Shown: positions 1 through 38,368 of the stretch, in pieces
How the letters are laid out: each line of letters begins with the position of its first letter
Numbering within the stretch: the stretch's first letter is position 1
Assembly (NCBI GenBank): GCA_963977445.1
Contig: CAXBPH010000031.1
Coordinates: 1-38,368 of the forward strand
Origin: an uncultured bacterium
Lineage (GTDB): Bacteria > Hydrogenedentota > Hydrogenedentia > Hydrogenedentales > JAEUWI01
Direction: 5' to 3'
Length of the DNA stretch: 38,368 bases
Notes under the pieces: generated by a model
The model's database searches: none
What the model saw: only the letters and a program-made list of their open reading frames with translations
What the model was told of the DNA's origin: nothing
Translations under genes and position numbers: made by a program

Positions 1-2
1 AA

Positions 3-3000
3 GCCGCCATGACCTTTCGCGGCACCCAGATTAATATCAACAATGCGCTGAATGGTATGCGCTATCAACCTGACCAGCATTTCAACACGGAGGCAGGCTC
101 GGCCGAGGCCCTGACCATCAGCGTGTCGGACGGTGGTGACACGGGTGCCGGTGGTGGTGGAAATATTGCCGCCTCGGTGAATATCGTGGTAACCGGCCTG
201 AATGACAACCCCACCTTAACCGTACCGGGTGCCCAGAGCATTGCAGAAGACACCCCCCTGTCCTTTAACGGCACCGTTACCGTGGCCGACATCGACGTAG
301 CAGAATCGTCTGGCCAACTTCGCTTGACCATGCGCGCCACCTCGGGAACACTAAGTCTTGCCCAGCTTAGCGGGCTGACCTTTACAGCACCCGCTGATGG
401 CACGAACGATACCACCATGACCTTCACGGGGACAGCGGCCGCCATCAACAGCGCGCTGAATGGTTTCACATACCAGGGCATCCAGGACTTCAACGGCAAC
501 GACACCTTGACGCTGACCATCAACGATCAGGGCAATACCGGTCTGGGCGGTGGTACGGATGTGGTATCCACCATAGCCGTCTCCGTCACGCCGGTAAACG
601 ATCCCCCCGTTGCCAGCGCAGTGACCCTCTCCCCGGCTGAGCCACTTAGAAACGAAGATCTTACCGCAGCCTACACGTATACCGACGTGGACATGGATGT
701 CGAAAATGGCACTATCATTCGCTGGTTCCGCGATGGGGTGCTCCAGACCGCTTTCAACAACCTCCTTACGGTTCCCATGGACGCCACGGTGGAAGAAGAA
801 GTCTGGTACTTCCGGGTCACGCCCAATGACGGCCTGATTGCAGGTACCGTCGTGCAGTCGAACAGCGTCAGTATACGGCCCGTCGCTGACCTCCAACTCT
901 TTATATCCCGAGAACCCAGCCAGGTTGTTCCTGGCGAAAACGTGAGCTACACCTTCCAGGCGCGCAACCTGGGTCCGAGCCCGGTGACGTCGGCAGTAGT
1001 CACCTCAAACCTGCCCGCCGCACTGCAAAATGTCACCTGGACCTGCGCTCCCTGCGGAACATCGGGAACGGGCAACCTCAACGAAACACTCAATCTGGCA
1101 AGTGGCGAGACCTTCGAATTTGTCATCTCCGCCCTTGTCGATCCAGCGGCCACAGGCGATTTGACCGTATCTGGTGCGCTAAATGGCCCCAATCTGGTCT
1201 TCGAAACGGACGCAACAAATAACAACGCCACCAATACCGTTCCCCTCATGCCGGAAGCAACACTTCGTGTGGTCATCGCCTCGAACCGCACCGAAGCATC
1301 GCCCGGCGACTCCATAACCTATACCCTGACGGCCACCAACGAGGGCCCCTCCGATGCACGCGGTGTCCTCTTCGAGGATACGCCAGACGTCAACACGACC
1401 TTGACCGGAGGCAGTGTCACGGCAAGCCAGGGCACCATCAACGACGGTGGCCAAGTCGGCGATACCATGGTGGCAGTGAATATTGGCACCGTGGCCCTCA
1501 ATGAAACGGTTACGCTCTCCTACACTGTTGTGGTCAATACCCCCTTCCCTGCCGAAGGACTCGAAATGGTGTGTACACGCGGGCGCTTCTTCGGCGAAGC
1601 TGGAAATCCTGACGTCAATTTTGTCGATGCACTGCCGGCGGCCGATGAGTGCACCGATATCATCACGATCATCGACTTCCAAGCCACCAACGTAGATGCA
1701 CTGCTCGTTGACCTGAACGGCGATCGCATCGTCAATCCCGGCGACACGGTCCGCTACACCGTCCACCTGACCAACAACGGCAATGGCGGTGCCAACGGTG
1801 TCCTCTATAACCAACCTGCCATCGCCAACGGAAGCCTCCTGGTAGACTCCATTGTTGCCGTTCCCGCGGCCCAGAGTGTGACGGTCAATAGTGGCGCCAT
1901 CACAATCGACCTGGGCGCGGTTCAGGGCGATAACGGAACCGGCAACGGCAGTAACGAAGTTACCATCAACTTCAACGTGGTCGTCGTCAACCCCTTGCCC
2001 CCAGGCCAGGACTTCCTCAAATGCCAGGGAAGCTTCACCTATGATGAATTGCCCACCACATCGGCCCCCATCCTGACGGACGACCCTGCCGCAGTCGCCT
2101 TACAAGGCAACGACATCATCCCCGTCGACGTAGACGGCAACGTCATTCGTCCGGCACCTACGGTGACTCGAATACTCGCTTCCCCCGTCCTTGTCGTGCT
2201 GAAACGGGATGATATTGGACGCAACGAAGAGAAACGCCCCGGCGACACGATTGTGTATACGGTGACCATTGAAAACGAGGGCAATCGTGGCGCGGCCGAT
2301 CTGATGTATCGTGTACCCTTCCGAGATGGAGAAATCTCGAGACTTGAACTGGAGAGGGTCGACGGCACCAACCCATTGAGTGATGTCGCCACCTCGCTCC
2401 TCACCAATTTCAAAGCCCTCGATGCCGATGACAGCGGCGGTCTCTCATCCGCCGAACTGGATGGATCCTTTTTCGCACTGACCACCGAACAATTCAATGA
2501 ATTCGACACCTCCGATTCGAGACTTGCCTTGGTGGAAGACTCCATCCTCATCAACGGAACCCCCGCCACCAACATGGGCTCGTCCACGGAATTGCTGTTG
2601 GACTTGGGAGCACTTGATGGCCGAAACCCACAGTTTACCGATGGTCCGACCATTACCATCAATTTCACGGTCCTGCTGAACAACATTCTCCCCCAGGGTG
2701 TAAATATGATTCGTTGTCAGGGCGTCGTTGAAAGCGATGCCCTCGGTCCCGTGTTGTCAGATGATCCCGAGACCATAAACACCGCTTCCGATGCAACACT
2801 GACGCTGGTTCGCGCAATTCCCGAAATTAATATCGTTCCCGAAATTCTGACGATTGATTTCGGCGATCAGGATATCGATGACGGCCAGACCCTCACCCGT
2901 ATGGTTCAAATCAGCAATGGCGCGACCGCGACAGCCAATCTGACCTTAGGCTTCGTGGGCCTGGAAGGTGCCGACCTCAGCGAATTCGTGCTGGTAGACG

Positions 3001-6000
3001 ACACGAAAGAAACTGTTTTGAAACCAGGCGATGTCCGCTTCATTGAGCTCGCCTTCGATCCAGATTCCATCGGCAACAAAATCGGTAGCCTGCGCATCGA
3101 ATCCGACGATCCCGATGACTCCGCCATCGATGTAAACCTGTCGGGAAGAGCCCTCGACAGCGACATACGGGTAACCCCCTCCACGCTGGACTTCGGAAAA
3201 CGCAACCTTCTCGCGGGCCCAAGCAATCCGCAATCAATCAGTATCATCAACGACGGATTGGGCAGTTCCACCATCGACAGTGTGACGCTGGCCTGTGGCC
3301 CCGATATCTTTCCCGTCATGACGCCTGAAAGATTTGCTGAACTGGACCTGAACGGGGACGGCGTATTGACCCGCGGTATCGGCAAAAATGAGCTGGAAAG
3401 CGCTGTGGACCTTTTCGATACCGCCGAAGTGTTGATTGATAACTTCACGTCACTCGATAGCGATACGTCCAGTTCTCTCTCCGCTGCCGAAGTAGAAATA
3501 CAGTTTCCGTTCCTTACAGACACACGTTTCGACGTTTTCGACCTCGATTCGAGTTCCGGCCTGAGTCAGGTTGAGCTTGCTCAAGCCCTTCGCATTGCGA
3601 TCTTCTCAGTAAGTCTGCTCGTCAGCTTTGATGATTTTGATAGCAGCGCGCCCGTTGGACTCGACTTCAATGAGGCCCAGAGCATCTTACCTGATTTGAC
3701 CAACGACGAATTCTCCCTACTCGACACCGATAAAAGTGGCGTCATAAGCACAGGCGAATTGGATGAAAAAATCCGCCTTCGTGCTATTGCGGCCCAGCTG
3801 CTGACCGACTTCTTTGGGCTGGACCTCGATCAGGACGACGCCCTCTCCCGCGTGGAAATTGATACCTTTACCCCCCTGCTGACCCCGGGTAGATTCGATG
3901 TCATGGACGCCGACAAGGATGACGAAGTTACCGAGCTTGAGCTCAATTCAGTGACGTCGATCCTCGCCACCGACATCCTCGAAACCTTCGCCAGCCTCGA
4001 CGCGGATAAAAGCGGCGGACTGACCCTCGAAGAGTTGAGCACCGCATGTGACTTCGAAATCTTCTCCGATTCCGGTGAACAATCATTGGAGACGGCTCAA
4101 TCCCGATTGGTCCGTATCGTGTTTAACCCCTCCACCTCCGGAATGAAGCTGGGCACCCTGAGAATCGAAGCCAATCAGTCGGGGCAGGGTACGCCAATCG
4201 TATCCAAAGTCACCTTGTATGGTACAGGCAATCGCACGCCCCGCATCACCGGACAAAATCCTGTGGCGACGAAAGAAGACAAACCTGTCACCATCATTTT
4301 AGATAACCTCATCGTAGATGCTCCCCTCCTTGAGTTCCCCAAAGAGGTGACGCTGGCATTCCAGCAGCGCCCAGAAGGGGCCAACTATACCCGTGATGGG
4401 AACACCATTATTCCCAACCTGAATTTCAATGGTGTGCTCTTCGTACCCGTAACGGTGCGCGATGGCAACATCGACAGCAACGTGTGGAATCTCCGCATCG
4501 ATGTAGCTCGTGTCAACGATGCACCTACCAGCATTGCGCTGAGCAACAACACGATTCTGGAAAACCAGTTGCTCAACACGATCATCGGAAAACTGAGTAC
4601 CACCGATCCGGACTTGGGTGATCTTCATATCTACAGCCTGGTGCCCGACGACCCGTCAACCGATGATGATGACTTTATAGATAACGAGTTCTTCTCTATC
4701 GTCGCCAATCAGCTCGTAAGTGCCGTCGTCTTCGACTTTGAAACACGCGATGCCTATACCGTCATGGTGCGCAGCCGCGATCCAGAGGGCGCAACCATCG
4801 AACGGGCCTTCAAAATCGTGGTGCTGGATCAAGCCAACGACGAAGACAACAGCGTGGCTTCCGAAGTGCTCTTGACCAACTTTGGTGAAGTCGACGTAGA
4901 CAATGATGGCGTACTGACCTTCGAGGAGATCCAGGTACTGCTACCCGGATTCACCCAGGAACGCTTTGACTTGCTGAATATCGAAAATGAGATTTCACCA
5001 GCGGAGCTTCAGACGGGCATCGACAATACGGAAAATGCCCAGCGACTCTTCGACAATTTCGAATTGGCAGATGGCGATAAGAATGGTGAATTGAGCTTCT
5101 CAGAAGCACGGACCGTATATACCCAATTGACCCAGGGCGCCTTCAACTATATGGATGAGAATGGCAACACACGCCTTAGCCCGTCGGAACTGCAGGCAGC
5201 AATCCTGCTGAATGCCGACTTGAGCGACATCCTGGCCGCCTTCAACACGCTGGATACCGATAACAGCGGTCAACTCACCTTCGACGAGATTCCCCGAAGC
5301 CTAGCCACCTTGAACCAGGCCCGTTTCGACGCACTGGAAACCAATCCAGGCGTTTCACAACGGGAGCTCGCAACGCAGGTGGACTGCCGCCTGACGGAAG
5401 GAACCGTCATTCTCATACAACCCACTGGCGATCTGCTCGCACCACCCGCCGCCACACTTATTGACGTCTCCTTCAATGCGGAGGTGGGAATTAATGTCGG
5501 CGTGGCCTGTAATGCCGAGAATGTTACCTTCACCTATGATATCGGATCCGAAAGCATCCTCATTACGGATCTAGCGGAATACTTCCTCCAAAACTTCCTC
5601 GCCCTGGATGCCAACTTCAATAATGGATTGGACTTCGATGAAGTGGCCTTCAGCCGCATTGGAATCACCGAGGAACGGTTTGCTCAGATTGATTTCGATG
5701 GAGATTCCTTCCTGATCAATGAGGAATTGGAAGCCGCCGTGATTCTCTCTGATTTCGCGACCATCCTCCTCGACGAGTTTGCGACCTTAAACGTCGATAA
5801 CAGCACCGGGCTCTCTTTTACCGAGACCCAGGCCGCCGGTATCGATTTGGATACCTTGCGCTACGGCATTATCGACCTGAACAACAACAGCGTGCTCACC
5901 CGCGCAGAGTTGGAAGCAGAGATTGACCTCCCCGCCTATCTCCAGACGAACTTCACCACGTTGGATACAAATGTCGATGGCGGTATCAGTCAGACCGAGA

Positions 6001-7400
6001 GTATCACCCTGCTGCCTGGCCTGTCCCAGACCCGCTTTGACAACCTGGACGGCGACCTGGATGGCTTCCTCACACTGGAAGAGCTGCAAACGGCCGACGA
6101 CTTTGGCAAGCGTTCGCCCGTCTTCGCAACGCCCCTGCCCGTGGAGGGCGTTCAGAAACAGTTGCGCGGCCTCGAGCCAGCGACCTTCACCTTACCGGTA
6201 GACAATGCCTATCGCGTTCGTGCTACCGCGACCCTCGATGGTACCAATCAGGTACTCCAGTCCGACGAGTACACCTTTGAGATTCGCAACGGCGTCGACG
6301 ATGACCGCAATGGCTATCTTGATGCCCCATTCAACGACCTCAGCAATGATGGGGCCCGCTGGCAGGATGCGGTTGATAGTGTAAATTGTAAACGCGCCGT
6401 AGTCATGCACTACTGGCGTGGCACCAACATACCGGACCGGGACATCGAAGTCTCCCTGAAGAATCCTGCAAAGACGTCTCAGCAGGCCAAACTCGTCGTT
6501 CCCCATGGCCTCTTGAATGAGGGTGAGGAAGGCATACTTATCGTCGCCATGGCCTGCGACGCGGAGAGCCTCCTCAACCGAGTGCAGGCGGAAGGACTGG
6601 ATCCCCTCCCCGCCGATGCGGTCGCAGGTACACCGTGGATTGACATCAGCGTCGTCGTCCGCACTATCGGAGAAACGGAATTCACTCCCCTGAGTAATGC
6701 AAGACTCGGGCTGCGACCCATCAAGCTGAGCCTGAATCAATTGCAGTTCTCCCCCGAAGATAACGCCAATTTCTACCGAAACGGCGCACTGGTTGTTGAT
6801 GTACCCGGCACGGGATTCACCGTCGTTCCCGGTGTAGAGACCTGGGATGGCAGTGTGAGCAAGTCGCCGGTCAGTTCCGGCACGACCCTCACCGCAACCC
6901 TCAGCAGCATCGGTATCGTGGTCGCACTGGAATCGCTCAAACCACCCATTCTGGTTACGACGCCCGACAGCGGTGACATGATAAACATGGGTGAAGTAAA
7001 CGTCTCCGACTCCGTCGAGCGTACCGTCGTCATTACGAATGATGGTGGCGAGCAGCTTGTTGGCACCGTGGAACTCCGTGATGCCACCGGCGTATTCGCC
7101 ATTATCGGTGAAGCAAGCTATAACCTCGCCCATGGCGAAACCCACACGTTTATCGTCCGCTTTTCGCCAAACGCCGGTGAGAGCTTCGCCGCTTCGATCA
7201 CTTACTCGGGCGACGCAAAGGGACTGGTCACCACCCCCGTCATCGGCTTGGGCATCGCGCCCAAAGGTTTCGGCTGCGGCCCCTCCCCGGTCGGTGCGCC
7301 CTTTCCCTTGGGCAATACCCTGGTCGTCCTGGCGGTACTGGGGTGGTTGATGCGCGACCAACGGCGACGACGGAGCACGCCAGCAGGACCAACAAACTAG
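3..7400 (+). CDS. Giant cell-surface/adhesin-like protein, 5'-truncated (>2463 aa): cadherin/Ig-like repeats, DUF11 repeats, ASH/choice-of-anchor-D domains, cadherin domain, EF-hand arrays, C-terminal TM anchor
   Basis: The frame is open to the window edge (codons gcc gcc atg at 3-11, no stop). Motifs seen: 'DFNGNDTLTLTINDQGNTG' (cadherin-like); 'PGD.I.YT....N.G' (DUF11, about 4 copies); 'LDFG...I.NDG...F.P...G...G.L.I' (ASH); 'NDAPT.I.LSN...DPD.GD...FDFET' (cadherin); many DxDxxGxLSxxE loops; C-terminal GCG + hydrophobic helix + RRRR. Confidence 0.9.
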   Translation, partial: AAMTFRGTQININNALNGMRYQPDQHFNTEAGSAEALTISVSDGGDTGAGGGGNIAASVNIVVTGLNDNPTLTVPGAQSIAEDTPLSFNGTVTVADIDVAESSGQLRLTMRATSGTLSLAQLSGLTFTAPADGTNDTTMTFTGTAAAINSALNGFTYQGIQDFNGNDTLTLTINDQGNTGLGGGTDVVSTIAVSVTPVNDPPVASAVTLSPAEPLRNEDLTAAYTYTDVDMDVENGTIIRWFRDGVLQTAFNNLLTVPMDATVEEEVWYFRVTPNDGLIAGTVVQSNSVSIRPVADLQLFISREPSQVVPGENVSYTFQARNLGPSPVTSAVVTSNLPAALQNVTWTCAPCGTSGTGNLNETLNLASGETFEFVISALVDPAATGDLTVSGALNGPNLVFETDATNNNATNTVPLMPEATLRVVIASNRTEASPGDSITYTLTATNEGPSDARGVLFEDTPDVNTTLTGGSVTASQGTINDGGQVGDTMVAVNIGTVALNETVTLSYTVVVNTPFPAEGLEMVCTRGRFFGEAGNPDVNFVDALPAADECTDIITIIDFQATNVDALLVDLNGDRIVNPGDTVRYTVHLTNNGNGGANGVLYNQPAIANGSLLVDSIVAVPAAQSVTVNSGAITIDLGAVQGDNGTGNGSNEVTINFNVVVVNPLPPGQDFLKCQGSFTYDELPTTSAPILTDDPAAVALQGNDIIPVDVDGNVIRPAPTVTRILASPVLVVLKRDDIGRNEEKRPGDTIVYTVTIENEGNRGAADLMYRVPFRDGEISRLELERVDGTNPLSDVATSLLTNFKALDADDSGGLSSAELDGSFFALTTEQFNEFDTSDSRLALVEDSILINGTPATNMGSSTELLLDLGALDGRNPQFTDGPTITINFTVLLNNILPQGVNMIRCQGVVESDALGPVLSDDPETINTASDATLTLVRAIPEINIVPEILTIDFGDQDIDDGQTLTRMVQISNGATATANLTLGFVGLEGADLSEFVLVDDTKETVLKPGDVRFIELAFDPDSIGNKIGSLRIESDDPDDSAIDVNLSGRALDSDIRVTPSTLDFGKRNLLAGPSNPQSISIINDGLGSSTIDSVTLACGPDIFPVMTPERFAELDLNGDGVLTRGIGKNELESAVDLFDTAEVLIDNFTSLDSDTSSSLSAAEVEIQFPFLTDTRFDVFDLDSSSGLSQVELAQALRIAIFSVSLLVSFDDFDSSAPVGLDFNEAQSILPDLTNDEFSLLDTDKSGVISTGELDEKIRLRAIAAQLLTDFFGLDLDQDDALSRVEIDTFTPLLTPGRFDVMDADKDDEVTELELNSVTSILATDILETFASLDADKSGGLTLEELSTACDFEIFSDSGEQSLETAQSRLVRIVFNPSTSGMKLGTLRIEANQSGQGTPIVSKVTLYGTGNRTPRITGQNPVATKEDKPVTIILDNLIVDAPLLEFPKEVTLAFQQRPEGANYTRDGNTIIPNLNFNGVLFVPVTVRDGNIDSNVWNLRIDVARVNDAPTSIALSNNTILENQLLNTIIGKLSTTDPDLGDLHIYSLVPDDPSTDDDDFIDNEFFSIVANQLVSAVVFDFETRDAYTVMVRSRDPEGATIERAFKIVVLDQANDEDNSVASEVLLTNFGEVDVDNDGVLTFEEIQVLLPGFTQERFDLLNIENEISPAELQTGIDNTENAQRLFDNFELADGDKNGELSFSEARTVYTQLTQGAFNYMDENGNTRLSPSELQAAILLNADLSDILAAFNTLDTDNSGQLTFDEIPRSLATLNQARFDALETNPGVSQRELATQVDCRLTEGTVILIQPTGDLLAPPAATLIDVSFNAEVGINVGVACNAENVTFTYDIGSESILITDLAEYFLQNFLALDANFNNGLDFDEVAFSRIGITEERFAQIDFDGDSFLINEELEAAVILSDFATILLDEFATLNVDNSTGLSFTETQAAGIDLDTLRYGIIDLNNNSVLTRAELEAEIDLPAYLQTNFTTLDTNVDGGISQTESITLLPGLSQTRFDNLDGDLDGFLTLEELQTADDFGKRSPVFATPLPVEGVQKQLRGLEPATFTLPVDNAYRVRATATLDGTNQVLQSDEYTFEIRNGVDDDRNGYLDAPFNDLSNDGARWQDAVDSVNCKRAVVMHYWRGTNIPDRDIEVSLKNPAKTSQQAKLVVPHGLLNEGEEGILIVAMACDAESLLNRVQAEGLDPLPADAVAGTPWIDISVVVRTIGETEFTPLSNARLGLRPIKLSLNQLQFSPEDNANFYRNGALVVDVPGTGFTVVPGVETWDGSVSKSPVSSGTTLTATLSSIGIVVALESLKPPILVTTPDSGDMINMGEVNVSDSVERTVVITNDGGEQLVGTVELRDATGVFAIIGEASYNLAHGETHTFIVRFSPNAGESFAASITYSGDAKGLVTTPVIGLGIAPKGFGCGPSPVGAPFPLGNTLVVLAVLGWLMRDQRRRRSTPAGPTN

Positions 7401-7417
7401 CAACATGAAAAACACGC

Positions 7418-7457
7418 AACTCCCCCCAATGGTCTTGGCCTTGGGGGGAGTTTTTTT
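7418..7457 (+). terminator. Rho-independent terminator of the giant surface-protein gene
   Basis: 12-bp perfect stem AACTCCCCCCAA (7418-7429) / TTGGGGGGAGTT (7441-7452) followed by a T run, 17 bp after the stop codon. Confidence 0.85.
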
Positions 7458-7599
7458 GTGTGAAAACAAGATTTACGACCACTGAAAGCTCAAATAGACA
7501 AGAAGAACTCCCGGCTACTTGCAATCCTTCGGTTGCTCATATTGCTCCAGTGTGATACAGTCACCATAGATGATCTGTCAATAAATTAACCGTTGCACG

Positions 7600-7620
7600 T
7601 CCTGTAGTTCATATACAGGA
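7600..7620. promoter_or_regulatory. Possible operator palindrome upstream of anmK
   Basis: TCCTGTA-N7-TACAGGA perfect 7-bp inverted repeat in AT-rich intergenic DNA about 180 bp before the anmK start. Confidence 0.3.
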
Positions 7621-7798
7621 TTGTAGGTCACGGGTCAGATTAACGACTACGTAATCAGTCTTCAGGAGAACGACGGGCAATTCGGTTTCGTGTGCCAGAC
7701 GATTCATTACCGATGCATCCCAGCGGTTTATTCCGCAGCGGATACGTCCATGCAATGAAAGCCCGGTAACGCTACCGACCGTTGAGGGAAAGGCCTTT

Positions 7799-8956
7799 AT
7801 GGATCTGCGTGTAATCCAGAAAAAGCCCGCGCGATTTTGTGTGGGACTCATGTCTGGCAGTTCGTGTGACGGCGTAGACGCCGCACTGGTTCGCATCAAG
7901 GGAACCGGCAAAAGCCTCGTGATGAAGCTCATCGCCCACGAGACGTTCCCCTACACGACGGGCTTGCGCCACCGGCTCCTGGACGAGCACATGACGCTGA
8001 AAGATGCATGTGCCCTCGATTTTGAGTTGGGGGAGCGCTTCTCAGAAGCGGCCCAGGCCATGATGGACCGGGCCCAGAAAGACGAAACACCCGTTGATTT
8101 CGTCGCGTCCCACGGCCACACCCTTGCCCACCTCCCCCCCAGAGCAAACGAGCGCATCGGCACCCTCCAGATTGGACAGTCCGCCGTTGTCGCAGAACAC
8201 TGCGGCGTGCCCGTGGTCTCCGATTTTCGGCCCCGCGACATGGCCGCAGGCGGTCAGGGCGCTCCCCTGGTACCTTATGCCGATTGGCTTCTCTTTCACA
8301 GCCTGAAGCGCCCCATTACCTGTCTGAACATCGGGGGAATTGCCAATTTCACCGTTGTCACGCCTGATTTTAGAAATATTCAGGCCTTCGATACGGGTCC
8401 CGGCAACATGGCCATCGACGGGGCCATGCGCCTCCTCACCAAAGGCAACCAGGAAATGGACACCGATGGAAAGGCCGCAAAAACGGGCATGATCATCGAC
8501 GAATTTCTCAACTACCTCCTGGATCATCCGTTCCTGTCCAAACTTCCCCCCAAAAGCACCGGTCGCGAACAATTCGGGATGCAGGTCTATCTCCGTGATG
8601 CCCTGGCCGCCCGCTCTGAACATTCCTTGGAAGATCTCGTGGCCACGGTAACAGAAGCCGTCGCCCGAAGCATCATCGAAGCCTATGACCGCTTTATTAA
8701 ACCAGAGAATCCGGCCGAGCATATCATCGTAGGCGGTGGCGGTGCCCACAATAAAGTACTCATGGAACGCTTGAAAGAGGGTTTCGCCGGTGCACAGGTA
8801 TTTACAAGCGACCAATATGGCATCCCCACCGATGCGCGGGAAGCCATCGCCTTTGCGATTCTAGGCAATGAATGTATTATGGGCACCCCCGCGAACGTAC
8901 CCCATGCCACCGGCGCGGAACGTCGGGTCATCCTGGGAAAAATCACACCGGCCTGA
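7799..8956 (+). CDS. anmK: Anhydro-N-acetylmuramic acid kinase
   Basis: Signature motifs GLMSGSSCDGVDAALV, SHGHT, DFRPRDMAAGGQGAPLVP, LNIGGIAN, FDTGPGN, PPKSTGRE, GGGGAHN, EAIAFA; 385 aa. Confidence 0.95.
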   Translation: MDLRVIQKKPARFCVGLMSGSSCDGVDAALVRIKGTGKSLVMKLIAHETFPYTTGLRHRLLDEHMTLKDACALDFELGERFSEAAQAMMDRAQKDETPVDFVASHGHTLAHLPPRANERIGTLQIGQSAVVAEHCGVPVVSDFRPRDMAAGGQGAPLVPYADWLLFHSLKRPITCLNIGGIANFTVVTPDFRNIQAFDTGPGNMAIDGAMRLLTKGNQEMDTDGKAAKTGMIIDEFLNYLLDHPFLSKLPPKSTGREQFGMQVYLRDALAARSEHSLEDLVATVTEAVARSIIEAYDRFIKPENPAEHIIVGGGGAHNKVLMERLKEGFAGAQVFTSDQYGIPTDAREAIAFAILGNECIMGTPANVPHATGAERRVILGKITPA

Positions 8957-9145
8957 TCGGCGTTATATAAAGAACCGGCTTACAACGCGCTGAAAGTGAA
9001 TGGCGTCGATTGCGGAGCTTGTCGCACAGCGCAGCCTCCCCATTTTTGGACGTACCAATTCTGGTCCCGGAATTAACGGAAAGCCTGACGGCCACGCCAC
9101 CGCGCAATCCCATTCCCGCACGCTCGATACCCTGACCTACCTTGC

Positions 9146-10615
9146 TCAGGTGTCCAGTGGGTAAAGGGGCTTCGGCCGCTTCGTGTAGACAAAAGCATCT
9201 GGCCCGGCACGGGTGACCCCCGGTGTATCCACGCAAATGGTCTTCACGGCAACGGGATCATAGGCCGCCCGCGGTGCCGTGACGCCTTTTACAATAATCA
9301 CCTCCATGGCGGAGGGATGAATTCCCAGACTCAGCAATTGCTCCAGACTGGTAGGCATGACACGTAGACTGTTCACCACCACCTTGTGCCCATCCGTCGT
9401 GTGTAATACGGCCGTACGCCCCTGATTATAGGTCCGTGTGCCGCCATGTCGCGCCTCAGTCTCTTCGAAGCTACCGTCCGTAACTTTCTGAATCACGCAC
9501 TCGATGGCTACCGGGTCGCCATGGGCCTTGTCCGTCTTACCCCCCACCTCGAGTTTCACCCGGCTCCCCATACCCGAGTCATAACATGCAGCCGCCACAG
9601 CGGGGTCATAGAGAATGACACAGAGCCGATTGGCCCCGGCCTCCCGCAGCGCCGCAAACAAAATCGTGCTATCCCCCGGACCGCCACCGCCAATATTGTC
9701 GCCACAGTCCATCAGGCAAACGGTCCCTTCGGTGGCCAATGCCTCTGCCACCGCTTCGTCTACCGAGGGCAGCCCGGCATTCAGTGCTTCTCTCCGGGCA
9801 TAGACGAATGCCCCAAATTCCTCCGCCAGAGACTGGGCGCGGGCAAGATCCTTATCCACCGTCACCAGCACCGACACCCCCATGTAGGGCGAGTCCGCAT
9901 AGATGTAACCCGGCAAGAGGGATACACTCACCACCTCTGGAAGCCCGTCAATTCGTTCCAACTCTTCATAGATCTCCGCCATGGGACCGTCCCCCGTGTA
10001 TTGCTGCACAATATGAATCAGCAGGGGCAATTTCACGTGGGCCTGACAGGGTGTCGTCCCGCCGGAAAGTATATCGGTCATAATTCGGGCGCAATCATTC
10101 CCCCGCGCCCGCTGGTCAACATGGGGATAGCTACGATAGGCGACGGTCACATCAGGGATAGCCGCAATCCGGGGCGAAATGTTTCCATGCATATCGAGGG
10201 ACAGCACAATAGGAACGTCCGGCCCCAAGAGAGCCCAAACCCGCTCCAGGGTCTCGCCATCGGCATCATCGCACGACTCGGTCACCATGGCACCGTGAAG
10301 GGCAAGGAGCAATCCATCAAGGGGGCCTGCCGCCGTCAAAGCAGCCAGTAACTCCTCCACAATCGAAGCATAGGCTTCGTCGGAAACCGTACCACCCGGT
10401 GTCGCCCAGGCGGCCAGGGTAGGCACCCCCGTCAACCCATAACGCACACAACCTTCAATGAAGCCACCCAATTCGTGGTGGGCATCCTCCCAGACAGGAA
10501 TCAGCGTCTCTCCGTGATGATAAAAGGCCTCTTCGAAATGTTTTCGCGTCGTTTTGGTGGTGGCGAAAGTGTTGGACTCGTGCATGAATCCCGCAATACC
10601 AATACGTTTACTCAT
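9146..10615 (-). CDS. M81 family metallopeptidase/amidohydrolase (MlrC-like)
   Basis: Motifs 'AGFMHESNTF', 'LALHGAMV', 'LDMHGN', 'YRSYPHVD', 'DCGDNIGGGGPGD'; start overlaps the upstream gene stop (ATGA). Confidence 0.88.
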   Translation of the reverse strand: MSKRIGIAGFMHESNTFATTKTTRKHFEEAFYHHGETLIPVWEDAHHELGGFIEGCVRYGLTGVPTLAAWATPGGTVSDEAYASIVEELLAALTAAGPLDGLLLALHGAMVTESCDDADGETLERVWALLGPDVPIVLSLDMHGNISPRIAAIPDVTVAYRSYPHVDQRARGNDCARIMTDILSGGTTPCQAHVKLPLLIHIVQQYTGDGPMAEIYEELERIDGLPEVVSVSLLPGYIYADSPYMGVSVLVTVDKDLARAQSLAEEFGAFVYARREALNAGLPSVDEAVAEALATEGTVCLMDCGDNIGGGGPGDSTILFAALREAGANRLCVILYDPAVAAACYDSGMGSRVKLEVGGKTDKAHGDPVAIECVIQKVTDGSFEETEARHGGTRTYNQGRTAVLHTTDGHKVVVNSLRVMPTSLEQLLSLGIHPSAMEVIIVKGVTAPRAAYDPVAVKTICVDTPGVTRAGPDAFVYTKRPKPLYPLDT

Positions 10616-11928
10616 TCAGCGCTCCGGGCGATTTCAGCCATGGCACCATCGACGGCGTCTAAGGTCTCGTCGATGTCGCGGTCACTGTGGACCGTAGAAA
10701 CAAACCAGATGCCGAAGGAAGTCACCTGGACTCCCCGGGCTTGCAGGGCCAGACCGAATCGCTGGCCCAATGCCGTATCTGCCTGCTGTGCGGATCGCAT
10801 ATCCACCACAGGATTCGCCGTGGCGGGCACAAAAGACGTACTGAACACCGAAGAAACGCCCCGCAGTTCGAGGGGCAACCCATGACGTTCCGCCAACACC
10901 AGCAGCTCATCCGAAAGGCGGCGCCCCGCATTGTGGGCCAACGTCAAGGCGGCCCCATCGTCGGCATACATATGTTCCAACGCGGCCCGCGTTCCGGCCA
11001 TGATAAGGGCACTCGCATTATAGGTGCCCGAGTGGACCGTGCCCGTCGTGAAGTGTTCCATGAGGTCGGCCCGCCCCGCCAGAGCCGCGACCGGCAGCCC
11101 CGCGCCAAGGGCCTTCGCAAAGGTGGCCAGATCGGGGGTAACACCGAAGTATTCCTGGGCACCACCCGGTGCCACACGAAAGCCGGTGATAACTTCATCA
11201 AATATCAGCACCACCCCATGGGCCGTGCAAAGGGCGCGAAGTTTTTCCAGAAACGCCTGCTCCCCCGGAATAAGTCCCGAGGCCGAAGCAAAAGGATCAC
11301 ATATCACGGCCGCGAGCGTATCCCCACATTCAGCGAAGGTAGCTTCAAGCAGTTCCACATCATTCCAGGGCCGCACCACCAGGCTTGCCGCATAATCAGC
11401 GCATTGTCCCTTCGATGAGGGCCGCATATGTGGAGCGTGACGGGGACCCAGGTCCGTTTCGGCGGTTGGTGGGTTCCAGGCGATGGTATCCAGCCAACCG
11501 TGATAGTGCCCTTCAAAACGCAGGATTTTATCCCGCCCCGTCGCACTCCGCGCCAACCGCAAGGCCCCATGCACCGCTTCCGATCCGGTGGAACTGAATC
11601 GAACCATTTCGGCGCAGGGAATATGAGCCACCATCAACTCGGCGGCAACAATCTCATCCTCACACTGGCCGGCATAGAGAATGCCCCGTGATACCTGGCG
11701 CTGTACCGCCTCGACCACGCATGCCGGCGTGTGGCCCAGCAACATGGGCCCCTGACCGAGGTTGTAGTCGATAAATTCATTGCCATCCACATCCCAGAGG
11801 CGGGCATCTTTTCCATGGCTATAGTGTCGGGGCACCGGTTTGGTCAACGACCGTACACCACTATTGACGCCGCCCGGGATAACCCGGCAAGCGCGCTCGT
11901 GCCAAACGGTCGATTTACTGAAATCCAT
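10612..11928 (-). CDS. Class III PLP-dependent aminotransferase (GSA-aminomutase-like paralogue)
   Basis: 'PGGVNSGVR', 'DVDGNEFID', 'GHYHGW', 'LIFDEVITGFR', PLP lysine in 'ATFAKALGAG'. It departs from typical HemL motifs (DYVGSWGP, TLSGNP), so it is not called hemL. Confidence 0.85.
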   Translation of the reverse strand: MDFSKSTVWHERACRVIPGGVNSGVRSLTKPVPRHYSHGKDARLWDVDGNEFIDYNLGQGPMLLGHTPACVVEAVQRQVSRGILYAGQCEDEIVAAELMVAHIPCAEMVRFSSTGSEAVHGALRLARSATGRDKILRFEGHYHGWLDTIAWNPPTAETDLGPRHAPHMRPSSKGQCADYAASLVVRPWNDVELLEATFAECGDTLAAVICDPFASASGLIPGEQAFLEKLRALCTAHGVVLIFDEVITGFRVAPGGAQEYFGVTPDLATFAKALGAGLPVAALAGRADLMEHFTTGTVHSGTYNASALIMAGTRAALEHMYADDGAALTLAHNAGRRLSDELLVLAERHGLPLELRGVSSVFSTSFVPATANPVVDMRSAQQADTALGQRFGLALQARGVQVTSFGIWFVSTVHSDRDIDETLDAVDGAMAEIARSAE

Positions 11929-12018
11929 AGTACTTTTCCTATTACTTCAAAAACTTAAAACGGGGCGTACGCGACGTATTTAATTCACGAGGGGCTCGCT
12001 GTGCGTCCATTTATACGT

Positions 12019-13734
12019 TCACTTCATCACATTCAAACGCCGAATCTTATCTCGGGCGATCCAGGCCACACCAGCACCACCGATGCCCAGGAGGGCACCC
12101 ACGCCGATAGACAACAGCCCCGCCTGTATCGAAGCCGTCAACACGACCGCAATGACCATCAGGGCACCAAGCAAGGCGCAGGTCAAACCGATTATCTGCA
12201 TCGCATAGTAGCCGTCGCGCATATCGGGAGCGGCCTGCGTTGACGTAGACACCCCACTCAACCCACCCAGAAACTCGTCCACCAGCGCCTGTTTCGCCGG
12301 CGAATCGGGCCACACGAGGCTCCCAATCACAAGACCAAGGGCCGTAGGAATCAGGGAAATCCACGTCAGGTACGGCACCGTTCCCAGGTAGCCCAGGCCC
12401 TCGCTATAACTGGCCACATAGGCCCCGATACCGAGTAGGGCTCCCGACAGGAACCCGGCCACCGCCCCCCGACCCGATGCCCGCCGACTCAGCAGCCCGG
12501 CCGCCATGGGCAAGGCCACGGGCGGCAACAGCACCGAGAAAAGGCGGGCCATGATTTTCACCAGGTCTTCCAAATCATCGGTGTACACCAGCACCAGCGC
12601 CAGCCCCATGGCGAGGACGCCCACCACCAGCGTGGAAATACGCGCAATCCGAAGCAGGATATAATCCGGCGCATCCGGCCAGAACAGGCGTTTGATAATA
12701 TCGTTGGTGATTACCGAAGCCAGCGCGTTGTAGTCGCTCGAAAGCATGGACATGGTGGCCGAAAACATGGCAGCAATAACCACCCCCATGAGGCCCACCG
12801 GCAGGAGCATGCGGCACACCAGGGGATAGATTTCATTCGCATCAGCCACCCCCGGCAGAAACTGCGTCGCCGCAATCGCCGGCCAGAAAAGTAAGGGCGG
12901 ACCCAACACGGTCAACACGGCCACCGTATAGCCCACCCGCCGGGCATCTCGATCACTTCGCGCCGCATAATACCGCTGCACATAGGGCCACTTCGTGGCG
13001 TAGGTCAACGCCAGAATCACGGAGAAGGACAAAAGCCAGGGCCAGGAATAGGTGTCGTTGGTGATGTTGCCATAACCTTCGGGCAGTCCCTGCAGCACCG
13101 TCATCACACCACCCGCTTTGGACGTTGCCAGGGGAGCCAGCACGAGCACCGCCACCGCCATGACGATAAACTGAATAAAATCGGTAATCATGACCGCCCA
13201 GAGTCCGCCCAGCAAGGTGTAGGCCAGCATGATGGTACCACAGCCAACAATCGCCCACGCCTTCGCTTCCGTGCCTTCAAAACCCAGGCTGACCGTAATC
13301 ATGGCACCGATAACAAAGAGCTTGAGGGCATCGTCGAGAACGATAAGGGGTACGCCGAACCAGCTGAAGCCCTGCCGAATCGTCGCGTTGTAGCGGGTTT
13401 CTAGATACTCCACCGGACTCGTGGTCGCGGCCCGACGCCAACGGCCGGCCAGGTACCAGGCACTCAACAGGCAGCCGGGAACGGAAAACCACCAGACCGA
13501 TACGGCAACAAAGCCATATTGATAGGCCAGCGCGGAATAAGAAACGAAGGTAAAGGCGCTGAAGGTCGTCATATAAAGCGAGATACCGGCGAGCCACCAC
13601 GGCACCTGCCCGCCCCCGCTGAAGAAGTCGGTGAGATTCTTCATCTTCCGGGCGTAAATAACGCCAATGCCCAACATTACCGCAAAAAAGCCTGCGAGAA
13701 TTATGTAATCCGTAACGGTCAGTCCCTGTTCCAT
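12019..13734 (-). CDS. Sodium:solute symporter (SSS) family transporter
   Basis: Many TM helices; 'DFFSGG..VPWW..GISL..T.FSA', 'YT.LGGLWAV..TDFIQ', 'QRYYAARS', 'AAMFSATMS.LSS'. Confidence 0.92.
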   Translation of the reverse strand: MEQGLTVTDYIILAGFFAVMLGIGVIYARKMKNLTDFFSGGGQVPWWLAGISLYMTTFSAFTFVSYSALAYQYGFVAVSVWWFSVPGCLLSAWYLAGRWRRAATTSPVEYLETRYNATIRQGFSWFGVPLIVLDDALKLFVIGAMITVSLGFEGTEAKAWAIVGCGTIMLAYTLLGGLWAVMITDFIQFIVMAVAVLVLAPLATSKAGGVMTVLQGLPEGYGNITNDTYSWPWLLSFSVILALTYATKWPYVQRYYAARSDRDARRVGYTVAVLTVLGPPLLFWPAIAATQFLPGVADANEIYPLVCRMLLPVGLMGVVIAAMFSATMSMLSSDYNALASVITNDIIKRLFWPDAPDYILLRIARISTLVVGVLAMGLALVLVYTDDLEDLVKIMARLFSVLLPPVALPMAAGLLSRRASGRGAVAGFLSGALLGIGAYVASYSEGLGYLGTVPYLTWISLIPTALGLVIGSLVWPDSPAKQALVDEFLGGLSGVSTSTQAAPDMRDGYYAMQIIGLTCALLGALMVIAVVLTASIQAGLLSIGVGALLGIGGAGVAWIARDKIRRLNVMK

Positions 13735-13924
13735 ACTGCAAGAAATCTCTGGTGGTTAAGGTGGATGCCGATGGCAGTAAATCTGGAACTCCTACAATAA
13801 GGTATCGGCGCAGCCCATACAAGTTGCAGCAGGCTCCGGCAAGCGACGCCAGACACACCTTCTGCCAATAACATGGTTTATGGAAAATAACGGCGGCGAT
13901 TAGTTCAAGATTTAAAGTACCAAG

Positions 13925-14117
13925 CGTGCCGCGCGATCCCGAGGTACGAGGGTTCGTGCGCGGGTTGGGAGATACGAATAGGTCTCTACTTCAAGACCAA
14001 GGCCAAGCACAATGCTCGATTCCCATTTATCTCTTGAATACTTTCTACAACGACACAGACCCCGATGACGTCCCACAGTCTCTTCGCACGAACTGGAGTA
14101 CCAGATCGCGCGGCACG
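13925..14117. repeat. Inverted REP doublet (REPIN-like), GTGCC-tagged class
   Basis: Perfect 14-bp terminal inverted repeat CGTGCCGCGCGATC (13925-13938) / GATCGCGCGGCACG (14104-14117). Each end unit (13925-13960, 14085-14117) is itself an imperfect hairpin, CGCGCGATC...GTTCGTGCG. Confidence 0.75.
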
Positions 14118-14170
14118 TCCATGGATTGTGGATTTATCTGCAAAGATTTGCGTGACGACATGATTCGCAA
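14104..14170 (+). repeat. 67-bp dispersed repeat, copy 1 (inverted copy at 30402-30468)
   Basis: Hand alignment gives 59/67 identity with no gaps to the reverse complement of 30402-30468; the terminal 23 bp TTGCGTGACGACATGATTCGCAA are identical. Confidence 0.85.
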
Positions 14171-14227
14171 AAAAACATCAAATCATCCCCAATAATTTCC
14201 CCTGAATCAAGACAATGGGCATCCACC

Positions 14228-16279
14228 TCAGAGGTCGCCATCGTCCTCATCAGAGGTCGTAAGGACATACCGATCCACGCCGCCATCGTCCGATACGGTT
14301 TCTTCCCAGGCGTCCATCGCAGACTCGACGCCCTCAACCAGAACCCCATGCTGCTTCGCGAGTGCAACAAACTCACCATCGGTCCAGTCACCCCGCTGGA
14401 TTAACGCATAAAGTGCATCGCAATAGGGGTCTGCCACCCGTTCCGCAACCATGGGTGACGTTTCCGGCGCCGTGACCTCTCGGCCATACCAGATGCCCCG
14501 CTTACCCAAGGCAGCACCCCTAAGGGGCTTGACCCCTTGCATGGCCACCCCCAGGCGATAGGCAAACGCCTTGGTTTCCCGCATCAGTTGGGCAAGCCTA
14601 TCCCGATTAACCTGCTCTCCATCGGGAGACAACAGCGTAGAGAACAGCTCGTCGAGCCGGACAACCGAAATGCCCAGGGCCCGGTAAGCCCGCCGCAATG
14701 CCAGACCTTCGTCGTTCTGAATGGCGAAATTGGCCGCAGCAACGCCGACGAGAAACTTCCCGGCTTCGACACACTCCTCCTCCGTCAAAATTGCTTTCAC
14801 CCGCCGGGTGAGACTGGTAAGTTTGGGTGGAAACTTAATCAGCCGACGCCGCAACACACCAAGGCGATGTTTGTCGTCGTCATTGAAATGATAAAGTGAA
14901 TTTACGATCTCCGATACGTGCAGCACCTCCACATGGTCCACCGTACCGTCCACCTCGGCGATGGACGTGCCCAACGCCAACAGCAACACCCCCGCCAGAA
15001 AACAGGGCTCACTATCGGCGTGCCGTGCCGTAGCACGGGTCAGCACGACGCGCTCACGGGCCTTGAAAGGTCTTAGCAGATTCGCGGGACTGGGCAACAA
15101 TTCGTACCCGGCCGCCAAAGCCTTTTCCGTAACGTCTATGCTCTCCAACAGGGATACAGACTTCTTTCCCCAGGGAAGTCCCAGACACGTCGCCACTGCG
15201 GATACCGGCACGACCACCCGTCCTTTGGGGCTTGCATAGGTGTCAATCAGGCCCTGCCAGTCGCTCCCCCCTTCCTGTTCCGCTTCACATTCGCGCCAGA
15301 GGGAAATGAGCGGCTCGAACTGGCCATAGGCCCCCATGACGTCGGCCGATGTCACCGACCAAAGGGACCCAAAGTGTTTCCAGCTCTGCAACGAAGGATT
15401 GATGGGACGATACTTCCAGGTCTGTTGTTCTGCGGCAATCTCCAGCAGCAGCCCTTCACCAAATTTTTCTTCGTAGGCGGCGGTGAAGCGCCGGGCAAAG
15501 GCGTCGCCCTCGGTAGCATAACTTCCCTTGTGGGAGCAGCGAATATCCTGCCGCGCAATTTCGAAGGCCAGGGCCGCCGGCAGCGGCTTCCCTCGCTCGT
15601 AGAGCCACGTGGTGGCCACGGCCAGGGCGTCCCCATGCAAGGGTGCCGTCTGCTGCATGAAAAGCCGCTGAAACCAGGCGGGTTTGAGACGTTCAATGCC
15701 TTTGGTCGCGAAAAGGAAGGCCGCCAACCGTGAAACGCTGCTGAAGAAGGAGGGTGCATCTTCGTAGTGCTTCACCAGGCTCATCAACACCCGCAAGACA
15801 TCTTCCGGGTCCCCCTTATCGATGAGGGCATAACGCTCCAGACCATAAAAGTAGAGAAAGGCGTAGTTCATGTCGTCAAGCGGCAGCCTTCGCCCCGAAG
15901 CCAGCCAGGCGAGGTAATTTCCCCGCTGGGTTGGTGTCAGCGCCGAATAACTCGTCCAGTGCGCGACGGGCTGCCCCTCCTCCCAGGAAGGCTCACCAAT
16001 GGGCAGGCCCAGGTCGATGCAGGACGTTTCCGTGTCCGCCGCCGGGCCCTCTGAGGTGTAGAGCATAGGCCGTGGTATGGATTGGCCCCCATGACTGAAG
16101 GTGGCACCAAGCCCATGCCAGAGGAGCGCCGCACCAGCAGCGGGTTCCTGCCCTTCCCCTTCCACAACGGCCCAGGGGATGGTCCAGCGCTCGTCAACGT
16201 CGTTCATGGCGGGGCCCACATCGGGTATGCCGACCGTTTCGGCGGCGTCTTCCGTGGCCTTGTCGTCTGGATTGGTCAT
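14228..16279 (-). CDS. TerB-N / TerB / TerB-C domain protein
   Basis: TerB-N motif 'SYSALTPTQRGNYLAWLASGRR...YAFLYFYGLE'; TerB motifs 'AEVDGTVDHVE' and 'VAAANFAIQNDE...LRRAYRALG'; TerB-C-like 'W..GEFVALAKQHGVLVEG...AMDAW'. Confidence 0.8.
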   Translation of the reverse strand: MTNPDDKATEDAAETVGIPDVGPAMNDVDERWTIPWAVVEGEGQEPAAGAALLWHGLGATFSHGGQSIPRPMLYTSEGPAADTETSCIDLGLPIGEPSWEEGQPVAHWTSYSALTPTQRGNYLAWLASGRRLPLDDMNYAFLYFYGLERYALIDKGDPEDVLRVLMSLVKHYEDAPSFFSSVSRLAAFLFATKGIERLKPAWFQRLFMQQTAPLHGDALAVATTWLYERGKPLPAALAFEIARQDIRCSHKGSYATEGDAFARRFTAAYEEKFGEGLLLEIAAEQQTWKYRPINPSLQSWKHFGSLWSVTSADVMGAYGQFEPLISLWRECEAEQEGGSDWQGLIDTYASPKGRVVVPVSAVATCLGLPWGKKSVSLLESIDVTEKALAAGYELLPSPANLLRPFKARERVVLTRATARHADSEPCFLAGVLLLALGTSIAEVDGTVDHVEVLHVSEIVNSLYHFNDDDKHRLGVLRRRLIKFPPKLTSLTRRVKAILTEEECVEAGKFLVGVAAANFAIQNDEGLALRRAYRALGISVVRLDELFSTLLSPDGEQVNRDRLAQLMRETKAFAYRLGVAMQGVKPLRGAALGKRGIWYGREVTAPETSPMVAERVADPYCDALYALIQRGDWTDGEFVALAKQHGVLVEGVESAMDAWEETVSDDGGVDRYVLTTSDEDDGDL

Positions 16280-16334
16280 GGTCCTGTCAATTCAGGTTGT
16301 CCCATCACGGCAAGTGAAAAGACCACCCCATCGT

Positions 16335-17321
16335 TTATGGAGCGTCATCGACGCCCATGGTGATGACAATTTTTCCCTGGGCATGTTTCTCTTCCATATG
16401 TCGAATGGCATCGGCGACGTCGGCGAGGGGGTAGGTCTTGTCGATTACAGCTACGATCTCGCCACGGTCGATATGTCCAGCCACCAATGCCAAATCTTCT
16501 CCATTGGGGTTGACCAGCATGTTACCCATTTTTTTCGAGCCCGTCATGTTGATAAAAGGCGCGATAAGCATGGCCTGAAAGAACTGGGACGTGTCTCCGC
16601 CGCTCATCATATACCGGCCCGTGGGACTCAGGGCGCGCTTGTAGTCGAAAATGGACCGGTCGCCGTTGGCCGCGTGGAGCAGATCATACTGTTGACCGTT
16701 TCGCGTGAAATCTTCCTTGGTGTAGTCGATGACATGGTCCGCACCCAGAGCCGCAACCCGCTCGACATTTCGGGTACTGCACACCCCCGTCACTTCGGCG
16801 CCAAAAAGCTTGGCAATCTGAACGGCGAAAGAGCCCACGCCACCGGACGCGCCGTTTATGAGCACCTTATCCCCCGCTGCGATCTTACCGTGGTCGCGCA
16901 GCGCCTGGAGGGCGGTTACCGCCGCCGCAGGCACAGTTGCGGCCTCTTCGAAGGAAAGCTTTTCCGGTTTCATCGCCAGGACCTTTTCGGGTGCCACGGC
17001 ATACTCGGCAAAGGCACCAAACCCTACGTTAGAAATGTCACCAAACACCGCATCCCCCGGCTTGAAACGGGTTATCTTGTCCCCCACCGCTTCCACACGC
17101 CCGGCGATGTCCGAACCGAGGATATTCACCTTCGGTTTGAAGAGCCCAAACATGAGACGCACCAGCCAGGGGTCGGCGCGGAGCAGATGCCAGTCGCCCG
17201 CGTTGACAGAAGAAGCATGGACTTTTACCAGGACCTCGTTGGCCTTCGGCAAGGGCTTTTCCACGTCCTCATATCGGAGTACATCGGGGGACCCGTATTC
17301 TGTGTTTACAATCGCTTTCAT
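16335..17321 (-). CDS. NAD(P)-dependent oxidoreductase, MDR/quinone-reductase-like ('NAD(P)-dependent alcohol dehydrogenase')
   Basis: 'YGSPDVL', 'ILGSDIAGRVEAVG', 'GAFAEY', Rossmann motif 'INGASGGVGSFAVQIAK', 'GKIVI'; no catalytic Zn cysteines. Confidence 0.92.
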   Translation of the reverse strand: MKAIVNTEYGSPDVLRYEDVEKPLPKANEVLVKVHASSVNAGDWHLLRADPWLVRLMFGLFKPKVNILGSDIAGRVEAVGDKITRFKPGDAVFGDISNVGFGAFAEYAVAPEKVLAMKPEKLSFEEAATVPAAAVTALQALRDHGKIAAGDKVLINGASGGVGSFAVQIAKLFGAEVTGVCSTRNVERVAALGADHVIDYTKEDFTRNGQQYDLLHAANGDRSIFDYKRALSPTGRYMMSGGDTSQFFQAMLIAPFINMTGSKKMGNMLVNPNGEDLALVAGHIDRGEIVAVIDKTYPLADVADAIRHMEEKHAQGKIVITMGVDDAP

Positions 17322-17406
17322 GGAACTCTTTCATTGCTAGTGTGGGTGAAGATTGGAGTTTTAAAAAAGCTGAAGTACGTAACGCAGCTTTCCGCCGCAA
17401 CCAAAC

Positions 17407-17800
17407 GTCATTCCCGCGCAGGGGGCTGTTGATTTAAGGTGCAGAGTACGAGTAAAGCCTACCAACCTGTATTTAGAGCCCACAATGTCATTCCCGCGCA
17501 GGGGGCTGTTGATTTAATGTGCGGAGTACGAGTAAAGCCTACCAACCTGCATTCAGAGCCAACAACGTCATTCCCGCGCACGCGGGAATCCAGTAGGTAT
17601 GCTCGGTTTCTGTGTTCGCGTTACTGGATCTCCGCCTTCGCGGAGATGACGGCAACGTGCTTTCATTCCATGCGGTAGGCGGCGTTGAATAAACCAACAG
17701 CCCCGCAGGCGGAAATCCAGAGGGTATCATCGGTGTCTATGTCCGGGTTACTGGTTCCCCCCGTTTCCACCACGGCGGATCTACGACGCGAGGATGACGG
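17407..17800. repeat. Nested cluster of CGTC-type REP palindromes (GTCATTCCCGC-N4-GCGGGAATCCAG), with an 80-bp tandem duplication
   Basis: GTCATTCCCGCGCA at 17407, 17487 and 17567 (period 80; the two 80-mers are 74/80 identical). Intact inverted doublet at 17567-17650. Second doublet half at 17709-17800 with the same 30-bp spacer length (spacers 22/30 identical). Confidence 0.9.
17502..17704. mobile_element. 203-bp non-autonomous MITE inserted into a REP hairpin loop
   Basis: TIRs GGGGCTGTTGATTTA (17502-17516) and TAAACCAACAGCCCC (17690-17704), 14/15 match. GCAG on both flanks (17498-17501, 17705-17708). Removal restores GTCATTCCCGC-GCAG-GCGGAAATCCAG. Confidence 0.8.
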
Positions 17801-17856
17801 CCTTCTGTTTTTCTCAACGTCTTTACAGAGTCCATCGTAAAATCCCCAGTTCGTTC

Positions 17857-17884
17857 ACCGTCAACCGTCAATCGTCAACCGTCA
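17857..17884. repeat. Heptamer tandem repeat (ACCGTCA)x4 overlapping the ATPase stop codon
   Basis: accgtca accgtca atcgtca accgtca, read directly from the sequence. Confidence 0.8.
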
Positions 17885-20800
17885 ACTGCTTTCCCGTCCT
17901 GCAACTCATCCAGCAAGACCTGATAGCGCTCGAGATTCTGGTCCATGAGGGCCTTGAGGCGCTTCATCTCTTCCGTCTGCTCGCGGGTCTCTTTAAAGAT
18001 AGGTGCGAGCCATCCCTGCATCAGCTTGAACTGCTCGCTCATCACGCCAATCAGCGCGCGGGGCACCTTGGAAACCACCTCCACCGACGTGGTGTGGGGC
18101 GTGTCGTCACGGCTACCCATAGACGCAACGCCCGATCGCATGGCATCGCAAATGTGCTCTAGTCCATCGTTGATACTGCCCAACTGGAGCAATACCTGGG
18201 CCACGCCCTGGTCATCACCGAGGCCTTTCATCTTGAGATTCTTCGTAAAGGTCTTCTTGATACTGGCCCAACGTTCGGCCTCGGTCTCATCGAGACTGCC
18301 CGTAAGCTCCTTGAACTTCAGCATGTTGGACTCAGCACCGCTGGTCAGCGTCTGTGAGTCCCCCTCATAGTTACCGTGAATCAACGTCGTCAGCTCACCA
18401 TCATTCATAATATCCACCACCCGCTCCGCGATACGGTTCATATTACGATAGGAGCCCTGCAGCTTGAAGGAAGGTTCGGTCCGGTAGTCGTCTTGAATGC
18501 CCGCCGAACGGATATATTCCTTGTTTACTTCCAACACCACGTCACGCACGACCAGTAGTTTCTTCATGACGTTGACCATGCTGTTGATCTCATCGAGAGA
18601 ATAGTTCCCTTTGAGTTCGATGCCTTCACGGCTGTCCGTCTCGGCAGCACGAATAATGGCGTAGACATCGTCCTGACTCTTGGAAGCGAGTTGGTTCAGA
18701 ACAGAGTTCGATGTCAGGCAGTTTTCGAGATAACTCATCTCAAAGTCGTCCGCGCTGTCGCCGATAATTTCACCCAGGTTGTAGGTGTCGGCACGGTTGG
18801 CCAGCATGTCGGGAATCTGAAACTTCTCGCCACTTTCCGTGTAGGGGTTGCCCGCCATTACGACGGCAACTTTCTTGCCCCGCAAATCATAGGTACGGGT
18901 ACGCCCCTTATGGATGCCCTCAATCTTCCGCTGGGCATCGCACAACGATATGAATTTCTGCAAAAATTCCGGATTACAATGCTGAATATCGTCCACATAG
19001 AGCATCACGTTGTCGCCCATCTCCAGGGCGAGATTCAGCTTGGCCAACTCTTCACGGGCGGCCGCATTGGTCGCTTCCGAGGGATCCAGCGAGGTCACCT
19101 GATGGCCCAGGGCGGGACCATTGATCTTCATGAATATCAACCCGAGGCGATTGGCGATGTACTCCATCAAGGTGGTCTTACCATAGCCCGGAGGCGATAT
19201 GAGCAAGAGCATACCCATACGGTCCGTTCGCTTCTGATCCCCCGCCGCACCAATCTGCTTGGCCAGATTATCGCCAATGAGAGGCAGATACACGTTATCA
19301 ATGAGCTTATTCCGCACAAAGCTCGTGAGGACACGGGGCTTAAATTCATCCAGGCGTAAGGCCTCGGTCTCTTCTTCTACGATGGCCTTTTTACGGCTCA
19401 CATAGGTTTCATAACGCGGCACCGTCTCATTACGATAAGCCGTGAGTTTCGACATGAAGGTATTGAAGTTGAGCAGATAGCCCCCCCCCTCGACAAGGGA
19501 ATGGCTCCCCACAAGCCCCGACAACCGGGCAATGGACGAGGCATGGAGGACCCGTGTTATGTCGTGGTCTCCCGTCAACAACAGGCCCGCCACTTCGTCG
19601 ATGTAATCCCGCTCCACCGCGTCTTCACGACTGCGAACAAAGGCTCCGACCCAATCGCGACAAAGAAGAAAGGCACTGTTGGGATTCTCGCGAGTTTCCG
19701 CAAGGGACGTCGCGAATCGCTCCGCGAAATTGTGCTTCTGGAGATGCATATTGAATTGCTGAAAAATGGTGTCGGCATTTTCACTGATGACGCTGCCCCC
19801 GCCCTTCACAAGAATCTCAAAGAGATACCGGGCCGCCTCGTCAATCCACAAGGCGTCGAATACATCCGTCTCGGTCACGTAGGTACCAAGCAGCTGACGC
19901 AACTCCGCCGTGTAGTGCCGTTGGGCCTCCGCGTCGACGAAGAGTTCGCGAATGATGCCAAAGCCCTGCAGGGTGTTGGCGATACGTAGCTTCGCGATGT
20001 CATCGGCATACTGAAACCAGAACACCGTTGCCATGGCACGGGCCTTCGGGTGGAAGGCCAGCAGTCCAATAGAGGCTTCCATTTCGAGCAACGCCCGGAG
20101 GATATGCGCACCATCGGCATCGTGCACCCCTTTGACGTAGCCCTCGGAATAACGCGAGCCCATGAACTTCTGCACGTAGGCCTGCAAGTCTTCCTGGGAC
20201 AAGGCACGAAGCTCGCTCAATTCCATCCCACCCGGCTCGCGAACCGATTGGAGCAGTATATAAGCCAGGTACTCGGCGCGGTAGACGTCTCCGCTTTCCG
20301 AGACCACTTCCTGTGCCCAGAGATCACGGGTTGAGAGAAAGGGCTCGTCTTTTATGGCGTCAAAGTAGTTGGTGCCCGCCAGGTGAAAGTACATATCGTC
20401 ATCGCGAAATACGGTCGTGAGAGCAAGCTCAAAAGTATTCACGGTGAACTTGTGGGCACCGAAACGAATAATATTTTCGCCTTCTTCGAATAGTTCCTGA
20501 CGATCCTTAAGCTGGCGGGCTGCGTCTTCACGGATGGTCTTCAGCCGACTTTGGACATCGTCCATCTTCACGCTGTCGCCCAGCTCACCCATTTCCTGGA
20601 TGATACCACGGACCTTATCGATCATCAGGTCGGAGGCGAAATACCCATGAATTTCCTCGACCGTCTTAAACGTAGATACCCGACTCTTAATTCCATTCAG
20701 AATACGCTCCGCCGCCTGCATCAGGGCCGTCACACGTTTGTTCTGTTTCTCCTGAAGCTGAATCTTGACGGATTCAAAGGCGTTGTAGGCCTCCTCCCGC

Positions 20801-23037
20801 TTTTCCGTGAGTTGCATAACGAACTCATCGAATTCGGCGAAGCGCCCTTCCAATTCTTCAATCTGGACCATAACGCGGGTCAGATACTGCTCACATTTCG
20901 GAACCGTGTCGCACAGATCGATATAGTTGGCCACCGCCTGATTCAAAAGCTTAATCTGCGAGTTAAACTCGGCGATACCTTCCGATTTCCCCAATTCCCG
21001 GGTCTTGTTCTTCAATTGAGAGCGGGTCTTATTCAGGGTGGCAAAGATTTCGGAAATAGAATCAATAATGGTGGTGCGCTGGGTCGCGTCTTCAATCTTC
21101 AGATTACTGACCACGTCGATCAGCATCTCCAGGTCGGCCGATTGTTGATCCACCAATTCGGCCAATGCCCGTGCTTCCGCGACCTTGGCCAGACCATCAA
21201 TTTGCGCCGCGTGTTCCTCCACCGCAGTCGCATAAGGCGTGAGCGACTCGGGACGCAGCAGAAACTCCACGCATCGTTGTCCCAGTTTTTCCGCCTCGTC
21301 CGCCAGGGTGGTCTGGAGGGTTTCGACCGCCGCAAGATCCATATATTTGAGATCCCGCAACGCAATGACCTTGCCGCGAATGGTGCGGACCGCCGTCAGG
21401 GACTCCACAAAATCATGGATGTTGCCAAAAGGCTTGCTGGCGATGGTCTTGACGATCGTGTCCGCCTCGGCAGCGGCCGTGTTCAGTTGCTCTGTGGAAT
21501 TCCGCCGGGCATTGGAAACCTTATCAAACTCACTGATGGCCGACTGGGCCGCCTCTCGGATGACCTGAAGATCTTCCTTCAGGTTGAACGTCTCGTCGCT
21601 GCCAATCCAGTGGTACACGTCAAACATGACGCCAACTTTCTTGGCAATATCTCCGTAGAGATTCGCGTAACTGTCTTCTTTCGCAATGAGGTTGAGCACC
21701 TCATGGCAGTCCGCCATACCCCGAACGATTTCCTTGTTACCAATTTTGTAGAGCATCGAATCGGACTGGGCAGAAATCGGGAGATCGGCGCTGCGATAGG
21801 GCGTCTGCCAGATCTGGAGCGCATGATTCCGCTGCGGCTCGGGCGTCCCTTTGAAATAGACCAACTCACCATCTTTAAAGAGGGAATAGCCGTTGCACGG
21901 GATAGGCGTGTTCACCGTCTGGGTAATTACATTGTAGGAAAGGAGAACATAGTCGCCAAGATCACGACTATAGAAAACGAAGAGGTAATCCTCCCCGTTG
22001 GTCGAAGGAATGCGCTTCTCAAAGAGCATATCCTTGAAGCCACCACCAAAAGATTTCTGTTCACCCGTCTGCAACACATAGCCGTTGGCGTAAATCAGGC
22101 CATGCTCTTCGGGCAAAAAGACACAGGACTCCTGAATCGCATCGAGACGATAGACCTTCTGGTTTTTCTCGCAGTACACAAAATAGCGCCAGGCATTTTC
22201 CTGGTAGGGTTTAATCTTCAGGAGAATGAGGTTGCCCACGATGGCGTAGAAAAACTCGGCGTCATCCAGCGTCTGGTCGGCATTCTCCACGTCCTCGGCA
22301 TAAATACCAAGGCCCGAAGCCGTGTTGTTCTCTATCTTGATGGTCAGGTCGCCGCCCACCGTCTCCACGAAGAGCCGGTCTTCGATGGATACGTGGGGAT
22401 GCTTGCCATGGTACTGCATATCCCGGTGGGTGCGTTTCCACTCAAAATCATGCTGAGACGGAAAGCAGTAGTCGTGTTCACTACGATTGTCCAGATAGCT
22501 GAGGCTATTCTCACCGACCTGCCATTTGAAAACCTTAATGTCCCCTATCCCTTTCCCCACGCGGAACACCATAAACAGGTGTGGCCCGATAACGGAGAAC
22601 TTGGCGAAGACCGTATTCTTGTAGTACTTGAAGAGTTCCTGAAAATCCCGTTCAAAATTCTCATCGTTAATCAGGTCGAGGGGTTCCCGCACCAGGGTGT
22701 GGGCCTCTTCCATGCGATAGACGGAAAAGACGTCCTCCAGGGCAATTTGCGACTTGAGCCCGATGTGTACGTTATACCCGAAGATAAAGCGTTCGCCAAT
22801 GGGAACAATATCCCGGGCGATGCAGCTGTTGTCGGTGCTCAGGTGTTCCGTCGTAAGCAGCTTGGTCTCGATAGCGCCAAAGACATCTTTGCGCGCCCCA
22901 TTGAGTTGCTCCAGGCGGCCCTGCAGGGCGCGCCCCGCCTTGGCGAGGCGGTTACGTATGATTTCATAAGTACCCGCCTCGAGGCCCGGGGCCGTGGCTT
23001 CGACACCATCCGGTGTCGTTGCTTCCGGTTCAGCCAT
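17875..23037 (-). CDS. Large AAA+ ATPase, DUF3686-type (often auto-annotated 'DNA repair ATPase'): beta-rich N-terminus, long coiled coil, C-terminal AAA+ module
   Basis: 1720 aa; Walker A 'LLISPPGYGKTT', Walker B-like 'MLYVDDIQH', sensor-1 'MAGNPYT', Arg finger 'LANRAD'; N-terminal 'GTYEIIRNRL'; strong RBS AAGGAGG. Confidence 0.85.
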   Translation of the reverse strand: MAEPEATTPDGVEATAPGLEAGTYEIIRNRLAKAGRALQGRLEQLNGARKDVFGAIETKLLTTEHLSTDNSCIARDIVPIGERFIFGYNVHIGLKSQIALEDVFSVYRMEEAHTLVREPLDLINDENFERDFQELFKYYKNTVFAKFSVIGPHLFMVFRVGKGIGDIKVFKWQVGENSLSYLDNRSEHDYCFPSQHDFEWKRTHRDMQYHGKHPHVSIEDRLFVETVGGDLTIKIENNTASGLGIYAEDVENADQTLDDAEFFYAIVGNLILLKIKPYQENAWRYFVYCEKNQKVYRLDAIQESCVFLPEEHGLIYANGYVLQTGEQKSFGGGFKDMLFEKRIPSTNGEDYLFVFYSRDLGDYVLLSYNVITQTVNTPIPCNGYSLFKDGELVYFKGTPEPQRNHALQIWQTPYRSADLPISAQSDSMLYKIGNKEIVRGMADCHEVLNLIAKEDSYANLYGDIAKKVGVMFDVYHWIGSDETFNLKEDLQVIREAAQSAISEFDKVSNARRNSTEQLNTAAAEADTIVKTIASKPFGNIHDFVESLTAVRTIRGKVIALRDLKYMDLAAVETLQTTLADEAEKLGQRCVEFLLRPESLTPYATAVEEHAAQIDGLAKVAEARALAELVDQQSADLEMLIDVVSNLKIEDATQRTTIIDSISEIFATLNKTRSQLKNKTRELGKSEGIAEFNSQIKLLNQAVANYIDLCDTVPKCEQYLTRVMVQIEELEGRFAEFDEFVMQLTEKREEAYNAFESVKIQLQEKQNKRVTALMQAAERILNGIKSRVSTFKTVEEIHGYFASDLMIDKVRGIIQEMGELGDSVKMDDVQSRLKTIREDAARQLKDRQELFEEGENIIRFGAHKFTVNTFELALTTVFRDDDMYFHLAGTNYFDAIKDEPFLSTRDLWAQEVVSESGDVYRAEYLAYILLQSVREPGGMELSELRALSQEDLQAYVQKFMGSRYSEGYVKGVHDADGAHILRALLEMEASIGLLAFHPKARAMATVFWFQYADDIAKLRIANTLQGFGIIRELFVDAEAQRHYTAELRQLLGTYVTETDVFDALWIDEAARYLFEILVKGGGSVISENADTIFQQFNMHLQKHNFAERFATSLAETRENPNSAFLLCRDWVGAFVRSREDAVERDYIDEVAGLLLTGDHDITRVLHASSIARLSGLVGSHSLVEGGGYLLNFNTFMSKLTAYRNETVPRYETYVSRKKAIVEEETEALRLDEFKPRVLTSFVRNKLIDNVYLPLIGDNLAKQIGAAGDQKRTDRMGMLLLISPPGYGKTTLMEYIANRLGLIFMKINGPALGHQVTSLDPSEATNAAAREELAKLNLALEMGDNVMLYVDDIQHCNPEFLQKFISLCDAQRKIEGIHKGRTRTYDLRGKKVAVVMAGNPYTESGEKFQIPDMLANRADTYNLGEIIGDSADDFEMSYLENCLTSNSVLNQLASKSQDDVYAIIRAAETDSREGIELKGNYSLDEINSMVNVMKKLLVVRDVVLEVNKEYIRSAGIQDDYRTEPSFKLQGSYRNMNRIAERVVDIMNDGELTTLIHGNYEGDSQTLTSGAESNMLKFKELTGSLDETEAERWASIKKTFTKNLKMKGLGDDQGVAQVLLQLGSINDGLEHICDAMRSGVASMGSRDDTPHTTSVEVVSKVPRALIGVMSEQFKLMQGWLAPIFKETREQTEEMKRLKALMDQNLERYQVLLDELQDGKAVDG

Positions 23038-23097
23038 GTGCGATCCTCCTTGTTGGATTCATCACGTCGTCTGCCAATAGTTCCCGCAAAGTGCGGT

Positions 23098-25104
23098 TCA
23101 GCAGACTTGGCTGAGGGTTTTATCCGCAAATCCCAATTGCTGGGCCAGGCCCGCAAGAATCTGAAACTCATTCGCATCGCCCGCATCGTCGGCCATATTC
23201 TTCATCTTGCTAAGCAGGGCCGCAATGGACAGATTTTTTACGTCTTCACTACCGATAGCAAACTGGCTCGTAAAATGCTCCATCCGCGCCCGGAAGTACT
23301 CGGGGTCACCGTTGAAGAACGTATTCTTCACGTCCGTCAGGGCCTTGCTGTTGTCGACCCAGCGGTCCATCGCCTTACCCGACGTAATGGCCTGGGTGAT
23401 TTTATTGAAGAACTCCGTCTCCCCACCCACAATGTCGATCTTGGCCGTCTTGAGGGCCTGTCCGATAACCTCCGCCTGACGCGCTGCAATCTCACGCTGT
23501 GCGTCGATAGTGGCCAGGTCGATGGTCTTCTCTTTTTCCAGTTTGAGCTTGAATTCTTCGTGCTCCCGTCCGACCGCGTTGAAGAGCTTCATCGCCTCGG
23601 CCTTGTCCGTAATACCCTTGGCATCGGCCTCAAACTTAAGCTGCATGACATTCGCTTCGGCCGTACCCTGCTTCTCGACCGCCACCGCGTGGGCTTCCAT
23701 GCCCTTCGCTTCGGCAACCGCTTTGCTCTCGATGACCGTAGCCTCGGCGAGCCCCGTTGCAGCCTGTTCGGCCGTCACACCTTCTGCCAGCATCTTCTTG
23801 CCGGCTGCCTCGCGCTGACTGGCATCCCGCTTGGCTTCGGCAGAAATAACCGCCTCTTCGGCACTGAATCGCGCCGCGTCCCGCCGGGCTTCGGCCGCCT
23901 TGATCTCTTTCACCAGGGATTCCTGGGCATCTTTCTCGGCGGCCGTAATCGCCACCTGCTTCGCACGGTCCGCCGTAGCAAATTCCTGGGTGTCCTTGAT
24001 GCGTTCCTGCTCTTCCACCACCGCACGCTCTACGATGACGCGTTCGCGAATCACATCTTGAATCGCCTTCTTCTCCACCTCGATGGCTTTCTCTTTCTCA
24101 ATCTCCGCCAGACTCACAACACGCTCGCGCTCGGTGGCCTCCAGCATGCGGTCTTTCTCTACGCGTTCCTTCTCCACCTGGTCCGTACGCTCTTTGTTGC
24201 GCATGGCCACGATGACCTGTCGGTCTTTGTTCTCGTTGGCAATGGCCACCTCTTCTTCGGTGGTAATGCGCGCACGCTCCGACTTGAGACGTTCTTCTTC
24301 TTTGATTTTCGCCGCTTCGGCCTGTTCGCGGGATTGGACCGATTCAATTTCCCGAATCTGCTTCGCTTCCGCTTCCGCCTGCTGCTTTTCTAGTTCCAGG
24401 ATAGCTTCCCGCGCTTCCACGTCCTGTTTCTTGATGGTCTTCTCTTTGTCACGCGTAATGCTATTGGCCAGAATCTGCTGCTGGGCCGTCAGGTCGGTAA
24501 TCTTCTTGATACCTTCCGAGTCCAGGATATTGTGGGGATCCAGCTGATTCATGGGCGTCTGTTCAAGATAATCGATGGCCGCATCGTCGAGGATGTAGCC
24601 ATTCAAATCACGACCAATGATTTTTAGAATCTCTTCTTTGAATTCTTCCCGCGACGTGTAGAGGGCCACAAACTCAAACTTCTTACCCACACTCTTCAGC
24701 GCTTCTGAAAATTTCGCCTCAAAGAGCTCTTCCAGCTTCTCGCGCTCGGAGGCACGGGCCGCACCAATAGACTGAGCCACTTTCAACACGTCTTCTTCGT
24801 TGTTGTTTACCCGAACGAAGAAGGCCACCTTTATATCTGCCCGAACATTGTCCTGGCAGACTAGCCCCTGGGGACCATGGCGAAAAATCTCAATCCGCCG
24901 CACCGAGATATCCATGACCTCGGCCTGACGGACCAAGGGCAACAGAATCGCTTTGGAGAAGTGAACCGTCGGATTCTTACCACCGGTAATAATCAGCGCC
25001 GTGCCCTGCTCCACCTTGCGCCAACAACGAATCACCATAATCATGACCGCAAAAGCCACAACAATCAGCACGAACACTATGGTGCTCAGCAAACCATACA
25101 ACAT
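23098..25104 (-). CDS. Flotillin-family SPFH/Band-7 membrane protein (YqiK-like)
   Basis: N-terminal TM helix; SPFH core 'LVCQDNVRADIKVAFFVRVN...FSEALKSVG'; long E/A-rich coiled coil with AEA repeats; RBS AGGAGG. Confidence 0.9.
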   Translation of the reverse strand: MLYGLLSTIVFVLIVVAFAVMIMVIRCWRKVEQGTALIITGGKNPTVHFSKAILLPLVRQAEVMDISVRRIEIFRHGPQGLVCQDNVRADIKVAFFVRVNNNEEDVLKVAQSIGAARASEREKLEELFEAKFSEALKSVGKKFEFVALYTSREEFKEEILKIIGRDLNGYILDDAAIDYLEQTPMNQLDPHNILDSEGIKKITDLTAQQQILANSITRDKEKTIKKQDVEAREAILELEKQQAEAEAKQIREIESVQSREQAEAAKIKEEERLKSERARITTEEEVAIANENKDRQVIVAMRNKERTDQVEKERVEKDRMLEATERERVVSLAEIEKEKAIEVEKKAIQDVIRERVIVERAVVEEQERIKDTQEFATADRAKQVAITAAEKDAQESLVKEIKAAEARRDAARFSAEEAVISAEAKRDASQREAAGKKMLAEGVTAEQAATGLAEATVIESKAVAEAKGMEAHAVAVEKQGTAEANVMQLKFEADAKGITDKAEAMKLFNAVGREHEEFKLKLEKEKTIDLATIDAQREIAARQAEVIGQALKTAKIDIVGGETEFFNKITQAITSGKAMDRWVDNSKALTDVKNTFFNGDPEYFRARMEHFTSQFAIGSEDVKNLSIAALLSKMKNMADDAGDANEFQILAGLAQQLGFADKTLSQVC

Positions 25105-25197
25105 AAGACCATCCTCCTGTAGAGTACTAAAGTCACTATCATCTGGACGGGAAATACCCCTGCATTTCCGCCCTCCCGCAACATCAAATTATGTATG

Positions 25198-25875
25198 CTA
25201 TACCTCTAAAGTGCCTGCCTTATTCGATGAACCAGAAAAGGGCGCAACGATGTAGACACCATCATCATCTTTCGCGATTACCACGGCCTCTTCCCCTTTT
25301 GTGAGGGCAACACCGTCTCGCGTTTTAACGTTGAGTAGTAGCGGCGACCCCTGCAAGGGCACCTCCGCCTGACCGTGTTTTTCGGTGACTTCGAGAGAAC
25401 TCACGACACACAGCTGACCGATAACATGGACAACATCACTACTTTCATCGAAGGCTTTCTTGAGCAAGGGCACGAAGGGCATGAGGACAAGCTTTGTCGC
25501 CACAAAGCCACCGACAACAATCGGTATCACCAGAAATCCGGCAATCAGAACACTCGTGTTGCTCAAATAGTGGTTTGAAAGAATGGAGATGGCCCACATC
25601 GCGGTGCTGAGCACCGAGGCGACCACGGTCACGGGCACCTCGGCCGCGTAGACAAATTTCATCAGGGCCCCGAGAATACTCCCCCCTCCCTCAGCGCCAC
25701 CATCTACATCCAGGTCACCCCCGTCACCGTCCAAATCACCATCAAAATCAAAATCGAGCAAATCAGAACCGAAGACCCCCACCAGATATAAGATCCAGTA
25801 GAACAGGGATATACCAAAAAGGATGGTATAAGGCAGGTTTACTGGTCGTATGGACTCATGAAACAGCTCAATCAT
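25198..25875 (-). CDS. YqiJ/DUF1449-like (NfeD-type) membrane protein with C-terminal OB fold
   Basis: TM helix, Asp/Gly-rich linker (DFDFDGDLDGDG), further TM helices, then 'VIGQLCVV...GQAEV...LLLNVK...KGEEAVVI'. Start moved to the ATG at 25875 after an AGAGGG RBS. Lies directly upstream of a flotillin gene. Confidence 0.8.
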   Translation of the reverse strand: MIELFHESIRPVNLPYTILFGISLFYWILYLVGVFGSDLLDFDFDGDLDGDGGDLDVDGGAEGGGSILGALMKFVYAAEVPVTVVASVLSTAMWAISILSNHYLSNTSVLIAGFLVIPIVVGGFVATKLVLMPFVPLLKKAFDESSDVVHVIGQLCVVSSLEVTEKHGQAEVPLQGSPLLLNVKTRDGVALTKGEEAVVIAKDDDGVYIVAPFSGSSNKAGTLEV

Positions 25876-26211
25876 AATCAGCCCTCTGCAGCACACGTCG
25901 CGCGTCTGGATATAGTTGCCAGATACGAACGTTTGCCATCACGTTTCGCGGAGATACCCTCGCACTTCCCAATCGAGTGAAATCCCGACGCCCAAGAAAG
26001 TACCATCTTTACATGAACCCCTACAGGCGTTCAATGAACAAGCCGGGTCAAACTCCACCGTCCTACTTCGTGTTCGGTGTGCTCTATATACTCCTGAGAA
26101 GGCGGGTTTATTCGTTTTTCGATGGTTACGTTGCTGTCAGGTGCCTTGGGGCCATATCAGGTCTTGTTATAATCCGATTGGCAAGGCGGGTCCACTGGGC
26201 ACCTACACAAA

Positions 26212-26431
26212 GCACCAACAGGGGGTTGGGCATACCCACCACGGCGCGTCTTCGACCTGCCCGACACAAAGCCCACCAAGAGCCCCAACAAGCACGGCGT
26301 GCCATACTACACAAACCCAAAATAACCCAAAATTTGATCTGATGACGCTCGCGTGCTCAGGCCAGCGTCACGCGTGCCCCGGCGCCCACCATGCCCTATG
26401 TGTCGGGCAGGTATGCCCAACCCCCTGTTGG
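26212..26431. repeat. Inverted REP doublet downstream of the RAYT gene (left copy interrupted by a 21-bp insert)
   Basis: CCAACAGGGGGTTGGGCATA[21 bp]CCTGCCCGACACA at 26212-26279 (+) and an uninterrupted reverse complement at 26399-26431; hairpin GGGCA-TACC-TGCCC. Confidence 0.85.
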
Positions 26432-26444
26432 AACACTTTTTAAA

Positions 26445-27125
26445 TCACCGGTAGATCTCGGGAAGAAAATCTGGTGCTTCAAAGTAATAAAATTCGCCGG
26501 AATTAATATTCGCTTCCGCAGGATTGTTCTTGATGTATGAAAAACATCTTACCAGGTTATTCATACTACGCATGAGCCGATCCCAGTTCTCCTGTTGCCA
26601 CAGGGCACCCGAACGGCCCAGGTATTTGTTGATCTGGGCCGCCGAATATCCCTTCCAAGAGCCGAGAACATCCTCTACTTTATGAGTCCCACGCAATTGA
26701 AAAAGTGTATGGACATGATTCGGCATGACCACGAAGTTGCCAATGTCATAGCGCACATGGTCAAAATGGAGTATGGCCTCGGCAACCCGCTGCGAACATT
26801 CTACATCTCGTAAATGGCAAGAGCCATACCCTTGATCCAGCCATCGTTCGATCCGTTGTGGGAATAACCGTCGATAATCCAGGCGTGTGGCACTATCCCA
26901 TGGATACGGGTGGTTCTCGAGCCAGACCGACTTTTCGTCCCGCCAGCGCCGAAGTTTATCCTGGGGCAGGGAGTCCGTAAGGCGCCAAGTGACAAAATAA
27001 AATGCACCGTCGAGTTGCCAATGTGGCAGGTGGCGCTCATGAATCTCAACCGGGGAATCGGAACGGAGAAATGGATCGTGATAGGCTGCATTCTGATCGT
27101 TGTCCGAGTTGGCCTCGTGTCGCAT
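26445..27125 (-). mobile_element. REP-associated tyrosine transposase (RAYT, IS200-like Y1 HUH endonuclease)
   Basis: 'RHLPHW', 'YFVTWRLTDSLP', HUH motif 'FVVMPNHVH', 'WKGYSA', 'WQQENWDRLMR', catalytic Tyr in 'YIKNNP'. ATG at 27125 after GGAGG. Flanked on both sides by the same palindromic repeat. Confidence 0.88.
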
Positions 27126-27183
27126 ATCCAAGCCCTCCAAGTTGATTAAAATACTAGCGATTCCAGCCCGCTGCTACAAGCGT

Positions 27184-27230
27184 GCACCAACAGGGGCTTG
27201 GGCATACCTGCCCGAGACAAAGCCCACCAA
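27184..27230 (+). repeat. REP copy upstream of the RAYT gene
   Basis: GCACCAACAGGGGCTTGGGCATACCTGCCCGAGACAAAGCCCACCAA is near-identical to 26212-26279 once the 21-bp insert is removed (47 vs 68 bp). Confidence 0.85.
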
Positions 27231-27418
27231 AGACTCCCAATGCAACAAGCGCCATGGAATAGTCAACCCAAACCTTCTTCCCACTACCCGCAATCAATTC
27301 CCCCACCCCCGTCCCCAATTGCCACGCCACTTCCCTTTTTACTGCATATAGCGTTACTATGTCTCTCCAAAGACCACCACCATTTAAACTGCATTCTTCG
27401 CAACGAGGAAACCGAATC

Positions 27419-30265
27419 ATGACCAAATTTCCCAGTCTGCTGCTATTCTTTCTAGCGTGCTCCCTCACCACCCTGGCCGGGGCCACAGGCATTGAGCCCG
27501 CTCGGCTGCGCTGTGAATACCTGGAGAACCCCCTCGGCATCGACGTGACCACACCACGACTCAGCTGGATCGTCACCTCCGAGACCCGAAGCCAGCTACA
27601 GACGGCCTATCAGATTCGCGTGGCTTCTGAGCCTTCACTCCTCGGCGATGGCACGGCCGATTTGTGGGACAGTGGCAAGGTCGCCAGCGATGAATCGGTC
27701 AATGTCCCCTACGCCGGTGCCGCCCTCTCCGCAAGGACCGCCTGTTTCTGGCAGATCCGCCTGTGGGGAAAAGATGACGCACCGAGCAGCTGGAGCGTGC
27801 CCGCCCATTGGTCGATGGGATTGCTGGACAAAGCCGCCTGGTCGGCCGAATGGATCACCTTTCAGGATGAAACGCCCCTGGAAGCCTCCCAGCAGAAAAT
27901 GGTCCTCCCCCCCGCCCGCTATTATCGGAAAGACTTCGCCGCCGCCAAAGAAGTAAAACGGGCCACCATCTATGCCACCGCCTTGGGCATCTATGAACTC
28001 AGCCTGAACGGTGCCCCCATCACCGACCAGGTCTTTACCCCCGGCTGGTCCGATTACCACAAACGGACTTACTACAACACGTTTGACGTAACAGCACACC
28101 TCAAGATGGGCGACAACGCCTGGGGTGCCGTCGTGGCGGACGGGTGGTATAGCGGCTACATCGGCTTTGGCCTCCTCGTCGGCTACGGTCCGAACAAATC
28201 AGGTCGGGCCTTCTACGGCAAGACCCCGGCCCTCCAGGCACAGCTCGAAATCGAATATACCGATGGCACAACGGAAACGATCATCACCGATGGCAGTTGG
28301 AAAACTGCCGTTGGCCCGGAACAGATCGCCGATATGCAGATGGGCGAAACCTATGATGCCCGGCTGGAAATGCCCGGCTGGAATGCCCCCGGCTTTGACG
28401 CCGCCACCTGGCAAAACGCCATCCTTGCCAAGGATACGCCAAGTATTAAGTCGCCCTACTGGGATCAGGGGGGAGACCGCGAGGTAGAACTGGGATTCCA
28501 GGAGCCGCCCGTATACCAGGCCTATCCCGGCGTACCCATTCGAGCAACAGAGCGCATCAAGCCCATCAGCGTCAACGAAATTGAACCCGGCGTCTATATC
28601 TTTGACATGGGACAGAATTTTTCCGGTGTGGTGGAACTGAAAGCGCAAGGTCCCGCAGGCACCCGGGTCCAACTCCGCCATGGGGAGATGCTCCACATCG
28701 ACGGCAAGCTCATGACGGAAAATCTCCGCAAGGCCCTTGCCACCGATGTCTACATCATGAAAGGGGACCCCGCGGGCGAAACCTGGCAGCCTCGCTTTAC
28801 TTTCCATGGCTTCCAGTTTGTCGAAATCACCGGCCTGGCCACGCCGCCCACGTTGGATACCCTCACGGGCGTAGTCATCCACTCCGACACGCCCCTCCGA
28901 AGTGCCTTTGCCTGCTCCGACGATATGGTAAACCAACTCTTCAGCAATATCGTCTGGACCCAGCGCTCTAACTTTCTGGAACTACCGACGGACTGTCCCC
29001 AACGGGACGAACGCCTCGGCTGGACCGGTGACGCCCAGATTTATGTGCGTGCGGCAACCTACAACGCCGACACGGCCGCCTTTTACACCAAGTGGCTCGA
29101 TGACCTCGAAGAAGCCCAGGAAGCCAATGGCGCCTACCCGGAATACGCCCCCCACCCCATGAACCACGGCCGGGATGGAATCACCTACGGCACAGGTTGG
29201 ATGGACGCGGGAATCATCTGCCCCTACACCGTCTACAAGGTCTACAGCGACACCCGGGTCATTGAGCGGCACTATGACTCCATGAAACGGTTTATGGAAT
29301 TCCGTCACCAGATTGCCCCGGACTTCCAGGGCGTCTACGTGGGCAATGACTGGGGCGACTGGCTCTCCCTGAGTAAAACGCCCATCGAATATATCGACGC
29401 CTGCTATTTCTACTACACGTCGTCACTCATGGCCGAAATGGCAGAAGCCATCGGCAAGACCGACGACGCCGCCACGTACCGGGACTGGATGAAAAACATC
29501 CAGGGGCGCTTCTACAAAAACTACGTGAACGACGACGGCACACTGGCCATCCGCACCCAGACCGCCTACGCCGTGGCCCTGTTTGTCGGAATCCTTCCCG
29601 ACGCCCAACGTCAGGCAGCGGGCGATAACCTCGCCGCGCTCATTGCGGTCGAAGACAACGCCATGAGCACGGGCTTCATCGGCACCCGCCCCCTGCTCCC
29701 CGCCCTGACCGCCACGGGGCACCATGACCTGGCAACCCGGCTCCTGCAAAACCGAAAGTACCCCTCCTGGGGCTTCGAAGTGGTCAACGGCGCAACCACG
29801 ATCTGGGAACGATGGAACAGCTACACGAAGGAAGGTGGATTCGTCGCCGGCATGAACTCCTTCAGCCACTACTCCTTCGGCGCGGTCTGCGAATGGATGT
29901 TCCAGTCCCTCGCGGGAATCGATACCGACGGCCCAGGCTACAAGCACATCATCCTCCGCCCCGGCCCACCGGCGGCGGAGAGCAACCCCGACTTCGCGCC
30001 CATCAACTGGGTTACGGCGGAATACGACTCCATCCGCGGTCCCATCAAAACCGCATGGAAGAAGGAAGGCACCACCTTCTCCTACGAAGTGACCATCCCC
30101 GCAAACACCACGGCTACCCTCTACCTGCCCCAGGCCGAAAACGAGGTATTTATCTACCCCATCGAGCAGCAGGATGGCATTACCAACAACGGCCTCGTCG
30201 AAAACGGCCGCGCGGTGCTGGAATTGGCCTCAGGAAACTATCAGTTTTCCGTCACACCAAAATAA
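27419..30265 (+). CDS. Secreted GH78 family alpha-L-rhamnosidase-like glycoside hydrolase
   Basis: Signal peptide; 'LRCEYLENPLGID..PRLSW', 'FDMGQNFSG', 'PRFTFHGFQFVE', 'PTDCPQRDERLGWTGDAQ', 'GATTIWERW', 'MNSFSHYSFGAV'. ATG at 27419 after GAGGA. Confidence 0.93.
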   Translation: MTKFPSLLLFFLACSLTTLAGATGIEPARLRCEYLENPLGIDVTTPRLSWIVTSETRSQLQTAYQIRVASEPSLLGDGTADLWDSGKVASDESVNVPYAGAALSARTACFWQIRLWGKDDAPSSWSVPAHWSMGLLDKAAWSAEWITFQDETPLEASQQKMVLPPARYYRKDFAAAKEVKRATIYATALGIYELSLNGAPITDQVFTPGWSDYHKRTYYNTFDVTAHLKMGDNAWGAVVADGWYSGYIGFGLLVGYGPNKSGRAFYGKTPALQAQLEIEYTDGTTETIITDGSWKTAVGPEQIADMQMGETYDARLEMPGWNAPGFDAATWQNAILAKDTPSIKSPYWDQGGDREVELGFQEPPVYQAYPGVPIRATERIKPISVNEIEPGVYIFDMGQNFSGVVELKAQGPAGTRVQLRHGEMLHIDGKLMTENLRKALATDVYIMKGDPAGETWQPRFTFHGFQFVEITGLATPPTLDTLTGVVIHSDTPLRSAFACSDDMVNQLFSNIVWTQRSNFLELPTDCPQRDERLGWTGDAQIYVRAATYNADTAAFYTKWLDDLEEAQEANGAYPEYAPHPMNHGRDGITYGTGWMDAGIICPYTVYKVYSDTRVIERHYDSMKRFMEFRHQIAPDFQGVYVGNDWGDWLSLSKTPIEYIDACYFYYTSSLMAEMAEAIGKTDDAATYRDWMKNIQGRFYKNYVNDDGTLAIRTQTAYAVALFVGILPDAQRQAAGDNLAALIAVEDNAMSTGFIGTRPLLPALTATGHHDLATRLLQNRKYPSWGFEVVNGATTIWERWNSYTKEGGFVAGMNSFSHYSFGAVCEWMFQSLAGIDTDGPGYKHIILRPGPPAAESNPDFAPINWVTAEYDSIRGPIKTAWKKEGTTFSYEVTIPANTTATLYLPQAENEVFIYPIEQQDGITNNGLVENGRAVLELASGNYQFSVTPK

Positions 30266-30292
30266 CAATCTTAAACACGGCACAAGAACAAC

Positions 30293-30324
30293 AACAGGAA
30301 CCCCATCGGGTTCCTGTTTTTTTT
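30293..30324 (+). terminator. Rho-independent terminator after the GH78 gene
   Basis: 11-bp stem AACAGGAACCC / GGGTTCCTGTT, 4-nt loop, T run to 30324. Confidence 0.9.
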
Positions 30325-30401
30325 GAGTTCATGGGCAATGAGAGGGACTGGTTTATTTAATCTCTCACGTGCCGGAGCTAAAAGGTTGACTCGATGGGCT
30401 C

Positions 30402-30468
30402 TTGCGAATCATGTCGTCACGCAACTTTTTGCAGATAAAAATTCAAACCATGGACGTGCCGCACGATC
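30402..30468 (-). repeat. 67-bp dispersed repeat, copy 2
   Basis: Reverse complement aligns to 14104-14170 at 59/67. Confidence 0.85.
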
Positions 30469-30538
30469 GATGGGTAAAGTTTGTTTTGGCGGAGTGAGTC
30501 TTTGTTGGCACCCATTAACTGCCCATGGACCTTATCTT

Positions 30539-31246
30539 TTACCCAACCTCTTCAAAACGATAGCCCACACCGCGAACGGTTACAATAATTCTGGGGTGGG
30601 CCGGGTCCGCCTCTATTTTCTTGCGAATGTGACCAATATGGACATCCACAACTTTGGGCACGCCGTAGTACGAGTGCTTCCACGCCATCTCAATGAGCTG
30701 ATCCCGATTGAACACCCGGTTGGGACGGCGGGCCAGGGTCCAGAGCAATTCGAATTCGATGGCCGTGAGGTCGACTTCCACGCCATCTTTCCAGACCCGA
30801 CGGGATTCGGGGTCAATGCGTAAACCGGAAATGCGACGTTCACTGTCGGATGGGGCCTTCCGCGCCTGACGACGCAGAATTACCTGAATACGGGCCAGAA
30901 ACTCCTGGGGGTCAAAAGGCTTTGTCAGATAATCGTCGGCCCCCATGGTGAGGGCCATCACCTTTACGGCACCCACCGTCGTTGCGCTGAGCATAAAGAC
31001 CGGGGTTTCAAAATCTTCACGAACCCGTCGCAGCACGTCAATACCATCCAGGGGGGCCTCGTCTTCCCCGGCGGGCAAGGAAATATCGAGGATAACCACG
31101 TCTGGCTCAAAGGAAACCAACTTCTTGAGGGCGTCCGGACCGTCCACCGCCGTCGCCAGGGTGTAGCCCTCCCCCATCAACTGTTTCTTCACCCGCTCGA
31201 GCAACGCCAGATCATCATCCACCACGAGAATACGTTCACCAGCCAT
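30539..31246 (-). CDS. OmpR/PhoB-family response regulator
   Basis: Receiver domain 'ILVVDDD...VVILDISLP...GADDYLTKPF' plus winged helix 'LTAIEFELL...VVDVHIGHIRKKIE...TVRGVGYRF'. Confidence 0.95.
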   Translation of the reverse strand: MAGERILVVDDDLALLERVKKQLMGEGYTLATAVDGPDALKKLVSFEPDVVILDISLPAGEDEAPLDGIDVLRRVREDFETPVFMLSATTVGAVKVMALTMGADDYLTKPFDPQEFLARIQVILRRQARKAPSDSERRISGLRIDPESRRVWKDGVEVDLTAIEFELLWTLARRPNRVFNRDQLIEMAWKHSYYGVPKVVDVHIGHIRKKIEADPAHPRIIVTVRGVGYRFEEVG

Positions 31247-31249
31247 GGC

Positions 31250-32377
31250 TCATGCCTCCCCCTGCTGCGAGGGGATGGGGGCAAGGGTAAAGGAGAACCG
31301 TGCTCCCGTACCAACGGCACTTTCTGCCCAGACCTCCCCGCCATGGCGATTCACAATTCGCTTTACCACCGCGAGCCCCACGCCGGAGCCTTCGAAATCT
31401 TCGGGCTGGTGGAATCGCTGAAATACACCAAAGAGCTTGTCTGCCCTGTCCATATCAAAGCCGACGCCATTGTCTTCCACCGTAAATCGTGCCACGCCGC
31501 TGCTGTCCTCCCGTCCAATACGTATTTCTCCATGCCCTCGGGGACGGGTAAATTTCGCTCCGTTCCCGATAAGGTTGGCGAAGACCTGTCGAATCAGGAC
31601 GGGGTCTCCGAGGGCAACACCCAAATCTGAAAGCTCAATAGTAAGGTCACGCCCGTCCAGCTCCAACCGGGTCGTTTCCACCACCTCCCGGGCAACACCG
31701 GTCATATCGACTTCCTCACGTCGCAAATCGAGACTGGTCACCTTGGAGAATTCCAGAAGATCCTCCACCAGACAAGCCGTCTGGCGAGAGCCCTCCCGAA
31801 TCTGCTCCGCAAGCTGCAGGGCCTCCGAAGAAAGCTCATGGCTGTGACGCTCAATGAGCAGATAGGCAATTTTGTCAATAAAACGAAGGGGTGCCCGCAA
31901 ATCATGGGCCACGGAATAGGAGAAGCCCTCCAGTTCCTGATTTAAACGCTCCAGCGTCTCCGCTTTCTGCTCCGCCACGCTTGTCCGCTCGGAAACGTCC
32001 TCCATGCGAAGCGCCACACAGGGGATGGCGTTTACCCCCACGAAAGATGTCGCCGTAAGAAGCATGGTGCGCGGGCCATCGGTACCTTCGGCCATCGTAA
32101 GCCGGATGGAATCGTCGACGCCCCGCTGTGCCATCGCCAACACACATTCAAGCAACCCGTCAAGGGACGGGGCCTCTTGAAGAACGGATAAAATCGATTG
32201 ATTCAGCAGCACGTCCCGGGATATCGCTACGAAGGCAAAAAATGCTGCATTCCCTTCGAAGACAACACCTTCCCTGTCCAAAACAACGATCGGATCCGGC
32301 AGGTTGTCCAAATAGGAGGTGGCCAGCGTGGGATCATGCCACCCAGCTGCATGGGTTGGCGTCTTCATGGGCAGCAT
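31250..32377 (-). CDS. Cytoplasmic PAS-domain sensor histidine kinase
   Basis: PAS 'LDNLPDPIVVLDREG....N.AF'; H-box 'FSYSVAHDLRAPLR'; N-box 'NLIGNGAKF'; 'DNGVGF'; 'GSGVGLAVVKRIV'; no TM segment. The start may be 32368. Confidence 0.92.
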   Translation of the reverse strand: MLPMKTPTHAAGWHDPTLATSYLDNLPDPIVVLDREGVVFEGNAAFFAFVAISRDVLLNQSILSVLQEAPSLDGLLECVLAMAQRGVDDSIRLTMAEGTDGPRTMLLTATSFVGVNAIPCVALRMEDVSERTSVAEQKAETLERLNQELEGFSYSVAHDLRAPLRFIDKIAYLLIERHSHELSSEALQLAEQIREGSRQTACLVEDLLEFSKVTSLDLRREEVDMTGVAREVVETTRLELDGRDLTIELSDLGVALGDPVLIRQVFANLIGNGAKFTRPRGHGEIRIGREDSSGVARFTVEDNGVGFDMDRADKLFGVFQRFHQPEDFEGSGVGLAVVKRIVNRHGGEVWAESAVGTGARFSFTLAPIPSQQGEA

Positions 32378-32421
32378 TGCAGCATCGGCCCCACCCCGAG
32401 GCGACGAGAAGGCACCACAAG

Positions 32422-32476
32422 CTTTACCAAAACTTTACCCATACTTAACCCTTACTTAATGAATAGGCGGTACTGT
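32422..32476 (+). promoter_or_regulatory. Four 11-bp-period direct repeats (OmpR/PhoB-type binding array) followed by a candidate -10 element
   Basis: CTTTACC at 32422 and 32433, CTTAACC at 32444, CTTAATG at 32455; TACTGT at 32471-32476. Confidence 0.65.
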
Positions 32477-32510
32477 TATCGTCAGTTATCTGCACAAAAG
32501 GAGAATTACG

Positions 32511-32723
32511 ATGACTACTGGCGGAAACCGGCTCTCAGATGAGACGACCCGACTTAAACAAGACTTCAAAGAAGACTTTAAAGAAGAACTCGAAACGTTT
32601 GACGACGACGAGGATGGCGATCTGTCATCAAAAAAACTTCGTCGCTCCTGGAAGGACGATAATCGTCGCCAGGATCGCCAATCGAAAAAACAACGCCAAC
32701 GGAACCCTGAATGGAACGACTAA
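32511..32723 (+). CDS. Small highly charged hypothetical protein (70 aa)
   Basis: ATG preceded by an AAGGAG RBS; fills the gap before the next gene; acidic middle and Arg/Lys-rich C-terminus. Confidence 0.6.
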   Translation: MTTGGNRLSDETTRLKQDFKEDFKEELETFDDDEDGDLSSKKLRRSWKDDNRRQDRQSKKQRQRNPEWND

Positions 32724-32832
32724 TACGGTCTGCTTACGCAAACCCGTTTCGGCCTGCCCGGAGCAAAGAATACCCCACGGTCTTGAATAATTCCAAATCT
32801 GTCCCCTTCCTGACCACAGATTTCCCCACCTG

Positions 32833-34734
32833 ATGGACATCGATGCCAACACGAATCGTGGAAGCAGAACGTTGGGGCCCGTGCACGATCTGGAACGCCA
32901 CCTGCCCTCGGAATGGTGGCGCACCCTTTTCAATGCGGTTTACTTGCAGACCGATGGCGATGTGGTTGAAAACACAGCCAGCACGGAAAGCGACGTAGCC
33001 CTCCTCATTGAGAGTGCCAAGCTCACCCCGGAAGACTCCATCCTGGATCTATGCTGTGGACAAGGCAGACATTCCCTGGAACTGGCCCGGCGGGGTTTCC
33101 CCCATGTTACCGGACTGGATCGCTCCCGTTACCTCGTGCGCCTCGCCCGGAAACGGAACAAGCAACAAGGCCTTTCCGCAACCTTTCGGGAAGGGGATGC
33201 GCGAAAATTCCGTCTCCCCCCGGAGTCCTTCACCTGTGTAGCCGTCATGGGCAACTCCTTTGGCTACTTCGAGCGCTCGGAAGACGATCTTTCCGTACTG
33301 GCGTCCATTTGGCGCGTACTCAAGCCCGGCGGCCGTGTCGTGCTGGACGTCGTTGATGGCAATTGGATGCGGGAAGAATTCGAACCCCGTTCCTGGGAGT
33401 GGATCGACGAAAACCATTTCGTCTGCCGCGAACGTGCCCTCGCCCACGATGGCCAACGGCTTATATCGCGGGAAATCGTCACCCATGCGGAACGGGGCGT
33501 TATCGCCGACCAGTTTTACGCGGAGCGCCTCTACGCCTATAGTGAGCTGGAAGCCCTGCTGAAAAAAGCCGGCTTTTCCGACATTCGCCAGGGCGAAGAA
33601 CCCATTACCCTCTCTGATCGGAGCCAGGACCTGGGTATGTTGTCCCGACGCATCTGCATCGTGGCCTTCAAGCCCGTCAATGTCGTGAAACGTCCCCGTC
33701 GTGGCCCACTCTTTCCAAAGGTCGTCGTATTGCAGGGGGATCCCTCCCTGCCGGACGATGTAAAACGGGAAGGCGTGTTCGCCGAGGAAGACCTCGACAC
33801 CATCAAACGGATGCAAGACGCGTTGGGCTCTCTTACGGAGTATAAATTCTCCTATTGGGATAACCACGGTGGCCTGCTGAAGTTTCTGGAAGAAGAACGA
33901 CCCGATTTCGTGCTCAATCTGTGCGATGAAGGCTTCAAGAACGATCCCTTCAAAGAATTGCACGTCACCGCCGTATTGGAGATGTTTGGCATTCCCTATA
34001 GCGGTGCAGGACCCCGCGCCCTGGGCCTCTGCTATGACAAGGCCCTCGTGCGTTCCGTGGCCCAATCCCTGGATATTCCCGTACCCCTGGAGTCTTTCTT
34101 TGGTGCAGACGACCAGATGGCCACCCTGCCTTCGGTCTTCCCCGCGCTGGTAAAGCCCAATCTGGGAGACAGCAGCCAGGGCATCACCAAAGACGCCGTG
34201 GTCAACAACAAAGAAGAATTCGTCACCTATTGGGAATGGCTGCGCTCGGAATTTCCGGACCGCCCCCTACTCGTGCAGGAATTCTTGAGTGGACCGGAAT
34301 ACAGTGTGGGCGTCGTCGGCAATGTGGGCTCCGGATTTCTTGTACTGCCCGTACTGGAAGTGGATTACTCGGGACTCGATCCCGACCTCCCCCGCATTCT
34401 CGGATACGAGTCCAAATGGGCCCCCGACTCACCCTATTGGAACGATATCAAGTGCAAAAAAGCCGTGCTGGACGACGCCACCCGACGTCAGATTTCCGAC
34501 AATTCCCTGCTCCTTTTCGAGCGCCTGGGCTGTCGCGACTACGCGCGCTTTGACTTCCGTACCGATACGGACGGCTGCATAAAACTTCTCGAAGCCAACC
34601 CCAATCCGGGATGGTGCTGGGATGGCAAGTTGAACCTGATGGCCGACTTTGCCGGGTATACCTACGCGGAATTGCTCTGCCTCATCGTTGAGGCCGCCCA
34701 ACTCCGTTACGGTGCCGCCCCCGCCCATTCCTGA
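32833..34734 (+). CDS. Class I SAM methyltransferase fused to a D-Ala-D-Ala-ligase-like ATP-grasp domain
   Basis: SAM motif I 'ILDLCCGQGRH', 'REGDAR', 'GNSFGYF'; ATP-grasp motifs 'LVKPNLGDSSQGI', 'LVQEFLSGPEYSVG', 'YESKW', 'RDYARFDFR', 'LLEANPNPG'. Confidence 0.88.
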   Translation: MDIDANTNRGSRTLGPVHDLERHLPSEWWRTLFNAVYLQTDGDVVENTASTESDVALLIESAKLTPEDSILDLCCGQGRHSLELARRGFPHVTGLDRSRYLVRLARKRNKQQGLSATFREGDARKFRLPPESFTCVAVMGNSFGYFERSEDDLSVLASIWRVLKPGGRVVLDVVDGNWMREEFEPRSWEWIDENHFVCRERALAHDGQRLISREIVTHAERGVIADQFYAERLYAYSELEALLKKAGFSDIRQGEEPITLSDRSQDLGMLSRRICIVAFKPVNVVKRPRRGPLFPKVVVLQGDPSLPDDVKREGVFAEEDLDTIKRMQDALGSLTEYKFSYWDNHGGLLKFLEEERPDFVLNLCDEGFKNDPFKELHVTAVLEMFGIPYSGAGPRALGLCYDKALVRSVAQSLDIPVPLESFFGADDQMATLPSVFPALVKPNLGDSSQGITKDAVVNNKEEFVTYWEWLRSEFPDRPLLVQEFLSGPEYSVGVVGNVGSGFLVLPVLEVDYSGLDPDLPRILGYESKWAPDSPYWNDIKCKKAVLDDATRRQISDNSLLLFERLGCRDYARFDFRTDTDGCIKLLEANPNPGWCWDGKLNLMADFAGYTYAELLCLIVEAAQLRYGAAPAHS

Positions 34735-34744
34735 TCGTTATAAC

Positions 34745-34782
34745 GGGTGCCGGTGCAGTTCCTGCTCAAGTTCTGCACCGGC
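34745..34782 (+). repeat. GGGTGCC-tagged palindrome (REP-like)
   Basis: 10-bp stem GCCGGTGCAG / CTGCACCGGC, loop containing GCTCAAG. Confidence 0.55.
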
Positions 34783-34814
34783 GTTTCCGTCTTTGTGCAA
34801 AACCGACAACCGAT

Positions 34815-34879
34815 CTTGGACATTCCTGTCCGAGACAAGGCCCACAAAGGAGCTTGGACATTCCTGTCCGAGACAAGGC
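34815..34879 (+). repeat. Two direct copies of a 27-bp REP related to the RAYT-flanking REP
   Basis: CTTGGACATTCCTGTCCGAGACAAGGC at 34815 and 34853; 23/27 identical to 27197-27223, with a compensatory G-C to A-T stem change. Confidence 0.85.
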
Positions 34880-34926
34880 GCACCTCCCACAAGCAGCTGC
34901 CCCCTCACCCAGCAAAACATACCATC

Positions 34927-34960
34927 GGGTGCCACGGACAAGCGCTCAAGCTTGCCCGTG
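34927..34960 (+). repeat. Second GGGTGCC-tagged palindrome (REP-like)
   Basis: Stem CACGGACAAGC / GCTTGCCCGTG (10/11) with GCTCAA loop; same 5' tag and loop motif as 34745-34782. Confidence 0.55.
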
Positions 34961-35111
34961 CAGAGCATTCTAATGTCCCGGGCCATGCCCCCGCCCCATC
35001 CCACACCTCCCTTGCACCCCAGCCCCGTCTCTGCTCTAATATCCCCAAGCTTCGCCATCGTGGTCGAAAGCAAACACCGGCGTCCTTACGCCCCACCCCG
35101 GAGATTTCCAC

Positions 35112-35510
35112 ATGCATTCGTACTCCTATGTCGCCTTGGCCATTGCAACCATGATTATCGCAGGGTGTTCCAGCCCCAGTGGAAACAACGACGGGGCAAC
35201 GCCCACCTCGGACGCCGCGCCCGCGGCGGCCTCGCCTACCTACGCCAACGACATTGCGCCCATCTTCGAGGCCCGCTGCGCCAAGTGTCACATCGAAGGG
35301 ACCAAGGGCGAACTCTCCCTGGCCTCCTTGGAGTCCGCCCTCAAAGGGGGTAAAAAAGGGGGCGACATTGTCCCCGGGGACAGCGACAACAGTCTGCTCG
35401 TGCAGATGATTTCCGGATTGGCGGAAAAGCAGATGCCCCCAAAAGGCGATCCCCTTTCCGATGCCGATATCGCGACGATCAAACAGTGGATTGATGGCGG
35501 GGCAAAGTAG
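35112..35510 (+). CDS. Mono-haem c-type cytochrome lipoprotein (planctomycete cytochrome c domain)
   Basis: Lipobox 'IIAGC'; 'Y..DIAPIF..RCAKCH' (CxxCH); 'GG..G..IVPGDSDNSLL'; 'QMPP....LS...I..IKQWIDGGA'. Confidence 0.88.
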   Translation: MHSYSYVALAIATMIIAGCSSPSGNNDGATPTSDAAPAAASPTYANDIAPIFEARCAKCHIEGTKGELSLASLESALKGGKKGGDIVPGDSDNSLLVQMISGLAEKQMPPKGDPLSDADIATIKQWIDGGAK

Positions 35511-35571
35511 TCCCCATCAAGATACTGTGCTTCATCCCATTGCCTGGGCGGTGGGTGTTGTCCAATACACG

Positions 35572-35600
35572 GGGAGGCGGGACCCGTCCCGCCTCCCTAC
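35572..35600 (-). repeat. GTAG-type REP palindrome
   Basis: Minus strand reads GTAGGGAGGCGGGAC-GG-GTCCCGCCTCCC: perfect 12-bp stem with a 5' GTAG tag and no U tract. Confidence 0.6.
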
Positions 35601-35627
35601 GCCCGGCCCACCGATGGAGCTTTCCTT

Positions 35628-38183
35628 TTGAAATACCTGTTTTTTGCCCTCACCTGTTTTATTCTCCTCGCCCCGGCTTCCGCACAGGCCACCCACACCT
35701 TCTACGTGGCACCCACAGGCAATGACGCCTGGTCCGGCACCCGCTCCGACACCAACGGAGAGGCCTCCGATGGTCCCTTCGCCTCGTTGCACCGGGCGGT
35801 GGAAATCGTGCGAGAATTGCGGACGGCCGACTCGCCAGCCCAACCGGTAGAGATTCTCCTTCGCGGTGGCACCCATTTTCTGCGCCAGCCCCTGGTATTA
35901 ACGCCAGAGGACTCGGGCACCGCAGAAGCACCCCTCACCATCAAGGCCTACCCCGGCGAAACCCCCATCCTCAGCGGGGGGCTGCCCATCACCGGTTGGC
36001 ACCCCATCGAAAACAATCTCTGGACAGCCGATCTACCCGACCTGCCCGAGGTGAAATGGGATTTTCGCACCCTCCGCGTCGGAAACGACTGGGCGACCGA
36101 GGCGCGCCACCCCAATGCGGATCCTTCAGCACCGCGGACAGGCGGCTGGCTATTCGCCCGGCAACGGACCGAACTCCAGGATGGGGGGCTCTTTGGCGTA
36201 GGCGTAAGCAATCTCCACAATGTGGGCGACCGATTGGAATGGCAGATTGAGCTCCCGGAAAAGGGGGAATACACGATCTGGGTCCGCTATGGCCACAGGA
36301 TGAAAGACTACAACCGCGAACTCATGGACGGACAGACCGTCATCGGCGTAGTAGACGGGGCAGAGGCCTCCATGGTCGATTTGCCCGATACGGGCGGCTG
36401 GTTTCCGGCGCGCTGGGGAAAGTCGGCGGTCTTACCCCTGTCCGCAGGTGCCCAACGTATCTACTGGGAAAACAAGAAAGGGGGCGGCATCCAATTGGAC
36501 GCCTTTGCCCTCTCCAGCGACCCCGAATGGAACCCAAACACAGGGATTACTATAGAGACGACCGGTGAGTACACCCTGACCCCGCCCACCCAGGGCCACG
36601 CCCTCGTTTTTCAGGCGGAAAGCTGCGTGACCAAACAGGGTCCGGATATCGTCGTGGGCGAGACCAAACCGAAGGGCCTGAAAGACCGGCTCATTATGGA
36701 TGCCACCGACTTTCCCGAATGGGATTCGTGGGACGGCGCGGAACTTCACCTTTTCCCGGCCTGGGGTTGGGTCAATACCATCACCCCCATTACAGGTGCG
36801 GACCGCGAAGATGCGACACTCTACGTCAATTCTCCCCAGGAAATTCGTCCCGGCAATCGCTTTTTTGTCGCAGGCACCCGCGCAGCCCTGGACGAACCGG
36901 GCGAGTGGTGGCTGGACCGGGCGAACAAGCAGCTCCTCTACTGGCCGCAGGAAGGCGATCTACCCGATACCGAGATCGTAGCGCCGATCATGGATCGACT
37001 CATCGACTTCCAGGGTCGGGACGATGCCTTCGTGGAGCACATCCAGTTCCAGGACATCACCTTTATGGACTCGACCTACAGCCTCGAGCAAACCTACAGC
37101 CCCTCCGATGCTGCTATCCATTTTTCCGGGTCCCAACATTGCGTCGTAGAGCGCTGCACCTTCACCCGCCTCGGAGGCTACGCCGCGTTGCTCACGCAAG
37201 GAAGCAACAACATCGACATAATCCGCAACACCATGGTCGAATTGGGCCAGGGTGGGGTCATGTTGTCGGGAAAAACCGCGGACCAGCCCCACGACAATCA
37301 AATCGTGGCGAACACCATGACCGATCTCGGTCTGATCTACAAGCACATCGCCGGGGCCTTTGTAACCACAGGCAGCGGCAATCGTATCGCCCACAATCGC
37401 ATCCACCGCATGCCCCGCTACGGCATCTCCCTGAAGTCCTTCGACGAAACCGCCTATTCCCACAATAATATCGTGGAGTACAACGAAATCATCGACACCA
37501 ACCTGGAGACCAACGACACCGGAGCCATCGAAACCCTGGGAAGGGACCGGGCCGACTCTGGTAACATAATCCGCTTCAATCTGATTCGTAATGTCGTGGG
37601 CCTGAAGACAAGCCCCGAAGGCGAGATGCTCACCCCCTACTTCACCTGGGGCATCTACCTCGATGATTACAGTAGCGGCACAACCCTCTACGGCAACATC
37701 GTGGACGGCACAGTCATTGGGGGCTTCTGCATCCACGGGGGAAAGAATAATCACGTCGAAAACAACATCTTCCTGAATGCCTCCTCGCAACAACTGCGCC
37801 TCCAGCCGCGAGACGATTTCATGGTGGGCAATACCTTCAAGAACAATATTGTCGCTTACCAGGACCCCGATACCACGCTGTGGTACTCCTACGACAAGAC
37901 CTGGCGTCCGGACCGCCTCTCGGAATGCGACAACAACGTCTATTGGTGCTACGGGGACCCCAATCTGGCGACAAGTGACCGAGCAATCACCCCGGAAGGC
38001 ACCTACGCCGACTGGCTGAAAACCGGCCACGACGCCCACTCCGTCTTTGCGAATCCAGGTTTCACGTCTTCATCACTGGAGACCTTCGGTTTAGAGGCCG
38101 ATTCTCCCGCCCTTGCCTTGGGCTTCAAGCCAATTCCCGAAGACAAAATCGGCCCAGAAGGCTACAACGGCAAGCAAGAATAA
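35628..38183 (+). CDS. Secreted right-handed parallel beta-helix protein (GH141-like) with an inserted CBM-like module
   Basis: TTG start after GGAG; signal peptide; 'FYVAPTGNDAWSG...DGPFASL..A', 'LRGGTHFL', 'AYPGETPILSGG', 'LDEPGEWWLD', PbH1 repeats 'GNRIAHNRIH', 'DTGAI', 'WGIYLDD'. Confidence 0.85.
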   Translation: MKYLFFALTCFILLAPASAQATHTFYVAPTGNDAWSGTRSDTNGEASDGPFASLHRAVEIVRELRTADSPAQPVEILLRGGTHFLRQPLVLTPEDSGTAEAPLTIKAYPGETPILSGGLPITGWHPIENNLWTADLPDLPEVKWDFRTLRVGNDWATEARHPNADPSAPRTGGWLFARQRTELQDGGLFGVGVSNLHNVGDRLEWQIELPEKGEYTIWVRYGHRMKDYNRELMDGQTVIGVVDGAEASMVDLPDTGGWFPARWGKSAVLPLSAGAQRIYWENKKGGGIQLDAFALSSDPEWNPNTGITIETTGEYTLTPPTQGHALVFQAESCVTKQGPDIVVGETKPKGLKDRLIMDATDFPEWDSWDGAELHLFPAWGWVNTITPITGADREDATLYVNSPQEIRPGNRFFVAGTRAALDEPGEWWLDRANKQLLYWPQEGDLPDTEIVAPIMDRLIDFQGRDDAFVEHIQFQDITFMDSTYSLEQTYSPSDAAIHFSGSQHCVVERCTFTRLGGYAALLTQGSNNIDIIRNTMVELGQGGVMLSGKTADQPHDNQIVANTMTDLGLIYKHIAGAFVTTGSGNRIAHNRIHRMPRYGISLKSFDETAYSHNNIVEYNEIIDTNLETNDTGAIETLGRDRADSGNIIRFNLIRNVVGLKTSPEGEMLTPYFTWGIYLDDYSSGTTLYGNIVDGTVIGGFCIHGGKNNHVENNIFLNASSQQLRLQPRDDFMVGNTFKNNIVAYQDPDTTLWYSYDKTWRPDRLSECDNNVYWCYGDPNLATSDRAITPEGTYADWLKTGHDAHSVFANPGFTSSSLETFGLEADSPALALGFKPIPEDKIGPEGYNGKQE

Positions 38184-38368
38184 GTGCGAAGCCGCAAACC
38201 TTCACGTGGCACTATATTACGGATACGATTTGGGACTGCCTCACCACACCATGCCGATAACCCACACCTCGCACCGCCCTCGCAGTATCACCGAACCAAG
38301 CTACGGCAGTTAACTCCGGTGTGGCTGTCCCGTAGTTGGCCAGGACGCACCAGGGCGGACGGAGAAAA

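Follow-up and report, generated by a model that had tools for sequence, protein, structure and literature searches.

The genome that contains the window (the whole analysed stretch of 38,368 nucleotides) harbors a family of 21-22-nt modules that occur, in an all-or-nothing pattern, within at least seven families of REP-type hairpin repeats. Members of the family follow the pattern YCCNCC-N2-3-GGCGSR-TCTWCGA, in which a conserved TCTWCGA tail comes after an imperfect CCNCC/GGCGG inverted repeat. The family includes both copies found in the window and is genus-specific. We see about an even chance that the module is a minimal non-autonomous mobile DNA, one that a Y1 HUH transposase probably moves and that is also duplicated together with its hosts.

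The two window copies were located where the initial annotation had placed them, with 17 of 20 positions identical, and none of 100 dinucleotide-preserving shuffles yielded such a match. These copies and the surrounding features are as follows.

17620..17653, + strand: sister family B hairpin, empty, with the 4-nt loop CTTC
17748..17802, + strand: second family B hairpin, host, filled (GTTACTGG..CCCCCCGTT^CGCGAGGATGACGG)
17766..17786, + strand: module copy 1, TCCACCACGGCGGATCTACGA, 21 nt, in the loop of the family B hairpin
26216..26273, + strand: family A REP, host, filled (CAACAGGGGGTTGGGCA-loop-TGCCCGACACAAAG)
26235..26255, + strand: module copy 2, CCCACCACGGCGCGTCTTCGA, 21 nt, in the loop of the family A REP
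26399..26431, - strand: empty family A REP with the 4-nt loop TACC, adjoining the 3' end of the RAYT gene
26445..27140, - strand: RAYT-like Y1 transposase gene, 231 aa, flanked by inverted family A REPs
27184..27230, + strand: empty family A REP with the loop TACC, upstream of the RAYT gene and inverted relative to 26399-26431

The sister repeats described earlier as lacking the block do lack it: the hairpin at 17621-17652 closes with a 4-nt loop, and those at 26399-26431 and 27184-27230 share the 4-nt loop TACC. When the filled host at 17748..17802 was aligned with 12 sampled empty family B copies, homology extended to the left and right of a clean gap of 21 nt. The 21-mer of copy 1 recurs unchanged, at the same loop position, in four further family B copies (C23, C40, C385 and C5), and as a one-mismatch variant in C360. 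Copy 2 is matched at 21 of 21 positions in GACCA-stem REPs of C187 and C371, where the 50 flanking bases are identical to those of the window at 33 positions.

Searches of the whole genome showed a family far larger than the pair noted at first, and the original observation as a whole is confirmed. The degenerate pattern proposed in the initial annotation, with up to two mismatches, gave 31 matches against 5 in the backward control. Our exact degenerate pattern gave 70 against 0, a core regular expression gave 165 against 16, and an nhmmer profile gave 92 matches of at least 12 bits against none in the reversed genome. A profile census placed the total at approximately 142 copies, with 0-1 in reversed-sequence controls. 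Among the 165 core matches, the commonest tail is TTCGA (49 copies), and TACGA accounts for 14. A scan of positions 17300-27400 against Rfam 15, with E-values up to 1, returned no match at either module copy; its sole match was to the unrelated sR44, which scored 19 bits and so fell below the gathering score of 45.

The module also occurs in close relatives. A lack of further copies had been named as evidence against the original idea, and many more were found in this genome and in all eight same-genus genomes. A stricter exact pattern gave 5-50 matches in each of those eight, with 0-1 in controls; among 32 other relatives, the exact pattern matched once in four and not at all in 28. Host use varies by species, and the hosts in G004 are partly different. 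At both window loci the coding flanks are 65-83% identical across the eight same-genus genomes and the REP clusters are not conserved, which precludes an orthologous filled/empty comparison of these loci. A metagenome scan with the pattern of filled family C REPs retrieved three contigs (L165-L167) that match G000 contigs end to end at 99-100% identity; all three are in the same filled state, with no polymorphism seen. One public sequencing run contained 15% of the sampled words, in contigs from relatives; with no usable coverage of either window copy and no listed insertions or deletions, it is uninformative. The one single-contig relative, G008, yielded 21 matches against 5 in the control, which leaves a test of replication-strand bias powerless.

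Of the 142 copies, 133 or more are nested in other repeats, where they occupy ten site classes spread over at least seven REP-type families, many more than the two host families recognized originally. The earlier proposal of a discrete, tiny unit inserted into unrelated hairpin repeats is supported by filled and empty paralogs, which are seen among the REP copies of several families. In family A, across five stem subfamilies, 82 copies have a 4-nt loop and 15 a 24/25-nt loop; of 36 strict matches to family B, 31 have a loop of 4 nt and five one of 25 nt. The inner lengths of the C/D/E superfamily are 16 (56 copies) and 17 (58) as against 38 (15), 39 (31) and 41 (18), and the insert in family G is either 0 nt (61) or 22 nt (25), with single cases of 21, 26 and 8 nt. 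The filled fraction is approximately 30% in family G and 15% in families A and B.

Several arrangements bear on how often the module has been gained. Composite elements of about 200 nt can be aligned to the left and right of a clean gap of 22 nt; among 15 comparable rows, 11 have a filled and 4 an empty right REP, and in the C194 composite the left REP is filled instead. Family A accommodates the module at three sites (the loop, the 3' arm and outside the 5' arm) and the C/D/E superfamily at two. The split-host search described below brought to light additional arm-site copies. Double occupancy was observed in C108, C133/C8 and C395, and in one relative a single loop holds three head-to-tail copies, its sister REP holding one. 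Filled family B copies comprise two host stem subtypes, and five of six carry an identical 21-mer. Filled family C copies have approximately 190 nt of flanking homology in common, and filled family G copies also share their flanks. Most family C and G copies belong to larger repeats, so that hitch-hiking accounts for much of the copy number, and independent insertions are far fewer than 142. The 15 inverted family G pairs comprise seven empty/empty, seven empty/filled and one filled/filled, a distribution that fits independence. A suggestion derived from the passage on heterodimers in the available part of PMC3733652, namely that the module is kept to make REPIN doublets asymmetric and thereby protect them from hairpin nucleases, was dropped on account of this distribution.

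The junctions are precise, with module boundaries identical to the base in unrelated hosts. A C follows the module in 115 of 118 copies (in 50 of 53 distinct contexts) and never precedes it; C at +1 is the only fixed site rule. The -2/-1 dinucleotides are chiefly AA (44), CG (33), TT (18) and TG (14); the left flank holds no conserved target such as the IS200/IS605 tetranucleotide, and the flanks of different hosts have no common homology able to guide recombination. Family B copies and the C74 family A copies have unambiguous junctions with no target duplication, and the duplicated ACC reported for one window copy is therefore a coincidence of that copy.

The suggestion that hairpin loops are targeted by structure rather than by sequence holds only in part. 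The module usually lies in a loop or at the base of a helix arm. Apical loops are one of ten site classes, with other sites in a 3' stem arm, at the junction within a two-level hairpin and, once, beyond the stem, and the C rule is itself a sequence rule. Perfect stems of at least 5 bp within 18 nt surround 28 of 87 copies, compared with 15% of random positions and 20% of swapped flanks, in a test of low power, since the stems of most hosts are bulged or two-level. Minimum free energy (MFE) folds enclose 83 of 86 junctions, a measure that hardly discriminates given 83% of random positions. The only clear MFE difference, among copies that are not independent, is that the junction is unpaired on its left and paired on its right in 38 of 86 cases against 203 of 1500.

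The module itself mostly folds poorly. The mini-hairpin ascribed to the first copy proved weak: the two window variants reach -0.1 and -0.5 kcal/mol, no better than shuffles, and seven of the eight variants folded are thermodynamically weak. The TCCGCC..GGCGGA variant alone is stable: it folds at -4.3 kcal/mol, which 4% of shuffles also attain. Across the 165 core matches, the outer pair of the six-position inverted repeat is T-A in 55 and C-G in 84, against 15 unpaired combinations, a covariation that could reflect a single inherited double change; position 2 opposes C to C in 132 copies and position 4 is paired in 41.

The RAYT-like gene at 26445..27140 matches the Pfam family Y1_Tnp (PF01797; E-value 2.2e-7, 31.5 bits against a cut-off of 23) and is one of 18 such matches in the genome. 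Its translation contains HVH and YIxxNP, which we take to be the catalytic motifs. Several Y1 genes are flanked by host REP families. The initial annotation had proposed a search for a transposase flanked by the motif; inspection of the flanks of all 18 Y1 genes revealed none bordered by the bare module, linked none to it and disclosed no dedicated enzyme. The C157 RAYT is the sole Y1 gene with the block on both sides, in each case inside family G REPs, and in its orthologues in G001, G004, G005 and G008 the flanking family G REPs are empty.

Under the reading of a minimal mobile DNA, one of the many Y1 (HUH, RAYT/IS200-type) transposases would cut and join the module as single-stranded DNA, with insertion into exposed parts of REP hairpins, and a second, passive route of multiplication would operate whenever a host REP or REPIN is copied. 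Present-day movement, the enzyme, the single-strand mechanism and the choice of target are features that we infer from the arrangement of the copies. A bolder formulation, which we offer tentatively and at somewhat less than even odds, is that the module represents an ultra-small (21-22 nt) "hyperparasitic" class of mobile DNA, a minimal transposase substrate that lands 5' of C in exposed REP/REPIN hairpins of several unrelated RAYT systems and not at a long sequence. A rather unlikely account, yet the most serious competitor, denies any self-movement today: a few old insertion or recombination events in REP masters would have been followed by host copying, and selection may retain the block as a functional piece comparable to the extra motifs in E. 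coli BIMEs, for instance a site of protein binding or RNA processing. The filled family C copies and family G copies, which share flanks (~190 nt in family C) and have spread within larger units, agree with this account, as do the lack of a dedicated enzyme and the conservation across species of the module's 3' half (GGCGSRTCTWCGA) where the neighboring coding DNA differs by 17-35%. Nevertheless, the ten site classes (three of them within one host family), the double and triple occupancy, the independent occupancy of paired family G REPs, the identical 21-mers in diverged hosts, and the variation of hosts by species, with RAYT-flanking family G REPs filled only in this genome, would together require many separate gains. 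The lack of an Rfam family match also speaks against this account.

Shuffling of the block among repeats by recombination, through template switching or RAYT-mediated strand exchange between paired REPs, would dispense with both a free intermediate and a transposon, and would generate mosaics of the kind seen in BIMEs and in the Neisseria mosaic elements. Every host is a substrate or neighbor of Y1 transposases, and the available part of Di Nocera et al. (2013, PMC3733652) describes mosaic arrangements and alternative short and long loops in REP families. We nonetheless judge this explanation improbable: the block has the same boundaries to the base in unrelated hosts, its flanks there offer no homology to guide recombination, and no chimeras whose left and right halves come from different hosts were seen. 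The remaining possibility raised by the initial annotation, that the 21 nt are the excision footprint of a larger REP-loop-targeting element such as an insertion sequence or intron, appears very improbable. Insertion sequences that target REPs reportedly exist (IS1397, and those said to have been treated by Tobes and Pareja in 2006); however, no larger element bounded by the two halves of the block was found, right-half-only matches (~7 of 87) are close to the control value of 6, left-half-only matches (~24 of 57) are near the control value of 15, and a footprint is not expected to occur as three exact tandem copies. Similarly, no left half of family A or B regained its right half beyond an intervening element. 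The split-host search, whose pattern is loose enough that many of its hits are probably chance matches, returned 143 unclosed family A-like left halves, of which two had a matching right arm further on; both were loci with arm-site copies of the block, where the right arm lay 282 and 666 nt away and no element was inserted. Of the original interpretation, the small inserted unit is supported, the scar is not, and targeting by structure is supported in part.

If the block moves on its own, it would be among the smallest transposable units described and would reveal how little DNA a single-strand (HUH) transposase requires. REP/REPIN populations, which are long-lived genomic parasites or symbionts in their own right, would then be shown to bear parasites of their own. 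The all-or-nothing presence of the module offers a ready marker of repeat dynamics, the 18 Y1 genes of one genome form a concrete panel for biochemistry, and for annotation the module accounts for the "short-loop" and "long-loop" REP forms in this lineage.

The module differs from MITEs in having neither terminal inverted repeats, its ends TCC.. and ..CGA not being inverted repeats, nor a target-site duplication. Non-autonomous elements derived from IS200/IS605 have two subterminal hairpins and insert 3' of a fixed tetra- or pentanucleotide; the module has at most one imperfect palindrome and a variable 5' flank. With the REP-targeting insertion sequences it shares the use of REP hairpins as landing sites for other mobile DNA, whereas those elements carry genes and span ~1 kb or more and the module is non-coding and 21-22 nt long. 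Elhai et al. are said to have described in 2008 (Genome Res 18:1484) dispersed repeats of 21-27 nt in Nostocaceae (SDR), with evidence of mobility, nesting and tandem copies. In the available parts of three citing papers (PMC5861425, PMC2884548 and PMC3116915), SDR are presented as ~20-nt units thought to be mobile, sometimes in tandem and inserting preferentially at a short site, as SDR5 does in the HIP1 palindrome, and one of these papers states that none were found outside Nostocaceae. Judged from such descriptions, the module resembles SDR in size, nesting and tandem copies, and differs in phylum, in sequence and in having as hosts REPs and REPINs with transposases of their own.

The closest parallels lie with REP/REPIN-RAYT systems as portrayed in the available parts of Bertels and Rainey (2011, PMC3116915) and of PMC3733652. 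Like REPs, the module is a short, GC-rich, imperfect palindrome that is high-copy, extragenic and lineage-specific, being retained vertically with 142 copies here and presence in eight of eight genus members; it lacks terminal inverted repeats and target duplication, and its genome has many Y1 genes flanked by REPs. In the TCTACGA variants its reverse complement reads as tag, spacer and palindrome (TC-GTAG-A-TCCGCC..), as in GTAG-tagged REPs. Di Nocera et al. (2013), in the part of PMC3733652 available, characterize REPs as short stem-loops, with stems mostly of 6-9 bp and an unpaired GTAG or CGTC tag at one end. The module is smaller than the REPs reported there, has a 5-6-bp stem with one or two mismatches in most of its 21-22-nt copies, and does not carry such a tag as a family: GTAG arises only from the TCTACGA variants (14 of 165), the TTCGA tail (49) gives GAAG, which is absent from the degenerate tag forms given in the same part of that source, and the remaining tails give TTGG or TCGG. 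The module also departs from RAYT systems in that no RAYT is flanked by bare copies of it, and it lies nearly always within another REP rather than free in intergenic DNA. The same available text of PMC3733652 reports REPs within palindromes (GTAG-15 of A. variabilis, GTAG-23 of T. roseum and CGTC-1 of H. neapolitanus) and alternative short and long loops in the GTAG-3 and GTAG-14 families. The module shares with these both the palindrome within a palindrome and the coexistence of short and long loops in one REP family; nevertheless, each REP family described there occupies one kind of target palindrome, whereas the module occupies at least seven unrelated families in ten site classes.

Two copies of a 21-22-nt block are nested in REP-type hairpin repeats of the window. 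The copy at 17766-17786 (TCCACCACGGCGGATCTACGA) lies within the hairpin ..CCCCCCGTT^CGCGAGGATGACGG, and the copy at 26235-26255 (CCCACCACGGCGCGTCTTCGA) within GGGGGTTGGGCATA^CCTGCCCGACACAAAG, where ^ marks the block position in its host. The initial annotation, which had described a micro-element of about 21 bp in hairpins of two unrelated REP families, placed and spelled both copies correctly; the 17/20 identity of their 20-mers also held, with matches in 0/100 shuffles of the window. Two sister REPs (26399-26431 and 27184-27230) each have a 4-nt loop, TACC. Between these inverted sisters, an ORF on the minus strand (26445-27140) matches Pfam Y1_Tnp (E 2.2e-7, exceeding the curated cut-off), which makes this a REP-RAYT arrangement, RAYT being the REP-associated Y1 (HUH) transposase gene. 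A close relative of this RAYT is present in a Candidatus Hydrogenedentales MAG.

The window holds other repeats as well. At 13926-14130, upstream of a TerB-domain gene, is a composite of two C-type REPs in inverted orientation, neither of which carries the block. Five imperfect 7-nt repeats (CAACCGT / CAATCGT) stand in a row at 17855-17892, directly past a cluster of family B repeats; a large minus-strand gene has its 3' end there. The gene group at 14228-25896 may represent a defence or repair island.

Genes and ORFs of the possible island, window 14228-25896
TerB_N+TerB protein, 683 aa
ORF of 443 aa, without Pfam match
Protein of 1720 aa, DUF3686 (“ATPase involved in DNA repair”) + DUF7902 + AAA
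Two further ORFs of 668 and 232 aa, without Pfam match

The block is a large genus-wide family. Searched through the genome (7.1 Mb, 464 contigs, 56.4% G+C) with up to 2 mismatches, the degenerate pattern of the initial annotation gave 31 matches against 5 in a backward control, so further copies do exist. The exact pattern CCNCC-N2-3-GGCGSRTCTWYGA had 70 matches and none in the control; all eight same-genus relatives carried 5-50 matches each (controls 0-1), and among 32 genomes from other genera of the family or order, 4 had a single match and 28 none. An nhmmer profile recovered 92 copies at ≥12 bits and 0 in the reversed genome. A looser core expression (165 matches vs 16 in the control) uncovered a second tail class, GTCC[AG]AGA, besides GTCT[TA]CGA, and two profiles combined brought the total to 142, greatly extending the original observation.

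In a flank test, 110 of 120 profile matches had at least one flank occurring at least three times in the genome. Site assignment placed 128 of the 142 matches in ten classes, with host families C, D and E forming one superfamily.

Site classes of the block in the genome
Family C, site 1: CGCACGAA^CCGG..CCGGATCGCGCGGCAC, 33 copies
Family E, same site as family C site 1: outer stem CACCCGA/TCGGGTG, 16 copies
Family D, site 2: ..GGATCG^CGTGGCAC, 16 copies
Family G, in the 3' arm: GCAGGCGGGCCG^CCTGCGCTCCCAAT, 23 copies
Family A, loop: 13 copies
Family A, 3' arm: TGC^CTGA, 12 copies
Family A, outside the 5' arm, reversed: 4 copies
Family B, loop: 6 copies
Family F: 3 copies
Family H: 2 copies

The 14 unclassed matches comprise 5 additional family A or G variants, 3 (contigs C68, C126 and C8) between short complementary arms in unique sequence, and about 6 that resemble chance or coding matches. 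The hosts are several families rather than one in disguise. Each family A stem subfamily (GGGCA, GACCA, GGACA, AGGCA, CAGACA and others) stands beside a RAYT of its own, all of one sequence type; RAYTs of a second type are flanked by families C and E, and those of a third by family G.

A cluster at C168:12815-13100, downstream of a classical IS200-type TnpA (150 aa), contains an empty family H hairpin (GTCCGCTTCGCGGAC), whose filled counterparts are on C327 and C81. Outside the window, about 20 elements with the outer frame of family E, CACCCGA-ACG...CGATC-GGGTGGCAC (for example C62:8848/11042/11381, C132:2466/2692, C79:8539/8772 and C21:30429/38863) enclose 86-90 nt instead of the 13-nt inner hairpin; the enclosed sequence is far more variable, its length is nearly constant, and at least two sub-groups (ACGCTTTC.. 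and ACGTGC..) occur. These elements could be small RNA genes, or nested inserts of a second and larger kind. Block-like sequences also lie within YD/RHS-repeat protein genes. At C173:440-500 the reading frame continues through (..YTYPPAADLRHMGRRCAVAHNRLSQV..), as if about 17 codons had been added within a YD repeat, and two paralogs in the relative G004 (L163, L164) carry two or three 22-nt copies across which the frame changes.

In host families A, B, C/D/E and G, the presence of the block is all-or-nothing. A structural search for family A returned 100 hairpins with loops of 4 nt (82), 24 nt (4) or 25 nt (11), the remaining three being odd-stemmed and unrelated, and five stem subfamilies each have filled and empty forms. 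Among 36 strict family B matches the loop is 4 nt in 31 and 25 nt in 5; under a looser search, C5 proved to be another filled copy, the sixth, and a single divergent loop of 27 nt also appeared. Distances between the outer arms of the C/D/E superfamily peak at 16 (n=56) and 17 (n=58), then at 38 (n=15), 39 (n=31) and 41 (n=18), while the family G insert measures 0 nt in 61 copies, 22 nt in 25, and 21, 26 and 8 nt once each. Filled and empty copies align with homology on either side of a clean gap, as in the ~95-nt two-hairpin unit of family B (5 filled copies against 12 sampled at random from the 31 empty ones). For the ~200-nt composite made of two C-type REPs in inverted orientation, 15 rows share a register: 11 have a filled right REP and 4 an empty one. 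This comparison leaves out C31 (the window contig), C38, C77 and C315, which have another register or orientation; on C194 it is the left REP that carries the block.

The junctions show how cleanly the block sits. Compared with the empty form CGCGTTCGCG, the family B junction CGCGTT/TCC..CGA/CGCG is unambiguous with 0 duplicated bases, and so is the family A junction GGGCATT/TCC..CGA/CCTGCCC on C74. Other junctions are ambiguous by 1-3 nt because the block shares letters with the flank by coincidence; this includes the “ACC” at 26235-26255, earlier read as a duplication. In 118 strict-regex copies, C directly follows the block in 115 (and in 50 of the 53 distinct contexts; genome C content 28%), and the 5' base is G in 50, A in 47, T in 21 and C in none. 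The C belongs to the host, since empty loops are GTTC/TTCC and not GTT/TTC.

Several signs point to repeated, separate gains. Up to three different block positions occur within one host family, and single REPs can hold two blocks, at sites 1 and 2 (C108), in the loop and 3' arm (C133, C8), or in the loop and, inverted, at the outside site (C395). The loop of a family A REP in the relative G001 has three exact head-to-tail copies with a 21-nt period, against a single copy in its inverted sister at a distance of 170 nt. Fifteen inverted family G pairs (7 empty/empty, 7 mixed, 1 filled/filled) are close to independence at 30% occupancy. The window copy at 26235-26255 is 21/21 identical to the blocks on C187 and C371, vs 33/50 in the host flanks, and these hosts have different stem subfamilies and different RAYTs; likewise, filled family B copies fall into two stem subtypes, with an identical 21-mer in 5/6. 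In G004, 30 loci inspected out of 50 matches mostly have the canonical tail in G-like REPs, and others place the block in hosts (L118, L123, L136/L140, L139) that were not seen in the present genome. Both REPs flanking the C157-type RAYT carry the block here, the REPs flanking its orthologues in G001, G004, G005 and G008 are empty, and no adjoining block or clear REP was seen in G002, G003 and G006.

Given these hosts and site classes, the all-or-nothing presence, the junctions and the signs of separate gains, the simplest account is that a discrete module has inserted on many occasions into a range of different hairpin repeats, leaving its target unduplicated. Transposition by single-strand HUH (Y1) enzymes proceeds in this way. 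Of the 18 Y1_Tnp matches in the genome, 16 exceed the Pfam cut-off, and no enzyme linked to the block was found in the flanks of these genes. Nor was an orthologous filled/empty pair found for the window loci in the eight same-genus genomes, where REP clusters are not conserved, or in three metagenome contigs.

Many of the copies have multiplied by riding along with larger repeats, which favors an old module maintained through the copying of its hosts or through a function; we regard this alternative as possible, if rather unlikely. Spread as recombinational mosaics seems improbable to us. The initial annotation had offered a very small mobile unit or the scar of a larger element: a discrete insertion in many hairpin repeats is borne out, and the footprint of a larger element is very hard to credit, as half-block searches, a split-host search and the tandem triple copies revealed nothing in its favor.

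The outer positions of the block covary in 165 core matches (T..A 55, C..G 84, unpaired combinations 15), a picture that two linked lineages could also give, and no stable fold was found for most of the eight variants folded. Its reverse complement reads TC-G(T/A)AG-A-palindrome, the geometry of a tagged REP. The block may work like a minimal REP; despite this geometry we do not class it as one, because only a minority of copies have the GTAG tag. At L162 of G001 (G001:C523:11128-11176), two inverted copies lie 7 nt apart, which means that the block is also able to form its own doublet resembling a REPIN (an inverted REP pair). The same inverted arrangement surrounds the 5' arm of the family A REP on C395.

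In open-access text, we found no report of a block of this size common to many REP families with different RAYTs. Parts of this picture are already published: PMC3733652 describes REPs within palindromes and short-loop and long-loop forms in one REP family, and it states that the E. coli RAYT reportedly binds REP DNA in single-stranded form and cleaves it at the tag. Mobile elements of about 20 nt have likewise been published for Nostocaceae, according to passages in citing papers (PMC5861425, PMC2884548, PMC3116915).

Follow-up and report, generated by a model that had tools for sequence, protein, structure and literature searches.

The 1720-residue AAA+ protein encoded at this locus carries the database name 'DNA repair ATPase', and its gene stands directly downstream of a flotillin gene, which raises the question of whether the enzyme acts on DNA or on a membrane scaffold. 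On the minus strand of the window (the whole stretch of DNA analysed, 38,368 nucleotides), we found three ORFs: a YqiJ-like gene (25875-25198; 225 aa from the ATG, or 232 aa from an in-frame GTG at 25896), a YqiK-like flotillin gene (25104-23098; 668 aa) and the DUF3686 AAA+ ATPase gene (23037-17875). The gaps between them are 93 and 60 bp, and motifs at the Shine–Dalgarno position lie 5′ of the starts (GAGGG, AGGAGG and AAGGAGG, in the order of transcription), as expected from the preliminary description of three co-oriented genes, each with its own ribosome-binding site. The repeat-rich flanks reported there are indeed REP-like palindromes, accompanied by a RAYT/IS200-like transposase gene at 26445-27140, but they do not bound a module or island: each palindrome has 26-63 matches genome-wide, the transposase gene has 7 further copies, and the same elements are scattered across the genome. 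A candidate sigma70-like promoter (TTGAAC-N18-AAAGAT; 26005..26034, minus strand), picked by eye from the alignment and sequence, occupies a similar position in three related Hydrogenedentota loci and scores under the threshold of the promoter scan. Inspection by eye found no sigma54 site of the kind known from the bac operon of Pseudomonas aeruginosa upstream of these genes. In this genus, a TerB-domain gene lies downstream of the operon.

As neither membrane protein matched a Pfam or NCBIfam family as a single sequence, the labels first given to them needed a check. Aligned as a family, the relatives of the smaller protein (25198..25875, minus strand) matched E. coli YqiJ with an E-value of 8e-10, and YqiJ_N was matched by 36 of 49 members, confirming a YqiJ/YuaF (short NfeD)-like membrane protein. 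It has hydrophobic segments at residues ~14-40, 67-100 and 109-127, an Asp-rich loop and a soluble C-terminal domain, which is probably an OB-fold by analogy with the YqiJ/NfeD family; solved structures searched by sequence returned none for it. The Asp-rich loop was ruled out as an ATPase-specific ligand, being present in ATPase-free YqiJ homologues and weak in distant linked ones. The flotillin label also held, the family alignment matching E. coli YqiK across 401 columns (E 2e-40) and 5 of 58 family members matching Band_7. In a quick tree, the ATPase-linked subtype to which this flotillin belongs forms one side of a branch with SH-aLRT support of 98.

The flotillin (23098..25104, minus strand) consists of one N-terminal TM helix (7-25), an SPFH domain (~28-197), a long helical wall and a C-terminal cap region. 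By analogy with the SPFH family it probably oligomerises into a membrane-seated dome or cage, such as the 44-mer flotillin dome of PMC13000311. Searched by sequence against solved structures, it gave nothing beyond a weak QmcA match (E 0.0065). Length comparison of homologues separates the wall into two parts, both on the minus strand. Of 64 ATPase-linked homologues, 59 have a lower wall (residues 198-440 here; 23785..24513) of 243 aa, in which subtype-specific residues crowd together at 315-376, a candidate docking zone, while the upper wall (residues 441-515; 23560..23784) varies from 64 to 202 aa, mostly by 11-residue steps. The extreme C-terminal domain is disfavoured as a universal docking site, as in three distant linked flotillins it spans 48-59 aa and not the usual ~110.

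Profile searches of the ATPase (17875..23037, minus strand) matched DUF3686 at residues 38-476 (E 4e-185), DUF7902 at 598-681 and AAA_5/AAA at 1277-1402. No nuclease, helicase or protease family exceeded the cut-off, in agreement with the preliminary description, and there is no TM helix. The AF2 model of the N-terminal half has a mean pLDDT of 88 and a pTM of 0.63, and because of the latter the overall shape of the arm is uncertain. Together with Foldseek WD40 matches, it predicts a WD40-like beta-propeller at residues ~59-411 (21805..22863, minus strand) set within a four-helix bundle that the N-terminal helix forms with residues ~434-510; VIA helical-bundle matches span model residues 5-496. 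Where a long coiled coil had been described, AF2 secondary structure and structure comparison instead predict four spectrin-like repeats, each a three-helix bundle, joined in a rod (residues ~511-848; 20494..21507, minus strand), whose matches include spectrin, plectin and alpha-actinin at Z 9.3-10.5, a range that is common for helical bundles according to the tool. The arm of ~840 aa is near-fixed in length among homologues, and the near-fixed lengths of both lower wall and arm could reflect ordinary folding constraints within each protein. An ESM Atlas search with residues 420-1240 gave no usable match, the domain in the middle of the protein (~890-1225) received no fold assignment, and solved structures searched by sequence matched the P-loop region only. 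All ATPase domains are net acidic.

The AAA+ module (residues ~1236-1580; 18298..19332, minus strand), assigned from motifs, Foldseek and structure comparison, is the best-conserved part of the ATPase, with column conservation of 0.83-0.90 and 77-81% identity between phyla. Walker A (GYGKTT; 19171-19188, minus strand), Walker B (D1349-D1350 within YVDD; 18988-18993, minus strand), sensor-1 N1397, arginine finger R1415 and sensor-2 R1531 are invariant in 62/62 aligned homologues. The Walker B motif noted earlier as atypical recurs among homologues, with DD also found in 127 of 142 representatives, the remaining 15 being unparsed. In structure comparison, the module is closest to CbbQ2 (Z 17.9, rmsd 4.0 over 253) and NorQ (Z 17.0, rmsd 3.9 over 241), with dynein/midasin lower (Z 13-14), and a MoxR-type protein is also its top Foldseek match. 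The core is therefore predicted to have a MoxR-like (CbbQ/NorQ-like) fold. Since its Walker B lacks the catalytic Glu, we class the enzyme as MoxR-like and not as a MoxR member, and with Asp in place of the Glu usual in AAA+ enzymes, hydrolysis may be slow. By Pfam, none of the three proteins has a vWA domain, and inspection by eye of the 30 largest clusters of neighbouring genes from 80 loci revealed no vWA partner gene.

To which partner the ATPase belongs is indicated by its distribution. In 687 genomes from three phyla, sampled around three search centres picked for carrying the module and including related genomes that are not independent, the ATPase and one flotillin subtype share an identical set of 54 genomes; a further 22 hold more distant flotillins and no ATPase. 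Among the Hydrogenedentota the ATPase occurs in 10/135 genomes, and the flotillin in those same 10. The Bacteroidota sample has it in 12/301, all with a flotillin of 56-62% identity, while 14 other genomes carry only 26-41% flotillins, and the Planctomycetota sample in 32/251, again with the matching flotillin in the same 32, while 8 others carry only 29-34% flotillins. Linkage of the two genes, suspected from this one locus, is general: the flotillin gene lies upstream of the ATPase gene in 67 of 74 informative GTDB loci; in six of the seven unlinked cases, the same subtype is retained elsewhere in the genome. The YqiJ gene precedes the flotillin gene in 57/58 GTDB loci, and flotillin adjoins ATPase in all nine distant plasmid or chromid loci examined, of 13 found. 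Five genomes with separated genes have kept both, with identical nearest relatives on the ATPase and flotillin trees; the draft genomes G441 and G442 have the ATPase and gave no flotillin match. A mirror-tree analysis of 69 pairs gave a correlation of r 0.65, which was not taken as evidence of binding. The module genes are single-copy and retained in 9/9 genomes of this genus; the ATPase was found in none of 14 control genomes, including E. coli, and a search of 50,697 phage records gave no match. Such co-inheritance indicates a common pathway, not contact. As the ATPase is nearly always found with one flotillin type, it likely acts on the flotillin membrane scaffold and not in DNA repair.

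Taken together, we favour, with a probability of roughly 0.6, a system of a YqiJ-like protein, a flotillin and a subtype-co-inherited MoxR-like AAA+ enzyme that likely docks on the flotillin cage and uses ATP to remodel either the cage or its protein content, probably when the envelope is under stress. As in other SPFH proteins, the flotillin would assemble into a domed cage on the cytoplasmic side of the inner membrane, YqiJ would sit at the base of this cage, and the ATPase, like MoxR enzymes, would form a six-membered ring with six arms. The propeller may replace the vWA adaptor of other MoxR ATPases; by gripping the fixed-length lower wall, the SPFH base or a client inside, it would allow the ring to pull on the cage itself or on a caged membrane protein. 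A more specific form is a cage with a built-in motor, in which the six ~840-residue arms of a MoxR-like hexamer are length-matched to the 243-residue lower wall and the cage is opened, or membrane proteins are extracted, without protease, vWA or PspA. This we offer tentatively and regard as rather doubtful in its entirety; if true, it would mean ATP-driven turnover of an SPFH microdomain.

The same fixed arm and wall lengths, the spectrin-like predicted rod and the invariant DD (62/62) would also suit a nucleotide-switched scaffold, whose ATP-bound ring braces or templates the cage with little pulling. We consider this unlikely, because sensor-1, the arginine finger and sensor-2 never vary and conservation is highest in the AAA core, as expected of a cycling enzyme, and because the DD Walker B of DnaA is compatible with ATP hydrolysis. 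The database label, by which the ATPase would repair or translocate DNA and its linkage to the flotillin would be regulatory or incidental, is very improbable, as the preliminary description had already suspected. Pfam and NCBI names support it, as do MCM and RuvB among the Foldseek matches, but the MCM matches reflect a common AAA+ clade, the RuvB HMM matches are weak and far below the cut-off, the family search found no nuclease, helicase or DNA-binding domain, every domain is net acidic, and no repair gene recurs near the 80 loci. In 14 Bacteroidota loci a regulator annotated as 'LexA-family' is divergent from the operon; its peptidase-like domain has no conserved catalytic serine motif in an alignment read by eye, so RecA-type induction is unlikely and an SOS link is disfavoured.

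Another alternative gives the ATPase a Vps4-like function: it would recycle polymers of PspA, the bacterial ESCRT-III, with the flotillin only positioning it and, in this genome, an unlinked PspA as substrate. Of 51 informative loci, 14 have CesT/Tir-PspA genes upstream, most of these loci being from Bacteroidota, as does P. aeruginosa bac, and a passage of Ravi et al. (PMC11237479) suggests that PspA may be encoded elsewhere. The window itself, as first noted for pspA, contains no pspA, CesT/Tir (DUF2170) or YjfJ-type PspA gene, and tblastn of this genome (G000, 94% complete) found neither the operon-type CesT/Tir nor the operon-type PspA. Its one PspA gene is on another contig and is not operon-type; this genome and its relatives have only the distant type, 27-29% identical to that of the operon. 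Moreover, 37/51 loci have no local pspA, 8 of 30 module-bearing genomes, including G458, recorded as a 7.5-Mb chromosome, have no PF04012 match, and PspA presence switches at least 6-10 times along the ATPase tree, showing that PspA is dispensable for the module. With a fold nearer MoxR (Z 17.9) than Vps4 (Z 11-12), such a role appears improbable. We judge similarly improbable a defence against phages or toxins that would detect or mend damage to the membrane and limit infection. The patchy distribution in the three samples, the plasmid and chromid copies, the TerB-domain gene and the transcriptional induction of the P. aeruginosa operon by two phages would fit it, but induction by phage typifies general Psp-type stress as well, PADLOC 2.0 yields only weak partial AAA/coiled-coil matches (E 1e-4 to 2e-3), no defence gene recurs near the 80 loci, and a single-copy module kept throughout the genus with so conserved an AAA core is unlike fast-evolving defence systems.

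The operon is not new: it is in print, including its PspA-free form, and this locus is an ordinary member. Passages of Ravi et al. 2024 (PMC11237479) describe operons of CesT/Tir-PspA, YqiJ/YuaF, band-7/flotillin and a beta-propeller/coiled-coil/AAA+ protein, and widespread abbreviated operons of flotillin, YqiJ/YuaF and sometimes the ATPase, which might use PspA from another locus. In these passages the abbreviated form agrees with our locus in all three genes and in their domain architectures, with a 3-TM YqiJ/YuaF directly upstream and an AAA+ ATPase whose N-terminal beta-propeller and helical region are matched here by predicted structure; they do not address mechanism, AAA+ clade or flotillin-subtype specificity, nor do they test whether the operon is independent of PspA. 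Our analysis adds the flotillin-subtype co-occurrence, the dispensability of PspA, the MoxR-like core with its predicted arm, and the near-fixed lengths. The openly accessible main texts retrieved contained no biochemical or structural study of a DUF3686 ATPase and no mention of DUF3686 or PF12458. The PspA-free three-gene form is a minimal unit in which to ask how SPFH/flotillin cages are opened, loaded or dismantled, and whether their turnover can be driven by a soluble AAA+ motor. The surfaces flagged by sequence comparison are flotillin 315-376, propeller 200-260 and rod 640-860, and there is a case for abandoning the name 'DNA repair ATPase' for the DUF3686 family, which numbers at least ~8,000 sequence clusters.

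Among known systems, synteny and published descriptions suggest that the locus is the counterpart of bacCDE in P. aeruginosa bacABCDEF (PA3732-PA3727), given in parts of PMC10948618, PMC13086221 and PMC2587700 with a short NfeD (BacC), an SPFH protein (BacD/PaFlo3) and a co-transcribed downstream gene (BacE); PA3728 is given as an ATPase (PMC8190622). Our locus differs in lacking bacA, bacB (PspA) and bacF. Deletion of paFlo3, according to passages of PMC13086221, reduces biofilm by ~20% and has no oxidative-stress, motility or pyocyanin phenotype. The P. aeruginosa ARC1-3 antagonism clusters were ruled out as related, as they consist of other genes, and PA3729 appears solely in a pull-down table in the part of PMC8926400 available. 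E. coli yqiJ-yqiK encodes homologues of the membrane protein and of the flotillin, and the gene order is the same, but YqiK has only 553 aa, is not part of the ATPase-linked clade and lacks a DUF3686 partner. Vps4 is a classic-clade AAA+ protein with an MIT domain and an obligate ESCRT-III partner, whereas the ATPase here has no Pfam match to MIT and its module dispenses with PspA. The MoxR ATPases CbbQ, NorQ and RavA are the best structural matches for the AAA+ module, and the tip domain of RavA contacts partners and lipids; compared with them, the ATPase here has a ~1230-residue N-terminal extension, a DD Walker B, no recurrent vWA partner gene among the largest neighbour clusters and a sequence identity of only 12-14%. 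Well-known SPFH-AAA+ pairs involve proteases, as in HflK/C-FtsH and prohibitin-m-AAA, where an SPFH cage is joined by an AAA+ protease. Although the ATPase here has neither TM helix nor protease domain and belongs to another AAA+ clade, it shares with these systems the pairing of an SPFH scaffold with an AAA+ enzyme.

The module is real, and its arrangement is as the preliminary description had read it: three co-oriented minus-strand genes, with intergenic gaps of 93 and 60 bp and a purine-rich ribosome-binding site before every start, encode a YqiJ-like membrane protein (25875–25198), a YqiK-like flotillin (25104–23098) and an ATPase (23037–17875) carrying DUF3686 (residues 38–476), DUF7902 (598–681) and AAA families (1277–1402). 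Searched singly, the flotillin and the YqiJ-like protein gave no Pfam or NCBIfam match; these ORFs were assigned from homologue alignments, which matched E. coli YqiK (E 2e-40) and YqiJ (E 8e-10), and Band_7 was found in 5/58 flotillin and YqiJ_N in 36/49 small-protein alignment members. Transmembrane segments number one in the flotillin, at its N-terminus, and about three in the small protein; the ATPase has none. A conserved CGAATAAA-like motif at 26107–26114 (minus), 70–80 bp upstream of a candidate promoter, occurs in all five aligned Hydrogenedentota loci (the window, L012, L016, L017 and L131) and is a possible operator.

The repeat-rich DNA said to bound the module exists, but it lies outside and consists of REP-like elements with 26–63 matches each genome-wide. 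One family (palindromes at 26212–26279, 26396–26436 and 27182–27230; ~42 genome matches) flanks, as inverted repeats on both sides, a RAYT/IS200-like tyrosine transposase gene (26445–27140, minus), of which the genome holds eight copies, the seven others at 36–61% identity. Neither this gene nor its repeats are part of the module. A second family (26–63 matches) is represented at 17404–17765 by a tandem pair of 80-nt copies together with palindromic elements. Two genes downstream of the module lies a gene for a 683-aa TerB_N and TerB protein (14228–16279, minus); a TerB gene is downstream in five related Hydrogenedentota loci too, and in these only. A 2463-aa repeat protein beginning at the contig edge (9–7400, plus), with DUF11, cadherin-like, EF-hand-like and Ig-like domains, is probably a surface adhesin, and 32833–34734 (plus) encodes a SAM methyltransferase fused to a D-Ala-D-Ala ligase-type ATP-grasp domain.

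The proposed SPFH/NfeD linkage was borne out among relatives. A GTDB scan confirmed 178, and in the best 80 of the 178 loci (10 named phyla) a flotillin lies upstream of the ATPase in 67; seven have at least 1.2 kb of sequence upstream but no flotillin in it, and six end too early to judge. YqiJ comes ahead of the flotillin in 57 of the 58 loci of this set that are informative. In six of the seven unlinked cases a flotillin of the same subtype is encoded at another site in the genome, the search of the seventh, the draft genome G441, giving no flotillin match; of three short loci checked in this way, two have the subtype and one (G442) gave no match. In the five unlinked genomes examined, ATPase and flotillin share nearest relatives on both trees. 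Plasmid or chromid searches found 13 matches, and in the nine retrieved (Pseudomonas, Hymenobacter, Deinococcus, two Streptomyces, Halomonas, Vibrio, Nonomuraea and Proteus; 36–51% identity) the flotillin is always directly upstream, with YqiJ in eight. Among 50,697 phage records there was no match. The Bacteroidota genome G135 retains a fully scattered module: its yqiJ and flotillin genes (L127:2351–4439) are separated by a short ORF and a gene of 572 aa, and its pspA and ATPase genes are found on other contigs. Some Bacteroidota loci carry extra short SPFH-only genes (~170–190 aa) between or beside YqiJ and the full flotillin (L030:4891–5442, L053:4141–4710, G443:C323:4204–5139). At L082:7881–12714 the ATPase gene is split into several ORFs past residue ~1180, through either frameshifts or assembly errors.

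Paired whole-genome searches found the ATPase in 10/135 Hydrogenedentota, 12/301 Bacteroidota (phylum of G135) and 32/251 Planctomycetota (phylum of G458) genomes, and a flotillin at least 53% identical to the window's in exactly those 54; a further 14 Bacteroidota and eight Planctomycetota genomes have only 26–41% flotillins and no ATPase. This co-occurrence is a pattern to which no statistic is attached, because the search centres were picked as carriers of the module and related genomes do not count as independent. In a quick tree, with long branches flagged, one branch parts 76 linked from 10 ATPase-free flotillins (SH-aLRT 98). The lower wall (flotillin residues 198–440) is exactly 243 residues in 59/64 linked flotillins (265 in four, 247 in one), compared with 219–247 in the ten ATPase-free ones, and an alignment-free measure gave a single spacing in all 59 measurable linked flotillins (of 76). 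The upper wall spans 64–202 residues, mostly in 11-residue steps, and subtype-specific residues cluster at 315–376. Any contact with the ATPase would likely be made at the SPFH base or lower wall, since the upper wall varies and C-termini are short in some linked flotillins. Upper-wall length (441–515) and ATPase C-terminal tail length are anticorrelated (Spearman −0.62, 39 loci, no phylogenetic correction): long walls go with short tails in Bacteroidota, and short walls with long tails in Planctomycetota.

AlphaFold2 models of ATPase residues 15–900 (68 sequences, pLDDT 88, pTM 0.63) predict an all-beta domain at ~59–411, matched to WD40 propellers by Foldseek at low TM-scores, inside a four-helix bundle that is followed by four three-helix bundles. 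The latter are similar to the repeats of spectrin, plectin and actinin (Z 9–10.5, a range common for helical bundles), and the arm measures 838–843 residues in 36/39 measurable sequences. The model of residues 861–1660 (77 sequences, pLDDT 91, pTM 0.80) consists of a helical middle domain, to which no fold was assigned, and a single AAA+ module; the best matches of this module are two MoxR proteins, CbbQ2 (Z 17.9) and NorQ (17.0), with dynein/midasin (13–14) and Vps4 (11–12) behind them. All 62 of 62 aligned sequences carry the same Walker A, Walker B (DD), sensor-1, arginine finger and sensor-2.

The most economical reading is that the ATPase is this flotillin's dedicated partner. By analogy with SPFH and MoxR families, flotillin and YqiJ would form a cage on the membrane's cytoplasmic face, and the ATPase a ring bearing six arms, each tipped by a propeller that would take the place of the usual vWA adaptor of MoxR-type ATPases; ATP turnover would then open or dismantle the cage, or pull on caged proteins. 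We give this mechanism a probability of about 0.6. A low-turnover scaffold, which the spectrin-like bundles might suit, is unlikely. DNA repair, in whose favour MCM and RuvB among the Foldseek matches of the AAA+ module would count, is very improbable: every ATPase domain is net acidic. The doubt that the preliminary description cast on the 'DNA repair' label was reasonable.

Recycling of PspA is somewhat less probable than a scaffold. Of 51 informative loci among the best 80 of 178, 14 have CesT/Tir–PspA genes upstream, most of them in Bacteroidota (13 scripted, plus L088, masked by an over-long ORF call), and PspA is optional for the module. The suggested unlinked pspA was found in the window's genome, once, on contig C188, upstream of small PspB-like ORFs by our reading, and an operon-type PspA query did not match it; that type matches relatives' PspA at only 27–29%. 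A PF04012 search gave no match in 8 of 30 module genomes lacking a local pspA, of unstated completeness, including G458, a record titled chromosome. A divergent XRE-HTH regulator with a degenerate S24-like C-terminal domain lies upstream of CesT–PspA in 14 Bacteroidota loci (L018, L019, L020, L030 and ten more). Dedicated defence is comparably unlikely. PMC12041424 reports that phages induce PA3728–PA3732 in P. aeruginosa.

Our literature search found no biochemical study of this ATPase. Four findings make the dedicated-partner mechanism easier to test, though they do not establish it: strict co-occurrence by subtype, independence of PspA, a predicted spectrin-like arm and a fixed wall length. 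Wallart et al. 2024 (PMC10948618) show that bacA–F of P. aeruginosa are transcribed as one unit and that their products accumulate together. Garcia-Maldonado et al. 2026 (PMC13086221) identify BacD as an SPFH protein accompanied by a short NfeD, and report that deleting it impairs biofilm formation only mildly. Ravi et al. 2024 (PMC11237479) describe the operon along with a shortened version that lacks PspA, and the locus studied here is an ordinary example. In P. fluorescens pQBR103 (L093, 1–12229), the module is fused into a PspA–rhomboid–DUF2491–DUF350–DUF1190–glutathionylspermidine synthase operon, uniting two PspA contexts which Ravi et al. give separately.
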